A DNA stretch of 64,000 nt, from positions 6,368 to 70,367 of the forward strand of contig CBINGY010000015.1 of the NCBI GenBank assembly GCA_966250325.1, read 5' to 3'. The translations under genes and the position numbers were made by a program. The notes under the pieces were generated by a model that saw only the letters and a program-made list of their open reading frames with translations, was not told the origin of the DNA and ran no database searches. Positions 1 to 64,000 of this stretch are shown here, one piece after another (position 1 is the first letter of the stretch; each line of letters begins with the position of its first letter). This DNA is from an uncultured Cytophagaceae bacterium. GTDB lineage: Bacteria > Bacteroidota > Bacteroidia > Cytophagales > Spirosomataceae.

Positions 1-4
1 GCAG

Positions 5-949
5 GTGGATGGCTACCTAAAAACGACCGGATTTATTTCTCCACATGAAACCATTCTGGAGTATGTAAAAGCCGGTGAAGGCAATATGAATTTTGTGGTT
101 CGTGTCAAAACAAATGAAGGCTCGGTAATTGTAAAGCAATCCAGGCCTTATGTTGAAAAATACCGGTCAATCCCAGCACCTGTGGAGCGAATATTAGTCG
201 AAAAAACCTACTATGAGCTTATCGGGGGACATGCGGTTCTGGCCTCATTTTCTCCTGCTATTTTGGGGTGTGATGAGCTCAATTACACCCTGGTCATGCA
301 GGATTTGGGTAGTGGATCAGACTATCTGGGACTCTACAGCAGAAAGGTAGAAATTACCCAGGAAGAAATAGCCGGCCTCATTCGTTACCTGGTAGCCCTT
401 CATGGGCTTGAAATCAGGGAATTCCCGGCCAATACTGGCATGAAAGTCCTGAATCATGAACATATCTTCAGATATCCTTTTATGGAAGAAAATGGATTTG
501 ACCTGGATCAGATTCAGGGCGGATTGCAGAGGCTGGCCATGAAATACAAAACCGATGAATCACTAAAAAAGCAGATCGAAAAATTAGGCGAAAGGTATTT
601 GTCAACAGGCAATACACTGCTGCATGGTGATTTTTACCCGGGCAGCTGGCTCAAAGTGGCAGAAGGAGTCAAGGTTATTGATCCCGAATTTGCCTATTTG
701 GGCGATCCCGAATTTGATCTGGGCGTAATGATAGCCCATTTGAAAATGGCCGGGCACAGTTTCCGGCCGGTAATTGAAGCCTATGGTTCCGAAAGGTCCC
801 TCAGTGAAAAACTTCTAATAGCTTATGCCGGAGTTGAAATCATGCGAAGGCTGATTGGATTGGCTCAGTTGCCGGTTTCCATGGATATTGAAACGAAAAG
901 AGAAATGTTAGAAGAAGCCTCCGGGATGATTTCGCGGTGGAATAACTGA
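5..949 (+). CDS. MtnK-like (methylthioribose kinase family, APH fold) phosphotransferase; N-terminus may continue upstream of the window
   Basis: The ORF is open from base 2. Blocks EGNMNFVVRV..VKQSRPYVEK, HGDFYPGSW, VIDPEFAYLGDPEFDLG and RRLIGLAQL follow the MtnK pattern as I recall it from B. subtilis MtnK. It is shorter than canonical MtnK. Confidence 0.75.
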   Translation: MDGYLKTTGFISPHETILEYVKAGEGNMNFVVRVKTNEGSVIVKQSRPYVEKYRSIPAPVERILVEKTYYELIGGHAVLASFSPAILGCDELNYTLVMQDLGSGSDYLGLYSRKVEITQEEIAGLIRYLVALHGLEIREFPANTGMKVLNHEHIFRYPFMEENGFDLDQIQGGLQRLAMKYKTDESLKKQIEKLGERYLSTGNTLLHGDFYPGSWLKVAEGVKVIDPEFAYLGDPEFDLGVMIAHLKMAGHSFRPVIEAYGSERSLSEKLLIAYAGVEIMRRLIGLAQLPVSMDIETKREMLEEASGMISRWNN

Positions 950-1069
950 AACCGTTCGTTCTTTTCGTTCATTGGAAACCAAACACGGCTTATTTATCTA
1001 CTTTGAAGAGTCGTTTCTTAAAATTTCCTGTAATTGACCCTTTAAAAAGAACTAATTAACCCCCTTGAA

Positions 1070-1834
1070 ATGAAAAATAAACTTGTAGCCACCCTGCTAT
1101 TTTGTGTGATTGCTCTGGCAGCCCACGCTCAGGGTAGCGGTCTGAAAGCACTGCTATTTACCAAAACAGCCGGCTTCCATCATGAATCCATCAAAGAAGG
1201 TGTAGATGGCATCAAAGCTCTATGTGAGCGGCATTCTATCGCCCTCGACTGGCACGAGATGACCAACGTGTTCTCAGATGAAGGATTGAAGAAATATAAT
1301 GTGGTGATTTTTCTGAACACCACCGGTGATGTATTGAACGACAAAGAGCAGGCGGCATTTGAAAAGTACATACAAAACGGGGGAGGCTGGGTAGGTATAC
1401 ATGCCGCAGCCGATACCGAATACGAGTGGGAGTGGTACACTAAAATGGTGGGCATGATGTTTAAGATTCACCCGGCACAACAAACCGCTTACCTGAATGT
1501 AGTGGACAGCAATTTCCCGGGCATGGGCCGTTTCCCGAAAACGCTGCTCTGGACCGACGAATGGTATGAATATCAGAAACCAGCCCTTACCAAAGATCTG
1601 CACTATCTGGTAACGGTGGATGAGAAAACCTATAATCCTAACACCAAATGGGGCGATAACGAAGGCAAAGGCATGGGAGATTTCCATCCGATGAGCTGGT
1701 ACCATAATTACGACGGTGGCCGGGCATTTTACACGGGTCTGGGCCACATCGGTCGCATTTATTCAGATCAGGTATTTATGGATCACCTGTATGGTGGAAT
1801 TTATTGGGCGGCTACAGGAAAAGGAATCAAATAG
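1070..1834 (+). CDS. ThuA-domain (trehalose-utilisation-like) protein with signal peptide
   Basis: N-terminal signal peptide MKNKLVATLLFCVIALAAHAQ. ThuA-type blocks FLNTTGD and GGGWVGIHAAADTEYEWEWY are present. Confidence 0.8.
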   Translation: MKNKLVATLLFCVIALAAHAQGSGLKALLFTKTAGFHHESIKEGVDGIKALCERHSIALDWHEMTNVFSDEGLKKYNVVIFLNTTGDVLNDKEQAAFEKYIQNGGGWVGIHAAADTEYEWEWYTKMVGMMFKIHPAQQTAYLNVVDSNFPGMGRFPKTLLWTDEWYEYQKPALTKDLHYLVTVDEKTYNPNTKWGDNEGKGMGDFHPMSWYHNYDGGRAFYTGLGHIGRIYSDQVFMDHLYGGIYWAATGKGIK

Positions 1835-1854
1835 AAGCTAAAGCGAAAAGAATT

Positions 1855-2628
1855 ATGAAAAATAAAATCATCCTTGTCTTAGCTTTATTGTCAGTCACGT
1901 TTGCAGCTTCAGCCCAGCGTGGAGGGCAATTCAGGGCCTTACTTTTTTCTAAAACGGCAGGCTGGTATCATTACTCCATTCACAGTGGGGTAGATGCTAT
2001 CAAAGGTCTGGCAGAGCGTCATACGTTTAGTGTTGACTGGGAAGAAAACGAAAGTGTATTCAGTGACAACCGCTTAAAGAATTATCAGGTGGTTATTTTT
2101 CTCAATACCACCGGTGATATTTTAAACGATGAACAGCAGGCGGCTTTTGAACGCTACATAAAAAATGGTGGTAGCTGGGTAGGTGTGCATGCGGCAGCAG
2201 ATACGGAATATCAGTGGGAGTGGTACACCAAACTAGTGGGTATGATGTTCAGAACGCACCCACGTGAACAAACCGCCATGCTTGATATCCTGGACAGGGA
2301 TTTCCCCGGCATGGAACGCTGGGCTACCCGCCAAATCTGGACCGACGAATGGTATCAATACCGCCAGCCGGCACTTCTGGATGACCTGCATTACCTCATC
2401 AAAGTGGACGAAAGTACCTACGATCCTTCCCGAAAATTACGTGATGGCAGCAGCACTCCCGGTATGGGCGATTTTCACCCCATCGCCTGGTATCATGAAT
2501 ACGACGGCGGGCGTGCATTTTATACGGGTCTGGGTCACCTGGATCGCGTATACAAAGACGAGGCCTTCCTGGATCACCTCTATGGCGGCATCTACTGGGC
2601 AGCCACGGGAAAGGGCCTCAAAAAGTAG
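1855..2628 (+). CDS. ThuA-domain protein, tandem paralogue of 1070-1834
   Basis: Start moved to the ATG at 1855 (MKNKIILVLALLSVTFAASAQ signal peptide). It is colinear with the upstream gene (GGSWVGVHAAADTEYQWEWY, GGRAFYTGLGH, LYGGIYWAATGKG). Confidence 0.8.
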   Translation: MKNKIILVLALLSVTFAASAQRGGQFRALLFSKTAGWYHYSIHSGVDAIKGLAERHTFSVDWEENESVFSDNRLKNYQVVIFLNTTGDILNDEQQAAFERYIKNGGSWVGVHAAADTEYQWEWYTKLVGMMFRTHPREQTAMLDILDRDFPGMERWATRQIWTDEWYQYRQPALLDDLHYLIKVDESTYDPSRKLRDGSSTPGMGDFHPIAWYHEYDGGRAFYTGLGHLDRVYKDEAFLDHLYGGIYWAATGKGLKK

Positions 2629-2652
2629 GAACTTGACAAACCCGGACATAGA

Positions 2653-2691
2653 AAACCCTGAAAGTTGCTTCGGCTTTCGGGGTTTGTTTTT
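2653..2691 (+). terminator. Rho-independent terminator after the ThuA pair
   Basis: AAACCCTGAAAG (2653-2664) pairs with CTTTCGGGGTTT (2674-2685), with one G-U pair, followed by a T run. Confidence 0.6.
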
Positions 2692-2717
2692 AAATTGACC
2701 TCAAACCCAAGCAAAAA

Positions 2718-3002
2718 ATGATATCATTAATAGCCACTATCACGGCCAAAGCAGACAAAATTGAAGAGTTGAAAGCAGAATTACTGAAACTCGTGGAACT
2801 TACTACTCAGGAGCCCGGCTGTATTCAGTACATTTTGCATCAGGAAATAGAAAACCCGCAGATTTTCCGGTTTTATGAGCAGTTTAAAGATAAGGAAGCC
2901 TTTGACTTTCATAGTAACCAGCCCTATATCAAAAACAACGCGGCTCGTGTGGCTCTTATGGAGAAGCCTGGGGTGCTCACTTTTTTGACCAAACTGGCAT
3001 AG
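2718..3002 (+). CDS. ABM-domain (YgiN-like) putative monooxygenase
   Basis: 94 aa. The ferredoxin-like ABM pattern is present (IATITAK..EPGCIQY..FYEQFKDKEAFDFH). Confidence 0.75.
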   Translation: MISLIATITAKADKIEELKAELLKLVELTTQEPGCIQYILHQEIENPQIFRFYEQFKDKEAFDFHSNQPYIKNNAARVALMEKPGVLTFLTKLA

Positions 3003-3004
3003 AA

Positions 3005-3036
3005 AAAGCCCCTCCCGAAAACTCAGAAGGGGCTTT
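3005..3036. terminator. Bidirectional terminator hairpin between convergent genes
   Basis: AAAGCCCCT (3005-3013) pairs with AGGGGCTTT (3028-3036). Confidence 0.6.
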
Positions 3037-3055
3037 TAGCCTATATATCTAAACC

Positions 3056-4096
3056 CTAGTTTCTACTACTTCTGCTGCTTCCTGATGAGGATCGGCTGCT
3101 GCTGTTGCTTCCTGAAGAAGACCTGCTGCTGCTTCCGGAGGAACTTCTGCTTGCTGAACTGCTTCTGCTTGAAGAAGTAGAGCCCACGCTGGAAGAAGAC
3201 CTACTGCTTCTGCTTGAAGAAGAAGACCCTACCGCTGAGGATGATCTGCTACCCGAATTACCGCCCACCCGCGATGATGACGGTGAGCCGCTTCTCGAAG
3301 AGGGAGAAGATGATCTTACCGAGGAATCATCGCTGTTTCTGGGAGAGTAAGTTCTGCCTGAGGCTGCAGGTGAGGAGCTTCTGCCCGATGGGCTACTGCT
3401 GCTGCCAGACTCATAGCTTCTGCGGGTGGCGTTTCCTGAAGGAGCCGTGCTGGTGCTTCTTCTGCTGGAGTTATCCACGCGGTTTGCCGGGTCTGTGCGA
3501 TCTCTGCGAATCACATTGTCATCGCTTCTGCCGTCGTATCGGGTTCTGCCGGGAGCATTGCCATTGTTATGGTTGTATCCTTTATGGATGTGATTGTGCA
3601 CATACACATTATGAACCGGCACGTAGTATCTGGGCACATAACCGTATCTCCAGCTACCCCAGCCCAGGCGGTCATAGCGGTAAAAATCCCAGCCGTTGGC
3701 ATACCACCTGTTATACCAGAATGGGTACGAGTTAAAGCCTATATAGACGTTACCAAACCCATAGAAGCGGCGGTCGTAGTCATAAAGTTCTATACCGACA
3801 CGGCGGTTAAGCCACACCACATCATCCCAGATATCGTTTTGCTCCCAGCGGTCATAATTGCCATCGGCCATGTAGGCATATTCCTTTTCCTCTATTCTTT
3901 CCAGCTTTTTATACAGGCGGTTGGCTTCCCAGTTGGTCAGTAGCCCGCTTCTTTCGCCATCAGAGATTCTCAGGCGTACATCCCAGTGCCAGTCGAAATC
4001 CTCGTCGTAGAAGTGCCTGTCATCGTAATATCTTTGAGCGGTAGCGGCAGACACCCCCACTACCATCATAACCAGGATTGCAATTAGCCGTTTCAT
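3056..4096 (-). CDS. Secreted W/Y/R-rich protein (YXWGXW-like motif) with a ~150-aa Ser/Arg low-complexity C-terminal tail
   Basis: Start set at the ATG at 4096 (MKRLIAILVMMVVGVSAATAQ signal peptide). The aromatic-rich core contains LGWGSWRYGY. The tail reads SSSRSSRSSSS... to the stop codon. Confidence 0.75.
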   Translation of the reverse strand: MKRLIAILVMMVVGVSAATAQRYYDDRHFYDEDFDWHWDVRLRISDGERSGLLTNWEANRLYKKLERIEEKEYAYMADGNYDRWEQNDIWDDVVWLNRRVGIELYDYDRRFYGFGNVYIGFNSYPFWYNRWYANGWDFYRYDRLGWGSWRYGYVPRYYVPVHNVYVHNHIHKGYNHNNGNAPGRTRYDGRSDDNVIRRDRTDPANRVDNSSRRSTSTAPSGNATRRSYESGSSSSPSGRSSSPAASGRTYSPRNSDDSSVRSSSPSSRSGSPSSSRVGGNSGSRSSSAVGSSSSSRSSRSSSSVGSTSSSRSSSASRSSSGSSSRSSSGSNSSSRSSSGSSRSSRN

Positions 4097-4196
4097 AGTC
4101 GTAAATTTTAATCGTTTGGTGTTTAGATGCAGAAAGTTGGGCGTGGGTTGTTTACGAGTTGTTAATAATGGATTATCCACCGAAAGTTTTGTATTT

Positions 4197-4320
4197 GGGC
4201 GTGCCCCGTATCACACACAGCAGACCAGCCGCACCGGGTCGGGCTTTCGCTACTCGCCCCATAGCAGTACACAGTCCCAGGCTGCTATGTGGCTCAAACA
4301 GGCCGCTCTATCCCTCACGC
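4197..4320. other. GC-rich (~62% by hand count) non-coding element with a hairpin; possible structured RNA or relic sequence
   Basis: I counted 41/60 and 34/60 G+C in lines 4201-4320, against AT-rich flanks. There is an 8-bp hairpin, CATAGCAG (4260-4267) with CTGCTATG (4282-4289). The ends GCGTG (4199-4203) and CACGC (4316-4320) are complementary. Confidence 0.3.
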
Positions 4321-5526
4321 AGAGAAAGACAGAAGAAATTGAGAGGAAGAAATAATATTCACCTGGATATCATCAAAGATTAAAGATTCTGCTTGATTTA
4401 AGGTTACTATATAACCCTGTTTCAACTTAAAAAAGCGAAGAGCCTCTATCAAGCCATTGATCTCTCTTTCTTTATTGTCAGGGTTTAGAAACTGACACGC
4501 CTGGTAGGCCCCCGTCACCACTTCTTTTTCACGAACGACAAAATCACATTCGCCCTTTTCCTGGAAATAATAAATGGATTCATACCTTTTCCTAAGAGCC
4601 AGAAAGATCATGTTTTCAAATAATCTGCCCGAATCTTCAGAGAAACTCAAGGAGTTAGCCCGGGCAAATGCGGTGTCTATACAATATACCTTTTTAAGAT
4701 TTCTGGTTTGAACTTTTATTGACCAGCTAAACTTTGGTATCGAAAATAAAAGGTACGAATCGTGAAACCAATCCACAAAATTTGCAACCGTATTGGCAGA
4801 TCCTATCCCAAAATTGGCAGCTATCTTATTCAGGGAATAGGTTTTTCCTACATTAGAAATCAGGAAAATTGCCACGTCCATCAATTCCTTGACGTTACGT
4901 ATTCCATACCTTATGGCCACATCCCGATAAACAATATCTCTAAGTAGGTTTTGTAAAATTTCCTCTTTCCCGGTTTTCAAAAATTCAGGAAAACCGCCCG
5001 ATTTCAAATAATAGTTTACAGACTCATCATTGGTAGTCAAGCCCTTAAATAAACAAAACTCTGAAAACGAGAATGGGAAAAGCTCATTTTTGAGATAACG
5101 ACCCGTTAGCCGGGTTCCAAGTTCGCGGCTTAGGAGCGAGGCGTTTGATCCGGTTAGCAATACAGACTTCCTTCGGTCGTGAAGACTACGTACAAATACT
5201 TCCCAATTGGGAATATTCTGGATTTCATCGAAAAAATAGAATTCAATTTCATCACCCAAAATTTCATCAATTTTTATGAGATCAGAAAGTTCAATTCCAA
5301 ATAGGCGAGGATCTTCAAAATTGATAAAAATATGTGTGCCCGTCACTTTTGCCAATATTTGTTTCATTACAGTGCTTTTTCCGGCCCGCCGTATTCCTGT
5401 GATGACTTGAATGAAAGAGCTGTTTGGCAAAATATCGGTTAGAAAATTCCTTATCTGGCCTAGCTCATTATTTTGAAAATCTTGCTTCTGATAGGCAAGG
5501 GCGGTTTTTAATTCCTCTTTCAGCAT
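4315..5526 (-). CDS. AAA+ ATPase of the AAA_14 + DUF4143 type (ATPase with a C-terminal nuclease-like module)
   Basis: Start at the ATG at 5526 (MLKEELK). Walker A is GIRRAGKST and Walker B-like is FYFFDEIQ. The C-terminal GECDFVV block is typical of this family. The gene is AT-rich. Confidence 0.85.
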   Translation of the reverse strand: MLKEELKTALAYQKQDFQNNELGQIRNFLTDILPNSSFIQVITGIRRAGKSTVMKQILAKVTGTHIFINFEDPRLFGIELSDLIKIDEILGDEIEFYFFDEIQNIPNWEVFVRSLHDRRKSVLLTGSNASLLSRELGTRLTGRYLKNELFPFSFSEFCLFKGLTTNDESVNYYLKSGGFPEFLKTGKEEILQNLLRDIVYRDVAIRYGIRNVKELMDVAIFLISNVGKTYSLNKIAANFGIGSANTVANFVDWFHDSYLLFSIPKFSWSIKVQTRNLKKVYCIDTAFARANSLSFSEDSGRLFENMIFLALRKRYESIYYFQEKGECDFVVREKEVVTGAYQACQFLNPDNKEREINGLIEALRFFKLKQGYIVTLNQAESLIFDDIQVNIISSSQFLLSFSA

Positions 5527-5567
5527 AGGCGTATTTATATAATATAAATATATGAAATTATATTTTA

Positions 5568-5575
5568 CAAATATA
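5568..5575 (-). promoter_or_regulatory. Bacteroidota -7 box TATATTTG upstream of the AAA ATPase gene
   Basis: Exact TAnnTTTG match about 40 nt upstream of the ATG at 5526. Confidence 0.4.
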
Positions 5576-5613
5576 CAAAACGGCAAACTACTTATTATAA
5601 GTGTATTATATGC

Positions 5614-7779
5614 CTACCTCCTCTCCACCAAAAACCAGGAATACCCATTGGCTGGTAGTTTTACCTTAAGGGTGGCGGAGTAATTGCGGTTAACTGAAAT
5701 CTGCTGTTTTGTGTTTCCTTTTTCGGTGAAAGTGGCTTTTTCTGAGATGCCTGTATAGTAAAGTGGCACGGCGATTTCCCGCACTATGGGCACATCTGTC
5801 GGGTTAAAGAGCATCAGCAGGCCTTGCTGAGGAAGGGTGGGATTCACATGCAGAAAACCATCCCAGTCGCGGCCATCTGCCCGCCGTAGCTGAATGAGGT
5901 CGGCGTTCAGAATTTCACGGTGATTTTTGTACCAGTTCACCACTTCTTCCACGGCTTTGCGTGTTTCTTCGGTGTCATAAAGCCGCGGGCCCCGGTAGCA
6001 GGCCTGCACACCGGCACCGTAATACTGGATCATGAGCTGCCGGTAATCCTCCAGGTGTTCAGAAAGTGGCTCCAGAATGGCTTCAGGCCCTCCGCCCTGG
6101 TAACGGGTGAGCGGCACAAATCCCCAGCCCATAGCCGGAGTTTTTTCCTGAAAGCCGTCATGGATATTCTGGCGGTTCAGAATTTTTTGCTGCTCCCGGG
6201 AGAGTGAAAAGTTTACCTCGCGGTAGCCCAGGGCTATTTTGTGAGTGCCATCCAGAAAATACCAATCCGGGGCATTGATATAAACCCCACGTTCACTTAG
6301 CCAACGGTACAGGTCTTTTTGAATTTCCATCTGCTGCCACTGGCTATCGTGGAGGTCGCGGTGGCCGGGATGTACCGTGGAAGCACATACATCGCCGGGG
6401 TAGGGCCCGTCATTTTCCCAGATATCAAAGCCCGTGAAGGCAAAAAAGTTTTTGATTTTCTCGCGGTAGGCCAGCCCCCAGCGGCTGCCGAAGCAGGGAG
6501 CATTCCCAAAAAATGCACCGCCAGGTTTTCCTGTTTTGGGGTCGATCACATCATCTTCATCACTGATTCGCCTTGAACTGAAGAGCGAGTAACCGCCCAG
6601 CATAATTCCTTTGCTGTGAGCATATTCTGCCAGTTTTTTCCAGCGGCTCAGATTTGCGAGCGTGGTGTCTTCCATATTGAGGTGACTGCCAAAACTGAGA
6701 ATTACGGCTTCGTAGCCAGTGGCCTGGCATTGGTCAATTGCCGTAGTAACCTCCGCATCATTTTTACTTACCAGATGCATGAAAATGGGATTCTGGAGCG
6801 TCCATGGAGCTACAGTGCGGTACATTTTACGAATCATGAGTCCGCGTCTCTGGCGATCATAGCTGTCCATGAGCAGCTCATGCGTTCGTACCGACTTCAG
6901 AGATTCGCCGGGTTTAAGATCAATATTCGGTGCTTTTTCAGGATAGATTTCAAGCAAACAGGGGGTCTGATAATTGTAATTCACCTGTGAAGTGTAGCTG
7001 GAGTCGGTTTTCCAGTGGGTGGTTTGGTCGCTCAGGTCATACCGCATGGCGTTGTTGAAAGCGTAATTGGTTTCTACATAGAGCCCGTGTTGCTTTTTCA
7101 TTTCTTCGGGGCTGCCCACCACAGCAGATTCCTCCTCTACCAGTCCCAGAATTTCATTGACCATCCGATCTATGCGAAACGTATGGGCAGCGTTGTTTTT
7201 GATTTCCAGCCATTTGACCAGCAACGGAATACCTTCATAAATTTCATAATGAACATCCACCGTAAGACCCGAAAATACAGGTTCGTCAGAAATAAAACGA
7301 AACACCAGATCTTTTCCTTTGACCGGATTAACTTCAGGATGCCAGGCTCTGGCCTTCCAGTTCACAAATTGTTTTAACTCTTTTATTTCAAAGGATTTGT
7401 ACTTAAAATCAGCTTCCCCGGCTCGTAAACCAGGAATCCACTCCGGTTTAAAATAGGCCATTTCCGTTTGACCGTTCAGCCCACCAATGTTGTATTCTTG
7501 CCCATTGATGCTCAGGCGTGCTTCGGGTTTTATGGCCCGTATGAGCTGCTGCCCGTTACTCAGGTTTTGAAAATCGAAACAGGCGAGATTGGGAGCGAGA
7601 ATAAACCGACGTTTCAGCAGCCCGTTGTTTATTTCCAGAATTTCTGCATTTTGAATTATTTCAACAGGTTTTTCATAGGAATTGACCAGCCAGTCGGTTT
7701 TTTGATCATACTCCTGCTGGGCAAAACAGAAATACAGCGAGCCAAGGGTGAAAATGAAAGAAAGAAAAGAAGATTTCAT
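5614..7779 (-). CDS. Secreted glycoside-hydrolase-like protein (TIM-barrel-like central region; family not assignable by eye)
   Basis: 721-aa ORF with a signal peptide (MKSSFLSFIFTLGSLYFCFAQ). The functional call is weak. Confidence 0.6.
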   Translation of the reverse strand: MKSSFLSFIFTLGSLYFCFAQQEYDQKTDWLVNSYEKPVEIIQNAEILEINNGLLKRRFILAPNLACFDFQNLSNGQQLIRAIKPEARLSINGQEYNIGGLNGQTEMAYFKPEWIPGLRAGEADFKYKSFEIKELKQFVNWKARAWHPEVNPVKGKDLVFRFISDEPVFSGLTVDVHYEIYEGIPLLVKWLEIKNNAAHTFRIDRMVNEILGLVEEESAVVGSPEEMKKQHGLYVETNYAFNNAMRYDLSDQTTHWKTDSSYTSQVNYNYQTPCLLEIYPEKAPNIDLKPGESLKSVRTHELLMDSYDRQRRGLMIRKMYRTVAPWTLQNPIFMHLVSKNDAEVTTAIDQCQATGYEAVILSFGSHLNMEDTTLANLSRWKKLAEYAHSKGIMLGGYSLFSSRRISDEDDVIDPKTGKPGGAFFGNAPCFGSRWGLAYREKIKNFFAFTGFDIWENDGPYPGDVCASTVHPGHRDLHDSQWQQMEIQKDLYRWLSERGVYINAPDWYFLDGTHKIALGYREVNFSLSREQQKILNRQNIHDGFQEKTPAMGWGFVPLTRYQGGGPEAILEPLSEHLEDYRQLMIQYYGAGVQACYRGPRLYDTEETRKAVEEVVNWYKNHREILNADLIQLRRADGRDWDGFLHVNPTLPQQGLLMLFNPTDVPIVREIAVPLYYTGISEKATFTEKGNTKQQISVNRNYSATLKVKLPANGYSWFLVERR

Positions 7780-7826
7780 ATGGAGCCGGGGTAAATGAAG
7801 GGTTTTGGCGAAGATACAAATTCCCG

Positions 7827-8708
7827 CTATTTCCCAATCATAAGAACACCTGCAAGAACCAACAGAGAGCCGAAGAGTTCCTGAATAGAAAGGGTTTCGC
7901 CCAGGAATAAATAGGCCAGGGCGATGGTAGAAACCGGCCCGATACTGGCCACAATAGAGGCCCGGCCCGCTCCCAGCAGTCTGATTCCCTCCATAACCAG
8001 AAAAGTAGGTATCAGAGTACTTATAACAGCCAGTGCGATGCCATACAGATGTACGCCCACAGGCAGATTGCTAAGCTCCACATTTGATACCGCTGCAAAA
8101 TGAATGAGCACATAGAGAGAAGAGAGAATAAGGCTGATGCTGTTGAAATTGACCGAGCCATATTTTTTAATCATTTCACCACCAAAAACCAGATATAGAG
8201 CGTAAGTTATGGCTGAAATCAGAATGAGAGTGCCTCCTTTGAGGAAATCGGGTGCCTCAAAAATGCGGGGCTCGGCTGCAATCACCGCAATACCCAGGTA
8301 AGTAATCAGCAATGCGGCCATTGCACGTTTGCCGATCTTTTTGCCCAGAAAAATGCGGGAGAAGAGCACCACAAGGGTTGGATAAATAAAAAGAATGATT
8401 CGCTCCAGTCCGGCCGAAATGTACTGCAAACCCCGGAAATCAAACCAGCTGGCCAGGTAGTAACCCAGCATAGAGAGCAGGGCGATCCAGCCCCAGTCTA
8501 TGGGTTTGATGGACTGCAGATGACCTTTTTGGTATCTCCAAAATGCTATACCAACAAAGAATGGCAGGGCGTATGCAAACCGAAGAGTTAGCAAGGTGAT
8601 ATCGTCAACTGCAAAGGAGGCGTATGCCAGTTTAACAAAAATGGCTTTGGCCGAAAAGCAGATGGCTCCCAATGCCACAAAGAATACACCTTTTTGCGTT
8701 TGATTCAT
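7827..8708 (-). CDS. DMT-superfamily (EamA-type) transporter
   Basis: 293 aa with about 10 hydrophobic helices and a duplicated EamA-like architecture. Confidence 0.85.
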   Translation of the reverse strand: MNQTQKGVFFVALGAICFSAKAIFVKLAYASFAVDDITLLTLRFAYALPFFVGIAFWRYQKGHLQSIKPIDWGWIALLSMLGYYLASWFDFRGLQYISAGLERIILFIYPTLVVLFSRIFLGKKIGKRAMAALLITYLGIAVIAAEPRIFEAPDFLKGGTLILISAITYALYLVFGGEMIKKYGSVNFNSISLILSSLYVLIHFAAVSNVELSNLPVGVHLYGIALAVISTLIPTFLVMEGIRLLGAGRASIVASIGPVSTIALAYLFLGETLSIQELFGSLLVLAGVLMIGK

Positions 8709-8912
8709 TCCTTCTGAAAGAATGCAATAAATGTCATCATTTTTGAGATGTGTTTTTGGTTCAGAGCGTTAATTGAGCCAATTTGACCAATCCTTTGACG
8801 TGAATCACTATTTTATTACCTGAGCAAAGCCCATTCATTTCTATTTGCCCTATGATGGCCAATACCGGTTAAATAGGCATATTTGGGTTTTGAAGCAGTG
8901 AACCCTTCTCCT

Positions 8913-10580
8913 ATGAAACGAATCTTTGCAGCACTTTTGCTGCTCTGTGTAATTCAGTTTTCCCAGGCCCAGAAACCGGTAGTAATTGGGAAAACCGGCA
9001 AAAGAGGTCAGATTCTTTTTGAGCAAAACTGCGGCAGCTGTCATAATTTTCTTCAGGATGGGATTGGCCCGCAGTTGGGAGGTCTGGCTGCAATTTCAGA
9101 CAAAGCGTATGTACCTGGGATGATTCGGAATGCTCAGGCCATGATAGATGCGGGGAATCCGAGAAGTGTCAGGTTTTACAAGAAATTTGGGACCGTAATG
9201 CCTTCCTTTAGTCATTTGGCAGATATGGAGATTGATGCTCTGGTTTCATTTATACTTGACCAGCCGGAACCGCCTAAAATTTCATCGAAACTTGGTGCAG
9301 CCATTGAAGATCCAATTCCGCAGAAAATTCAGTCTTCGGGTCTGGTGCTTAATCTGGAGCCGGTGCTTCAGTTTCCGTTTACCAATGACCGGGAGCCACG
9401 TACACGTATTACCAAGCTGGGGCAACACCCTTTGACCGGTGAAAAAATGGTGCTGGATCTGCAAGGGCCGCTGTATCGGATTACCAGCGAAAACAAGCCG
9501 GAGGTTTACCTGGATCTGAAAAAAGAGTTTAAGAATTTCATCAACACGCCGGGACTAGCCACTGGGTTCGGAAGTTTTGCGTTTCATCCGCAGTTTGAGC
9601 AAAACGGGCTTTTCTACACCAGCCATACCGAGCCGGCAGGTACCAAACCGGCAGATTTTGCCTACGCAGACAGCATACCGGTAAAACTGCAGTGGGTGCT
9701 GGAGGAGTGGAAGACCAATGAGTTCGCGGGAAAGGAATTTAAAGGCATTTCAAGGGAGCTGTTTCGGATAGACGTGGTAACCCAGATTCACGGCATGCAG
9801 GAGATCATGTTTAATCCGTATGCAAAGCCGGGAGAGGAAGATTTCGGTTTATTGTATGTGGGTATAGGCGATGGTGGAGCTGTGGAGCAGGGATATGATT
9901 TTATTCCCAGAGGAAAAACACAGGCCTGGGGGAAGGTATTGCGGATAGACCCAATGGGCAGGAACAGCAAAAATGGTCAATATGGAATTCCGGGTAGTAA
10001 TCCGTTTGTAAAAGAACCGGATGCAGTAGGGGAGATCTACTGCATGGGTTTCCGGAATCCCAACCGGCTTTACTGGCTATCTGATGGGCGTATGCTGGTT
10101 AGTAATATTGGTCAACGGCAGCTGGAATCACTTTATCAGGTGTTTCCTGGGAGTGATTCGGGCTGGCCAGATCGGGAAGGAACGTTTCAGGTAGAAGCCC
10201 GCGGAGACATCAATTTCGTGTATGCTTTGCCTCAGGATGATCACGGATACAATTATCCGATCGCTCAATATGACCACGATGAGGGCAATGCCATCATGGG
10301 AGGTTTTGAATATCTGGGAGAGGAGATTGAGGAGCTGAAAGGCAAGTATGTGTTCGGAGAAATTGTGAAAGGGAGGCTTTTTTTCATAGACATTGACCAG
10401 ATTGAAGCCGGTAAACCCATGGAAATCAAGGAGTGGTTTGTGAAACTCAACGGCAGACAGGTGAATCTTTCAGATCTCACCAAAACCAGTAAGGTAGATT
10501 TGCGTATGGGAGAAGATAAAGCGGGGAATGTTTACCTCATGACCAAGCCGGATGGGATGATGTATCGGGTGACGCCGTAA
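8913..10580 (+). CDS. Cytochrome c domain fused to a PQQ-dependent sugar (glucose/sorbosone) dehydrogenase-like beta-propeller
   Basis: Start at the ATG at 8913 (signal peptide MKRIFAALLLLCVIQFSQAQ). Haem motif CGSCH is present. GSDH-like blocks are GFRNPNRL and YDHDEGNAIMGGF. Confidence 0.85.
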   Translation: MKRIFAALLLLCVIQFSQAQKPVVIGKTGKRGQILFEQNCGSCHNFLQDGIGPQLGGLAAISDKAYVPGMIRNAQAMIDAGNPRSVRFYKKFGTVMPSFSHLADMEIDALVSFILDQPEPPKISSKLGAAIEDPIPQKIQSSGLVLNLEPVLQFPFTNDREPRTRITKLGQHPLTGEKMVLDLQGPLYRITSENKPEVYLDLKKEFKNFINTPGLATGFGSFAFHPQFEQNGLFYTSHTEPAGTKPADFAYADSIPVKLQWVLEEWKTNEFAGKEFKGISRELFRIDVVTQIHGMQEIMFNPYAKPGEEDFGLLYVGIGDGGAVEQGYDFIPRGKTQAWGKVLRIDPMGRNSKNGQYGIPGSNPFVKEPDAVGEIYCMGFRNPNRLYWLSDGRMLVSNIGQRQLESLYQVFPGSDSGWPDREGTFQVEARGDINFVYALPQDDHGYNYPIAQYDHDEGNAIMGGFEYLGEEIEELKGKYVFGEIVKGRLFFIDIDQIEAGKPMEIKEWFVKLNGRQVNLSDLTKTSKVDLRMGEDKAGNVYLMTKPDGMMYRVTP

Positions 10581-10627
10581 CCTTGATTAAACGTTAAGAG
10601 CTCAAAGAAGACGCAGAGTTAACAAAG

Positions 10628-10658
10628 AAAAGGCCCGGGATTTATTCCGGGCCTTTTG
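10628..10658. terminator. Bidirectional terminator between the dehydrogenase gene and asd
   Basis: AAAAGGCCCGG pairs with CCGGGCCTTTT; runs of A and T flank the stem. Confidence 0.6.
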
Positions 10659-10676
10659 ATATAACTTGCAAAACCT

Positions 10677-11669
10677 TTAGATCAATCCTTTACCCAACAA
10701 ATACTCAGCGATCTGCACGGCATTGGTAGCGGCACCTTTGCGGAGGTTATCGGCTACACACCAGAGATTGAGGGTATTGGGTTGAGACTCATCGCGGCGG
10801 ATACGGCCCACAAAAACTTCGTCTTTGCCATGAGCATTCACCGGCATGGGGTACACATTATTGGCGGGATCATCCTGAACCACCACACCAGGCATGGAAG
10901 CAATAAGCTCACGCACGGTTGCGAGGTCAAAATCATTTTCAAATTCAATGTTTACCGCCTCTGAGTGACCTCCGATGGTAGGTATACGTACAGTAGTTGC
11001 CGTTACCTTAATACTGTCATCGCCCATGATCTTGTTGGTCTCTTTGATCATTTTCATTTCCTCTTTGGTGTATCCGTTTTCCTGGAACACGTCAATATGA
11101 GGAAGTACGTTGAGGTCAATTTTATGAGGATAAACCTTGGCAACGCTTTCATCGCCGTTTCTTTCTGCAAATAGCTGATCTACAGCGGCTTTACCCGTGC
11201 CGGTTACCGACTGATAGGTGGAAACCACCACGCGTTTGATTTTGTATTTATCGTGCAGCGGCTTCAGCACCACCACCATTTGAATAGTGGAGCAGTTGGG
11301 GTTGGCAATGATTTTGTCATCTGCCGTAAGCACATCTGCGTTAACTTCAGGCACCACGAGTTTTTTGGTGGGGTCCATACGCCAGGCAGAGGAGTTATCA
11401 ATGACAGTGATGCCGGCTTCGGCAAATTTGGGAGCCACAGCCAGGGACGTGCTTCCGCCAGCTGAGAATACGGCCACATCGGGTTTCATAGAAATAGCCT
11501 CTTCATAGCCCACCACGGTGTATTCTTTTCCCTTAAAGCTTACTTTTTTGCCCACAGAGCGTTCTGAGGCTACAGGAATAATTTCTGTTACCGGGAAATT
11601 TCTTTCATCCAGTACTTTGAGGATTTCGCCACCGACCAGCCCGGTAGCACCTACTACTGCAACTTTCAT
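10677..11669 (-). CDS. asd: Aspartate-semialdehyde dehydrogenase
   Basis: Start at the ATG at 11669 (MKVAVVGATGLVGGE). The active-site block IANPNCSTI is present. Confidence 0.95.
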   Translation of the reverse strand: MKVAVVGATGLVGGEILKVLDERNFPVTEIIPVASERSVGKKVSFKGKEYTVVGYEEAISMKPDVAVFSAGGSTSLAVAPKFAEAGITVIDNSSAWRMDPTKKLVVPEVNADVLTADDKIIANPNCSTIQMVVVLKPLHDKYKIKRVVVSTYQSVTGTGKAAVDQLFAERNGDESVAKVYPHKIDLNVLPHIDVFQENGYTKEEMKMIKETNKIMGDDSIKVTATTVRIPTIGGHSEAVNIEFENDFDLATVRELIASMPGVVVQDDPANNVYPMPVNAHGKDEVFVGRIRRDESQPNTLNLWCVADNLRKGAATNAVQIAEYLLGKGLI

Positions 11670-11803
11670 GATTTTTTTGTTGTAAAATGCCCCCCGACCC
11701 ATGGCAGAGCGTGTCTATTTTACAATAAAGAGAGAGGTCTATTCTCTTTTCCTGTTTTACGGGTGACCCGCTAACGGAGTTACACCTAAACTGTTACGGG
11801 CTG

Positions 11804-11811
11804 CAAAAGTA
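11804..11811 (-). promoter_or_regulatory. -7 box TACTTTTG, candidate asd promoter (implies a ~130-nt leader)
   Basis: Exact TAnnTTTG match on the minus strand between the SIR2-like gene and asd. Confidence 0.35.
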
Positions 11812-11846
11812 ATGCTTAATTGGGAAAATGGGAAGGGGTTTTTATT

Positions 11847-12947
11847 TCAATGTCGACGAGTAATTATATAATCTGATGCAGAAGGGGAACCAGTCAAGAA
11901 ATATTCAGCTGGAACATAAAAGAATGGACTTTCAACAGGAGTGATTGTATAGGGTGCTTTATTTTCAGTGAAAGTTTGCTTTAAATACCGCTCAATTCTT
12001 TGAGAATCAGCAAAATCATAACCCTGCGTGAAAACTTTGGCATCTGATGCTAAATTATGAAAAAATGCGTTGTCAATATCTCGATTGAAAGTTGGAAAGG
12101 AGTAACCAATTACGACTACATATTTAGCGTCTTCGGCAAGCTGATTAAGCATACGAATTTTTTCATCTTTGCCTTCTTCCCAAGAAAACCGGAGTGGATT
12201 TGGTTCTCTACCGGAGTTTAAATCCTCAAAAATATTTAGAAGTAATTTGATTACGGCAAAAGCACCAAAATCTGTCTTTTCAATTAGGCGTTTTGGAATT
12301 AGAGAAGAGCCATTAAGATTGATTAAAGGTAAATTAAGCAAGTTCCATTTTTCAATTACTGCTGCACTGAGATCAGGTTTTGTCGGAATATCGTTAAAGG
12401 CAGTTAGTTCTAGCTGAAAGTCGTAATTCCAAGTAATAAAACTAAAGTTTTTGGGAATTGAAGCCTTACTTTTCAATTGGTCAAATTGATTTACTGATCG
12501 AATGAGATTCTCGTATCTCCCTTCCAACAAATGATTGTAAACGGGTACTCGTAATGTAGAAACCAGCGGTTTGTATTCAATTCTGGAATAATGAAAGTAA
12601 TTGAATAAAACTGTTAGAAACAACTTGTAGTTATCATAATCAGATGTATTATTTTGATCAAACAACCTTTTGGCCAGGGTATCAATACTTGGAGATTGCT
12701 TTACAAGACTTATCCATCTGCTGCAGTGATCGTGAAAGTGCTTAAAATCATCTTTCGAGTCTATTTTAAAGATTTGGTTTGAAATATTGTTCAAGCAATC
12801 AGTTAGAAAACGATCGAAGTCATCAATTCTCTCATTAATCTTACCCACCATTGGTATGGCATTTGCACTAGCCCCAGCCCCAAAATAGTAGGTGATTTTG
12901 TCTTGAAAATTTCTGGTGGGTATCATAGCGGCCGAAGGTTTTTTCAA
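11847..12947 (-). CDS. Stand-alone SIR2-like (SIR2_2-type) domain protein
   Basis: Ordered blocks are YYFGAGASANAIP, FITWNYDFQLE, PLINLNGSS and YVVVIGYSFPTFNRDID. The track start is TTG at 12947; the first ATG is at 12926. The gene is markedly AT-rich. Confidence 0.7.
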   Translation of the reverse strand: MKKPSAAMIPTRNFQDKITYYFGAGASANAIPMVGKINERIDDFDRFLTDCLNNISNQIFKIDSKDDFKHFHDHCSRWISLVKQSPSIDTLAKRLFDQNNTSDYDNYKLFLTVLFNYFHYSRIEYKPLVSTLRVPVYNHLLEGRYENLIRSVNQFDQLKSKASIPKNFSFITWNYDFQLELTAFNDIPTKPDLSAAVIEKWNLLNLPLINLNGSSLIPKRLIEKTDFGAFAVIKLLLNIFEDLNSGREPNPLRFSWEEGKDEKIRMLNQLAEDAKYVVVIGYSFPTFNRDIDNAFFHNLASDAKVFTQGYDFADSQRIERYLKQTFTENKAPYTITPVESPFFYVPAEYFLTGSPSASDYIITRRH

Positions 12948-13091
12948 TTATAGCTCATACTATTTGTAAGCAATATAATGGGTAACCATTGATAGAAATG
13001 TATTTCGGCAAGACTTTTGATATGTACTTCAGGAAGAGCTTACGGTTTCGCTGTATACATCGGAGCCCTCAAACGCAAATAACCTGATAAC

Positions 13092-14948
13092 ATGACAATT
13101 ATACGTGCCAATCGCCTCTTAAGCTATTCTATCATTTCGGGAGCTTTACTTCTGGGAATTCATACCGAATCTGCCGCTCAGCGGAAAAAAGCCACTGCCC
13201 GAATCATTCATCCCGATTTTTTTGGAGTTACTCTGAATACGGAAAACTTTGACCACAAAGGCGGAATCAGTGCGGAATTGATTTCAAATCATTCGTTCCT
13301 AAAAGAGGAGGGAGAGCGTTTTCCGGCAGGCTGGAGCATCGTGAGAAAAGAGGGAGCGGCTGGAACAATGAATCACGATACAGAAAGGCCTCTTCATGAG
13401 AAGAATAAAGGGTATCTGGTTTTAAACAGTGAAAATCCCGGTAAGATAGGTCTTACGGTTCGTAATCGGGGCTTTGAAGGCATTTATGTACGTGAAGGAC
13501 AAAACTTTAAACTATCCTTTTATGCACGGGAAGAGCAGGGCAACAGTCTGAAGCTGGTGGCCCGTCTGGTCAATAAAGATGGTCTCATCATCGATGAAGA
13601 ACGATTTGAAAGTAAGGGAAGTGACTGGCAGAAATATGAAGCTGTATTGAGTTCGCCCATTACAGAAGGAGGAGCCTCTCTGGAAATTGGTTTGCTGAGT
13701 CGCGGTTCGCTGGCTTTGGATATGGTTTCATTAAAGCCGGCTGAAACATTCATGAATCATGGTTTCCGGGCGGATATTTCGCAGGCAGTTGCCGATTTAC
13801 ACCCCTCATTTGTGAGACTCAAAATTGGAAATCTTGCAAACTGGAAAAAAGGTTTAGGTGCACCAGAGGAGCGGGATGAGAAGTATTCAGAACCAGGCTT
13901 ATTTGAATACCTGCAGTTTTGCGAAGATATTGGGTCAGGGGCAGTTCCGGTAGTGGCTCTTGAAGGCGATAAAGCCAATGAAGACGAAACCGAAGCTTAC
14001 ATACGGGAAATCCTGGGTCTGCTTGAATTTGCGACAAGTACCGATCGCCGTTCGTCACTTGCAAAAAAACGTGCTGAAATGGGTCATGAAAAACCATTTA
14101 ATATTGCGTATCTGACTCTGGGAGACCGGGAGAAAATGACTTCAAAATCGGTTGAAAAATTTACGGCAGCTTACAAGGCCATAAAGAGAGAATTTCCGGA
14201 GATCAAGGTGATAGGTTCTGCCGGAGAATCTACAGAGGGTTCAGATTATGCTACGGCCTGGGAGATGGCCACAGATCTGCGACTTCCGTTCATGAGCGAG
14301 CAGTTACATGAAAATGCCGTATGGCTTGATGAAAACCGCGATCGCTATGACTTCTTTAACCGCAACGACTCCAAGGTGGTGGTTGGTGAATTTACTTCTT
14401 CAGCAAATGATTTGAAAAGTGCCATAACAGAAGCAGCTTTCCTTAGCAATCTGGAAAAAAACGCCGACGTAGTTTCACTGGTTTCCTATGCTCCTGTTTT
14501 GGATGAGGAAAACGGGCTTCTGGAATATGATGCGAAGGGAGTTTACCCTACAGCAAATTATTATGTTCAGCAGCTTTTTGCCTCAAATCTCGGTGATGAG
14601 TTTCTGGATCGGGTAACTTATGTAAGAGAATTTAATAAGGCCATTGCAGTAAGCTGCGTACGCGATAATGAAAGCGGAGATGTGATTGTGAAAATTTCTA
14701 ACAATGCCGATAAGGATGGGCATGTGCAAATAGACCTCAGGAGGTTATCGGTGGAAACACTGACGATGGAGCAAAGTATGATCAGAAACAAAGACGGCAA
14801 GATTGAAAATACGGTGACGAATCCGAATGCCGTGGTACCCAAACATCGCAAGCTGAAAGTGGGAGCCAGCAATTTCATGGTTGATAGCTGGGCAAATTCT
14901 TACATGGTGCTGCGTTTTTCGGGGAATAAGTCAACGGCGATGCGTTAG
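13092..14948 (+). CDS. Secreted alpha-L-arabinofuranosidase-like (GH51-like, with N-terminal CBM-like region) protein
   Basis: A signal peptide is present. GGISAELISNHSF resembles the GGLYAEL..NRSFE block of GH51-type enzymes. Family assignment is tentative. Confidence 0.6.
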   Translation: MTIIRANRLLSYSIISGALLLGIHTESAAQRKKATARIIHPDFFGVTLNTENFDHKGGISAELISNHSFLKEEGERFPAGWSIVRKEGAAGTMNHDTERPLHEKNKGYLVLNSENPGKIGLTVRNRGFEGIYVREGQNFKLSFYAREEQGNSLKLVARLVNKDGLIIDEERFESKGSDWQKYEAVLSSPITEGGASLEIGLLSRGSLALDMVSLKPAETFMNHGFRADISQAVADLHPSFVRLKIGNLANWKKGLGAPEERDEKYSEPGLFEYLQFCEDIGSGAVPVVALEGDKANEDETEAYIREILGLLEFATSTDRRSSLAKKRAEMGHEKPFNIAYLTLGDREKMTSKSVEKFTAAYKAIKREFPEIKVIGSAGESTEGSDYATAWEMATDLRLPFMSEQLHENAVWLDENRDRYDFFNRNDSKVVVGEFTSSANDLKSAITEAAFLSNLEKNADVVSLVSYAPVLDEENGLLEYDAKGVYPTANYYVQQLFASNLGDEFLDRVTYVREFNKAIAVSCVRDNESGDVIVKISNNADKDGHVQIDLRRLSVETLTMEQSMIRNKDGKIENTVTNPNAVVPKHRKLKVGASNFMVDSWANSYMVLRFSGNKSTAMR

Positions 14949-17900
14949 GGATTACTACAGCCCGTAATTTCAGCCTTAAAATATCCGCCGCTTGCCGGCA
15001 AAGACATGAAGCCTGGTTTGAGGATTACCTCGTTCCAGGCTTTATAGTTTGATTTGGATGTGCCAGTGAGGGTTTCGGTGGAGGAAATACTTCCTTTGCC
15101 CGAAATATTATGAGAACCTGAGACGAATGTTCCGGAAGTAGTAAAAACGGTGGGTCGTATTTTAAAAGCCGCCGATTCATAACTTACCGCAACCGGGTCA
15201 GTAGAAACTACCCGAAGTTTATAATGATCACCAGACGGAATACCGTGAGGCACCTGAATATTGACAGGCAAGGTGGCCGATAAGCCTGAAAGCAAAATGG
15301 TAGAATCTGCAAAATTTCCCAAAGAATCTGAAAGCTCCACGCGAAACAGATTATCAACATTATAGCTGCCGGTCACTTCCATCACCACTTTCATGATTTC
15401 GCATTGACCTACCTGTTCTTTATCCAGATTGGCAAAAATGAAAGGGTCATTGGTTTCTACATTGATCAGATAATCCTCAGTTTCGCCGGTGATGTAGGTG
15501 CCGCAGGAAGTCATGTAGGTTCCGGTTTCTATCTCGGTTTCGTCGGTGACTCTAAGTCGCAGTCGCCTAATTCCCGGTGAGGTGTTCGCCGGTACCAATA
15601 GAGAAAATGAGTAAGGATTATTTTGGACAGAAGTGTTGCCGAGCAATTCATTAACGTCTTCAAAATCCCCATCATTATTCAAGTCAATCCAAAAACCAAG
15701 ACGTTTGGCAGGAATGGTTCCTTCAAAATCGTGAATTCTGGCAGAAATTGACCTATCATTTATGCCTCCTACGATAGTTTCATTGATTTTGGTATTACTG
15801 GAATACGCACTGCCTAAACAGCCCGAGTTAAATGGACTCCATATTGCCCAAGAATTTGTTGAATAATTATAAGTAAAAACTTCCGAGATATAATGATCTG
15901 CCGAACAGCCGTTAGTATGAACAGGAATACAATAATTTACTGGGTTTCCAGCCGTTTGCACAGCCAATTTTGACATAGAAGAAAAGCAGGTTTCTCCCGG
16001 TAGTTTTGTGGCTAAATAGAGGTCATATTGAGTTCCGGCTAAAAGGCCAGTAACGATAATTGGATTTGATTCATTAGCTAGAGACAAGAGGCTGTCGGCT
16101 ACCAAATAGGGCAATCCAGAGGAATCTATACCCGTTATAAATTGCTCAAGAGTAGGAGTGGGATTACCTGACGGAACCGCTACATACCATACTTCCGCGT
16201 TTTGACTTACCGGAGCGTTCAACACAAAACCATTATTGGTTTCATTGATGGCTTGAGGATAACCGGGTAAAAATAAGGCCGACCCCTGAGTAATCTCAAT
16301 AGGCTCCGAATCTGCATGAATGATAGGAACAGCCGTATTGGTGGAAATGACCCGAAGCCGGTAACCAGTACCAGAAACGGCTGAATTTGGAATCTGGCCA
16401 TAAATGGGAGAAGTTTCTGAGCTACCGATTTTAGTGGCGTTGCTGAAGTTACCATTGGCATCAGAAAGCCAAAGCTCATACGAATTATGCTCAGAGAAAG
16501 CCCCGTTTCGGTAAAAAGTGACCTTTAAAGGCTCATTTACACATAAGGAAGTAGGGTATTTTGCATAAATAATACTGTCAGCCACAGAGCTTCTGAAGTA
16601 ATCGGTGGAATAGAGGCCGCCGTAATAAGTGGATACTATTAATTGACCGTCTGACTCTCGGTACCAAATCCGATAACGTTCAATACCGGGAATGTTTCCT
16701 GTGATTTCATTCCAGACAGGAGACTCACTCAAAAAGTTATTAGTAAAAAATACACCTTCTGAAATTGATACAAAAACCTTATTCAGATTTGCCGGTTCAA
16801 ACGCATAATAGAGGTTATATGCATTCAAATTTTGTGTTTTATGCTGCCATGTTTCGCCACCGTTCAGACTTAAATGGAGAGAGCCATATGAACCGGCAAA
16901 AATTATTTGAGGGTTGTCACGACAGACATTAAGTTGATTGAAATATAAATTTGGTAAACCTATTTCCTCATAAGTTCCAGTATTGTCAGGTAAAACAGAA
17001 ATACGATATAGATGGTTGGTTTCTTCTTCGCTGTAATTTTGGATTAAAAATTCATTCTCTGATGATGCATAAATATTCGGATAATAGAAATACTTATTTA
17101 CAAGGATATTTTCAATTCTCTCTTGGCCAGAGCCCACATCCAATACCTTAAAAAAGACTGTTTGATTGTTGATTTCGCTGGAAAACTTATAGCCATAGAT
17201 TGTATTATTTATTTCATCATAAGCCCAAGGCCCATAATAGTTGCCAAGATCGACATAGTGATCGTCAAAGTTTCCTTCCCTATCAAAAAACGATATTAAA
17301 TTACCTGACAAAAAATTCAGTCCTGGTTCATTTTTATCTGTGTATTTCGAAGCCTGACCGTAATAATCTGGGAATGAATTAATGGTTTCAAAGTAGTTTG
17401 TACCACTAAACGCCCATGGTCTTGAATTTGAACCATTGGTAAAGAGGAGCGAGTCATTAAAATTATTTGGGAAATCCAGACCATATACCCATGCCGTATT
17501 TAAATCTTTTCTTCTATCGGACGAAGAAATTTCAGAGCCAGAAAACAAGCCAGTGATTAACTCAATATCTTGTTCACCTGAAGCCACTGTTATACCGCTT
17601 GAACTTACCATAAGGTGGTTACCATAAGAATAAATAATGAAATTAGGATTTGTAAACCATGACGAACCCCCAGTAATAGAATAAACAAGGCTTCCTGAAA
17701 ACATCGCAAATTTATTAGGATCAGTTTTGTCAACATGAAAGGATACATTACCTCGAAGATTGAAGTGAACACCACTAAATAAAGGAATTGACAAATTGAC
17801 CCAGTTGTTTCCGCCATCATTACTTTTTCTAATCCAGTTAATTGAATTTTGATTATAAGGGGCTTTGGTGTTTAAAGCATATAGAACCTTATTGTTATTT

Positions 17901-18733
17901 GAATCTTTCCCTATTGCTATTTCTGTATACTGTGATTGATTAGAAAGTGAAAGTGTCATGATGTTCGTCCAAGTACCACCGGTCGGGGTAGAAGAGCGGT
18001 AGATTTTGCCGCTGGCGAGACCCACATAAATCAGACCATCATGATCAAAGGTCAGAGACGTTGCAATAGGATTAGAATCTTGCCAAAAGGTAGCTTGAAT
18101 ATCTATGAATGATTCGAATTCATTGGTACTTCTGTTAAACGTATAAACGGTATTAAATAAAGAATTAAAAGGCTCAAAACTGCAAGAAAATAATTCTCCA
18201 TGTGGATTATATTTTAAATAAAATGAATAGCTCGATTCATGAAAATTCCAGGTCTCACCACCATCGATTGAAATATAGAAATTGCCAAAAGTAGAAATTG
18301 CCATTTCCAAAGGGTTTAGTGGGTTTTGTGCAATCGAAAAAACTCTCTCGTTAACATTTTCTACTTCATGCCAGGATGAATCCGTCAGTATATCATTATT
18401 GTACCAAAGCCCGCCATTGGTTGCCAGCCAGGCCTTCTTCCCAGAGGGATCATTGGCATCAAAAAGAAAGTCATTAAAACCTTCAGAAAGAGCTTTCGGC
18501 CCTCTGGGTTTCCAATCCACCGGTAGTGAAGCCGTGGTATTTACCGTGTTTAGACTCTGATCTTTGTTATTTTTTTCTTCCGCTTTTCGCTTTAGAATCT
18601 CGGCCAGTAAGGCTTCCTTTTTAGCTTGTTGCTGAGCAAAAAGGAGAGAATCGTAGGTAACGGGATTTTGACCTTTAGCAGGAAAAATGAGTAGTGCCAT
18701 CAAGGCAATAAGTAGGAGAGAGATGTGCTTCAT
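14945..18733 (-). CDS. Very large secreted surface protein with BNR/sortilin-type repeats and a GEVED-like domain
   Basis: 1262 aa with a signal peptide. SxDxGxxW-type repeats are SIDGGETW, SNDGGNNW and SLNGGETW. The GEVED-like block reads WIDLNNDGDFED...GETEDYLINV. The gene is AT-rich. Confidence 0.85.
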   Translation of the reverse strand: MKHISLLLIALMALLIFPAKGQNPVTYDSLLFAQQQAKKEALLAEILKRKAEEKNNKDQSLNTVNTTASLPVDWKPRGPKALSEGFNDFLFDANDPSGKKAWLATNGGLWYNNDILTDSSWHEVENVNERVFSIAQNPLNPLEMAISTFGNFYISIDGGETWNFHESSYSFYLKYNPHGELFSCSFEPFNSLFNTVYTFNRSTNEFESFIDIQATFWQDSNPIATSLTFDHDGLIYVGLASGKIYRSSTPTGGTWTNIMTLSLSNQSQYTEIAIGKDSNNNKVLYALNTKAPYNQNSINWIRKSNDGGNNWVNLSIPLFSGVHFNLRGNVSFHVDKTDPNKFAMFSGSLVYSITGGSSWFTNPNFIIYSYGNHLMVSSSGITVASGEQDIELITGLFSGSEISSSDRRKDLNTAWVYGLDFPNNFNDSLLFTNGSNSRPWAFSGTNYFETINSFPDYYGQASKYTDKNEPGLNFLSGNLISFFDREGNFDDHYVDLGNYYGPWAYDEINNTIYGYKFSSEINNQTVFFKVLDVGSGQERIENILVNKYFYYPNIYASSENEFLIQNYSEEETNHLYRISVLPDNTGTYEEIGLPNLYFNQLNVCRDNPQIIFAGSYGSLHLSLNGGETWQHKTQNLNAYNLYYAFEPANLNKVFVSISEGVFFTNNFLSESPVWNEITGNIPGIERYRIWYRESDGQLIVSTYYGGLYSTDYFRSSVADSIIYAKYPTSLCVNEPLKVTFYRNGAFSEHNSYELWLSDANGNFSNATKIGSSETSPIYGQIPNSAVSGTGYRLRVISTNTAVPIIHADSEPIEITQGSALFLPGYPQAINETNNGFVLNAPVSQNAEVWYVAVPSGNPTPTLEQFITGIDSSGLPYLVADSLLSLANESNPIIVTGLLAGTQYDLYLATKLPGETCFSSMSKLAVQTAGNPVNYCIPVHTNGCSADHYISEVFTYNYSTNSWAIWSPFNSGCLGSAYSSNTKINETIVGGINDRSISARIHDFEGTIPAKRLGFWIDLNNDGDFEDVNELLGNTSVQNNPYSFSLLVPANTSPGIRRLRLRVTDETEIETGTYMTSCGTYITGETEDYLINVETNDPFIFANLDKEQVGQCEIMKVVMEVTGSYNVDNLFRVELSDSLGNFADSTILLSGLSATLPVNIQVPHGIPSGDHYKLRVVSTDPVAVSYESAAFKIRPTVFTTSGTFVSGSHNISGKGSISSTETLTGTSKSNYKAWNEVILKPGFMSLPASGGYFKAEITGCSNP

Positions 18734-18767
18734 TAAGCGGACAGGAAGTATAAGTGGTTTATAGAAT

Positions 18768-18775
18768 CAAATGTA
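18768..18775 (-). promoter_or_regulatory. -7 box TACATTTG upstream of the large surface-protein gene
   Basis: Exact TAnnTTTG match about 35 nt upstream of the ATG at 18733. Confidence 0.4.
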
Positions 18776-18808
18776 TTGAAAAAGAGTATTTGTAGGTGCG
18801 GAGAAGAA

Positions 18809-19390
18809 TTAAAAATCCCATACCCTCCCAGCCGTGAACGTATAATCAAGAGGGACATCCGTTTTTTCAACTTCACTAATGAGATTTTCGGGCTCAAAAA
18901 AGCTCAGGCCTACAATGAGGGTGTTTTCGGTTCTGTATGAAAGAAAACGGTCGTAGTAACCTTTGCCGTAGCCGATTCGGTTTCCTTTTTTGTCGTAAAC
19001 CAGCAGGGGGACTATCACCAGAATATCGTCATCGGTATTGAAAAATTCTTCACTGGTCTGGCCTTCATTGACCGGCTCTGGTACATTCCATGGGTTTAAT
19101 TCCAGCGTAGTTTCCTTTTCAAAAAGATGATGAGTCAGAATGCCGCCCGGGTGAATTTTGGGAACAAAAACACTTACCGGAAAGTCTTTGTGAAGGGTGT
19201 CAATGATAGGTTGAGTATCTACTTCTTTTTTGTCAATGACGGGCAGATAGCAGTGAACTTTATCATACCGATGTATCATGAGCCTGCTGAAAAGCAACTC
19301 TTTTATGGCCTTGCTTTTGGCAACCACTTCTTCGTCTGTGAGGAGCAGACGTTTTTCCAGATACGCTTTTCTTAGGGTTGATTTGTTCAT
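18809..19390 (-). CDS. 5-formyltetrahydrofolate cyclo-ligase
   Basis: 193 aa with the MTHFS pattern, including the GYGKGYYDRFL block. Confidence 0.85.
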   Translation of the reverse strand: MNKSTLRKAYLEKRLLLTDEEVVAKSKAIKELLFSRLMIHRYDKVHCYLPVIDKKEVDTQPIIDTLHKDFPVSVFVPKIHPGGILTHHLFEKETTLELNPWNVPEPVNEGQTSEEFFNTDDDILVIVPLLVYDKKGNRIGYGKGYYDRFLSYRTENTLIVGLSFFEPENLISEVEKTDVPLDYTFTAGRVWDF

Positions 19391-19403
19391 TTGATGTCAA
19401 AAT

Positions 19404-19449
19404 ACTCGTGGCACGACTTTTTGTCGACGGGAAAGGTCGTGCCACGAGT
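19404..19449 (-). terminator. Perfect 14-bp inverted repeat (18-nt loop) between serS and the cyclo-ligase gene
   Basis: ACTCGTGGCACGAC (19404-19417) pairs with GTCGTGCCACGAGT (19436-19449). On the minus strand it is followed by ATTTTG. Confidence 0.5.
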
Positions 19450-19452
19450 AAG

Positions 19453-20721
19453 TTAAATTTTATCAAACCCACAATACGGCTGCAACACTTTTGGGATATT
19501 GATACCTTCCGGTGTCTGGTTATTTTCCAGAATGGCTGCCAGAATACGTGGTAAAGCCAAAGCGGATCCATTCAGGGTGTGAAGCAACTGGGTTTTCCCA
19601 TCTACTTTATAGCGAAGTTTCAGGCGATTTGCCTGGAAGTCTTCAAAGTTTGACACCGAGCTCACCTCCAGCCAGCGTTCCTGAGCGGCAGAGAAAACTT
19701 CAAAATCAAAAGTAAGGGCAGATGTAAAACCCATATCACCGCCACATAGTCGCAGAATACGGAAAGGGAGCTCCAGTTTAGTAAGCAGACCTTTCACGTG
19801 TTCCAGCATTTCATCCAGTGCCAGATACGATTCCTCAGGTTTCCTGATCTGAACAATCTCTACTTTGTCAAACTGGTGCAGGCGATTCAGACCCCGTACA
19901 TGTGCCCCCCAGCTCCCGGCTTCGCGACGAAAACATGGAGTGTAGCCCACATTTTTCACCGGTAGCTTATCTTCTGAAAGAATTTCATTTCTGTAAATAT
20001 TGGTGATGGGCACTTCGGCTGTTGGAATCAGAAAAAGCTTATCTGCAGTAGCTTCATACATCTGTCCCTCTTTATCTGGCAGCTGGCCAGTGCCATATCC
20101 AGACTCCTCATTGATAAGAATAGGGGGCTGTACTTCAAAGTAACCTGCGGCAATAGCTTCATCCAGAAAGAAATTGATTAGAGCCCGCTGAATACGTGCA
20201 CCCTTCCCTTTGTAAAAAGGGAAACCGGCACCGGTCACTTTATTACCAAGCTCAAAATCGATGATATCATAATCACTAATGAGCTCCCAATGTGGTTTAG
20301 CACCGTCATGAAGTGCAGGAATCTGACCGGCTGAGAAAACAGTTTCGTTGTCATCGGCAGACTTTCCGGGAGGAACACTGGCATGAGGTAAGTTAGGAAG
20401 GGTGTACATGTGATCGGTGAGTTTGCCTACAAGATCACGTAGAGTATCTTCCAGTTCTTTCGATCTGGCTTTCAGTTCGCCCGTTTGCGACTTTGCCGCT
20501 TCAGCCTCGGCTTTTTTTCCCTCTTTCATGAGCATACCTACCTGCTTTGAAATGCTGTTTGACTGAGCGAGGGTATCATCCAGGTCTTTTTGGGTGTCGC
20601 GTCGCTGCTGGTCAAGTTCCAGGGCTAATTTCACAGCCGCTTCAGCATTCGGGAAATTTCTCTTTTGAAGCCCTTTGATAGTGGCTTCTTCGTTTTCTCT
20701 GATATAGTTAATTTGTAGCAT
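19453..20721 (-). CDS. serS: Serine--tRNA ligase
   Basis: 422 aa with an N-terminal coiled-coil arm and class II motifs (FRREAGS, GSALA..R). Confidence 0.97.
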   Translation of the reverse strand: MLQINYIRENEEATIKGLQKRNFPNAEAAVKLALELDQQRRDTQKDLDDTLAQSNSISKQVGMLMKEGKKAEAEAAKSQTGELKARSKELEDTLRDLVGKLTDHMYTLPNLPHASVPPGKSADDNETVFSAGQIPALHDGAKPHWELISDYDIIDFELGNKVTGAGFPFYKGKGARIQRALINFFLDEAIAAGYFEVQPPILINEESGYGTGQLPDKEGQMYEATADKLFLIPTAEVPITNIYRNEILSEDKLPVKNVGYTPCFRREAGSWGAHVRGLNRLHQFDKVEIVQIRKPEESYLALDEMLEHVKGLLTKLELPFRILRLCGGDMGFTSALTFDFEVFSAAQERWLEVSSVSNFEDFQANRLKLRYKVDGKTQLLHTLNGSALALPRILAAILENNQTPEGINIPKVLQPYCGFDKI

Positions 20722-21164
20722 TATTTGGCTGAAATAAGTCTTCTATGGTAATTAATCTGGCCCAGGTGATAGCCCAGATGCCCCAATAAATGAAAAAGAA
20801 AAAATCTGACAGACATTTCCTCATTGCCAAAAACTTTCAGCGGATAGATTTTTGACAGATCGGTTTCTTCAAGATTTGAAACTGTCTTTTCAACAACTGC
20901 ACGGGTTTGGTCAATTTCTGAAATGATTTTTTCACGTGAAAATCGTCCCTCAAATTCTTCAGGTCTGTTTCTGATATAGCCACTGTTTCCAAGTACTGCT
21001 CCTATGAAGTGCTGAAGATTCCCACATAGGTGCATACTCAGATTTCCTCCCGAATTGGAGATCCCTTCGGCCTTTGCAAAGAGCAAATCCTCAGAATCGT
21101 ACATCAAAACTTCTTCACGTAGCTTTTTCAGGTCTTTCTCAAAAACGGCGGCCAGTTCTTTCAT
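20721..21164 (-). CDS. DinB-family four-helix protein
   Basis: 147 aa with His-rich DinB-type helices (HLCGNLQHF, HLLGHLGYHLGQ). Confidence 0.75.
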   Translation of the reverse strand: MKELAAVFEKDLKKLREEVLMYDSEDLLFAKAEGISNSGGNLSMHLCGNLQHFIGAVLGNSGYIRNRPEEFEGRFSREKIISEIDQTRAVVEKTVSNLEETDLSKIYPLKVFGNEEMSVRFFLFHLLGHLGYHLGQINYHRRLISAK

Positions 21165-21166
21165 GA

Positions 21167-22498
21167 TTATTCAAAGTTAAAAAGTCCTTCGTTCAGTGCT
21201 TCCAGGGCTTCGTTTTTATGTTTGGAATCTACCAGAAGAGAGATATTGTGTTCTGAGGCACCATAGGAAATCATACGAATAGGAATTCCTTTTACGGCTT
21301 CCAGAATACGAATGGCAATACCCGGTTTATCTGCCAGGAAATTTCCCACAATGCAAATGATGCTCTGATTGCGATCATGCTCTTCCAGATCGGCAAACTG
21401 ACTTAATTCTTCGGTAATCTTGTCGAGATTTTCTGAATTGTCAATGGTTACTGCCACAGAAACCTCTGAGGTGGTGATCATATCTACCGGGGTCTTGTAT
21501 TTTTCAAAGACATCAAAAACCTTTCTCAGAAATCCGTAGGCATTGAGCATACGGGTAGAGTGGATGTATATGGCGGTAATGTTGTCTTTGGCAGCAATGG
21601 CTTTGATTTCTGGCCCACCGCTAATGGCAGATGTAATCACGGTGCCCGGAGCCTCCGGAGCCATGGTATTTTTTAGTCTTACAGGTACACCACGCATTTT
21701 AGCCGGAGTTATAGTGCTTGGATGCAGAATTTTGGCACCAAAATAGGCCAGTTCTGCGGCTTCTTCAAACAGCAGTTCACGTACCGGGAACGTGCGTTTC
21801 ACGATGCGGGGGTCATTGTTATGCATCCCGTCAATATCGGTCCAGATCTGGATTTCTTCGGAAGTAATGGCACCGCCAATAAGTGATGCGGTATAGTCAG
21901 ATCCTCCGCGTTTAAGGTTGTCCACTTCACCTCTTGGGTTTCGGCAGATAAAGCCCTGGGTTACTAGAATGTGCTTGTCGGTCTGATTTTCCAGAAGAGC
22001 CTTCAGTTTGGTTTCAATTTTTGACAGTTCGGGCTCATTATCGGCATCAATACTCATAAACTCCAGTGCGGGAAGAAGCACTACGCTTTCTCCCTGCTCT
22101 TTCATGTAGGCTGCAAACATCTGTGTACTTAGAAGTTCACCTTCCGCCACCATTTGTTTGTCATGTTTTAGCGTATAAATCTTCAGGTTAGCGAGTGAAC
22201 GGATAAGCCCGAATTCCTTGTCAATGATAGCCCGGCCATCCTGCAAGCCGCCTTCAGTTTCGAATAACTCGCGAATAAATGCATCATAATGAGCGTAGAG
22301 CTCGTCAATCTGCTGACTTGCCTGGGCTTTATCACCTTTTGACAAGGACACACCAATAGATAACAACGCGTTTGTAGTACCCGAAAGAGCAGAAAGTACC
22401 ACGATTTTACGGGTATTATCGGCTACTACCAGCTGACGAATCGACTTCATTCTTTCGGGCTTCCCTACCGATGTGCCCCCAAATTTCCAGACTTGCAT
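21167..22498 (-). CDS. lysC: Aspartate kinase
   Basis: The sequence opens MQVWKFGGTSVG, followed by the amino-acid kinase fold and C-terminal ACT-like regions. Confidence 0.93.
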   Translation of the reverse strand: MQVWKFGGTSVGKPERMKSIRQLVVADNTRKIVVLSALSGTTNALLSIGVSLSKGDKAQASQQIDELYAHYDAFIRELFETEGGLQDGRAIIDKEFGLIRSLANLKIYTLKHDKQMVAEGELLSTQMFAAYMKEQGESVVLLPALEFMSIDADNEPELSKIETKLKALLENQTDKHILVTQGFICRNPRGEVDNLKRGGSDYTASLIGGAITSEEIQIWTDIDGMHNNDPRIVKRTFPVRELLFEEAAELAYFGAKILHPSTITPAKMRGVPVRLKNTMAPEAPGTVITSAISGGPEIKAIAAKDNITAIYIHSTRMLNAYGFLRKVFDVFEKYKTPVDMITTSEVSVAVTIDNSENLDKITEELSQFADLEEHDRNQSIICIVGNFLADKPGIAIRILEAVKGIPIRMISYGASEHNISLLVDSKHKNEALEALNEGLFNFE

Positions 22499-22547
22499 TT
22501 CCTTGAACGATTTATGATGTTATGATTTTTGATTTCAGATGTGAATA

Positions 22548-22913
22548 TTATTCGTTTTTGTTTTTTGAAACGATAGTTTTAATGGATGCAATAATGATAG
22601 ATAGCAACTCATCGCCTTCCTTTAGTAGAGGTGTTGTATCATCCGTGAATTTACCTTCACTTATTGCATTTATATATTCCAGCCAAAAAATGCTTTCATC
22701 CAGCTCTTCTTCGACTATTCTTAATTTATTTAAGAAATCTGGTCTTGATTTTCCCCTACAAACTGCCCGGTAATTTGCCGCAGACGAACTGGAGCTTTTA
22801 CTCAATTGATAAGTTACAACCCGATATTCTGGAGCTTCAGATAGTTTTCGGATGAAGAATACTGTTTGAACTGACCAGTCAAAGAATCGCTTTTTTAATT
22901 CTGTTTGTGTCAT
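22548..22913 (-). CDS. Four-helix-bundle protein (23S rRNA intervening-sequence protein / Avd-like family)
   Basis: 121 aa. The pattern F..+...Y.L..Q...SS.S..AN..E is typical of this family (YQLSKSSSSSAANY). The gene is AT-rich. Confidence 0.85.
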   Translation of the reverse strand: MTQTELKKRFFDWSVQTVFFIRKLSEAPEYRVVTYQLSKSSSSSAANYRAVCRGKSRPDFLNKLRIVEEELDESIFWLEYINAISEGKFTDDTTPLLKEGDELLSIIIASIKTIVSKNKNE

Positions 22914-22914
22914 T

Positions 22915-23415
22915 TTAATCAGATTTAAATCTCAAATCTGAAATCGATAACATTTTCAACGCCGTAATCCCTGCTTCATCACCTTTATTCCCATGTTTGC
23001 CTCCCGCCCGGTCCAGGGCCTGTTCGTACGTGTTTGGTGTTAATACTCCGAATACCACAGGCTTATTAAATTTCAGGCTTACTTCAGTGAGGCCGTTGGC
23101 TACGGCATTATTGATATAATCATTATGTTTAGTTTCTCCCTGTATCACACAGCCGATGGCAATAACAGCGTCAATATCATCTCTCTGAGCAAAAATCTGT
23201 GCACCAAAACTCAGCTCATAGCTACCCGGCACGGTTGCAGACAGTATGTTTTCTTCCTTCACTCCATGTTTCAGCAGAGTGGAAATGGCACCTTCACGTA
23301 AAGCAAAGGTAATTTCTTCATTCCACTCGGCAGTAACAATGGCTATACGCCTGCCACTCATGTCATTGAGCCCGGTGGTATTATATACGGAAAGATTTTT
23401 ATGTGCTGTACTCAT
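22915..23415 (-). CDS. ribH: 6,7-dimethyl-8-ribityllumazine synthase
   Basis: 166 aa; blocks IAIVTAEWNEEIT and VPGSYEL are present. Confidence 0.95.
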   Translation of the reverse strand: MSTAHKNLSVYNTTGLNDMSGRRIAIVTAEWNEEITFALREGAISTLLKHGVKEENILSATVPGSYELSFGAQIFAQRDDIDAVIAIGCVIQGETKHNDYINNAVANGLTEVSLKFNKPVVFGVLTPNTYEQALDRAGGKHGNKGDEAGITALKMLSISDLRFKSD

Positions 23416-23486
23416 GGGGTATTTAGGAGTAATAAAAAAGGGATAAACCGGCTGGCTTATCCCTTTGAATCTCGTTATTTCTAAGG

Positions 23487-24182
23487 TTAATTGCCAGCCT
23501 CCGCTTCCAGTTTCGATTTAAACTTGGTAGCATTCAAAACATCCATGGATGTAGGATATTTCTCAATAAGCTCGCTGTAAGCTTCAATGGCTCCTTCCTT
23601 ATTGCCTGCTGCTTCATTGGCTGTGGCCAACTTCATCAGATAACCGGGAGTTATAAATTTATTTGGGTGGTGAGCCGCTGCTTTCTCATAGAAGGAAATC
23701 GCTTCTGCCGTATTATTTTTTTCCATGTAGGCATCGCCTAGAAGAGCATATGCTTTACCCTGAACCACTACATCACTTGCACTGAAATCTTCGAGGTATT
23801 TGATGGCGTCGTCAAATTTACCTTGTTTCATATAGGCTACGCCCACGTAAAACTTTGCAAGATTTCCGGCAGGAGTACTTCCATAAGAATCTGCCACTTC
23901 CAGAAGGCCGGCATTTCCACCGGTACCTTTCAGAGCCAGATCAAGAGAATCTGATTCAAAATAGTAAACAGAATCATACATGGCAGCCTGAGCTTCCTTG
24001 TTTTGCAGATCTATCCAATATTTATAACCAAAGAAGCCAAGTGCTATGGCAAGAATAACACCCCCTGTTATGGTCAGAAGATTTTTATTTGATTGGAAAA
24101 AGTTCTCAGCCTTACCGAATTCCTTTTGCAGAGCTTCTGCACTTTCAATCAATTCGATCCCTGATTTATCTTGTTTAGCCAT
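23487..24182 (-). CDS. Membrane-anchored tetratricopeptide-repeat protein (YfgM-like)
   Basis: One N-terminal TM helix followed by TPR-like A/Y/G-rich repeats. Confidence 0.7.
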   Translation of the reverse strand: MAKQDKSGIELIESAEALQKEFGKAENFFQSNKNLLTITGGVILAIALGFFGYKYWIDLQNKEAQAAMYDSVYYFESDSLDLALKGTGGNAGLLEVADSYGSTPAGNLAKFYVGVAYMKQGKFDDAIKYLEDFSASDVVVQGKAYALLGDAYMEKNNTAEAISFYEKAAAHHPNKFITPGYLMKLATANEAAGNKEGAIEAYSELIEKYPTSMDVLNATKFKSKLEAEAGN

Positions 24183-24213
24183 GAAAATTGCTTTCGCTTC
24201 AAATTTTGAGGTG

Positions 24214-24221
24214 CAAATTTA
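24214..24221 (-). promoter_or_regulatory. -7 box TAAATTTG upstream of the TPR gene
   Basis: Exact TAnnTTTG match about 32 nt upstream of the ATG at 24182. Confidence 0.4.
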
Positions 24222-24297
24222 GGAAAATGATTTCTATTTAATTCAACCCGATTGTCAAAAAGTATGAAACGGGCCATTGAAACCTATTGCAAATCAA

Positions 24298-24326
24298 CAA
24301 AAAAGGGGCTTTATGCCCCTTTTTTG
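24298..24326. terminator. Terminator hairpin downstream of pdhA
   Basis: AAAAGGGGC, loop TTTAT, then GCCCCTTTTTT. Confidence 0.65.
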
Positions 24327-24343
24327 TTCCTGAACAGTTCAAA

Positions 24344-25360
24344 TTATTCCATCACAAATGGATAATCTTCCTGTACATAGATATCTTTAAACGCTTCAGA
24401 TGCATCCGGGAACGGAGACTCTTCTGCGAATTTCACAGCCGCATCTACCTGTCCTTTAACTTTTTCATCAATGGCTGAAAGTTCTTCTTCAGTGGCCACA
24501 CCATTTGTAAGAATTCTGTGGCGTGTCAGCTCTATCGGGTCACGCATTTTCCATTCGGCCACTTCTTCCTTGGTACGGTACTTCTGTGGATCAGACATTG
24601 AGTGCCCACGGAAACGGTACGTTTTAAACTCCAGGTACGTAGGACCATCACCTTTTCTCGCCCTTTCTGCAGCACGACTCACAGCTTCATGAACGGCTTC
24701 TACATCCATAGCGTCTACCGGCTCAGAGGGCATGTCGTACGCTTCACCCAAGGTGTAGAGCTCTTTGACGTTTGAGCTTCGGGAAACTGAAGTTCCCATG
24801 GCGTAGCCGTTATTTTCTACCACAAAGATTACAGGAAGTTTCCAGGTCATGGCCAGGTTAAGGGCCTCATGAAATGCACCCTGACGTACCGCCCCGTCAC
24901 CCATGTAACAAATACATAGATTTTTGGTGCCTTTGTATTTTTCGGCGAAGGCGATACCGGCTCCCAGTGGAATCTGGGCACCTACGATTCCATGCCCTCC
25001 TACGAAGTTTACAGCTTTATCAAAGATGTGCATAGAGCCACCTTTTCCTTTGGTTGTTCCGGTAACTTTACCATACAGCTCAGCCATTATCGCACCCGGA
25101 TCTGTCCCAAGAGCAAGGGGCTGACCATGGTCACGGTAGGAGGTAATGTATTTATCATCCTTTTCAAGTGCAGATACCGCTCCGGATGCACATGCTTCCT
25201 GCCCTATGTATAGGTGACAGAATCCTCTGATTTTCTGCTGACCGTACAGTTGGCCTGCTTTTTCTTCAAATTTACGCTGGAGTACCATAGACTCATACCA
25301 GTACATGTACTGCTCCTTGCTATATTTTAACTTTGCTGCTTCTTTTTTCTTAGCTGCCAT
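24344..25360 (-). CDS. pdhA: Pyruvate dehydrogenase (acetyl-transferring) E1 alpha subunit
   Basis: 338 aa with a TPP-binding block (GDGA..QG..HEALNLA) and the RFRGHSMSD motif. Confidence 0.93.
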   Translation of the reverse strand: MAAKKKEAAKLKYSKEQYMYWYESMVLQRKFEEKAGQLYGQQKIRGFCHLYIGQEACASGAVSALEKDDKYITSYRDHGQPLALGTDPGAIMAELYGKVTGTTKGKGGSMHIFDKAVNFVGGHGIVGAQIPLGAGIAFAEKYKGTKNLCICYMGDGAVRQGAFHEALNLAMTWKLPVIFVVENNGYAMGTSVSRSSNVKELYTLGEAYDMPSEPVDAMDVEAVHEAVSRAAERARKGDGPTYLEFKTYRFRGHSMSDPQKYRTKEEVAEWKMRDPIELTRHRILTNGVATEEELSAIDEKVKGQVDAAVKFAEESPFPDASEAFKDIYVQEDYPFVME

Positions 25361-25433
25361 AAACGCGTAATTTCCTTAGGCTTTTTGACTTATTAATTCC
25401 AGATGCGGGCATCCGGCCCCGTTTGAGGGAGTG

Positions 25434-25441
25434 CAAAGATA
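25434..25441 (-). promoter_or_regulatory. -7 box TATCTTTG upstream of pdhA
   Basis: Exact TAnnTTTG match about 74 nt upstream of the ATG at 25360. Confidence 0.4.
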
Positions 25442-25669
25442 GGGCTTAAAGGTTTATTGAGGAAAAATCTGTGATAAATCTATAGGGGAGCACTGAAGCG
25501 GATCTGTTTTCGCGATTGTAATGACTTGGTGAAACTGCAGAGGTTAAAAAACCGATAAAGGAACACAAATGAACCCGGCCAGATTTGAAAGAATCCCAAA
25601 TCTTAAACCCAGAAATGGTGGCAGGGGGTGTGGAATCCGTTCCGGAATGATGAACTTTGTAGCCGAGCT

Positions 25670-26746
25670 ATGCATATTTCTTCCATTCGCTTATTTAATT
25701 TCCGGAATCACTCCGATCGCCGTTTTGAGTTTTCTGAGCGGGTGAATTGTATTGTGGGTGAAAATGGGAGCGGAAAAACAAACCTGCTGGATGCCGTTTA
25801 TTTTCTTGCACTGACCAAAAGCTCGTTGCAAAAGCAGGATTTTCTCAGCATTACCCACGAGGAAGACCTTATGGTAATTGATGGCGATTTTGTGATAGCG
25901 GGGAAATCAGAAAATATTACGGTTAGTCTTCAGGAGGGTCAAAAGAAAAGTGTTTTGATAAACAAAAAGCCTTACGATCGCATCTCTGACCACATAGGAC
26001 GCTACCCGCTGGTGCTTATTGCCCCCGATGATACCGACATGATACGGGATGCCAGCGAAACCCGGCGGAGGTTATTTGATGGAATCATGGCTCAGTTTGA
26101 TCCCGAATTTCTAACGAACTATCAGCAATATAATCGGCTGCTGGATCAGCGAAACAGTTTATTGAAACAATTTGCAGAACGTGATTATTTTGACCAGAAC
26201 CTTCTGGACAGCTACTCTGAACCGCTTCTTTGGCTTGCTATGCAGATTGCTAAAAAACGCCGAGAATTTCTGATGCAGTTTATGCCGGTGGTTCAGAGTC
26301 ATTATCAGCGAATAAGCGGAGGAAAAGAGCAGGCTTCCATCATTTATGAAACCGAAGTTATGGATAACTTTCCCGCAGTATTTAAGAATAATCAGAGGCG
26401 TGATGTGGCTGCACAGCGAACTACGAAAGGAATTCACAAAGATGATTTTGTCTTTGAACTTGATCATCAGCCCATTAAAAAATTTGGTTCTCAGGGACAG
26501 CGGAAATCCTTTGTACTGGCTGTGAAGCTGGCCCAGTTTGACCTTCTTGAAAAACATAAAGGGAAAAAGCCCATACTTCTGCTGGATGATATTTTTGATA
26601 AACTGGATGACTACCGCATCGGAAAGCTCATCGAAAACATAGACAATGAGACATTTGGTCAGATTTTTATCACAGATGCCCGCCCTGAACGCACCCGAAG
26701 AATTCTGGAAAAGGTGGCAACAGATGTGAGGTATTTTGAGCTGTAA
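25670..26746 (+). CDS. recF: DNA replication/repair protein RecF
   Basis: Start at the ATG at 25670 (MHISSIRLFNFRN). Walker A is GENGSGKTN, the signature is GSQGQRKS and Walker B is LLLDDI. Confidence 0.92.
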   Translation: MHISSIRLFNFRNHSDRRFEFSERVNCIVGENGSGKTNLLDAVYFLALTKSSLQKQDFLSITHEEDLMVIDGDFVIAGKSENITVSLQEGQKKSVLINKKPYDRISDHIGRYPLVLIAPDDTDMIRDASETRRRLFDGIMAQFDPEFLTNYQQYNRLLDQRNSLLKQFAERDYFDQNLLDSYSEPLLWLAMQIAKKRREFLMQFMPVVQSHYQRISGGKEQASIIYETEVMDNFPAVFKNNQRRDVAAQRTTKGIHKDDFVFELDHQPIKKFGSQGQRKSFVLAVKLAQFDLLEKHKGKKPILLLDDIFDKLDDYRIGKLIENIDNETFGQIFITDARPERTRRILEKVATDVRYFEL

Positions 26747-26762
26747 ACTGTTAATTTGTTCT

Positions 26763-27317
26763 ATGTCAAACGAACAACCCGCCAAAGGCAAACTACTGAT
26801 AGCAGAACCTTTTCTGGGAGATCCCAACTTCGAAAGGGCCGTTATTCTTCTTTGCGAACACAATGAAAAGGGCTCTTTTGGTCTGGTGCTTAATCAGCTC
26901 TCAAACCTGAAGCTAAGTGATGCCGTGAATGAATGTTACGCAGAGCTTCCCTTATACGTGGGCGGTCCGGTGGAATACAATACACTTCATTTTGTACACA
27001 GGCTGGGTGATCAGATTCCCGGCTCGGTGGATCTGGGAAATGGTATTTTCTGGGCGGGGGATTTTGAGACACTGCAAACGCTTCTTAATCTGAACAAAGT
27101 TGATCAGAAAGACGTCCGTTTTTTTCTGGGTTACAGCGGCTGGGGAGAAGGGCAGCTTGACAATGAGATGCGTCAAAACAGCTGGATAATAAGCCAGGCA
27201 GATGCAGACCTTCTTTTTGAATCAGATACCGAAACTTTCTGGCGAAAAGTGCTGCGGGATATGGGCGGAGGTTACAAGGTGATGAGTAATTATCCGATTG
27301 ATCCGAGGCTGAATTAG
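26763..27317 (+). CDS. YqgE/AlgH-family (UPF0301) protein
   Basis: Start at the ATG at 26763. Blocks GKLLIAEPFLGDPNF..AVILLCEHNE.GSFGLVLN are present. Confidence 0.85.
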   Translation: MSNEQPAKGKLLIAEPFLGDPNFERAVILLCEHNEKGSFGLVLNQLSNLKLSDAVNECYAELPLYVGGPVEYNTLHFVHRLGDQIPGSVDLGNGIFWAGDFETLQTLLNLNKVDQKDVRFFLGYSGWGEGQLDNEMRQNSWIISQADADLLFESDTETFWRKVLRDMGGGYKVMSNYPIDPRLN

Positions 27318-27337
27318 ATATGGGACCAAATCAAGGT

Positions 27338-28528
27338 TCAATACCTCCAAACCCGAAATACTTCACCTGCCGCATAAACGTTCCCCTCCCGTAATTCCAG
27401 TTCCATAAAAGCATCAGAATCAGAAAGATTGGCCAGATCGCCACTTCCATGCCCTTCGTTTGGCGAGGCGGTGAGCGTTCCATTTTCGTTAGACAGACTT
27501 ACCTGCATAAAGTAGCTGAGTGCCGGTCTGAAAATAATTTCTTTGTCCAGAACAGCGTACTCTGGTTTGGGGGATTTACCCAAACTTTGTTCAAGCCAGG
27601 GTTTTACATACCGCACGGCACACATAAATGTGGAAACCGGATTACCCGGTAGAGCAAAGATCACCGTTTGATCCTTTTTCCCAAACCACATGGGTTTACC
27701 TGGGCGTTGCTGAATTTTATGAAACAATTTCTGAACCCCGAGTTGCTTCAGGGCTTCGGGCATGTAGTCTTTTTTACCAGCAGAAACTCCGCCAGAGAGA
27801 ACCAGCACATCAAATGTTTCAAGCAATTCGCCGAGTTTTTTTTTGGTAATTTCCAGGCTATCAGGTAGATGAAAGTGAGAAATGGAATCGCAAAGCGGCT
27901 TTATCAATTCCGAAATCGCGTAAATGTTTGATTTCCGGATCTGATGAGCCTCCGGTTTTTGGGTAACACCTACCAGTTCATCGCCGCTGGTAATCACGGC
28001 TACCTGAGGTTTTTTTTTAGCTCGGATCATCGTTTTGCCAACCGTAGCCAATACGGCCAGATCAGGGGTTTTGATCGTGTGTCCCTTTTTGAGAATAATG
28101 TCTCCCTCTTTTCGGTCAATGCCTTTTTTGTGGATGTTCTTTTGCATTTCCAGGTCATCGGGTAAATTCAGAATTCCCGCTTCGGCTTTCGTATCTTCAA
28201 CCCGAATCACTGAATCTACCCCGTTGGGTAGAGGCGTTCCTGTCATTACTTCTACCGCTTCATTGGAATTATTAGTGGTAAATGCGGGATCTCCGGCGAA
28301 CTGAGTTCCTGAAATTTTGTAGTGCCTTGTGCCATTTTCGTATGCTGAACCGCGTATGGCAAAGCCATCCATCGTAACTCTGTCAAAAGGCGGGAAGTCG
28401 CGATCGGCACAGATATCCTCTGCTAAAACCCGTCCCGTTGATTCAAGAAAAGGAATGCTCTCTTCTCCAAAATCCCGGGTTTCTTTGAGAATGAGTTCTG
28501 TGGCAAGTTTGACTGTAACAAAATCCAT
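27338..28528 (-). CDS. moeA: Molybdopterin molybdenumtransferase
   Basis: 396 aa; blocks PPFDRVTMDGFAI and SGGVSAGKKDY are present. Confidence 0.92.
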   Translation of the reverse strand: MDFVTVKLATELILKETRDFGEESIPFLESTGRVLAEDICADRDFPPFDRVTMDGFAIRGSAYENGTRHYKISGTQFAGDPAFTTNNSNEAVEVMTGTPLPNGVDSVIRVEDTKAEAGILNLPDDLEMQKNIHKKGIDRKEGDIILKKGHTIKTPDLAVLATVGKTMIRAKKKPQVAVITSGDELVGVTQKPEAHQIRKSNIYAISELIKPLCDSISHFHLPDSLEITKKKLGELLETFDVLVLSGGVSAGKKDYMPEALKQLGVQKLFHKIQQRPGKPMWFGKKDQTVIFALPGNPVSTFMCAVRYVKPWLEQSLGKSPKPEYAVLDKEIIFRPALSYFMQVSLSNENGTLTASPNEGHGSGDLANLSDSDAFMELELREGNVYAAGEVFRVWRY

Positions 28529-29734
28529 TTAGGTAAAGGTCATTGGTTGGTCCCGCTCATGAATGGGTTGCTTTTTGTCCCGCAAGTGAGCTGGCGTTTT
28601 CTTTGAAAATACTCCTTTTATTTCGGCAAGCATGGAAAGTGCGATCTCATCAGGTGTAGTGGCTCCCATATCCAAACCTACGGGGGCATAGATGTTTGCC
28701 ATCACGGCATCCGAAATGATTTCACTTTCATCGGCAAGCTCCTGCCAGATACGTTCAGAGCGTACCCGTGGCCCGAGCATTCCTATGTATCGGGCCTCCT
28801 TTTTCAGAAGTTTTCTGAGATTCTCCTTGTCGGTTTGCAGCGAATGCGACATCAAAATCACGGCGGTATATTCGTCGAAAGTAAGGTGGTCAAAATCCTC
28901 CTTTTTCAGAATAGTAACCCCTTCAATCGGGCTGACCTTATTTTCGGGAGCTACCACCGTAATTTCCCAGCCAAGTTCCAGGGTTTGACGAATTAAAGGG
29001 TAAAGATCGTATTGATGACCAAGTAAAATTAGATGAAACGGTGGAGGTATCACTTCCGCAAAAAGCGTCAACTCATCATTTACCACAATGTTCTTTGATT
29101 TATTCAAACCTGATATTACCTCTGTCAAGGCCTCTGTATCACAAAATTGCGATAAAATCTGAAGGCTTGATGAATCAGTAAAATGTACGAGTTTGCCGAG
29201 CAAAGTATCATCGGGAGTTCGGGTGATTTTAACAAGTATATTAGTTACCCGCCTGCCATAAATAATTCTCCTGAGAAGTTCAATTTGATTCTCTGGATCT
29301 CCCTTTTCAACGGGAGAGATAAGAACGTCAATGATTCCATTGCAGCCCAGGCCCACGCCAATCTGGTGATCGTCGTCCATACTGGTATCGTAGGTCATGA
29401 TAGAGGCTTTTCCTTTTAAAATGGCCATACGGGCACGTTTGAGTGCATCACCCTCCAGACAGCCACCGCTAATTCCACCCACCCAGGTTCCATTTTCAGA
29501 AACCAACATCCGTGCACCCATTCTACGATAAGAAGAGCCCTCAACCCTTACCACAGTTGCTATCGCCATCTTTTCATCCTCAGGAGCATGGTCGAAATAG
29601 CGGATAATATGTTTGATTTCTTTCAATGAACCGGCTGAAGTTTTTGGTAAAAATAGGGGATTGGTACACATCTCCGAAACTCCGGTATCTAAATCCATCC
29701 ACTTTTGTCGATCTCCGGCCTGAGCCATCTGCAC
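28529..29734 (-). CDS. XdhC/CoxI-family molybdoenzyme maturation protein
   Basis: The N-domain block is IATVVRVEGSSYRR and a C-terminal Rossmann-like domain follows. The true start may be an internal Met. The gene abuts moeA with no gap. Confidence 0.8.
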   Translation of the reverse strand: MQMAQAGDRQKWMDLDTGVSEMCTNPLFLPKTSAGSLKEIKHIIRYFDHAPEDEKMAIATVVRVEGSSYRRMGARMLVSENGTWVGGISGGCLEGDALKRARMAILKGKASIMTYDTSMDDDHQIGVGLGCNGIIDVLISPVEKGDPENQIELLRRIIYGRRVTNILVKITRTPDDTLLGKLVHFTDSSSLQILSQFCDTEALTEVISGLNKSKNIVVNDELTLFAEVIPPPFHLILLGHQYDLYPLIRQTLELGWEITVVAPENKVSPIEGVTILKKEDFDHLTFDEYTAVILMSHSLQTDKENLRKLLKKEARYIGMLGPRVRSERIWQELADESEIISDAVMANIYAPVGLDMGATTPDEIALSMLAEIKGVFSKKTPAHLRDKKQPIHERDQPMTFT

Positions 29735-29735
29735 A

Positions 29736-30527
29736 TTGTTGCGAAATAAATTTCTTTTGATTCAATTTACACCGAGTACAACCCCAAACCCTGTTGAATT
29801 GAAAAAATTGATCTGGAAGGCCTTTCTGGTTTTCCAAATTTGTCATACCGCCTCTGGTCAATGGTCAAAGGAGGATAATATGTTATGGAACCGTTACTGG
29901 ATTCAGTTCGGGTTGTCACCCCGATGGCAGGCATCTACTCAGGTTACGAATCAGTGGGGAAGGTCGCCCTGGAAACAAAGGCAACTGATTTCTCATTACG
30001 ATGCCAACCTTCGCCTAAATTCTCATTGGAGTATAGGTGCAGGACTTACCGTTTCCTTCAAGAATGAGTGGAATGAAGATTATACGGAGGCTTTCCTTTT
30101 GCCCGAAATACGACCGTTTCAGCAGGTATTGTTTTCTGCGGAATCAGGGCAAAAGTGGAGATTTCTGGGAAGGGTCCGTTTTGACGAGCGATATATTCAT
30201 AACTCCAACGAAAGAGATCGACTTTTACCTGGATATACCTATGAAGGACGTACAAGGTTTCAGGGCATTTGCACCTACAGAATATCAGGAAAATGGAGTT
30301 CCAGAGTCGGAGATGAGGTTTTTGTCAATTACAGGAAAGATGAATACGATCACCACATAAGCCAGAATCGGATTTTTGCAGGCCTGAATGTGGACCTCGC
30401 CCGGGGCCTCTCACTTGACGGAGACTTCTTTTTTATCAGCAGAAACGATGAGGGGCATCCACGATTATCCAATATTTTCAGGCTAGGACTTATGCAACGC
30501 ATCCGAAGTTTTGAGCCGAAATCTTAA
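29736..30527 (+). CDS. DUF2490-like predicted outer-membrane beta-barrel protein (paralogue 1)
   Basis: Alternating beta-strand pattern with an LPEIRPFQ block. The start is uncertain: TTG at 29736, or TTG at 29799, which would give the signal peptide MKKLIWKAFLVFQICHTASGQ. Confidence 0.65.
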   Translation: MLRNKFLLIQFTPSTTPNPVELKKLIWKAFLVFQICHTASGQWSKEDNMLWNRYWIQFGLSPRWQASTQVTNQWGRSPWKQRQLISHYDANLRLNSHWSIGAGLTVSFKNEWNEDYTEAFLLPEIRPFQQVLFSAESGQKWRFLGRVRFDERYIHNSNERDRLLPGYTYEGRTRFQGICTYRISGKWSSRVGDEVFVNYRKDEYDHHISQNRIFAGLNVDLARGLSLDGDFFFISRNDEGHPRLSNIFRLGLMQRIRSFEPKS

Positions 30528-30565
30528 CTTTGGTTAAAAGAAAAAAGTTGATAAACGTAAAGGAC

Positions 30566-30901
30566 ATGTTGAAGCCGGGGCTTTCGGCAGAGGTACATCT
30601 TACCTTAAGGGTTATGACCGGTGAAGGGCGGTTTCTGGGCCCGGGAAGAATAGAATTGCTGGAATTGGTAGGTAAACTGGGGTCTATCAATAAAGCGGCG
30701 GCTCAGATGAAGATGTCTTACAAAAAAGCCTGGAGCCTTATTCATCAAATGAATGAAATGTGCAGAGAACCTCTGGTTACCAGCAAGTCTGGAGGAGAAG
30801 AAGGCGGCGGAACTGTACTTACTGCTTACGGAGAACAGGTGATACAGAAGTATCGGCAGATAGAAAATGAAATAAATCACCACGTCGCAACGATCTTCTG
30901 A
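30566..30901 (+). CDS. ModE N-terminal-domain-only winged-helix regulator (no Mop domains)
   Basis: GPGRIELLELVGKLGSINKAAAQMKMSYKKAWSLIHQMNE and GGGTVLTAYG align with the DNA-binding domain of E. coli ModE as I recall it. Start set at the ATG at 30566. Confidence 0.8.
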   Translation: MLKPGLSAEVHLTLRVMTGEGRFLGPGRIELLELVGKLGSINKAAAQMKMSYKKAWSLIHQMNEMCREPLVTSKSGGEEGGGTVLTAYGEQVIQKYRQIENEINHHVATIF

Positions 30902-30906
30902 CCAAC

Positions 30907-31689
30907 ATGTACATTTGCATCTGGTTTGAAAGAATAACTCACTTGAACAGGAAGGCGGCCTTCTATCTCGAAGCAGTTTTGTTGGTTTTTGGGTTTGTGC
31001 CGGTCATGGCTCAGAAGCAACGTATTTCTGAAAATCAGGATTTACTCTGGACCCGCTATCATCTTACACTGCGGTTTTCAGAACGTTGGAAATGGGCCAC
31101 CGAAGCAGATAACAGGGTGTTTTTGAGTACCTTAAACAGGGCACAGATTATTGCCCACACACATCTTCATTATTCATTTTCTTCAGAAACAGAGGCGTCG
31201 TTAGGTATGACCTACTCTCTGGTAAATCCCCCCGATGCATTTGACGAAGACCCGCTCACCATTCCGGAGATCCGCCCGTTTCAGGAGTTTTATCTGAGAC
31301 AAAACTTTGACAACAGTCCACTGAAAATTCAGCACCGGTTCAGATCGGAGGAGCGTTTTTTTAGAAATTCAGATGGCAGTCAACTAATTGATGGTCACAA
31401 TTTTAACTGGAGGTTTCGCTATCAGATTGCATTGGAATATCCTGTTGATCAGAAATTTAGCATAAAGTTCAATGATGAGCTTTTTATCAATGCGGGCAAA
31501 AATATTGTATACAATGTCTTTGACACCAACCGCATTTATGGAGCACTGGCCTATCATCCATTAAAGCCCTTGGTGGTTGAATTGGGCTATTTGCATTCCG
31601 TACAACAGCAAAGAAGCGGCTCTTCTTTGCTGATCCGCGATAACATAAGGTTTACAATTTTCCATCAAATAGATTTAGCCAAAAAGTAA
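30907..31689 (+). CDS. DUF2490-like predicted outer-membrane beta-barrel protein (paralogue 2)
   Basis: It shares the LW.RY and IPEIRPFQ blocks and the overall length with 29736-30527. Confidence 0.65.
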   Translation: MYICIWFERITHLNRKAAFYLEAVLLVFGFVPVMAQKQRISENQDLLWTRYHLTLRFSERWKWATEADNRVFLSTLNRAQIIAHTHLHYSFSSETEASLGMTYSLVNPPDAFDEDPLTIPEIRPFQEFYLRQNFDNSPLKIQHRFRSEERFFRNSDGSQLIDGHNFNWRFRYQIALEYPVDQKFSIKFNDELFINAGKNIVYNVFDTNRIYGALAYHPLKPLVVELGYLHSVQQQRSGSSLLIRDNIRFTIFHQIDLAKK

Positions 31690-31702
31690 CTACCTTCGGT
31701 AC

Positions 31703-31945
31703 ATGAAAGTTAAAGTACTCTGTTTTGGCATCACACGGGATATTCTGGGTGGCTTTGAGCAGGAGATAGAGCTGCCAGAGGGGGCCAGTGTGGCTTTTTT
31801 GAAACATAGACTCACACAAGATTATCCCGATTTTACGAAACTGAAATCCCTACGTATTGCGGTCAACGAGGAATACGGAAATGAAGAACAGGTGATAACA
31901 GAGCTTGATGAAGTAGTACTTATTCCTCCGGTGAGTGGAGGGTGA
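31703..31945 (+). CDS. moaD: Molybdopterin synthase sulfur-carrier subunit
   Basis: 80 aa with a ubiquitin-like fold pattern; the C-terminus ends in GG (PPVSGG). Confidence 0.85.
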   Translation: MKVKVLCFGITRDILGGFEQEIELPEGASVAFLKHRLTQDYPDFTKLKSLRIAVNEEYGNEEQVITELDEVVLIPPVSGG

Positions 31946-31982
31946 GTTTATTTTTGACTTTAGCGTGCGGAATTACGAATAG

Positions 31983-32417
31983 ATGAGTACTGATTCAGAA
32001 AATATTCAAATCATTTTAACCGAAGATTCTTTGAATCTTACTGATTGTCAGATCTTTGTTGAAGATCCGGCTGCCGGAGGTATCGTACATTTTGTAGGTT
32101 CGGTTCGTAACCATACCCAAGGTAAAATGGTAACCCGACTGGAATTTGAAGCCTACGAACCCATGGCGATCTCAGAAATGCGGAAAATTGCTGAGCAAGC
32201 CATTGAGAAGTTCGGCGTCATGAAAATCGCTATTCATCATCGCATCGGCACACTTGAGATAGGGGAGTTGCCTGTGATAATTGCGGTTTCCTCAGCTCAT
32301 CGCAAGGCAGCTTTTGAGGCGTGTCAATATTGTATTGATACTCTAAAAGAAACCGTACCCATCTGGAAAAAAGAAATTTTTGAAGATGGAGAAGTATGGG
32401 TGAGTGCTACGCCTTAA
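31983..32417 (+). CDS. moaE: Molybdopterin synthase catalytic subunit
   Basis: 144 aa; blocks GGIVHFVGSVRN and PIWKKE are present. Confidence 0.9.
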   Translation: MSTDSENIQIILTEDSLNLTDCQIFVEDPAAGGIVHFVGSVRNHTQGKMVTRLEFEAYEPMAISEMRKIAEQAIEKFGVMKIAIHHRIGTLEIGELPVIIAVSSAHRKAAFEACQYCIDTLKETVPIWKKEIFEDGEVWVSATP

Positions 32418-33501
32418 TCTCAAATGCTGTTTTCTCCTCTGGTGTATTTACATTTTTCAAAATAGCCGAATCGGAAGGATGAATAACCTCTACATCACTA
32501 TGGATTAGTACCTTACGAGGACAGCTATACCCTAAAGCCAGGAACTCCATTAATCTCATATAGGCCTTTGGTTCCCAAAGTGTAATGAGTGGGTCGGGGA
32601 AGTTCGTTTCTTCATTGTGAAAAGCCGTTGCTATTTTCGCAGGGTTTCTTTTGGAGATTAATTCTTTGAAAACGGCAGCATTTACAAGCGGAAGGTCACA
32701 AGCCACCACCAGCCAGGCCACGTTGGGATCTGTCTGAAATGCCGAGGCAATTGCACCGAATGGGCCGAGACCCTCAAACTTATCGGTAATGCGGGTATAG
32801 TTTTCGTATTGCTCTGTACGGCAGGAAACGTACGGTTCTATTCCCGCTTTTTCCAATTCACCAATAAGATAATCAACCTGCGGCAAGCCATGATACGCAA
32901 TTTGTCCTTTATCCTCTCCCATACGTATACTTTTTCCTCCGGCTAAAACGAGGCCTTTTATGGGTGCGGCAGGAAAAGTTTCTTGGATTAACCGGGCAAT
33001 TTTTTCCGTTTCAGAACTAGTGAAAACAGGCTTTCCATTAACTAAATCTCCGAGCCAGTTAAAGGGCTTTTCCATACCCTTACATAGTACGAAACCTGCG
33101 ATATCGGTAAGCTGATCCAGTCGTTTTTTCAACGATTCTTCCTTTTTCGGATGAATAAGTACCAGTTGTTTAGTCGCTTGAAAGTGATTGCCATTGACCA
33201 GAATTAACTCCTGATCATTCAGCAGAATTTTTCGGTCAAAATCATTGAATCCGGACTTATCAAAGCGAAAGAACTTGATTTTATCGGTCAACTCATTGCG
33301 GGTGAGACCAGCGGTTTCGGAGTCACCAAAAGCATGATCTGCATCAATATAAGCTGTATTCGAAACATTCAATAAATCAATCAATTGATTCGCCAAGTTC
33401 TGAATATCTCCACAAGGGGCACCCACCAGGGCGAGCTCGTTTCGTCCGAAATATCCGATGGCGGGTCTGGCGAGTTTTGCGTGTTTTTGGTGTTTTTCCA
33501 T
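32407..33501 (-). CDS. mobA: Molybdenum cofactor guanylyltransferase (MobA domain) with an N-terminal MobB-like domain that has a degenerate P-loop
   Basis: The C-terminal half has GLVLAGGKSIRMGEDKG (MobA). The N-terminal half has LALVGAPCGDIQNLANQLIDLL at the position of the MobB Walker A. Start at the ATG at 33501. The 3' end overlaps moaE by 11 nt. Confidence 0.75.
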   Translation of the reverse strand: MEKHQKHAKLARPAIGYFGRNELALVGAPCGDIQNLANQLIDLLNVSNTAYIDADHAFGDSETAGLTRNELTDKIKFFRFDKSGFNDFDRKILLNDQELILVNGNHFQATKQLVLIHPKKEESLKKRLDQLTDIAGFVLCKGMEKPFNWLGDLVNGKPVFTSSETEKIARLIQETFPAAPIKGLVLAGGKSIRMGEDKGQIAYHGLPQVDYLIGELEKAGIEPYVSCRTEQYENYTRITDKFEGLGPFGAIASAFQTDPNVAWLVVACDLPLVNAAVFKELISKRNPAKIATAFHNEETNFPDPLITLWEPKAYMRLMEFLALGYSCPRKVLIHSDVEVIHPSDSAILKNVNTPEEKTAFEIKA

Positions 33502-33529
33502 GTTTGAATACTCTTTCAACCAAATTACG

Positions 33530-33537
33530 TATTTTTG
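33530..33537 (+). promoter_or_regulatory. -7 box TATTTTTG upstream of the toxin-antitoxin pair
   Basis: Exact TAnnTTTG match 22 nt upstream of the ATG at 33560. Confidence 0.4.
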
Positions 33538-33559
33538 AGTAAGGCAAAACAAAGATGTT

Positions 33560-33784
33560 ATGAATCCTCAGGTATTGGTAGATGACAAAGGTAATGAAAC
33601 AGGCGTTTTTATCCCGATGGCAGAGTGGAATCGGATAAAAGAGCAGCTCTCTGATGTGGAAGGTGGTTTTGTGCTTACCGATGAGCACATTGCTATTCTG
33701 GATAAAGCGAGTGCTGAGCCTTTGAGCAATTGCATGGATGCAAAATTATATATTCAGGAAGTGAAGGAGAAATATGGACTTTAA
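33560..33784 (+). CDS. Putative antitoxin of a type II TA pair
   Basis: 74-aa acidic protein. It overlaps the downstream ParE/RelE-like gene by 11 nt. Confidence 0.6.
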   Translation: MNPQVLVDDKGNETGVFIPMAEWNRIKEQLSDVEGGFVLTDEHIAILDKASAEPLSNCMDAKLYIQEVKEKYGL

Positions 33785-34070
33785 AACAGTTTTAACCCCT
33801 TTTGCCAGGAAGGAATTTGATCGGACATTTACTTACTATTTTGGCAATGTGGGATTTGTAGTGGCTAAAAATTTCTTTGACGAAGTTAATTGGGCATTCG
33901 AAAGGCTTAAAATCAAACCCTATTATCAAGTAAGGAAAGGAAAATATCGTGCTCTCCCATTGGTAAAGTTTCCTTACTTAATTCTTTTTGAAGTAATTGA
34001 GGAAAAGAAGATGGTTAAAATCCCAAGCATTTTCCATACATCCCAGGACCCGAAAAAATACCCTAATTAA
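33774..34070 (+). CDS. ParE/RelE-family type II toxin
   Basis: 98 aa; FPYLILFEV..VKIPSIFHTSQDPKK is the typical C-terminal pattern of the family. Confidence 0.8.
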   Translation: MDFKTVLTPFARKEFDRTFTYYFGNVGFVVAKNFFDEVNWAFERLKIKPYYQVRKGKYRALPLVKFPYLILFEVIEEKKMVKIPSIFHTSQDPKKYPN

Positions 34071-34078
34071 GGATTATC

Positions 34079-34465
34079 TCAGACATTTTTTAATCCTTTC
34101 ACCTCTTCCCACAGCTCCCAGCCCCAATGCCCGGCAAAAAGTGGCCCCATTATAAAACCTCTGGAATTGTATAGGCTCACCGCCTCGAAATCCAGATGAA
34201 GAAAGGAGTAAATAGCTTGCCAGATACCGCAGCTGTTGTAGTTGGCGTCAGTGGGGTCACAGATAGCAGGAGAATCGACAAAGGTTTCCAGCGGGAAAAT
34301 TAGGATTGCCAGAGGCACTGAAATCAAAATGACTAGTTTGACATATTTCCAGAATTTGAGAAGCATTAGGCAAAGCTCTGAAGAATTAGCGAAATGACCT
34401 GTAATAATTGCTACAGAACATGAAACCCTTGAAGGCTTCGCGTCCTTGCGGTTAAATAAATTCAA
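34079..34465 (-). CDS. Small membrane protein, hypothetical (weak DUF2752-like resemblance)
   Basis: It has a hydrophobic helix (VKLVILISVPLAILIFP) and a 4-nt overlap with the moaC stop. An alternative start is at Met34. Confidence 0.45.
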   Translation of the reverse strand: MNLFNRKDAKPSRVSCSVAIITGHFANSSELCLMLLKFWKYVKLVILISVPLAILIFPLETFVDSPAICDPTDANYNSCGIWQAIYSFLHLDFEAVSLYNSRGFIMGPLFAGHWGWELWEEVKGLKNV

Positions 34466-34944
34466 TCGGCAAGAGCAAAATCCCGCTTCCCCCCGCTTTT
34501 CGCTATCAGCCGGGTTTCTTTAATAACGATGTTGTGAGAGAAAGCCTTACACATATCATAGATGGTGAGAGCCGCCACTGAGGCTCCGGTGAGGGCTTCC
34601 ATTTCAATGCCGGTTTTGCCGGTAAGTGAGGCGGTACAGATTATTTCTACTTCGTTATTGGCATTTACCGAGATTTCTACCTGGCAATTCTCCAGACCCA
34701 GCGGGTGGCACAGGGGAATTAATTCGCCCGTCTTTTTGGCTGCCATCACCCCGGCAATAATCGCTGTCTGAAACACCGGTCCTTTTTTGGTTTGAATTTC
34801 TTCTCCCTGAAGTTTGGCTATGATTTCATCATCCAGCAATACAATGCTGCGGGCTTTAGCGATGCGTTTGGTCACCGGCTTTTCACCCACATCCACCATG
34901 GAGGGGTTTCCGGCTTTGTCAAGATGGGTAAATTCCTGGCTCAT
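34462..34944 (-). CDS. moaC: Cyclic pyranopterin monophosphate synthase
   Basis: 160 aa; blocks THLD..G.P.MVDV and LIPLCHPL are present. Confidence 0.93.
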   Translation of the reverse strand: MSQEFTHLDKAGNPSMVDVGEKPVTKRIAKARSIVLLDDEIIAKLQGEEIQTKKGPVFQTAIIAGVMAAKKTGELIPLCHPLGLENCQVEISVNANNEVEIICTASLTGKTGIEMEALTGASVAALTIYDMCKAFSHNIVIKETRLIAKSGGKRDFALAD

Positions 34945-34967
34945 AGAACAAAGATAGAAGGGGAATT

Positions 34968-36674
34968 TTACAAATTCCCCTTCTTCATTTCCTGCACAGC
35001 AAAATCTGCTGCCCGGGCCGCAAAGGCCATGTAGGTAAGCGACGGATTCTGCGTGGAGGTGGAAGTCATCATGGCACCATCTGTCACGAATACGTTTTTG
35101 CAGGCATGCAATTGATTGTGCTTGTTCAGCAGAGAAGTTTTTGGGTCTTTGCCCATTCGCACGCCTCCCATTTCGTGAATATCCAGACCCGGAGCCTGTC
35201 TGGAATCAGAGCCTTTCACGTTGGTAAAGCCCGCTTTCTCAAACATCTCAATGGTATTTTCCAGATAGTCTTTCACCATTTTATCGTCGTTGTCATCGTA
35301 ATCCACATTAAAGTGAATTAACGGAATACCCCATTCATCGGTGAGTGATTTATCCAGCGTAAGCGTGTTGGTTTCTTTCGGGATGGTTTCACCCATCATG
35401 TGCGAGCCCACGTACCAAGGTCCCAGATCTCTCTTAAAAAGATTGGCCTTTAAATCCTGGCCCACACCCTGCGTGCTCATGTTTTCACTTCTTCCGGTTG
35501 AGAAACCCGCTGCGTAACCACGAATGAAATCGGTCTCCTGCTCATAAAGATTTCTCCAGCGTGGCATATAGCTGCCACCTACCCGGCGTCCGTTCGTGGT
35601 TTTATCGGCGAAGCCTTCATATATGCCATTTACGCGAGCCCGGTAATTGTGAAATGCAATAAACTTGCCCATCAGGCCATTGTCATTGCCAATTCCAATC
35701 GGGAAACGGCTTGATGTACTGTTGAGCAACAAAGCTGTGGTATTCATGGCTGCGGCATTCACAAAGATCACTTTGGCTTTGAATACAATTTCTTCTTTGG
35801 TGAGGCGGTCAATCACCCGCACACCGGTAGCTTTTCCTTTCTTCTCATCATAAATGATGGAGTGTACCACCGAATTGGGCCGCAGCGTACAGTTTCCTGT
35901 ATTTAAGGCCCAGGGAATGGTGGAGGCATTGCTGCTGAAATAGCCACCATACGGGCAACCCCGCTGACAAAGATTACGGTGCATACAGCGGGCTCTTCCC
36001 TGCTGGGTATGAATATCCTGTGGCTCGGTAATGTGAGCTTTGCGGGCAATGATGGCCCGGCGGTTTTTATAGTTTTTCTGTAAAAACTGGTCAAAGTATT
36101 CTTCAACACAACTCTGCTCAAAAGGCGGCAAAAATTCGCCATCTGGCAGGCTTTCTAGTCCGTCACGTTTTCCGGTAATGCCAGCAAACTTCTCCACATA
36201 GCTGTACCAGGGGGCAATCTCATCGTAGGAAACGGGCCACTCCACAGCAAAGCCGTCGCGAGCCGGGCCGTCAAAATCCAGCTGACTCCATCGCTGCGTT
36301 TCGCGTGCCCAGAGGAGCGATTTTCCACCAACCTGATAGCCACGAATCCAGTCGAACGGCTTGTCTTGCACATAGGGGTGCTCTTTGTCTTTCACCACAA
36401 AATGCTTGGCATCTTCGTTGAAAATATAGCATTTGGAGGCGATCGGGTTTTCTTCCCGCTCTTTCAAAGGTAGCCTCTGGCCATGTGGAAAATCCCAGGG
36501 CATCATGGTGGTGGTGGGGTAATCCACAATGTGCTTGACATCGGGGCCGCGTTCCAGAATTAAGGTTTTAAGTCCCTTTTCAGAAAGCTCTTTTGCAGCC
36601 CAGCCGCCGCTTATACCAGATCCTATCACGATGGCATCATAGGATCTTTTTTTTGCTGTAGTATTGATATTCAT
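34968..36674 (-). CDS. GMC-family FAD-dependent oxidoreductase (no signal peptide of its own)
   Basis: YDAIVIGSGISGG is the FAD-binding fold. A C-terminal GMC block is present (HEMGGVRMG). Confidence 0.9.
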   Translation of the reverse strand: MNINTTAKKRSYDAIVIGSGISGGWAAKELSEKGLKTLILERGPDVKHIVDYPTTTMMPWDFPHGQRLPLKEREENPIASKCYIFNEDAKHFVVKDKEHPYVQDKPFDWIRGYQVGGKSLLWARETQRWSQLDFDGPARDGFAVEWPVSYDEIAPWYSYVEKFAGITGKRDGLESLPDGEFLPPFEQSCVEEYFDQFLQKNYKNRRAIIARKAHITEPQDIHTQQGRARCMHRNLCQRGCPYGGYFSSNASTIPWALNTGNCTLRPNSVVHSIIYDEKKGKATGVRVIDRLTKEEIVFKAKVIFVNAAAMNTTALLLNSTSSRFPIGIGNDNGLMGKFIAFHNYRARVNGIYEGFADKTTNGRRVGGSYMPRWRNLYEQETDFIRGYAAGFSTGRSENMSTQGVGQDLKANLFKRDLGPWYVGSHMMGETIPKETNTLTLDKSLTDEWGIPLIHFNVDYDDNDDKMVKDYLENTIEMFEKAGFTNVKGSDSRQAPGLDIHEMGGVRMGKDPKTSLLNKHNQLHACKNVFVTDGAMMTSTSTQNPSLTYMAFAARAADFAVQEMKKGNL

Positions 36675-36711
36675 GATTCTTGAAAGATTGGGAGGTTCAA
36701 CCCCACACCGA

Positions 36712-36730
36712 CCCTCCCCGAAGGAGAGGG
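36712..36730 (-). other. Intercistronic 8-bp stem / UUCG-tetraloop hairpin
   Basis: The minus-strand RNA reads CCCUCUCC-UUCG-GGGAGGG. It lies between the small-subunit gene and the GMC gene. Confidence 0.5.
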
Positions 36731-36762
36731 AGTTAATTTAATAGTTTAAAATGCTTTTGGAA

Positions 36763-37275
36763 TTAAACATCTACGCAGCCGTGGCCGTACCCCGGGGCAT
36801 ACTCGTAGCCCGCTATATTGGTCATATACCATTCTGAACCGGTGTAGCCCTGTATGGTGTAATTTTTTAGCAGGCCAAAAAATTTTTTCCAGGAGGAATT
36901 ATTGCTTGTGGCCATTGTTTGTAGTAAGTCATTTTTTTCAACAGCAGAAAGAGGGGCAAACTTTTTATTGTATTTCTGCTGAGCCAGGGCATCTGTCTCA
37001 GAAAGTTGACTGTAGAAGGCCTGCTGATCCGTCTCTGTATGCTGTGATTCCACCATGGCTTTTATAAATTGGTCAACGCCCAGTTCAAGTGCTCCCGGAG
37101 TATCCGATTTAGGAATCAGTGCATCCACCAGTTCCTTTAGCAGTGCCTCATCTGCCACAGGAAGAGCCTGTGTGAGAGGTAGCGAAGCGGTATTCCATCC
37201 TTCTGCCCAGGTGGGTATAGTCACCAGTGAAGCAGCTCCCAGTCCAAGATTTTTAAGAAGATTTCTTCGGTTCAT
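36763..37275 (-). CDS. Gluconate 2-dehydrogenase subunit 3-family protein with Tat signal
   Basis: Start at the ATG at 37275. MNRRNLLKNLGLGAASL is a twin-arginine signal. Confidence 0.8.
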   Translation of the reverse strand: MNRRNLLKNLGLGAASLVTIPTWAEGWNTASLPLTQALPVADEALLKELVDALIPKSDTPGALELGVDQFIKAMVESQHTETDQQAFYSQLSETDALAQQKYNKKFAPLSAVEKNDLLQTMATSNNSSWKKFFGLLKNYTIQGYTGSEWYMTNIAGYEYAPGYGHGCVDV

Positions 37276-37526
37276 TATCAGTTCATTAGTTAGATCAACC
37301 ATGAAACCAAACGATGGGATACAACGAAAGCTTATGCCTGATACGAAAAAGCCACATTATTGCTTCCGAGCCCAAAGGAAGTTTCAATGAGGGTAAATGT
37401 AAATCAAAAATAGAAATTTATACGACCTGTGAATACTCGCTGGCAGAATAAGGTCAAAAAGAGATAAATGAGGATTAGAGTGCGTTGAAAACATAGAGAA
37501 CGTCCCGTAAAGTAATTGAGCAGAAA

Positions 37527-38429
37527 TCAGTAACCTTCGATTGGTTTATTGCCCCAATCATCCCGCCTCACCACCCCGTTCTCACGCAACTTTTCAACGA
37601 TATCGGGAAGGATCGCAGGGTTTTTTATAGCGGTATCGGTGAAATACACCCAGTCAATTTTTTGTTGGTAGGTTCTTTCTGATGTAGCGGACAAAAGACC
37701 TCCCTGGATAAACCAGAGATTAAAACTAAGATACATGAGCTGTTCCGGGTAATACTTACTGCCGTGTGTGGCCAGTAATTTTCCATCGATATAGTATTTC
37801 ACTTCTCCGTTGTTCACAGTGGCACTTACTACATGCCACCCCGCAAAGCTACCTGGTGTGAAATCAGATTGAGCATCCTGTAGCCAGGGGTCTGCCCTGT
37901 AGGTTTCCCAGGTGGTCATCCAGAAGGCAGGTTCTGTTTCACCCCAACCGCCGTTTGGCAGGTATTCGGCAAAATCCGTTTCGCTGTAGTCGGGATCCAG
38001 ATCAAAAGCCAATGGTGAAATAGCGAAGAAGGTTTGTACCAGCTGATCGCCATCTGGCCCACCATTGACCGGGCTATCGGTAAAAAAAATGCGGGCAGCA
38101 TAGGTACCTTCCAGATAATTCTGGCGGTGATAAATCTCTGACTGATACGTATTTCTGCTTTTACCACTCGTTTTGGAAGAGAGCACCAGCACGCCGTTTT
38201 TTCCCAGACTATCTATACGTACATTTTCTTTAAGCCAGCGTGCACCCGTAACGCCCGGGCCACCGGCACCCTCGCGGATATGCCACCCAAACGCTTCAAA
38301 AGAAAGATCTTCTGTGCTGTTGTAAACGAAATCGTCAAAGAAAGTGGTGTATTCTTCGGGTCGGGTTTCCTCAGGTTTACACCCCAGGATGCAGAGCAAA
38401 GGGATGAACATCCAAACAATATGCTTCAT
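37527..38429 (-). CDS. GH16-like (concanavalin-A-like glucanase fold) lipoprotein
   Basis: Start at the ATG at 38429. The lipobox is LLCILGC. SETDFAEY matches the GH16 ExDxxE catalytic signature. Confidence 0.7.
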   Translation of the reverse strand: MKHIVWMFIPLLCILGCKPEETRPEEYTTFFDDFVYNSTEDLSFEAFGWHIREGAGGPGVTGARWLKENVRIDSLGKNGVLVLSSKTSGKSRNTYQSEIYHRQNYLEGTYAARIFFTDSPVNGGPDGDQLVQTFFAISPLAFDLDPDYSETDFAEYLPNGGWGETEPAFWMTTWETYRADPWLQDAQSDFTPGSFAGWHVVSATVNNGEVKYYIDGKLLATHGSKYYPEQLMYLSFNLWFIQGGLLSATSERTYQQKIDWVYFTDTAIKNPAILPDIVEKLRENGVVRRDDWGNKPIEGY

Positions 38430-38602
38430 GTTCACAGAAATGCTTTAGACAGAATTTAGCTACAAATGCTGTACCGATTTTGTATCAAAAGAAAACTAAG
38501 AGGTAAACTCTTACGTTTGTTTACCTGAGACTTGCAGCGGGGGCATTCTTTTGAGTGTCGCTTCTGCGATCATTCGATTTCATAATCCAAAACCAATCAA
38601 AG

Positions 38603-39100
38603 ATGAAAAAATTACTTTTTATGGCGGCAGCCTTTGTATTCGCAGGTTTATCGGCTTCAGCTCAGGCTCCGGCAAGTCCTAAACTTACGGCAGAGTCGGC
38701 CAATGCTTCTGTAGTTTACGGTGCACCGTCCAAAAAAGGCCGGGAGATTTTCGGTGGTCTGGTACCGTATGGAGAAGTTTGGCGTACCGGGGCAAACAAT
38801 GCTACCGAGCTCACATTGAAAAAAGATGCGAAAGTGGGCGGAGTAAACGTAAAAGCAGGAACCTACACGCTTTTCACTATTCCGAAAGCCGATGGCAACT
38901 GGACCGTGATCTTGAATCCTACATTGGGACAGTGGGGAGCTTATGGATATGACAAAATCAAAGACAAAGATCTGCCGCATATCCAGGTGAAAGCCAGCCA
39001 GTCTGACGATACCACCGAGCAGTTTAAGATGTGGTTTGAGGGAACAGATCTGGTTTTTGCCTGGGATAACACCAAGGTGAAAGTTCCGGTGAAGTACTAA
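38603..39100 (+). CDS. DUF2911-domain secreted protein
   Basis: Start at the ATG at 38603 with a signal peptide. The block YGEVWRTGANNATEL is present. Confidence 0.7.
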   Translation: MKKLLFMAAAFVFAGLSASAQAPASPKLTAESANASVVYGAPSKKGREIFGGLVPYGEVWRTGANNATELTLKKDAKVGGVNVKAGTYTLFTIPKADGNWTVILNPTLGQWGAYGYDKIKDKDLPHIQVKASQSDDTTEQFKMWFEGTDLVFAWDNTKVKVPVKY

Positions 39101-39116
39101 CAATTCACTCCACAAA

Positions 39117-39149
39117 TGAAAATGGCAGGCCTTTCGCCTGCCATTTTGC
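39117..39149. terminator. Bidirectional terminator hairpin
   Basis: AAAATGGCAGG (39119-39129) pairs with CCTGCCATTTT (39137-39147). Confidence 0.65.
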
Positions 39150-39177
39150 TTAGGTGTTTTTGTTCAACCCCAATGAT

Positions 39178-40293
39178 TTATGATAGCATTATTTTCTTAC
39201 CACCCGCTTTTGCCGATTCAAAAATGGCAGCCATAATTTTGGCATCCTTCAGACCCTCTGCTCCCGAGATGTGTTCAGGCAGCGGATCGGGGCTAAGGTA
39301 CATTGGCCCCATGGCATTCATCTGATACGTTTGATGATGAACCACTTCCATATTCATCGGGCCTTTTGATGTAGTGCCTTTCAAAGGACCGTAACTGAAA
39401 GCAGGGCCCATTTCAAACCAGCCTTTATCTCCGTAAACCTCCAGCTTTTCCACGTTGGTACTGTAACTGGTAAACCCTGTGAAAACGGTGCCATCAGGAA
39501 ACTCCATATGCCAGCTTACAGACTCTTCCACTTCCTTGAAGAATTCAGGGCGGGTGACAGGTCCAAAATGGGCAATCACCGAGCTCGGCTCCATTCCTTT
39601 CACATATCTGGCGGCATTGATGCAATAAATACCAACGTCCATCAGCGGACCGCCTCCGGCTAGTTTGGCATTGAGTCGCCACATTTTAGGGTCACCGGCT
39701 CTCCAGCCAAACATGCTGTTGATATACTTAAGGTCACCAAAAGTCTTTTCGCGGCCATACCGCATGGCTTCCATGTTAAAGGGCTCAAAATGACAGCGGT
39801 ACCCTACACCCAGTTTAACATTATTATCGTTGCAAGCTTTAATCATGGCTTCGCATTCCTCCACGTTATTGGCCATCGGCTTTTCGGTGATCACGTGCTT
39901 GCCAGCTTTTGCTGCACGAATCGTGTATTCAGCATGCATTCCATTGGGCAGACAGATGTAAACCACATCGATATCCGGGCATTTGACCAGATTATCATAG
40001 TTTTCATAATTAAGTATGTTCTCGTCTTTGAGTTTATACTTGTCACGAAACTCGGGGATTTTGGAAGGAGTACCTGTAACTATTCCTGTAAGCTGCCAGT
40101 AAGGGGAGTTATCTACGGCAGGCAGAATTTGTTTCGTGGCGTAATATCCCAGTCCTACCAGGGCAATCCCCAGTTTTTTGCCTTCATAGACAGGGGCAGT
40201 TGATCCGCTTTGTTTTGGCGAAAGGAAGGGAATAGCCATGGCTCCGGCACCCATTTTTTTCATAAAATCTCTTCGTGTTTCTTCTGTTTTCAT
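39178..40293 (-). CDS. Gfo/Idh/MocA-family oxidoreductase with Tat signal
   Basis: It opens with TRRDFMKKMGAGAMA, followed by a Rossmann block (LGIALVGLGYY). Confidence 0.88.
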   Translation of the reverse strand: MKTEETRRDFMKKMGAGAMAIPFLSPKQSGSTAPVYEGKKLGIALVGLGYYATKQILPAVDNSPYWQLTGIVTGTPSKIPEFRDKYKLKDENILNYENYDNLVKCPDIDVVYICLPNGMHAEYTIRAAKAGKHVITEKPMANNVEECEAMIKACNDNNVKLGVGYRCHFEPFNMEAMRYGREKTFGDLKYINSMFGWRAGDPKMWRLNAKLAGGGPLMDVGIYCINAARYVKGMEPSSVIAHFGPVTRPEFFKEVEESVSWHMEFPDGTVFTGFTSYSTNVEKLEVYGDKGWFEMGPAFSYGPLKGTTSKGPMNMEVVHHQTYQMNAMGPMYLSPDPLPEHISGAEGLKDAKIMAAIFESAKAGGKKIMLS

Positions 40294-40340
40294 CGGAGTA
40301 GAAAGAATTATTCCGAGCCAAATTAGTAAAATTATTGTCC

Positions 40341-40348
40341 TAATTTTG
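40341..40348 (+). promoter_or_regulatory. -7 box TAATTTTG upstream of the LOG-family gene
   Basis: Exact TAnnTTTG match 38 nt upstream of the ATG at 40387. Confidence 0.4.
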
Positions 40349-40386
40349 ACACACTTTGTGATAATAGACCAAACCTCTGAATCCAG

Positions 40387-40968
40387 ATGAAATCATTGTT
40401 AGTGTATTGTGGTGCCAACCCCGGTTTTAATCCCATTTATCAGGAAACCGCCCGTAATCTTGGACATGAAATGGTAAAAAGAGGCATGCGTCTTATTTAT
40501 GGCGGAGGAAGCCTGGGTTTAATGGGTACCATTGCCGACGCAGTTCTGGAGAAAGGCGGAGAAGTGGTGGGAATAATCCCGGGATTTCTGGATAACATGG
40601 AGGTAGGGCACAAAAACCTCTCTGAAATTCATGTGGTAGAAACTATGCATGAGCGAAAAGCCCTCATGGAAAAGATGTGTGACGGGGTAATTACTCTCCC
40701 CGGAGGCTTTGGAAGCATGGATGAACTTTTTGAGATACTTAGCTGGTCACAGCTGGGACTTCATAAGAAGCCGGTAGGGGTACTCAATGTCAACGGATTT
40801 TATGATCTGCTGATCAAACAGCTGGATCACATGGTGACGGAGGGTTTCTTAAAACAACAAAACCGGGACATCATGCAGGTCTCCGGTTCTGTTGAAGAGC
40901 TTTTCAGCCTTATGGAAAATTACGTTCCCCAGCCGGCATTTAAGTGGCTGGAACGCGATCAGATCTGA
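40387..40968 (+). CDS. LOG-family (TIGR00730-type) nucleotide 5'-monophosphate nucleosidase
   Basis: The PGGFGSMDELFE motif and the GGGSLGLMG block are present. Confidence 0.9.
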   Translation: MKSLLVYCGANPGFNPIYQETARNLGHEMVKRGMRLIYGGGSLGLMGTIADAVLEKGGEVVGIIPGFLDNMEVGHKNLSEIHVVETMHERKALMEKMCDGVITLPGGFGSMDELFEILSWSQLGLHKKPVGVLNVNGFYDLLIKQLDHMVTEGFLKQQNRDIMQVSGSVEELFSLMENYVPQPAFKWLERDQI

Positions 40969-41250
40969 TCAGTTATACTGGGAGCAATCATAGGTAGAAT
41001 CGAGTTCTTCCTCCAGATCGTCTCTGTCTTCCTTGGCAAGGTCACACTTTTTAATGTACGCTTGAAGGCTCGATCTTACCGCATTGCAATTACCCTTGGT
41101 TTCATTATTATAAAATTCCAAAACGTCTTCAGAGTATTTTGTAGCAAGCTCAAGACATTGACCAACTTCACCCAATACAGAGGTTCTTCTGCAACCTGTC
41201 AACAAAGAAATACCGATCAAAACGGCGGCAAAAAGTACTTTTGATTTCAT
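40969..41250 (-). CDS. Small Cys-containing lipoprotein, hypothetical
   Basis: The lipobox is LLTGC. 93 aa with four further Cys residues. Confidence 0.6.
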   Translation of the reverse strand: MKSKVLFAAVLIGISLLTGCRRTSVLGEVGQCLELATKYSEDVLEFYNNETKGNCNAVRSSLQAYIKKCDLAKEDRDDLEEELDSTYDCSQYN

Positions 41251-41287
41251 AATTATTGAGATAGAATCTGATTTGATTTAACAGATC

Positions 41288-41295
41288 CAAAAGTA
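41288..41295 (-). promoter_or_regulatory. -7 box TACTTTTG upstream of the small lipoprotein gene
   Basis: Exact TAnnTTTG match 37 nt upstream of the ATG at 41250. Confidence 0.4.
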
Positions 41296-41334
41296 CAGAC
41301 CATGCAACGGGGATTCCAGAAACTCCGGAGTGTT

Positions 41335-42186
41335 TTATTTTACGGCTTTCAGGCTTAAATCGAGGCTTTTTACCGAGTGGGTGAGGTAACCCATAGAGAC
41401 AAAGTCAACGCCGCACTCGGCATAAGACCGTACGGTTTCCGGGGTAATTCCTCCGGAAGACTCCACAGGAAAGCGTCCTGCAATAAGCGTGAGAGCTTTG
41501 CGGGTAAGGTCAAAATCAAAGTTATCCAGCATGATCCTAACCACGCCTCCAATCTCCAGTACCTGTTTCAATTCATCCAGATTTCTCACTTCGATTTCTA
41601 CAGGAAGAGTACGGCCGGTTTCTGTCAGATATTTCTGAGCAGCATGAAGAGCCTGTTTGATTCCGCCCGCGTAATCCACGTGATTGTCTTTGATGAGTAT
41701 CATATCATACAGGCCTATCCGGTGGTTTACTCCGCCTCCGATCTTCACAGCCCATTTTTCGGGCATTCGGAAATTGGGCGTGGTTTTGCGGGTATCCAGC
41801 ACTTTGCATCGGGTTCCTTCCAGTTGGTTGACAATCTCCCGGGTAGTAGTAGCTATTCCGCTCATTCGCTGCATGCAATTCAAAACCAGCCGCTCTGCAG
41901 TTAAGATGGAACGGTCTCTGCCGCTAACATAAAAGGCGATGTCACCAAACTTTACAGGGGCTCCATCTTGTAGTAAAACATCCAGTTTGAGATCAGAATC
42001 TACCTCCTTGAAAATGGCTTCAGCAAGTTCCACCCCTGCCAGAATTCCCTCATCTTTTACGATGAGCCGGGCTTTTCCGGTAGCATTTTCGGGAATGGTA
42101 GCCAGAGAGGTATGATCACCGTCACCCACATCTTCTTTAAGGGCCAATTGTATGAATTCTTTGATTTCCTCTGGCGTAATTTGCAT
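41335..42186 (-). CDS. nadC: Nicotinate-nucleotide diphosphorylase (carboxylating)
   Basis: 283 aa with the QPRTase pattern (DTRKTTP, IMLDN). Confidence 0.93.
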   Translation of the reverse strand: MQITPEEIKEFIQLALKEDVGDGDHTSLATIPENATGKARLIVKDEGILAGVELAEAIFKEVDSDLKLDVLLQDGAPVKFGDIAFYVSGRDRSILTAERLVLNCMQRMSGIATTTREIVNQLEGTRCKVLDTRKTTPNFRMPEKWAVKIGGGVNHRIGLYDMILIKDNHVDYAGGIKQALHAAQKYLTETGRTLPVEIEVRNLDELKQVLEIGGVVRIMLDNFDFDLTRKALTLIAGRFPVESSGGITPETVRSYAECGVDFVSMGYLTHSVKSLDLSLKAVK

Positions 42187-42262
42187 TGATTAGGGAGATT
42201 AAAATACCCCTGCAATTAGACTAAAAAAGGTGGGCCAGACAATAATCTGCCTTCAAAATCTC

Positions 42263-42270
42263 TAGTTTTG
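42263..42270 (+). promoter_or_regulatory. -7 box TAGTTTTG placed 4 nt from the tadA ATG
   Basis: The sequence reads TAGTTTTG-TGCT-ATG. Confidence 0.45.
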
Positions 42271-42274
42271 TGCT

Positions 42275-42733
42275 ATGAAAAAAAGCTATCCCCTCTACTC
42301 GCATGAGTATTTTATGTCAAAAGCTCTTGACCTGGCAGAGCAGGCATTTCAGGAGGGAGAAATCCCGGTAGGAGCTTTGGTGGTAACGGCCAGCAATCAG
42401 ATCATCGGGAAAGGGTATAATCAAACCGAGCGGTTAAGCGACGTAACCGCCCACGCAGAAATTCTGGCGATCACGGCTGCTGCTAACTACCTGGATGCCA
42501 AATATCTGAGAGACTGCAGGCTTTACATTACCCTGGAGCCATGCGTCATGTGTGCCGGTGCAATTGCCTGGAGCCAGGTAGATCAGATCATCTATGGAGC
42601 AGCGGATGAAAAGCGGGGTTACAGGCGGTTTTCAGAATCCATAATTCACAAACACAAAGAGGTGATAACCGGAATTCTTGCTTCAGAGAGTGAGGCCATG
42701 CTCAAAGAATTTTTCGGAAGGCTGCGAACATAA
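42275..42733 (+). CDS. tadA: tRNA adenosine(34) deaminase
   Basis: The CDA zinc motifs HAEILAI and PCVMCAGA are present. Confidence 0.9.
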   Translation: MKKSYPLYSHEYFMSKALDLAEQAFQEGEIPVGALVVTASNQIIGKGYNQTERLSDVTAHAEILAITAAANYLDAKYLRDCRLYITLEPCVMCAGAIAWSQVDQIIYGAADEKRGYRRFSESIIHKHKEVITGILASESEAMLKEFFGRLRT

Positions 42734-42794
42734 ATACGCAAATGCCTGTTACTTAAATCAGAACAATAGTTAGAACCTTTTAAACCTTAGAAAT

Positions 42795-43409
42795 ATGGCT
42801 TTTGAATTACCGGCATTACCCTATGCCAATGATGCCCTGGAACCTCATTTTGATGCTATGACCATGGAAATACACCATGATCGTCATCATAACGCATACG
42901 TTACCAATCTGAATAATGCCATTGCCGGTACAGATCTGGAAGGAAAGACACTGGAAGAAATCATGGCTGTAGCCGGTAAGAGTGGTGCAGCTGTAAGAAA
43001 TAACGGAGGAGGTCATTATAATCACTCACTTTTCTGGTCTATTCTGGCACCGGCAGGTACAGGAGGAAATTTATCCGGAGCTTTGAAAAGTGCAATTGAA
43101 GAGCAATTCGGATCTGTGGATGCTTTCAAAGAAGAGTTTAATAAGGCGGCAGCAACCCGTTTCGGTTCAGGCTGGGCATGGCTTTGTGTAAAAGCTGATG
43201 GCAGCCTGTGTGTATGCTCTTCACCGAACCAGGATAACCCGCTTATGGATGTAGCAGAGTGCCCGGGTACACCTATTCTGGGTCTGGATGTTTGGGAGCA
43301 TGCCTACTACCTGAAATATCAGAACAAGCGTCCTGATTACATTGCGGCTTTCTGGAATGTTGTAAACTGGAATGCCGTAGAAGAGCGTTACGCAGCAGCG
43401 AAAGGTTAA
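42795..43409 (+). CDS. Fe/Mn-type superoxide dismutase
   Basis: It opens with [13 protein letters not shown]; the blocks HHDRHH and DVWEHAYYL are present. Confidence 0.95.
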
Positions 43410-43433
43410 TAAAGCAAATAGTGAATGCGAGTT

Positions 43434-43461
43434 GCCCGGTCTTTTGGCCGGGCTTTTTTTT
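43434..43461 (+). terminator. Rho-independent terminator after the SOD gene
   Basis: GCCCGG (43434-43439) pairs with CCGGGC (43448-43453), followed by T8. Confidence 0.7.
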
Positions 43462-43492
43462 GCCTTGCAGTTGCATATTCAATTTTCCTTTC

Positions 43493-43500
43493 TACATTTG
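43493..43500 (+). promoter_or_regulatory. -7 box TACATTTG placed 4 nt from the trp leader-peptide ATG
   Basis: The sequence reads TACATTTG-AACC-ATG. Confidence 0.45.
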
Positions 43501-43504
43501 AACC

Positions 43505-43561
43505 ATGAATTTACTAAGCAGAGCAAACAATTGGTGGTGGAGTTCTTCTCGGGGGAGTTGA
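43505..43561 (+). CDS. trp operon leader peptide MNLLSRANNWWWSSSRGS
   Basis: 18 codons with three consecutive TGG codons (43532-43540). The stop codon lies inside the antiterminator arm. This ORF is not in the supplied ORF track. Confidence 0.7.
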   Translation: MNLLSRANNWWWSSSRGS

Positions 43562-43627
43562 ACAGACCATGCTATGCTTTAAAGATATTGCGGCTTGCTG
43601 TTCAACACAGCAAGTCGTTTTTTTTTA
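43557..43627 (+). promoter_or_regulatory. Transcription attenuator: mutually exclusive antiterminator and terminator
   Basis: GTTGAACAG (43557-43565) is perfectly complementary to CTGTTCAAC (43598-43606). That segment overlaps the left arm of the terminator, CTTGCTGT (43594-43601) with ACAGCAAG (43607-43614), which is followed by a T9 run. Confidence 0.7.
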
Positions 43628-43651
43628 TCCAGATGTTGAAAATTTCTACCT

Positions 43652-45079
43652 ATGAGTTCGAAATACAAGATTCAAACCCGCTCTAAACGCCTGCTGGCAG
43701 ATACACTTACACCAGTGAGTATTTTCCTTAGGCTGCGTGACCAGTACAAGTATTCGGTAATCCTGGAGAGTGCAGATTACCACGCTATGCAAAACAGTTT
43801 CAGTTACATCGCCTGTGACCCGGTGGCCAGTATAGTGATCGACCAGGATATGGTAAAAAAAGTTTTTCCCGATGGCAGCCAGGAGCAATACGTACTTGAA
43901 AACCGGAAAGATGCGGTAAAAACCCTGCAGGATTTTGCCGCCTGTTTTGAAGCTACAGAAACGGGGCATGGCTTTATAACAAACGGGCTTTTCGGTCATA
44001 TGACTTATGACTCTGTGGCTTACTATGAAGATATAGAAATTCAGCCCAAATCTCCCGAAACGGCCATTCCTTCACTGATTTACCGGGTTTACCGATACGT
44101 AGTGGCTATTAATCACTTTAAAGATGAGCTGCATATTCTGGAGCATACCTATCTCAAAGATGGAGTTCCTGTAAGACCCGTTGAAAACGGATTGGAGACC
44201 ATCGAATTGTTTGTAAATACGCCGAAGTTTAGCCACCGGAATTTTAAGATCAGCGGAGAGGAGCAAAGCAATATTTCTGATGAACACATGCGGGAAATCA
44301 TTGAAACCTGCAAGAGGCATTGCCATCGGGGTGATGTGTTCCAGATCGTACCTTCCCGCAGGTTTTCCAGAACTTTTGAGGGAGACGATTTTAATGTGTA
44401 CAGGGCTTTGCGTAGCATCAATCCTTCGCCCTATTTATTTTATTTTGATGGGGGAGAGTACCATATTTTCGGTTCTTCACCCGAAAAACAGATTCACATA
44501 CAGGAAGGTATGGCAGAGATTCATCCAATAGCTGGTACGTTCAGGCGGAGCGGTAACGATGAACGCGATGCCGAGCTGGCCAAAGAACTCGATGCCGATC
44601 CCAAAGAATCAGCTGAGCATGTGATGCTGGTAGATCTGGCCAGAAATGACCTGAGCCGAAGCTCTGACCGTGTTAATGTGGAGGTTTTTAAGGAAGTACA
44701 GTTTTACAGTCATGTGATTCACCTGGTCTCTAAGGTTACCGGAAGAATGCGGGAGGGTACCAATCCGCTGCAGCTGGTGGCAGATACGTTTCCGGCGGGT
44801 ACGCTTTCGGGTGCACCGAAGCACATGGCCATGACAATCATAAACAAACTGGAGCCCACAAATCGTAGTATTTACGGAGGTGCCATCGGCTTTATGGATT
44901 TTAAGGGAAATTTTAACCATGCGATAGCCATCCGTACGTTTCTGAGCAAAAACAATACTCTTTTTTACCAGGCCGGAATGGGGGTGGTTGATAAATCAAA
45001 TACCGAAAGTGAGATGGCCGAAGTAGGAAATAAACTGGGAGCTCTGCGTGATGCCATGAAAAGAGCTGAGGAATTGTAA
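43652..45079 (+). CDS. trpE: Anthranilate synthase component I
   Basis: 475 aa; blocks LESADYH, IAGT..R, GAPK and GGAIGF are present. Confidence 0.95.
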   Translation: MSSKYKIQTRSKRLLADTLTPVSIFLRLRDQYKYSVILESADYHAMQNSFSYIACDPVASIVIDQDMVKKVFPDGSQEQYVLENRKDAVKTLQDFAACFEATETGHGFITNGLFGHMTYDSVAYYEDIEIQPKSPETAIPSLIYRVYRYVVAINHFKDELHILEHTYLKDGVPVRPVENGLETIELFVNTPKFSHRNFKISGEEQSNISDEHMREIIETCKRHCHRGDVFQIVPSRRFSRTFEGDDFNVYRALRSINPSPYLFYFDGGEYHIFGSSPEKQIHIQEGMAEIHPIAGTFRRSGNDERDAELAKELDADPKESAEHVMLVDLARNDLSRSSDRVNVEVFKEVQFYSHVIHLVSKVTGRMREGTNPLQLVADTFPAGTLSGAPKHMAMTIINKLEPTNRSIYGGAIGFMDFKGNFNHAIAIRTFLSKNNTLFYQAGMGVVDKSNTESEMAEVGNKLGALRDAMKRAEEL

Positions 45080-45104
45080 TTTTAGGTCTGAAACCCGCAT
45101 AGAT

Positions 45105-45563
45105 ATGAATACCTTGCTTAAAAAACTGAATCTGAAAAGCCAAAAAGGTATCCTGATCATTAACCCACCGGCAGAGTTTGGTGAGCAGATGCAGGATTTC
45201 GGGATGTTTATTCAGGTCAAAACGAGTATGGATACCGAGCCTGTGGAGTTTGCCCTTACGTTTTGTACGAAACTGGAGGAAATTGAAAAGTGGGCGGTTA
45301 ACATAGACCGCTTGTTGGTTGACGACGGCCTGTTCTGGTTTGCTTACCCCAAAGGAAGTTCTAAGAAATATACCTGTGAGTTTAACAGGGATAATGGCTG
45401 GGCGGTTTTGGGGAAACTGGGCTATGAACCTGTCCGCATGGTGGCCGTAGATGAAGATTGGTCTGCCTTGCGGTTCAGGAAAGCTAAAAACATCAAAACC
45501 CTGACCCGCGATCCGGGATGGATCATGTCTGAAGAAGGCAAAAAGAAAGCGACTAAAAAATAA
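45105..45563 (+). CDS. DUF3052-like protein inserted between trpE and trpG
   Basis: WFAYPKGSSKKYT....VAVDEDWSALRFRK resembles the DUF3052 pattern. Confidence 0.65.
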   Translation: MNTLLKKLNLKSQKGILIINPPAEFGEQMQDFGMFIQVKTSMDTEPVEFALTFCTKLEEIEKWAVNIDRLLVDDGLFWFAYPKGSSKKYTCEFNRDNGWAVLGKLGYEPVRMVAVDEDWSALRFRKAKNIKTLTRDPGWIMSEEGKKKATKK

Positions 45564-45577
45564 TTAAGTGTTTGAAG

Positions 45578-46144
45578 ATGAAAATATTGGTTCTGGACAA
45601 TTACGATTCCTTTGTGTATAATCTGGTGTACATCCTTAAAGATCTGGGAGCAGAGGTGGAGGTTTATCGGAATGATAAAATTGCCGTGGAGCAGGTTAAA
45701 AATTACGATAAAATTCTGCTGTCGCCGGGTCCGGGAATCCCCGAGGAGGCTGGTATCATGATGGATTTGCTGAAGGAATACAAGACCACCAAAAGCATTT
45801 TTGGAGTATGTCTGGGGCATCAGGCCATCGGAGAGGCCTTTGGCAGCAAGCTGGATAACATGGGAGAAGTGCTCCACGGAGTTACCACCGAATGTGTGGT
45901 GACAGACAGCAGTGAGCTTCTCTTTCAGGGAATTCCGGGTCGTTTTGAGGTATGCCGTTACCACAGCTGGACTGTGGTGCCGGAGACCATGCCTTCAGAT
46001 CTGAAAGTGACAGCGGTAGACGATAAAGGATTTGTACTCGCTGAGGCACATGAGAAATACGACATTCGAGGTGTGCAGTTTCACCCCGAGGCCTATCTCA
46101 CCGAGCATGGCGTAAAAATGGTGGAAAACTGGATGCGGAGTTAA
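45578..46144 (+). CDS. trpG: Anthranilate synthase component II (glutamine amidotransferase)
   Basis: Start at the ATG at 45578 (MKILVLDNYDSF). The catalytic GVCLGHQ and FHPE blocks are present. Confidence 0.92.
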   Translation: MKILVLDNYDSFVYNLVYILKDLGAEVEVYRNDKIAVEQVKNYDKILLSPGPGIPEEAGIMMDLLKEYKTTKSIFGVCLGHQAIGEAFGSKLDNMGEVLHGVTTECVVTDSSELLFQGIPGRFEVCRYHSWTVVPETMPSDLKVTAVDDKGFVLAEAHEKYDIRGVQFHPEAYLTEHGVKMVENWMRS

Positions 46145-47208
46145 ATGAACTCCTGTCCCTTTTCTTCGGCATCTGCCACAAACTGTTTGACGCGTTGTTC
46201 GTCATCCAGTTTACAGATCATGAGCACGTTTTCAAACTCAGAAACAATAAATCCTTCCAGACCATTGACAACCACGAGGCGGTCTTTAGGTGTTTTCACA
46301 ATGCAGTTTGACGTGTTATATGTGATTACGTTGCCGTCAATGCAATTACCCTCTGCGTTTGGCTCAGAGTTTTCAAAAACAGATCTCCAAGTGCCCAAAT
46401 CAGACCAGCCGATATCACTTTTGACCATGAAAACGTTTTCTGCTTTTTCCATCAGGCCGTTATCAATGGAGATATTGCGGCATTGGGTATAGGCTACGCC
46501 CAGAGCTTCTTTTTCCTGCGGGGTAAAAAACGAACTTTCTGCTTCCAGAAAAGCTTCTGCCATCTCTGGAAGATGTTTGGAAAAAGCCGATGTGAGGCTG
46601 CGGGCAGACCACACAAATATGCCGGCATTCCAGGTGTAGTCGCCGCTATCCAGAAAAAGCTGAGCCAGCTCCAGATTAGGCTTTTCGGTAAACGTCTTCA
46701 CTTTTTTCACTTCGCCTTCTCTCTCTGCAAACTGGATGTAGCCGTATCCGGTATTGGGATGAGTTGGCTGTATACCCAGCGTGATAAGAGCATCGTTTGC
46801 CGCAGAGTACTCCAGGGCTATACGTATTCTGTTTTTGAACTCCTCTTCCTTCAGAATGATATGATCTGCCGGAGCCACCACAATATTTGCATCAGGATTT
46901 GCCTTCTGTATTTTATAACAGGCATAGCCAATGCAGGGAGCGGTATTCCTACGGCTGGGTTCGCAAAGAATCTGCTCGTCAGAAAGATAGGGCAGTTGTG
47001 ACTTTGTAAGTTCTTTGTATTCTTCGCCCGTTACCACGTAAATATTTTCTTTGGGGCAAACGCCCTCAAAACGCTCCGCCGTTTGCTGAATAAGCGTTTT
47101 GCCGGTGCCTAATACATCATGGAATTGTTTCGGGAAGTTTTTACGGCTAAACGGCCAGAAGCGGGTACCTACTCCGCCGGCCATAATGACTACATAATTG
47201 TTTTTCAT
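46141..47208 (-). CDS. Mannose-1-phosphate guanylyltransferase
   Basis: Start at the ATG at 47208 (MKNNYVVIMAGGVGTRFWP). The ATGA start/stop overlap with the upstream gene suggests translational coupling. Confidence 0.9.
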   Translation of the reverse strand: MKNNYVVIMAGGVGTRFWPFSRKNFPKQFHDVLGTGKTLIQQTAERFEGVCPKENIYVVTGEEYKELTKSQLPYLSDEQILCEPSRRNTAPCIGYACYKIQKANPDANIVVAPADHIILKEEEFKNRIRIALEYSAANDALITLGIQPTHPNTGYGYIQFAEREGEVKKVKTFTEKPNLELAQLFLDSGDYTWNAGIFVWSARSLTSAFSKHLPEMAEAFLEAESSFFTPQEKEALGVAYTQCRNISIDNGLMEKAENVFMVKSDIGWSDLGTWRSVFENSEPNAEGNCIDGNVITYNTSNCIVKTPKDRLVVVNGLEGFIVSEFENVLMICKLDDEQRVKQFVADAEEKGQEFI

Positions 47209-48272
47209 CGGGTGATCGTGTTTGTCAGAAAGGTGGACACACGCAAAGCTACATTTTCCCTTATGTTCATCCAATACAAATTATAGTCTGCTTTGTGCCA
47301 GATTTTAAAATTAAGAAAAATCCTGCCGGTTACGTGCGGTTTGTGGATCCAAAGAAGTCCATTTTTATTTTCGGCGTCAACCGCATTTTTAACCATCTTA
47401 AATTTAAGACCTACTGCTCCAGAATTGTCAAAACGCGTGCCATATGTTTCTTCTGTTTTCCAGGTAAGTGGATTTGTGCAGACGGCACCCTCCAGACCCT
47501 CCGAATAATATGGAGGAAAATAATCTTTGATGAACGTATTCCAGGAAACAAAACCCGAAGTTTCAGTGGCCAAATTACTTGCTTTTAGTGTTTCAAACTC
47601 ATCTTCATGGACAGCAATCCCAATAAGGTATGCAGAAACCAACTGATTCTTCAAAGGAGCATTATCAAAAAATTCTTTTAAAAGTCTTTTGGCATGTACC
47701 GTGCCCTGCGAATGCGAGGCAATGACTATAGGCCGCCCATTATTGAAATGTTGCATATAGTAAAGAAAGGCCTGCCGAACATCCTCATAGGCCAGGTCCA
47801 AAGCTTTACGGGCACTTTCCTTATCTGAGGAGGTAAATGCAGAATAATGAGCCTGCCGGTAACGGGGAGCATATACTTTGCAAGAACCATTAAAAACGGT
47901 TGCCTGATTTTTGATGGTAGATTCATCCACCCTTTTGTTCAGGTCTCTGTCACCGGTGTCAGCATTCCACAGAAATTCATTTTCCGGCTCGTAAGTGAAG
48001 ATCGTTGGATGAAGAAAAAAGACGTCTGCCTGTGCATTTTTCTGGCCATCCTTTACTTCTGAATTTTCAGGAGTAAGGTCTGCCGCATCCTCTTTCCATG
48101 GCAGTGCACACCAGTTATTTTCTGAGGAATAATCAGGGGCAGGAGGTATGGGAGAACGTTCAAAAACTTCTTTGATCTGATAGGCTTTCTGACCTGTACA
48201 CAGGAGAGTTACGGGCATGAAGAGCAAGAGACAAACTGCCCGAATACCTGTTTGAAAGCTGATACACATCAT
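47205..48272 (-). CDS. DUF3089-like alpha/beta-hydrolase-fold secreted protein
   Basis: A signal peptide is present. IASHSQGT is a GxSxG-like nucleophile elbow. Confidence 0.7.
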   Translation of the reverse strand: MMCISFQTGIRAVCLLLFMPVTLLCTGQKAYQIKEVFERSPIPPAPDYSSENNWCALPWKEDAADLTPENSEVKDGQKNAQADVFFLHPTIFTYEPENEFLWNADTGDRDLNKRVDESTIKNQATVFNGSCKVYAPRYRQAHYSAFTSSDKESARKALDLAYEDVRQAFLYYMQHFNNGRPIVIASHSQGTVHAKRLLKEFFDNAPLKNQLVSAYLIGIAVHEDEFETLKASNLATETSGFVSWNTFIKDYFPPYYSEGLEGAVCTNPLTWKTEETYGTRFDNSGAVGLKFKMVKNAVDAENKNGLLWIHKPHVTGRIFLNFKIWHKADYNLYWMNIRENVALRVSTFLTNTITR

Positions 48273-48373
48273 TTATAATTATTTTTTGTTTGAATTGAAC
48301 AATAATAACATTTGATTTGCCTATCTTTTATGGCCATAACCCTTCAAAAGTAACCTGTTAATCTTTAAACATC

Positions 48374-51300
48374 ATGAACAAAACTAAGCTAAAAAATACA
48401 CTATCTGCGGCTATAGTGTTCTTTTTGACGGCCATTGGCACTTACGCCCAGACGAAAATTTCGGGCACAATCAGCGATAACGATACCAAAGAACCGCTTA
48501 TCGGTGTGAGTGTTCAGGTAAAGAACAAAATCATAGGAACCATTACTGATTCCAAAGGACAGTTTGAGCTGAACACTTCCACGCCGCTTCCTTTTACCCT
48601 TGTGATCTCTTACGTGGGATATGAACCCCAGGAAGTTCAGATTACTTCTAATAACAGCGAGGTTAATATCCCATTAAATGAGTCATCGATTGTGGGTCAG
48701 GAAGTGGTGGTAGCGGCTTCCAGGGTAGAAGAGAGCGTACTCAAATCTCCTGTTGCTGTTGAGAAAATGGATCTTAGGACCATTCAGCAAAACCCTACGG
48801 CCTCATTCTATGACGGTCTGGCCAATTTGAAAGGGGTGGATATGACCACTCAGGGGCTCCTTTTCAAGTCGGTGAATATGCGTGGATTCGGTGCCACTGG
48901 TAACCCGCGTACTGTACAGATGATTGACGGCATGGACAACTCGGCTCCGGGCCTGAACTTCCCCATAGACAACATAGTGGGTATGCCCGATCTGGATGTG
49001 GAAAGCGTGGAAGTGCTTCCGGGAGCGGCCTCTGCACTTTATGGTCCTAATGCCCTGAACGGACTTATTCTGATGAATTCGAAAAGCCCGTTTCTGTATC
49101 AGGGGTTAAGTGCTAATGTAAAAACCGGAGTGATGTCTGCCAGTAACCGCGATGTGGTTACCACCCCGTTTTATGATCTTTCCCTGAGATATGCCAAAGC
49201 TTTTAATGACAAATTTGCCTTCAAAGTGAACCTGGCCTACATCACGGCTCAGGATTGGCAGGCCACAGATCGTACTAATCTCAATGCCAGCGGTGCAAAT
49301 GCCACTGATTACGATGGGATGAATGTCTATGGAGATGAAGTGCAAACTACCATAGACGGGCAGGTGGTGAGCCGCACCGGGTATAATGAGCGGGATCTGG
49401 TAGATTATAATACCAAAAGCTTCAAAACCAATGTAGCTCTGCACTACAGATTAAGTGAAAAAATAGAGGCTATCGGACAGTTTAACTACGGTTATGGTAC
49501 TACCGTGTACACCGGAACAGGCCGTTATTCCCTAAGAAACTTTAATTTAAGTCAAACCAAACTGGAGCTACGTGGCGATAACTTTACTTTACGGGCATAC
49601 ACCACTCAGGAGAATTCGGGCCAGTCGTATCTGGCAGGTCTCGCGGCAGTTTCCATGCTAAATGAATGGAAATCTCACCAGCAATGGTTTACCGACTACG
49701 GAACCGCCTATTTTACATCGATGGCTACAAATGGTGGAAACAAATCGGCCGCCCATCTGGCAGGAAGAACAGTTGCCGATGCGGGTATGCCTATGCCCGG
49801 CAGTACGGCGTTTGAGAACTCTCTGGATAAATGGAGAGGAACGCCAATCTCTGATGGTGGCGGTATGTTTCTTGACAAAACAGATATGTATCATGCAGAA
49901 GGGATATTTAACTTCAAAAATCAGATCAAATTCATTGATCTGCTTGCCGGTGCAAACCTGCGTCAATATCGTCTGAAATCTGAGGGAACCTTATTTGCCG
50001 ATACTAAAGATGACAGAGATGGGGTAATTCCTATCAATGAGTACGGTGCGTTTCTGCAGGCTGGGAAGGCTCTTTTTGGAGATCACCTGAAACTGACCGG
50101 ATCTGTACGCTATGACAAAAACCAGAATTTTGATGGTCAGTTTACGCCAAGAATTTCTGCTGTGACCAGCTTCGGTGAGCAGAATATCCGTTTATCCTAT
50201 CAGACCGGTTTCCGTATTCCTACTACCCAAAACCAGTATATAGATTTGGGAACTCCAAACGGTAACCTCATCGGAGGTCTTGCTGAATTTAATGATAGAT
50301 ACAATCTTTCTTCCGGTATTCTGAGACAAAACCTTTCAACGGCCAATATTGCAGCTACTATTGCGGCGAATCCTCAGATTGTGCAACAGGCACAGGCGTA
50401 TGGAATCCAGGCCATTACGCAGCAGGCATTGCCTATTATACAGCAAGCGGTTACTCAAGCTGTTACAGCAGCAGCCACGGCACAGATTACACAGGCCGTT
50501 ACAGCACAGGTGACACAGGCTGTTACAGCTGCAGCAACAACTCAGATCACTCAGACCGTTACTTCTCAGGTTACGGCTCAGGTAAATGCTGCGGTAGCAG
50601 CAGGTATGCTGGAGAATGACCCTGCAGTTATTCAGGCGGCTATTCAGGCCGGTGTGGCTTCTGCTTTGCCAGGAGTACTGGATGCACAGCTTCCTGGTAT
50701 TCTTGCGGCTCAGGTTCCTGCACAGGTTTCCACAGTTTTACCGGGAGTTCTTCAAGCCCAATTGCCTGGAATTTTGCAAGCACAGGTGCCGATTGCCGTG
50801 GAACAACAGCTTACCCTTACCATCCAGCAGCAGCTTCCGGGTCTTATGAATTCGCTGGTGCCTGCATTTGCCCTGGCAGCACTTCCGAAATACCAGTATC
50901 CCGGCTTATCACCAGAACGTATTCAGACCTGGGAGATTGGGTATAAAGGATTGATTGCCAAGAAATTATTTATCGATGCCTACTATTACCAAAGTAAATA
51001 CACCAATTTCATTGGTGGTACTATCGTAGTAGTTCCTACAGCACCTGCGGCACCTGGTTTGCCGATTGAATCAGGCATTGGCGTTGGTAATCTGGAAGGG
51101 TATTCAAGACCGGCAAATACAGATACGCCGATTACCGTGAAAGGCTGGGCTCTGGGAGCCAATTACAGTCTGGGCAAAGGCTACAATGTGGGAATGAATG
51201 TGGCCAACAATGAACTGATCGACTGGACTCCTTCGCCTGAGCAGCAATATGCGGGCTTCAATACCCCAAGATACCGTTACAACATAAATTTCGGCAAGCG

Positions 51301-51601
51301 GATGGGTAGCGGTGATAAAATTGCCTTTAACGTGGTTTACCGTCACCAGCAGTCGTTTACCTGGGAGTCAAGTTTTGTAATTCCTACCACCACTACGGCT
51401 CCTTTGTTCAGTAATACGGTGGTTCCGGCTATCAGTAACCTGGATGCTCAGGTAAGTCTGAAAATTAGTCCTATCAAGTCAATTCTCAAGATTGGCGGAA
51501 CAAACATCGGAGGTAAGCCCTATGTACAAGCCTTTGGCTCGGCATCGGTAGGTTCTATGTATTATGTGTCGCTTACGTTTGATGAGCTATTAAACAAGTA
51601 G
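48374..51601 (+). CDS. TonB-dependent receptor (CarboxypepD_reg + plug + barrel) with a large low-complexity insertion
   Basis: A signal peptide is present. GTISDNDTKEPLIGVSV is the CarboxypepD_reg block. Plug blocks are VLKSPVAVEKMD, RGFG and GAASALYG. The C-terminus ends in an aromatic-containing terminal beta-strand. Confidence 0.88.
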   Translation: MNKTKLKNTLSAAIVFFLTAIGTYAQTKISGTISDNDTKEPLIGVSVQVKNKIIGTITDSKGQFELNTSTPLPFTLVISYVGYEPQEVQITSNNSEVNIPLNESSIVGQEVVVAASRVEESVLKSPVAVEKMDLRTIQQNPTASFYDGLANLKGVDMTTQGLLFKSVNMRGFGATGNPRTVQMIDGMDNSAPGLNFPIDNIVGMPDLDVESVEVLPGAASALYGPNALNGLILMNSKSPFLYQGLSANVKTGVMSASNRDVVTTPFYDLSLRYAKAFNDKFAFKVNLAYITAQDWQATDRTNLNASGANATDYDGMNVYGDEVQTTIDGQVVSRTGYNERDLVDYNTKSFKTNVALHYRLSEKIEAIGQFNYGYGTTVYTGTGRYSLRNFNLSQTKLELRGDNFTLRAYTTQENSGQSYLAGLAAVSMLNEWKSHQQWFTDYGTAYFTSMATNGGNKSAAHLAGRTVADAGMPMPGSTAFENSLDKWRGTPISDGGGMFLDKTDMYHAEGIFNFKNQIKFIDLLAGANLRQYRLKSEGTLFADTKDDRDGVIPINEYGAFLQAGKALFGDHLKLTGSVRYDKNQNFDGQFTPRISAVTSFGEQNIRLSYQTGFRIPTTQNQYIDLGTPNGNLIGGLAEFNDRYNLSSGILRQNLSTANIAATIAANPQIVQQAQAYGIQAITQQALPIIQQAVTQAVTAAATAQITQAVTAQVTQAVTAAATTQITQTVTSQVTAQVNAAVAAGMLENDPAVIQAAIQAGVASALPGVLDAQLPGILAAQVPAQVSTVLPGVLQAQLPGILQAQVPIAVEQQLTLTIQQQLPGLMNSLVPAFALAALPKYQYPGLSPERIQTWEIGYKGLIAKKLFIDAYYYQSKYTNFIGGTIVVVPTAPAAPGLPIESGIGVGNLEGYSRPANTDTPITVKGWALGANYSLGKGYNVGMNVANNELIDWTPSPEQQYAGFNTPRYRYNINFGKRMGSGDKIAFNVVYRHQQSFTWESSFVIPTTTTAPLFSNTVVPAISNLDAQVSLKISPIKSILKIGGTNIGGKPYVQAFGSASVGSMYYVSLTFDELLNK
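50450..50569 (+). repeat. In-frame tandem duplication, 2 x 60 nt (VTQAVTAAATAQITQAVTAQ / VTQAVTAAATTQITQTVTSQ)
   Basis: Aligned by eye, 17/20 residues are identical, with many synonymous differences between the units. Confidence 0.8.
50666..50809 (+). repeat. In-frame tandem duplication, 2 x 72 nt (LPGVLDAQLPGILAAQVPAQVSTV / LPGVLQAQLPGILQAQVPIAVEQQ)
   Basis: Aligned by eye; there is an internal 8-residue sub-period, LPG[VI]L.AQ. Confidence 0.8.
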
Positions 51602-51630
51602 CATGTTATTTTATTATAAATACACAAAAA

Positions 51631-51656
51631 GGGCTTCCGGGTGGAAGCTCTTTTTT
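51631..51656 (+). terminator. Rho-independent terminator after the TonB-dependent receptor gene
   Basis: GCTTCC, loop GGGT, GGAAGC, followed by T6. Confidence 0.65.
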
Positions 51657-51679
51657 CTGTGTCTGATGCCAAAATTTGC

Positions 51680-51687
51680 TAGCTTTG
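51680..51687 (+). promoter_or_regulatory. -7 box TAGCTTTG upstream of icd
   Basis: Exact TAnnTTTG match 57 nt upstream of the ATG at 51744. Confidence 0.4.
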
Positions 51688-51734
51688 CACTCCTTTCAAA
51701 ATACCTTTTCAGGCCAGGTGGCCTACGAAACTAA

Positions 51735-53963
<2,229 letters not shown>

Positions 53964-53986
53964 AAAAGCCTCTATACGTAACTCAG

Positions 53987-54019
53987 AGCCCGGAAATTTC
54001 TGTTTCCGGGCTTTTGTTT
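53987..54019 (+). terminator. Rho-independent terminator after icd
   Basis: AGCCCGGAAA (53987-53996) pairs with TTTCCGGGCT (54003-54012), followed by TTTGTTT. Confidence 0.7.
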
Positions 54020-54062
54020 AGGCACGGTTCTTGAGCTCCTTCAGGTTCATTACCAGGTTTAA

Positions 54063-55952
54063 TTGATTCGATTGAAACCCTTTACATATCTTTTTTTACT
54101 CCTTTTTCCTCTGGCTTCCATGGCACAGCCTGCCATGAGTATTGAAGCTCAGTATACTTTTGGAGGAGAAAACAGTGACAATGGATATGCTATAGCTTTA
54201 ACCTCGGATGGTGGACTCATGATAGCCGGGTCAACAAATTCCAACAACAGCTACGATGTACCCAGCTCCAATGGACATAACGGTAACGGAGGAAGCGATT
54301 TTCTGGTTATCAAACTTGACAAAAACGGACGGAAACAATGGACACGGGTTTTTGGTGGCAGCAAAGATGATATTGCCACTGATATCGTGCGAACCAACAA
54401 AGGAGAGTACATCATTGTAGGTTCATCTTATTCTGTGGATGGAGATGCCAATTTCAATGGATCTAACGGAGGTATTTTGCTGATAAGGCTTAAGGAAGAC
54501 GGCAGTATTGTCTCAAAAAGAGTGTTTGCCGGAGGAAGAAGATTTACAGAGAATACCTATCATTATGCCAGTGAATTTTCTCAACCCTCCATAAAGGTTT
54601 CACCTTCGGGAGAATTGTTTCTGGGTGCCACGCATGAAATAGGAAGTACGCCCTACACCGCAAAAAACTTTTATCTGGCCAAACTTACTGAAAACGGTGA
54701 TACGCTCTGGGAAAGATATTACGGCAGCCCTTTGGATGATCAGATGCAGGACGTCATTGTCAGTGCAACGGGCGATGTGCTTATGATAGGCAGTACCACG
54801 GCTTTTGCAGGGCAGATAGAAGGTGCGGGTAATGGGAATCTCGATTTTCTGGCAATTAAAGTGAATGCCAATGGTCAGTTAATCTGGCAAAAGGCCTGGG
54901 GAGGTAGCAGCCTGGATGCCCTCCATGGCGGTATGGAGTCTGTCGATGGGTCGGGATACATTCTGGCAGGGGAAACCACTTCTGAAAACGGGATTGTCAA
55001 AGCAAGTTTTGGCCAGAAAGATGCTTTTGTATTTAAGATCGATCAGTCAGGAAATTTACTTTGGTCAAAAACTGTGGGAGGCGATGGAAACGACAATGTA
55101 TTCAATGTAGTGCATAAATCGGGCACGCAGTATTTATTATTTGGTACCAGTGATTCCAATATCATCGGTGTTCCTCAGAAAGGTGCATTGAGTGATGTTT
55201 TGACAGTAGAGATATCAGAATCAGGCGTACTTTCAAATATGGCTCTCTGGGGCGGTGAAGATATCGATGTGGCACGTGATGGTGTGAAACGCTCTGACGA
55301 AAGCTGGGTTCTAGTGGGGATTTCCCGTTCATCTCAGGAAGACCTGACCACCAATTATGGGGAAAATGATATGTGGCTGCTGTATCTTGCTCCGCCTACG
55401 CCCATCGGCTTCAAAAGCTTTACCGGCGAAATTTTTCCGGGCGGAGAGGCTGATCTGGTCTGGATTACCAGCTACCAGAAAAATGCTGCATTAATACGTC
55501 TTGAAAAGAGCACAGACAATATCAATTTTAACCGACTGAAAGATTTCACTGCCAGTACCAATTCAGTTTCGGCAATTGCCTATACCTATACCGATGACAA
55601 TCTGAAAGTAGGAGACAACTTTTACCGCATTAAATATTTTGATGCTGCCGGAAAGGAATTTCGGGGCCCCATCCTGAAACTTGCTATGGCACCGCTCTCT
55701 TCCAATATTACAGAGAAGGTGGAGCTTCAAATTTACCCCAATCCGTCGCGTGACAAGATTATTGTTCCTCTCAGAGATCCGGAAGCCCGTTTTGAAATGA
55801 TGAATTCACTGGGCCAATCCTTGCCGTTTTACGCTCAGTTTAGCCCGTCAAAAGGATGGATTTTTGACATTACTGAACTACGAAGTGGCATGTATCTGCT
55901 TAAATTTCAAAGTGGAGAATTTAATCAGACTCAACGTTTCGTGGTATTTTAG
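54063..55952 (+). CDS. Secreted beta-propeller-repeat protein with a T9SS type A C-terminal sorting domain
   Basis: The start codon is TTG and a signal peptide follows. There are at least 6 repeats of the form [FWY]GG..D......V....G.....G.T. The C-terminus reads LQIYPNPSRDKIIV...GMYLLKF...RFVVF. Confidence 0.8.
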   Translation: MIRLKPFTYLFLLLFPLASMAQPAMSIEAQYTFGGENSDNGYAIALTSDGGLMIAGSTNSNNSYDVPSSNGHNGNGGSDFLVIKLDKNGRKQWTRVFGGSKDDIATDIVRTNKGEYIIVGSSYSVDGDANFNGSNGGILLIRLKEDGSIVSKRVFAGGRRFTENTYHYASEFSQPSIKVSPSGELFLGATHEIGSTPYTAKNFYLAKLTENGDTLWERYYGSPLDDQMQDVIVSATGDVLMIGSTTAFAGQIEGAGNGNLDFLAIKVNANGQLIWQKAWGGSSLDALHGGMESVDGSGYILAGETTSENGIVKASFGQKDAFVFKIDQSGNLLWSKTVGGDGNDNVFNVVHKSGTQYLLFGTSDSNIIGVPQKGALSDVLTVEISESGVLSNMALWGGEDIDVARDGVKRSDESWVLVGISRSSQEDLTTNYGENDMWLLYLAPPTPIGFKSFTGEIFPGGEADLVWITSYQKNAALIRLEKSTDNINFNRLKDFTASTNSVSAIAYTYTDDNLKVGDNFYRIKYFDAAGKEFRGPILKLAMAPLSSNITEKVELQIYPNPSRDKIIVPLRDPEARFEMMNSLGQSLPFYAQFSPSKGWIFDITELRSGMYLLKFQSGEFNQTQRFVVF

Positions 55953-56003
55953 GGTATAACTAGTGGTATGTTCGTAATTTCGTCCGACCCAAACAGAATT
56001 TAA

Positions 56004-56996
56004 ATGCCAGAAACGATAAAATGGGGGATCATCGGGATAGGTCGTATTGCGGAAAAATTTGCTACAGACCTGGCCACCGTTGAAAATGCTGAATTGCTGG
56101 CGGTGGCCTCAAACTCTGCCGAAAGAGCCTCAGAATTTGCTTCCAGATATAAGGTACCTCATGCCTTCGGAACCTACGAAGAGCTTTTCACTGTAGAGAA
56201 TCTGGATGTGATCTACATTGCCACACCGCATACAGAACATGCCCGATGTGCAAAAATCTGTCTGGAAAATAAGATTGCTGTGCTCTGCGAGAAGCCCTTT
56301 GCGATGAATGAGAAAGAGGTAAAGGAGATGATAGCAGTGGCCAATGAAAATGACACGTTCCTGATGGAGGCTCTCTGGACCCGATTTATGCCCGCCACAT
56401 TAAAAGTTCTTGAACTTATTCAATCGGGAGCTATCGGTAAAGTGAAAATGCTTCAAGCCGATTTTGGGTTTATACCTCCCTTTTTACCAGAAAGGCGTGT
56501 TTTAAACCGACAATATGGAGGTGGAGCCTTCCTTGACATAGGCATTTATCCGGCATTTCTTTCCCTGCTTATTCTGGGATATCCTTCTACGATTCTGGCT
56601 ACCAGTGTCAATGGCCCTACAGGTGTAGATGAAACCACATCGTTTATTTACCGGTATGATGACGAGGCACTGGCCAATCTCTCATGTACCTTCGGAGCAT
56701 CTACCCGAACAGAAGCCTTTATTTACGGCGATTTGGGTTATATTCATATGAAAGGGAGATTTCTGGATACCCGTGAAATCGAACTGGTGCTTTATGATGG
56801 CAGCTCACAGCTGTTTTCTTTTGAGAGGGAAACACTCGGCTACGACTACGAGATCAGAGAAGTAAATGAGTGTCTGCGAGCCGGAAAAAAGGAAAGTGAC
56901 CTTTGGCCCCTGAGCCAAAGCCTGAAGCTTATTCACCTGCTTGACAAAACCCGTGAGAAAGCCGGAATTTCCTACCATACCGATAGTTACTTTTAA
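56004..56996 (+). CDS. Gfo/Idh/MocA-family oxidoreductase (cytoplasmic)
   Basis: It opens with IKWGIIGIGRIA (Rossmann) and contains the EKP motif (CEKPFAMN). Confidence 0.88.
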   Translation: MPETIKWGIIGIGRIAEKFATDLATVENAELLAVASNSAERASEFASRYKVPHAFGTYEELFTVENLDVIYIATPHTEHARCAKICLENKIAVLCEKPFAMNEKEVKEMIAVANENDTFLMEALWTRFMPATLKVLELIQSGAIGKVKMLQADFGFIPPFLPERRVLNRQYGGGAFLDIGIYPAFLSLLILGYPSTILATSVNGPTGVDETTSFIYRYDDEALANLSCTFGASTRTEAFIYGDLGYIHMKGRFLDTREIELVLYDGSSQLFSFERETLGYDYEIREVNECLRAGKKESDLWPLSQSLKLIHLLDKTREKAGISYHTDSYF

Positions 56997-57045
56997 CGAG
57001 ATTCCTCATTCTCACTATTTTCTGAGTGCCCGCGGGATTATTTCC

Positions 57046-57053
57046 TAATTTTG
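57046..57053 (+). promoter_or_regulatory. -7 box TAATTTTG upstream of gldB
   Basis: Exact TAnnTTTG match 26 nt upstream of the ATG at 57080. Confidence 0.4.
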
Positions 57054-57079
57054 TGCGTTTTTTCAGCAAACCGGTAATT

Positions 57080-58069
57080 ATGAAATTATTCAGCAGGGTA
57101 CTTTTTTCTCTTTCTCTGGCTCTCGCATTGTTTGCCTGTAAGGATAACGGAGAAGAGGAACAAAAAAAATCAGACAAAGTGGAGATTGTCCGTTTTGACA
57201 GACAGCTGATGTCTATGAAGTCAAAGGACGAACTGGTGGAGTTTCTTCGGCAAAATCCCTGGTATTCACGGGATTTGTACCGGGCATTTCCAGATGATAC
57301 CGCCTTTGTAAATCATCTGTACCACGTCATTTCTCACCCGGGTACCCAATCTTTCTTTGCAGAGGTTGACAGTACATTTGGCGAGCTCACTGATTTGGAA
57401 ACCCAGTTTTCTGAAGCTTTTTCACGAATCAAAACCCATTATCCTGAATTTAAGTCTCCCAGAATTTACGCCACCTTTACCGGTCTGGAGAATGACATGT
57501 ATGTGGACGATTCTACAGTAATTATTGCTTTGGAAGCCTTTGTGGGGCCAGAGGCTTCTTACAGGCCAGATCAGCCAAACTACATACTTGAAAGATATCA
57601 AAAGCCCTATATAGTCCCTGCGGTGCTCCGGTTACTTGCAGACTCTTACATTGAATCAACCCCGGAGCCATCTATGCTGAATGACATGATCTATTTTGGG
57701 AAGTCCTATGCATTTACCAAAGAAATGATACCTGAAATTCCGGATTCTCTGGTAATCGGTATGGCCGATAGTTCGCTCACCGGAAACTGGTATGCACAGG
57801 ATATTATCTGGGCTCATTTTATTGACAAAAAGCTTCTTTATGAACAAAGCAAGCGGGTGAAAGAAAAGTACCTGGGAGAGCGGCCAAAAGTTCCGGAAAT
57901 CGGATCGGGATGCCCCGGGCGGGTAGGGCAATGGCTCGGCTGGCGTATTATTGACAAATTTATGACGGCCAATCCCGATGTAAGTTTTACAGAAATGATG
58001 AAAATAAAAGACCCCGAGGAGATTCTTCGGAGGTCAAATTACCGGGGAGAGGTAGAAGAAGAACGATAG
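57080..58069 (+). CDS. gldB: Gliding motility lipoprotein GldB
   Basis: Start at the ATG at 57080. The lipobox is LALFAC. An early RFD block is present. CPGRVGQWLGWRII matches the conserved SPGRVG.WIGWQIV block of GldB as I recall it. Confidence 0.8.
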   Translation: MKLFSRVLFSLSLALALFACKDNGEEEQKKSDKVEIVRFDRQLMSMKSKDELVEFLRQNPWYSRDLYRAFPDDTAFVNHLYHVISHPGTQSFFAEVDSTFGELTDLETQFSEAFSRIKTHYPEFKSPRIYATFTGLENDMYVDDSTVIIALEAFVGPEASYRPDQPNYILERYQKPYIVPAVLRLLADSYIESTPEPSMLNDMIYFGKSYAFTKEMIPEIPDSLVIGMADSSLTGNWYAQDIIWAHFIDKKLLYEQSKRVKEKYLGERPKVPEIGSGCPGRVGQWLGWRIIDKFMTANPDVSFTEMMKIKDPEEILRRSNYRGEVEEER

Positions 58070-58070
58070 A

Positions 58071-59882
58071 ATGGCAAAACGCAGAAATAACGCAGTGGAG
58101 GAAAATCCTGCAGATAAGAAAAAGTTAAGCAAAGAAGGTCTCAGGAAAGCATTGGAACTGCTGAGGCACGTATTGCCGTATAAATGGACCTTTATTGCCG
58201 GTATGGTGTTTCTGGTTTTCAGTACATCCACTACGCTGGCTTTCCCGGCACTTATTGGAGAAGTCACCCGGGTAATTGAAGGAAACTCCCGGTTTACCCT
58301 CAATCAGATTCTCCTTTTTTTTGGTGGAATCCTCATTCTGCAAGGTATATTTTCATTTTTCAGGGTGTATCTTTTTGCTATAGTCAGTGAGAATGTTTCG
58401 GCAGACATTAGAAAGAAGGTATATGACAAGTTCATTACGCTACCCGTCTATTTTTTCGAGCAAAATAGGGTAGGAGATCTGGTAAGCCGCATTACCTCAG
58501 ATGTCTCGGCTTTTCAAAGTGTCCTTTCTCTTACCCTCGCTGAGTTTTTCAGGCAGGTGGTCACCTTAATCGTTGGAATTGGAATTATACTTTATATTTC
58601 CTGGAAACTGACTTTGTTTATGCTCATCACATTCCCCTTTGTGGTGGTAGCAACGTATTTTTTTGGCAGGTATATCCGGGTGTTGTCAAAAGACGTACAA
58701 ACCCGTCTGGCAGAAGCCAATACGGTGGTAGAAGAAACCCTGCAATCTATTCTTGTAGTAAAAGGCTTTACCAATGAGCGTCTGGAATCTGGGCGGTATG
58801 GTAGTCTGATGTCTGCTGTAGTGAAGTTGTCACTACGTTCTGCTACCATTCGTGGCGGGTTTATAACGTTTATGATTGTAGGGCTTTTCGGAGGAATCAT
58901 GCTGGTGGTCTGGTATGGCGGTGGGTTGGTAGAGCGGGGAGAGATTCAGCTGGCAGATCTGATGTCTTTTCTGTTTTATACCGCGTTTATCGGGGCATCC
59001 TTAAACGGGCTGGGAGATATTTATGCTCAGCTACAGCGAAGTATAGGGGCATCTGAACGCTTACTGGAGATATTGAAGGAAACTTCTGAGGTAAGTCTCG
59101 AAAAGGAACCGGTAGCCACGCGTTTTAAAGGCAAAATAAGCTATGCGAATGTGGGTTTTTCTTATCCTTCGCGAAAAGATGTGGAGGTGTTGAAAGATTT
59201 GTCATTTACCGTAAGCCCGGGAGAAAAAATTGCTTTGGTAGGTCAAAGCGGAGCCGGGAAATCAACCATCGTTCAGCTACTGCTACGATTTTACGAGGCA
59301 GGAAAAGGGGAGATTCGTATCGATGATTTACCAATCAACTCGTATGATTTGACAGAATTACGTCAGAATATGGCCATTGTGCCTCAGGAAGTGATCCTAT
59401 TTGGGGGCACCATTGAGGAGAATATCCGATACGGGAATCCGACAGCGGGTGATGAAGAGGTGAGGCAGGCTGCCGCCAAAGCCAATGCTCTGGAGTTTAT
59501 CAACCGTTTTCCGGATGGAATGAAAACCGTGGTAGGCGAGCGTGGAGTGAAGCTTTCCGGCGGGCAGAGGCAGAGAATCGCCATTGCACGGGCCATATTG
59601 AAAGACCCGGCCATTTTGCTACTGGATGAAGCCACCAGTGCACTGGATTCTGAGTCGGAAAGTCTGGTACAAAGTGCTCTTGACGAGCTGATGAAAAACC
59701 GCACCACGATCATAATTGCCCACAGACTCGGAACAGTCAAAAACGTGGATCAGATTTATGTAATTCATCAGGGCGAGGTGGCCGAGAAGGGCCGTCATGC
59801 CGAACTGATTTTGAAACCCGACGGAATTTATTCAAATTTGGTGAGACTCCAGATGGAACAAAATGCGTTTCAGGAACATTAA
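58071..59882 (+). CDS. ABC transporter, fused permease/ATPase (MsbA-like exporter)
   Basis: Six TM helices. Walker A is GQSGAGKST, the signature is LSGGQRQR and Walker B is LLLDEATSALD. Confidence 0.92.
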   Translation: MAKRRNNAVEENPADKKKLSKEGLRKALELLRHVLPYKWTFIAGMVFLVFSTSTTLAFPALIGEVTRVIEGNSRFTLNQILLFFGGILILQGIFSFFRVYLFAIVSENVSADIRKKVYDKFITLPVYFFEQNRVGDLVSRITSDVSAFQSVLSLTLAEFFRQVVTLIVGIGIILYISWKLTLFMLITFPFVVVATYFFGRYIRVLSKDVQTRLAEANTVVEETLQSILVVKGFTNERLESGRYGSLMSAVVKLSLRSATIRGGFITFMIVGLFGGIMLVVWYGGGLVERGEIQLADLMSFLFYTAFIGASLNGLGDIYAQLQRSIGASERLLEILKETSEVSLEKEPVATRFKGKISYANVGFSYPSRKDVEVLKDLSFTVSPGEKIALVGQSGAGKSTIVQLLLRFYEAGKGEIRIDDLPINSYDLTELRQNMAIVPQEVILFGGTIEENIRYGNPTAGDEEVRQAAAKANALEFINRFPDGMKTVVGERGVKLSGGQRQRIAIARAILKDPAILLLDEATSALDSESESLVQSALDELMKNRTTIIIAHRLGTVKNVDQIYVIHQGEVAEKGRHAELILKPDGIYSNLVRLQMEQNAFQEH

Positions 59883-59892
59883 GTATAAGGGT

Positions 59893-60312
59893 ATGAATCA
59901 GCAACAAAACCTCTCACTGAAAACATTTAATCTGCGGCACACCGATTGCCGGGAAGAAATTCTTCATGCGTTTGCATCAAGCAATGCAGCCTTATCGCAC
60001 AGCGATCTGGAGAGCAAAATAGATTCGAAGTATGATCGGGTTACCGTTTATCGTACCTTGAAAACCTTTCAGGAGAAAGGAATCATTCATCGTATTCCTG
60101 ATGCTGATGGAGGCAGTAAATATGCCCTGTGCAAAACCACCTGCACAGCCGGAGACCACCATCATGATCATGTGCATTTTAAGTGCACAGATTGCGGTGA
60201 TACTACGTGTCTGGAGGGCACCCATATCCCGGCCATTGCCCTGCCCGATGGCTACCAGCGAAGAGAAATTAATTTGTTGATTGAAGGGCATTGCCCAAAC
60301 TGTAAGCACTGA
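59893..60312 (+). CDS. Fur-family metalloregulator
   Basis: Start at the ATG at 59893. There is a wHTH (VYRTLKTFQEKGII), a His cluster (HHHDHVH) and CxxC pairs (CTDCG, CPNC). Confidence 0.85.
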   Translation: MNQQQNLSLKTFNLRHTDCREEILHAFASSNAALSHSDLESKIDSKYDRVTVYRTLKTFQEKGIIHRIPDADGGSKYALCKTTCTAGDHHHDHVHFKCTDCGDTTCLEGTHIPAIALPDGYQRREINLLIEGHCPNCKH

Positions 60313-60908
60313 TGCATCCATTAAAAGCCGAATTCCTGAAAAGTGCTTCCCGTAGTGAAGATTGCCCGAAACCCGATAAGCCCGAGTATGCGTTCATTGG
60401 CAGGTCAAATGTGGGGAAGTCATCACTCATCAATATGCTTACCGGGAATAAAAAACTGGCTAAGACTTCTTCCACGCCGGGCAAGACCCAATTAATTAAT
60501 CACTTTCAGATTGAGGATCGCTGGTATCTGGTAGATTTACCCGGATATGGTTTTGCAAAAGTCCCCCTCAAAGAAAAAGCAAAGTGGGAGAAAATGACCT
60601 GGGATTATCTGGAAGGCCGGCAGAATTTGCTCTATGTTTTTGTTCTGATAGATTCACGCATACCCCCTCAGAAAATAGATCTCGAGTTTGTGAATAAACT
60701 GGGAGAGAAGGGGATTCCTCTCAAAATTGTATTCACCAAATGGGATAAAGTAAAGCCCATGGCGGGTCAAAAAAACGTCGATTCATTTAAGATGGCCCTG
60801 GCAGAAACCTGGTCTGTTTTACCCGAGCACTATGTGACCTCATCTGAAAAAGGACTGGGCCGGCTTGAATTACTGCAGCTGATAGATGAGGTGAATTCGA
60901 CCTATTAA
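60312..60908 (+). CDS. engB: Ribosome-biogenesis GTPase YsxC/EngB
   Basis: G1 is GRSNVGKSS, G3 is DLPGYG and G4 is TKWD. The start overlaps the fur-family stop codon (TGATG). Confidence 0.92.
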   Translation: MHPLKAEFLKSASRSEDCPKPDKPEYAFIGRSNVGKSSLINMLTGNKKLAKTSSTPGKTQLINHFQIEDRWYLVDLPGYGFAKVPLKEKAKWEKMTWDYLEGRQNLLYVFVLIDSRIPPQKIDLEFVNKLGEKGIPLKIVFTKWDKVKPMAGQKNVDSFKMALAETWSVLPEHYVTSSEKGLGRLELLQLIDEVNSTY

Positions 60909-60991
60909 TTAATTATTTTACTTAGGCGTTACGATATCCTTAAATTTCTCATGAAGTTGTTTTTTTGACTTCTGCCAACGAATAATTGCTT

Positions 60992-60999
60992 TATATTTG
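60992..60999 (+). promoter_or_regulatory. -7 box TATATTTG upstream of the ROK gene
   Basis: Exact TAnnTTTG match 40 nt upstream of the ATG at 61039. A TTG-containing stretch lies about 25 nt further upstream. Confidence 0.4.
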
Positions 61000-61038
61000 C
61001 CCACAGTTCCAATTTTTTTAACCTAACATCTCTCTTGA

Positions 61039-61947
61039 ATGGCAACGGAATATCTGGGTATTGATATCGGCGGTACGAATGTAAAAATGGGTATCGTAGA
61101 CGCAGAAACCGGGAACATCACTAATTTTTACAGTCATGAAACGGCCAGCTGGCGTAAGTCGGGTCATTTTGTAACGCGTTTAGGTGATGCCATAGCTGTT
61201 CAGTTAAAGGAGAATCCGCATGTAGATAAATGCGGTATAGGCGTGCCCGGGCTTATAACACGTGACCGTTTGAGCCTCATTGAAATCACCGCTATTCCTG
61301 AAATAGATGGCCTGAAAGTAATTCCCGAGTTAAGTGAGCGATTCCCGGGGAAAGAATTTTTTCTGGAAAATGATGCCAATGCCGCCGCTCTGGGTGAGTA
61401 CTATTTCGGCGAAGAAGGTGTGCCCGAAGACTATATTTTCGTAACTCTTGGCACGGGAGTAGGAGGGGCTGCCATTATAGATAAGAAAGTTTTCAAAGGA
61501 GGCGGAGGAAACGCCATGGAACCGGGTCATATGCCCTCCAAACATGGCCGCGTGCTGGAAAGAAATATTGGGAAAGTAGAACTTCTGGACCTGGCCAATG
61601 GCATGCGGGCAGAATGGGCCGGAGAAACCTCTCTGCCAGATGATGGCTCCATTTCTACTACCGGTCTGGTAGCGGCGGCTTCTGAAGGAGATGAACTGGC
61701 TCTGGCCATTTTTGACGAAGTGGGAAATATTCTGGGAGATGGCCTGGTGGCTATGATTCGTATTCTTGATATCACTACTATCCTTATAGGTGGCGGGCTT
61801 TCGGCCTCATTTGAGTATATTCTGCCTGCGGTAAACCGCCAGATTGATTATTGGCTCACCCCATATTACAAGAAGACTCTGCAAATAAAAAGAGCAACCC
61901 TGGGCAATGATGCCGGGCTGCTCGGTGCGGCCAGTTTATGTTTCTGA
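61039..61947 (+). CDS. ROK-family sugar kinase (glucokinase-like)
   Basis: YLGIDIGGTNVK is the ATPase motif; the NDANAAALGE block is present. Confidence 0.85.
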   Translation: MATEYLGIDIGGTNVKMGIVDAETGNITNFYSHETASWRKSGHFVTRLGDAIAVQLKENPHVDKCGIGVPGLITRDRLSLIEITAIPEIDGLKVIPELSERFPGKEFFLENDANAAALGEYYFGEEGVPEDYIFVTLGTGVGGAAIIDKKVFKGGGGNAMEPGHMPSKHGRVLERNIGKVELLDLANGMRAEWAGETSLPDDGSISTTGLVAAASEGDELALAIFDEVGNILGDGLVAMIRILDITTILIGGGLSASFEYILPAVNRQIDYWLTPYYKKTLQIKRATLGNDAGLLGAASLCF

Positions 61948-61951
61948 TGCT

Positions 61952-62428
61952 TTATTGATTCAGAACCGATTCCACCATGCGGGGTTGGATGAGCATGGTA
62001 AGCTGATTACGTTGCCCTGCGGCGGCAAATCCACGCCAGATGGTCTGGTAGTTTTGAGTTTCTACCATTTGAATCAACAAGGTTTTTCCTTTTGTCTTGA
62101 TTTTGCCGCTTTCAAGACGATTTATGCCCTGCTTAGAGTATGTATTACCGCTCAGCAATTTTACGCCTTTGGGTAGTTCCTTCACCATGACCAGTACATC
62201 GGGGTTTTCGTTATCGTAGAAATAATTCTTTGATTGCAAATCCTGATGAACAGCCCGGTGTACGGCATCCCAGTTTTCAGAATCCGGGGTAGACTGAGCA
62301 AAGGCATAGCCCGTGAGCTGATCCTGTTTCTTCAGGCCTTCATTGCCGTTAACCTGGTAATTGGCTTTCATACAGCTTGTCATAAGGAGACCGGCAAGTA
62401 AAATTGTGGCTTGTTGTACTAATTTCAT
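61952..62428 (-). CDS. DUF4136-like lipoprotein
   Basis: The lipobox is LLMTSC; the C-terminal TIWRG block is typical of DUF4136. Confidence 0.6.
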   Translation of the reverse strand: MKLVQQATILLAGLLMTSCMKANYQVNGNEGLKKQDQLTGYAFAQSTPDSENWDAVHRAVHQDLQSKNYFYDNENPDVLVMVKELPKGVKLLSGNTYSKQGINRLESGKIKTKGKTLLIQMVETQNYQTIWRGFAAAGQRNQLTMLIQPRMVESVLNQ

Positions 62429-62658
62429 TTCAATAGGATTGACCAGACAAAGGTCGGGAGAAAATAAAAATAATCCACATTAAATTGCATTATTTTGATA
62501 TTTTTCTTCACAAAACAATGTTTTTTGATAAATGGCAAAATGGCCTTCAGGATCTTCCGCGAGGAGTTATTTCAGAAGAATTAAATTTTTTCATCATCTG
62601 AAGCAACCGGAAGCGGGATAACTCTCATCTGGGTATCAAAAGCTATAAACAAATACGT

Positions 62659-63360
62659 ATGAAAAAGCTATTTAACACTTTACTGGCAGCTGCCCTTTTA
62701 ACCGTTTCGGTAACTGTTTTTGCACAGGATGACTGGGATGATGATTCTGAGCAGAAACATCATCGGGAGTCTGAAAAAAACATGTTCAGCAAAAAAGATT
62801 TTGGGTTGGTGCTTGGAATCAATTCCTACGATCAGGCCTTAGACATGCCCGATCTCGACACCTGGGCTTCCCGCTACGTAGCCCTGCAGTGGCGTAGAAA
62901 TAACCGCCTCATTACCGGCAGACAAGTAGATGTGGCACTGGGTACCGGCCTGGAGCTGGCCTGGAATAATTTCATGATGCGGCACGATGAACAGTTTTTT
63001 GAAGCCGGAGTTGTGAGTGATTTCGAGCTGACCGATGTACCGCTTAAAAAGTCAAAATTGGTGGTAAACCATCTGAATTTACCCGTGATGCTTCAGTTTG
63101 GTTTTAAAGAAAGCAATTTCCGTTTCGGAATAGGAGCTTACGGCGGTATGCGTATCAACAGCTATCAGAAATTTCAGGAATACGATGACCTGAAATACAA
63201 AGAAAAGGGAGATTATAACCTGCGGAAATTCAATTACGGGCTTATGGCAGAAGCCGGCCGCGGAGATGTACGTCTTTTTGCCAAATACGACATGAAGACC
63301 CTTTTCAATGACACCAACCCCATAAATGCGAATGTACTTACCGTGGGTTTAAGGTTGTAA
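62659..63360 (+). CDS. Outer-membrane beta-barrel (porin-family) protein
   Basis: It has a signal peptide, alternating amphipathic strands and a C-terminal strand ending LTVGLRL. Confidence 0.7.
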   Translation: MKKLFNTLLAAALLTVSVTVFAQDDWDDDSEQKHHRESEKNMFSKKDFGLVLGINSYDQALDMPDLDTWASRYVALQWRRNNRLITGRQVDVALGTGLELAWNNFMMRHDEQFFEAGVVSDFELTDVPLKKSKLVVNHLNLPVMLQFGFKESNFRFGIGAYGGMRINSYQKFQEYDDLKYKEKGDYNLRKFNYGLMAEAGRGDVRLFAKYDMKTLFNDTNPINANVLTVGLRL

Positions 63361-63368
63361 GCCAGATT

Positions 63369-63405
63369 ACCCCGAAGGTTTACGAAAATCTTCGGGGTGT
63401 TTTTT
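63369..63405. terminator. Bidirectional terminator hairpin
   Basis: ACCCCGAAG (63369-63377) pairs with CTTCGGGGT (63390-63398), followed by a T run. Confidence 0.65.
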
Positions 63406-64000
63406 AATCAATTTCAAGCACTACTCCCTCGGTAAGCGGATGTGCCACACAAGTAAGCACCCAGCCTTCCTCTTTCTCTTTTTGAGTGAGGCCTTCGTCT
63501 TCATCCATTTTTATTTTACCTGAAGTGCATTTTCCCAGACAGGCCGTGCACATGCCCGCCTGGCAGGAATAGGGCAGGTCAATATCGAGTTCCAGAGCAG
63601 CTTCAAGTATGGTTTGATGAGGCTCTACTTTAAACGTATAATCATCGCCATCGTATTTGACAGTTACTTCCCGGGTCTTGAGGCCGTCGGTTTCGGGAAG
63701 AGGTAATTCTTCACCGAGCATGGGGGTATTGAAGTTTTCACGATGTATCTGCTCAGCAGGCACATTGAACACATCAAAAATTTCAAGAACCTCCTGCATC
63801 ATACCGGCAGGTCCGCAGAGGTAAAATTCTTCGTTTTTCGACCTGAAATGAATATCCAGCTCTTTGAGCATCACCACAATATTGGCCTTATTGATACGTC
63901 CGCGGTAGCCTGCCCAGGAATCTGTCGGCTTACTGAGAACATGCACTACATTAAGCCTTTGGCGATCGGCCAGCTCCATGTCTGTGAGTTTCTTCCAGAA
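63404..64000 (-). CDS. Ferredoxin-NAD(P) reductase-like protein with a C-terminal plant-type 2Fe-2S domain (PaaE/PaaK-like); 5' end lies outside the window
   Basis: C..GMCTAC......C is the 2Fe-2S ligand pattern (YSCQAGMCTACLGKC ... LTCVAHP). The reading frame is open to base 64000. Confidence 0.8.
   Translation of the reverse strand, partial: FWKKLTDMELADRQRLNVVHVLSKPTDSWAGYRGRINKANIVVMLKELDIHFRSKNEEFYLCGPAGMMQEVLEIFDVFNVPAEQIHRENFNTPMLGEELPLPETDGLKTREVTVKYDGDDYTFKVEPHQTILEAALELDIDLPYSCQAGMCTACLGKCTSGKIKMDEDEGLTQKEKEEGWVLTCVAHPLTEGVVLEID

Follow-up and report, generated by a model that had tools for sequence, protein, structure and literature searches.

A SIR2-like protein with a fixed asparagine at the catalytic histidine position: a possible single-gene defence effector of Bacteroidota

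The AT-rich gene upstream of asd in the window (the whole stretch of 64,000 nucleotides that was analysed) encodes a stand-alone protein of a large, uncharacterised, mainly Bacteroidota branch of the immune-type SIR2 proteins (SIR2_2, 'sirim'), in which an asparagine is fixed where SIR2 enzymes carry their catalytic histidine. With clade, genomic hotspot and mechanism taken together, the analysis tentatively favours, at a little under even probability, an accessory NAD+-processing enzyme that probably serves as an AbiH-like single-gene defence effector. As judged from the sequences, the replacement of an essential histidine by a fixed asparagine within a SIR2-fold family would make the protein a plausible phage-defence enzyme with altered chemistry.

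Gene model and flanking sequence

The SIR2-like coding sequence lies on the minus strand at 11847..12926, with its stop codon at 11847-11849, and encodes 359 aa from an ATG at 12926 according to the ORF list, the starts of homologues and the gene call on record. The earlier note had described a minus-strand ORF at 11847..12947 of 366 aa from a TTG; this ORF is present as described, but its start is corrected here. Translation almost certainly begins at the ATG at 12926, since homologues start at this position (MxPTRNF) and the 359-aa product equals the gene call on record. The seven-codon extension from the upstream TTG (12927..12947, minus strand) is probably untranslated 5' UTR; its 7 residues are aligned by no homologue, and gene callers take the ATG. 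Residue numbers in this report follow the 366-aa numbering from the TTG at 12947. The AT-richness that had been estimated by hand was confirmed: GC content is 0.352 in the SIR2-like gene, compared with 0.447 over the window as a whole and 0.455 +/- 0.034 in the remaining ORFs of its first 24 kb.

Downstream, an intergenic spacer of ~178 nt (11670..11846, minus strand), delimited by reading the sequence, separates the SIR2-like stop codon from the likely start (MKVAVVGATG) of asd, the gene for aspartate-semialdehyde dehydrogenase (10677..11669, minus strand; Pfam Semialdhyde_dh on the syntenic gene). Within this spacer no terminator-like site was detected, and the sole Rfam match in a search for an RNA leader was noise (alpha_tmRNA, 12.5 bits, E 0.31). 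Matches to sigma-70-type promoters were at background level in a scan that does not cover Bacteroidota promoters. The gene had also been described as lacking a co-oriented partner. In orientation this is not the case, asd being co-oriented ~178 nt downstream; in function the description holds, since no neighbour is conserved across the SIR2-like family and asd is therefore not a functional partner.

Fold and family assignment

The AlphaFold (AF2) model of the SIR2-like protein (pLDDT 91.5, pTM 0.89) returned top Foldseek matches in the PDB that all belong to the SIR2 superfamily, at weak similarity (TM 0.3-0.4). The best match was SIR2-HerA 8sub_B (E 9e-4, prob 0.99), with FAM118B, SPARSA, SIRT1/2/3, CobB and DSR2 among the further top matches. 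At the sequence level, the window protein alone retrieved nothing from Pfam, NCBIfam or the PDB sequences, and family-level profiles were needed. Pfam SIR2_2 (PF13289) was matched weakly by 27 of 69 relatives (best E 3.1e-5), with no match to the window protein even at E <= 10, while the PADLOC SIR2 models detected the window protein at E 4e-4 and relatives down to 5e-10, the Aga_SIR2 model reaching 5e-9 among relatives. When the family profile was compared with PDB sequences, the best match was the SIR2 NADase KomC, and the best-scoring chain was the KomC H146N mutant of structure 9xvc, an engineered protein that carries the exact H-to-N change.

Combined, the Foldseek matches, the PADLOC models and the KomC profile match establish, beyond chance, the SIR2 fold that had been proposed for this gene. 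The fold is also of the prokaryotic SIR2_2 (immune) kind that had been suggested rather than the classical sirtuin kind: no alignment column of the family exceeds 8% Cys, which indicates that the family has no Zn ribbon. The protein combines a Rossmann fold of the SIR2 type with a small helical domain and has no Zn ribbon, and in the model this fold accounts for the whole 359-aa chain. The supposed unassigned C-terminal region of ~100 aa is not a separate region; the model places strands there with confidence (304-308 and 334-338), and the near-invariant residues Q308 and F343 fall within it.

Conservation of the NAD pocket

The four SIR2 motifs first read from the sequence, YYFGAGASANAIP, FITWNYDFQLE, PLINLNGSS and YVVVIGYSFPTFNRDID, are present in the order given. 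The dinucleotide-binding loop after strand 1, GAGASANAIP (G23 A24 G25 A26 S27 ... P32; 12852..12881, minus strand), aligns with GAGVSMNLGLP of KomC; its residues G23 to S27 and P32 do not vary across 69 aligned sequences and are kept in 247-249 of the larger set of 251. W173-N174-Y175-D176 (12420..12431, minus strand) is the equivalent of the TNYD/TNFD block, with N174, Y175 and D176 kept in 251/251 sequences and N174 aligned with the catalytic Asn in the TNYD block of KomC and in the TNFD of FAM118B (N163). The GYS..D block, G281-Y-S-F-P-T-F-N288-R-D-I-D292 (12072..12107, minus strand), follows a strand at 274-280 and aligns with IGYS of KomC, and its residues G281, Y282, P285, N288 and D292 are again kept in 251/251 sequences. 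At the level of sequence, the clade retains the motifs of a predicted NAD pocket, namely the GAGAS loop, WNYD with the catalytic Asn, and GYSFP..N...D.

The exception is the segment N210-L211-N212-G213 (12309..12320, minus strand), which follows a short strand modelled at 208-210. N212 (12312-12314, minus strand) stands where SIR2 enzymes carry their catalytic His, as the earlier note had supposed; two independent alignments agree on this, pairing N212 with H146 of KomC and with H206 of FAM118B. Asn was found at this position in 250/251 sequences and His in 0/251, and the His-to-Asn change therefore defines the clade. A relocated catalytic His was considered and rejected, as the best candidate column (H-x-S-I-D-T, 4 residues before D89) has His in just 152/251 sequences. 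His at this column occurs in 69% of the wider family and never in the subclade of the window protein.

Several invariant features are the family's own. D89 (12681..12683, minus strand; 250/251 sequences) belongs to an S-I-D-T-x-A-K motif in the helical small domain. The pair R144-Y145 (12513..12518, minus strand; R144 in 250/251 sequences, Y145 in 247/251) opens the helix, modelled at 143-152, that leads up to the WNYD strand. W256-E257 (12177..12182, minus strand) forms a near-invariant acidic motif (F-x-W-E), with W256 in 248/251 sequences and E or D at position 257 in 243/251, suggesting E257 as a candidate replacement for the catalytic carboxylate. The pocket residues N174, Y175, D176 and N212 and the invariant positions of the GYS..D block are kept despite an overall identity of ~25%, and such strict conservation argues for an enzyme under selection rather than a decaying decoy. 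The suggestion of a decoy rendered inactive by simple decay is likewise opposed by the clade-wide fixation of Asn (250/251).

Family distribution and genomic context

Initially taken for an orphan, the protein belongs to a family with 1,812 representatives at 50% identity, almost all from Bacteroidota, and with 503 loci among 185,579 species-representative genomes. Family proteins are 292-415 aa long without a fused domain, and some genomes carry two copies (L011 and L028; L018 and L066). Within the 80 loci examined, all-against-all clustering of 1,149 ORFs revealed no neighbour cluster recurring more than 3 times, and the 145 immediate neighbours are mostly ordinary metabolic genes. The size range and the lack of a conserved partner bear out the description of a stand-alone single-domain protein outside the ThsA, DSR, SIR2-HerA and pAgo architectures. 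Low GC content is a feature of the family as a whole, the mean GC of its genes lying 7.4 points under that of their loci (n = 71, p = 9e-13). No homologue on a plasmid or phage was retrieved, either from plasmid and phage collections with tblastn or from BFVD with a fold search. A PADLOC scan of the family neighbours gave little further information, redundant type I specificity-subunit models making up most of the output.

In the window, the SIR2-like gene is an accessory gene in a variable hotspot, the junction between the 5-formyltetrahydrofolate (5-FTHF) cyclo-ligase gene (18809..19390, minus strand; Pfam 5-FTHF_cyc-lig), which forms the conserved left-hand boundary, and asd, which forms the right-hand boundary and is 85-91% identical in relatives. 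The other cargo of the junction consists of an arabinofuranosidase-like gene (13092-14948, plus strand; Pfam ASD1_dom, Alpha-L-AF_C) and a gene for a 1,262-aa GEVED-domain protein (14945-18733, minus strand; Pfam GEVED), neither of which had a tblastn match in the syntenic relatives (L005 and L086-L165). In four relatives (L089, L090, L092, L101) the junction is empty, with the cyclo-ligase gene directly beside asd, and where there is no insert the spacer upstream of asd measures 125-180 bp. L086, the closest relative as judged by its asd (91%), has GH9, ParE with its antitoxin and GH130 at the junction and no SIR2-like gene, and the SIR2-like copy at the L005 junction is a pseudogene. A search for insertion scars around the junction turned up neither a tRNA nor any direct or inverted repeats of note.

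The co-oriented arrangement next to asd is kept in L081-L083 and L005. In Leadbetterellaceae the gene lies stably beside asd or metG, and in the Lacihabitans clade it lies ~25 bp after metG. The adjacent gene therefore differs by clade (asd vs. metG) and is unconserved family-wide, in agreement with the expectation that homologues would not share one fixed metabolic neighbourhood.

A defence-island setting does not apply to the window copy, whose neighbours (the arabinofuranosidase-like gene, the GEVED-domain protein and asd) are CAZyme-like and housekeeping genes. Elsewhere in the family, the gene is embedded co-directionally in type I restriction-modification (R-M) operons at 8/80 loci vs. 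0/80 control loci, with gaps of -4 to +47 bp to R-M genes in the six most tightly embedded copies; at two of the loci (L045 and L052) it lies between hsdS and hsdR. Beyond these 8/80 loci, one further type I R-M case was found (P0058), another copy adjoins a phage-type integrase (P0075), and a third heads a mini-island with Kinase-PolyVal and GT4-conflict domains (P0091). Genes embedded in R-M operons have proved to be real defence genes in 7/9 tests, and TgvAB also belongs to this kind. The case for a defence role of the window gene is plausible and stands on this family-level context only.

Proposed function and alternative explanations

As an AbiH-like effector, the SIR2-like protein would bind NAD+ in the canonical pocket, where nicotinamide would be cleaved off by N174/D176 acting jointly with the N212 amide. 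Residue N212 may position the nicotinamide ribose in the manner of Gln137 in SirTM sirtuins, and a family-specific acid, e.g., E257 or D292, may assist the cleavage. The ADP-ribosyl group would then pass either to water, resulting in NAD+ depletion, or to a macromolecular target, resulting in ADP-ribosylation; transfer to water is slightly favoured, a lean that follows from the nearest characterised relatives being NADases. The protein would thereby act as a self-contained single-gene anti-phage effector of the abortive-infection type, comparable to AbiH, probably inactive until infection and then switched on by oligomerisation like other immune SIR2 proteins. At the ~10% of loci where it sits within a type I R-M operon, it would add a further layer of defence behind restriction.

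The earlier proposal of an NADase defence module is accordingly kept in part: the SIR2-type immune fold and the standalone character stand, but canonical NADase activity is doubtful without the His. Loss of this residue abolishes NAD processing in every immune SIR2 protein tested (KomC H146A, ThsA H152A, FAM118B H206A), casting doubt on the canonical NADase reaction in this clade. Further points against the defence reading are the CAZyme-like and housekeeping neighbours of the window copy, the stable placement in Leadbetterellaceae, the mostly metabolic neighbours across the family, the lack of plasmid or phage homologues and the weak structural similarity to solved SIR2 proteins. With changed chemistry, bulk NAD+ hydrolysis might be lost and a phage or host macromolecule ADP-ribosylated instead, by a single-protein defence effector that sometimes backs type I restriction; in this specific form the proposal is rather unlikely.

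Three explanations outside defence by NAD+ processing were weighed against this background. The family could comprise SirTM-like regulatory ADP-ribosyltransferases, neither NAD+-depleting nor immune, that modify a specific protein or other macromolecule in stress or metabolic regulation. The sole characterised natural SIR2 class without the His has an amide in its place (Gln137) and is a specific protein ADP-ribosyltransferase, reversion of Gln137 to His kills its activity, and the SIR2-like family pairs an invariant amide (Asn212) with an invariant R144 and has housekeeping neighbours at many loci, the window included. SirTM, however, works in a fixed operon, whereas the 80 family loci have no conserved neighbour and no macrodomain among the 25 commonest neighbour families, and the sequence and structure matches point to immune SIR2 proteins rather than sirtuins. 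Nor would a housekeeping regulator be expected to be patchily distributed, low in GC, polymorphic in presence and absence, decayed to a pseudogene in places and embedded in R-M operons, and this explanation is on the whole unlikely. The family could also bind NAD+, ADP-ribose or a similar nucleotide without converting it, as a sensor, sponge or regulator whose chemistry was lost along with the His. Ala at the equivalent position abolishes activity in KomC, ThsA and FAM118B, the family profile matches the KomC H146N chain best among PDB sequences, and non-catalytic SIR2-like domains have precedents such as that of SAMD9. A binder would not need N174 and D176 fixed in 251/251 sequences and N212 in 250/251, however, and a stand-alone protein without a conserved partner has nothing obvious to regulate. 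The SIR2-like domain of SAMD9 was rejected as a non-catalytic model, as it is without the NAD lid that the SIR2-like family, in contrast, keeps as its helical lid domain. Overall, an inactive binder is considered quite improbable.

The arrangement at asd could also be taken to indicate a housekeeping sirtuin-type deacylase or metabolic enzyme tied to asd (lysine/threonine pathway) or to metG. The gene shares its orientation with asd, which begins ~178 nt further on without a detected terminator between the two, this order is kept in L081-L083 and L005, and the Lacihabitans clade has the gene ~25 bp after metG. The presence/absence data largely refute such a role, the gene being missing beside the asd of the closest relative (L086, 91%), the junction being empty in other relatives and the L005 copy being a pseudogene. 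In addition, the neighbour changes between clades (asd vs. metG) and is unconserved family-wide, a deacylase mechanism needs the missing His, the Cys set of a Zn ribbon is lacking, and just 503 loci occur among the 185,579 species-representative genomes, so that a housekeeping enzyme is very improbable. Separately, DARNA, described in a preprint and followed as a lead on SIR2/catalytic-His NADases, proved to be a HEPN tRNase and is irrelevant.

Implications

Bacterial immunity uses SIR2 domains as one of its most frequent effector types, with FAM118A/B as human relatives, and to our knowledge all immune SIR2 proteins characterised so far need a single catalytic histidine. The present family, which is found in a phylum poorly covered by defence-system discovery, keeps the other active-site hallmarks strictly conserved, has Asn fixed at the His position and lacks a fused or adjacent sensor. 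If the protein is active, NAD+ cleavage by immune SIR2 proteins would be possible without the His, or immune SIR2 would include an ADP-ribosylating branch; the family would also provide a minimal system in which to study infection sensing by a lone SIR2 domain. An inactive protein would be an unusual example of a pseudo-enzyme that is kept under strict conservation while spreading horizontally. Were the reading as an ADP-ribosylating effector true, a previously unrecognised mechanistic class of SIR2 defence would be widespread in Bacteroidota.

Relation to characterised systems

The best sequence and structure matches of the family are KomC, ThsA, DSR2, SIR2-HerA, the SPARSA SIR2 and FAM118B. 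The family shares with the immune SIR2 NADases the GAGxS loop, the (T/W)N(Y/F)D block with the catalytic Asn, the GYS..D block, the K/H-h-X-G strand end, the helical small domain and the absence of a Zn ribbon. It differs from them in having an invariant Asn where those enzymes have and require the catalytic His, in being single-domain and without a conserved partner whereas they are fused or partnered (SLOG, HerA, pAgo, KomB, large C-terminal domains), and in its own invariant residues D89, R144, Y145, W256/E257, N288 and Q308. Classical sirtuin deacylases (CobB, SIRT1-7) are more distant, combining a four-Cys Zn ribbon with a general-base His, both of which are missing in the family.

Each of the partnered systems contrasts with the family in its organisation. 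In Thoeris, ThsA fuses SIR2 to a SLOG/Macro sensor and works with the TIR-domain protein ThsB, whereas the family is single-domain; in DSR1/DSR2 the SIR2 domain is N-terminal to a large sensor region and the whole protein reaches ~1,000 aa, compared with 359 aa for the window protein. SIR2-HerA (Nezha) and SPARSA have an obligate adjacent gene, for a HerA ATPase or a short pAgo/APAZ protein, whereas the family has no recurring neighbour. Kongming KomC forms a complex with KomB (and KomA) from the same operon and uses the catalytic H146, in contrast to the Asn and the unconserved neighbours of the family. The 25 Pfam families seen most often in the 145 immediate neighbours include no TIR, HerA or Piwi family and no macrodomain or GcvH.

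SirTM (class M) has just one feature in common with the family, an amide in place of the catalytic His; in SirTM this is the absolutely conserved Gln137, which a conserved Arg contacts, and the protein is an active NAD+-dependent ADP-ribosyltransferase that Q137H inactivates. It differs in having Gln rather than Asn, in belonging to the sirtuin clade and in its fixed operon with GcvH-L, a macrodomain protein and LplA2, for which the family has no counterpart. The R-M-embedded defence genes (PrrC, TgvAB and the HEC/PDC candidates of Payne et al.) show the same co-directional arrangement as a subset of the family, whose copies lie between or immediately next to type I R-M genes. Their products are unrelated to it (an anticodon nuclease and GmrSD-like enzymes), and most family members, including the window copy, lie outside R-M operons, unlike PrrC and TgvAB.

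A counterpart in design is AbiH of Lactococcus (PF14253). It has no significant sequence relationship to the window protein, which matches neither PF14253 nor the PADLOC AbiH model; among the relatives, 1/69 matches PF14253 weakly (1.2e-3) and none the PADLOC model. Like the window protein, however, AbiH is a single-gene, stand-alone system of ~350 aa that resembles sirtuins (HHpred, AlphaFold), and it is counted among the SIR2-containing antiphage systems, being chromosomal or ICE-borne and presumed to involve NAD+.

The catalytic histidine position

In the SIR2-like protein of the window, alignment with the Kongming SIR2 NADase KomC sets WNYD against the TNYD block and N212 opposite H146 (residues numbered from the upstream TTG at 12947). 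Alignment with human FAM118B sets N174 opposite N163 and N212 opposite H206; the FAM118B query sequence agrees with the published residue numbers F122, N163, H206, and D255. The two independent alignments thus bear out the earlier note's suggestion that Asn occupies the catalytic His position. Additionally, the H146N mutant chain of KomC (9xvc) outscored the wild type in the family-profile search because the family has Asn at that position.

Among 251 family sequences (~25% identity), N212 is found in 250 and His in none, the canonical K/H-h-H-G motif reading K/H/R-h-N-G, while every one of the 251 has N174, Y175, D176, G281, Y282, P285, N288, and D292, and 250 have D89, R144, and W173. The sole other frequent His lies four residues before D89 (H-x-S-I-D-T) in 152 of the 251 sequences; all of these are among the 219 members outside the close Leadbetterellaceae subclade, which carries S, V, T, or A instead (S85 in the window, 12693-12695). 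This His could be a relocated catalytic residue in part of the family, or could be unrelated. Given the near-universal N212 and the consistent lack of the other His in the window's subclade, the His-to-Asn change is clade-defining and under purifying selection rather than a local lesion.

Fold, gene boundaries, and family distribution

The window protein gave no SIR2 match against Pfam, NCBIfam, or PDB sequences and matched two PADLOC SIR2 models at E about 4e-4. Among 69 aligned relatives, Pfam SIR2_2 was matched by 27 (best 3.1e-5), the PADLOC SIR2 model PDLC04084 by 15 (best 5e-10), and PADLOC Aga_SIR2 by four (best 5e-9). KomC was the only meaningful PDB sequence match of the family profile, with the GAGxS, TNYD, (H/N)G, and IGYS blocks aligning in order. 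The top Foldseek PDB matches of an AlphaFold2 model built from the family alignment (pLDDT 91.5, pTM 0.89) belonged to the SIR2 superfamily throughout (SIR2-HerA, FAM118B, SPARSA, SIRT1/2/3, CobB, DSR2), with probabilities up to 0.99, yet TM-scores of just 0.3-0.4. Profiles and model together show a strongly diverged SIR2 fold. The C-terminal ~100 aa, previously described as unassigned, were found to hold high-confidence strands (304-308 and 334-338) and helices, with near-invariant Q308 and F343. Conserved cysteines are absent (at most 8% Cys in any alignment column), so a Zn ribbon is lacking and the protein belongs to the immune-type 'sirim' branch rather than among the classical sirtuins, a distinction drawn in a published phylogeny.

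The minus-strand ORF at 11847-12947 encodes 366 aa when read from the TTG and carries the four quoted SIR2 motifs in the proposed order. Since homologues begin at an internal Met ('MxPTRNF' in the family alignment) and public assemblies annotate an ATG-start product of 359 aa, the real CDS is almost certainly 11847-12926. The reported AT-richness is real: the gene has a GC of 0.352, whereas the other ORFs within the first 24 kb average 0.455 ± 0.034 and the window as a whole has 0.447.

The gene had been called an orphan; instead, it belongs to a large family, with 153 matching clusters at 90% identity (E <= 1e-3), 1,812 matching representatives at 50% identity (798 with E <= 1e-10), and 503 loci among 185,579 species-representative genomes, some of which hold two copies. 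As had been proposed for the window protein, the members (292-415 aa) are stand-alone, single-domain proteins without exception among those seen. The best 80 of the 503 loci are nearly all from Bacteroidota (Cytophagales, Chitinophagales, Sphingobacteriales, Flavobacteriales, Bacteroidales), plus Rhodothermia/Balneola and a few outliers labelled Leptospira, Halioglobus, Rhizobium, and Deltaproteobacteria. The close subclade (34-59% identity to the window protein) is limited to Leadbetterellaceae (Arcticibacterium, Lacihabitans, Leadbetterella, Emticicia). No homologue was found in plasmid collections, phage collections, or viral structure models.

Gene neighbors across the family

Clustering of 1,149 ORFs from the best 80 genome loci revealed no conserved partner gene, with no neighbor cluster recurring more than three times; the 145 immediate neighbors represented 169 different Pfam families, chiefly of ordinary metabolism. 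Embedding in type I restriction-modification (R-M) operons is a clear minority signal: at 8 of the 80 loci, HsdM, HsdS, or HsdR lay no more than four genes away and in every case shared the strand of the family gene, compared with 0 of 80 asd-anchored control loci (Fisher p = 0.0065), the controls being mutually syntenic and covering fewer bases than the family loci. Gaps in one such operon (locus L052) are operon-like at -4, -4, 0, and +5 bp, and in a Leptospira locus the family gene lies 47 bp from hsdS and 23 bp from hsdR, between the two. A YhcG/DUF1016 PD-(D/E)XK nuclease gene (L018:7452-8543 and L052:704-2305) is embedded along with the SIR2-like gene in two R-M operons, which therefore carry two passenger genes each.

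Four further members were picked solely for their long contigs. One (P0058) directly follows a complete hsdM-hsdS-hsdR operon, another (P0075) has a phage-type integrase as its neighbor within an island that borders dnaA, a third (P0091) stands first in a group of small hypothetical genes with Kinase-PolyVal and GT4-conflict domains, and the fourth (P0100) is a lone insert amid housekeeping genes. In a Sphingobacteriales locus (L167:9200-12033), small hypothetical genes, one of them Kinase-PolyVal, and then a GT4-conflict glycosyltransferase gene lie directly downstream of a family member, an arrangement suggestive of a small island of biological-conflict genes adjacent to thiC.

Reverse transcriptases (L012, L043) and Schlafen/AlbA_2-DUF5929 genes (L031, L076, L079) were also among the neighbors. 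The latter form a recurrent trio of short-chain dehydrogenase, SIR2-like, and Schlafen/AlbA_2-DUF5929 genes in three Flavobacteriaceae genomes (L031:9253-12204, L076:9236-12257, L079:9236-12235), with gaps of 0-1 bp on the dehydrogenase side and, downstream, of 25-30 bp (L076, L079) or 416 bp (L031). Across 71 loci, the mean GC of family genes is 7.4 points under that of the other ORFs of the locus (Wilcoxon p = 9e-13); it is lower in 93% of loci and the locus minimum in 55%.

The FTHF-ligase/asd junction

In the window, the SIR2-like gene lies between a 5-FTHF cyclo-ligase gene (18809-19390) and asd (10677-11669, minus strand), an interval shared with a GH51-like arabinofuranosidase gene (13092-14948, plus strand) and a 1,262-aa GEVED-domain gene (14945-18733, minus strand), neither of which was found in any syntenic relative examined. 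The GEVED-domain gene is also low in GC (0.396 overall, 0.33-0.39 across 16500-18300). The longest asd ORF spans 10677-11702 (minus strand) from an ATG at 11702 (MGRGAFYNKKIMKVAVVGATG...); homologues, together with a GATG motif conserved at the N-terminus, point to the internal ATG (11669) as the true start, the 33 extra nt probably being 5' UTR.

The junction is a variable hotspot. Across 80 metagenomic contigs retrieved with the window's asd, the conserved backbone is the FTHF-ligase gene followed directly by asd. The junction is empty (124-179 bp) in L089, L090, L092, and L101 (asd 81-83% identical) and spans 470-800 bp, in most cases with a small ORF, in L091, L093, L094, L096, L099, L100, L102, L114, and others (79-84%). 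The closest relative, L086 (91%), holds GH9, a DUF2281-type antitoxin, ParE, and GH130 with no SIR2-like gene; L087 and L081 (84-85%) hold a PF09720 antitoxin, a ParE-like ORF, and a SIR2-like gene 59% identical to that of the window. In the Arcticibacterium MAG locus L005 (85%), the syntenic copy (L005:10001-11060) is a pseudogene, allowing for a possible MAG assembly error: it is frameshifted, its central third (WNYD and LNG included) having lost the frame and carrying at least seven stops, and the otherwise invariant GYSFP reads GYSLP. The Lacihabitans clade carries a 45-46% identical homologue ~25 bp downstream of metG instead. Based on this variable content and the metG position, the SIR2-like gene is accessory: locally inherited, dispensable, and variably placed between clades.

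The type II toxin-antitoxin pair (PF09720 or DUF2281 antitoxin with ParE toxin) lies just upstream of the SIR2-like gene in L087 (4285-4732; equivalent to L081:4778-4996 and downstream), occurs without it in L086 (4122-4659), and is missing from the window, where the junction showed no repeat scars, tRNA, or integrase. Elsewhere in the window, a further low-GC ORF (4315-5526, minus strand, 403 aa; GC 0.382 vs. about 0.46 in neighbors) has no tblastn counterpart in L005, and two tandem paralogues (1070-1834 and 1855-2628, plus strand; 254 and 257 aa) match a single L005 ThuA-family gene at 78% and 64% identity, which has the appearance of a tandem duplication that arose locally in this genome.

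Possible function and comparison with known systems

NAD processing depends on the catalytic His in KomC (H146A), ThsA (H152A), and FAM118B (H206A), and a protein without it might be an inactive nucleotide binder. This is improbable: because the amide is invariant and the rest of the active site is strictly conserved, altered NAD+ chemistry appears more likely than inactivity. Class M sirtuins (SirTM) carry an absolutely conserved Gln in place of His, and this Gln is in contact with both the 3'-OH of the ribose and a conserved Arg; they are robust protein ADP-ribosyltransferases, and a Q-to-H change kills the activity. The SIR2-like protein keeps the SIR2 fold, the motifs of the NAD pocket, and the catalytic Asn (N174). 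It would cleave NAD+, with N174/D176 and N212 positioning and activating the nicotinamide ribose, possibly assisted by a family-specific carboxylate (E257 or D292), and the acceptor would be water, depleting NAD+, or a macromolecule, which would then be ADP-ribosylated.

The most likely role, tentatively held, would be single-gene abortive-infection-type defense, like the sirtuin-like AbiH. In published work, genes sitting inside type I R-M and related operons often prove to be defense systems in their own right, TgvAB being an example, and seven of nine 'guilt-by-embedding' candidates were validated as defense in a study that names no SIR2 family. A regulatory ADP-ribosyltransferase, which would share the class M chemistry, seems unlikely, and a housekeeping enzyme very much so, with some probability left for functions of other kinds. 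The functional claim for a defense role is circumstantial, and the window's own copy is in a mundane setting; the underlying observation is solid and extends to a big family. A full-text literature search of limited coverage turned up no account of an immune SIR2 clade that lacks the His.

Compared with the immune SIR2_2 NADases, the proposed working is alike and the proteins are distant kin, but the family has neither their catalytic His nor their sensor modules; for these reasons the SIR2-only protein falls outside the ThsA, DSR, SIR2-HerA, SPARSA, and KomC classes, as the earlier note had argued for most of them. Its architecture resembles AbiH, although by profile it is not of the AbiH family, and the amide-for-His principle is the sole feature that the family shares with SirTM.
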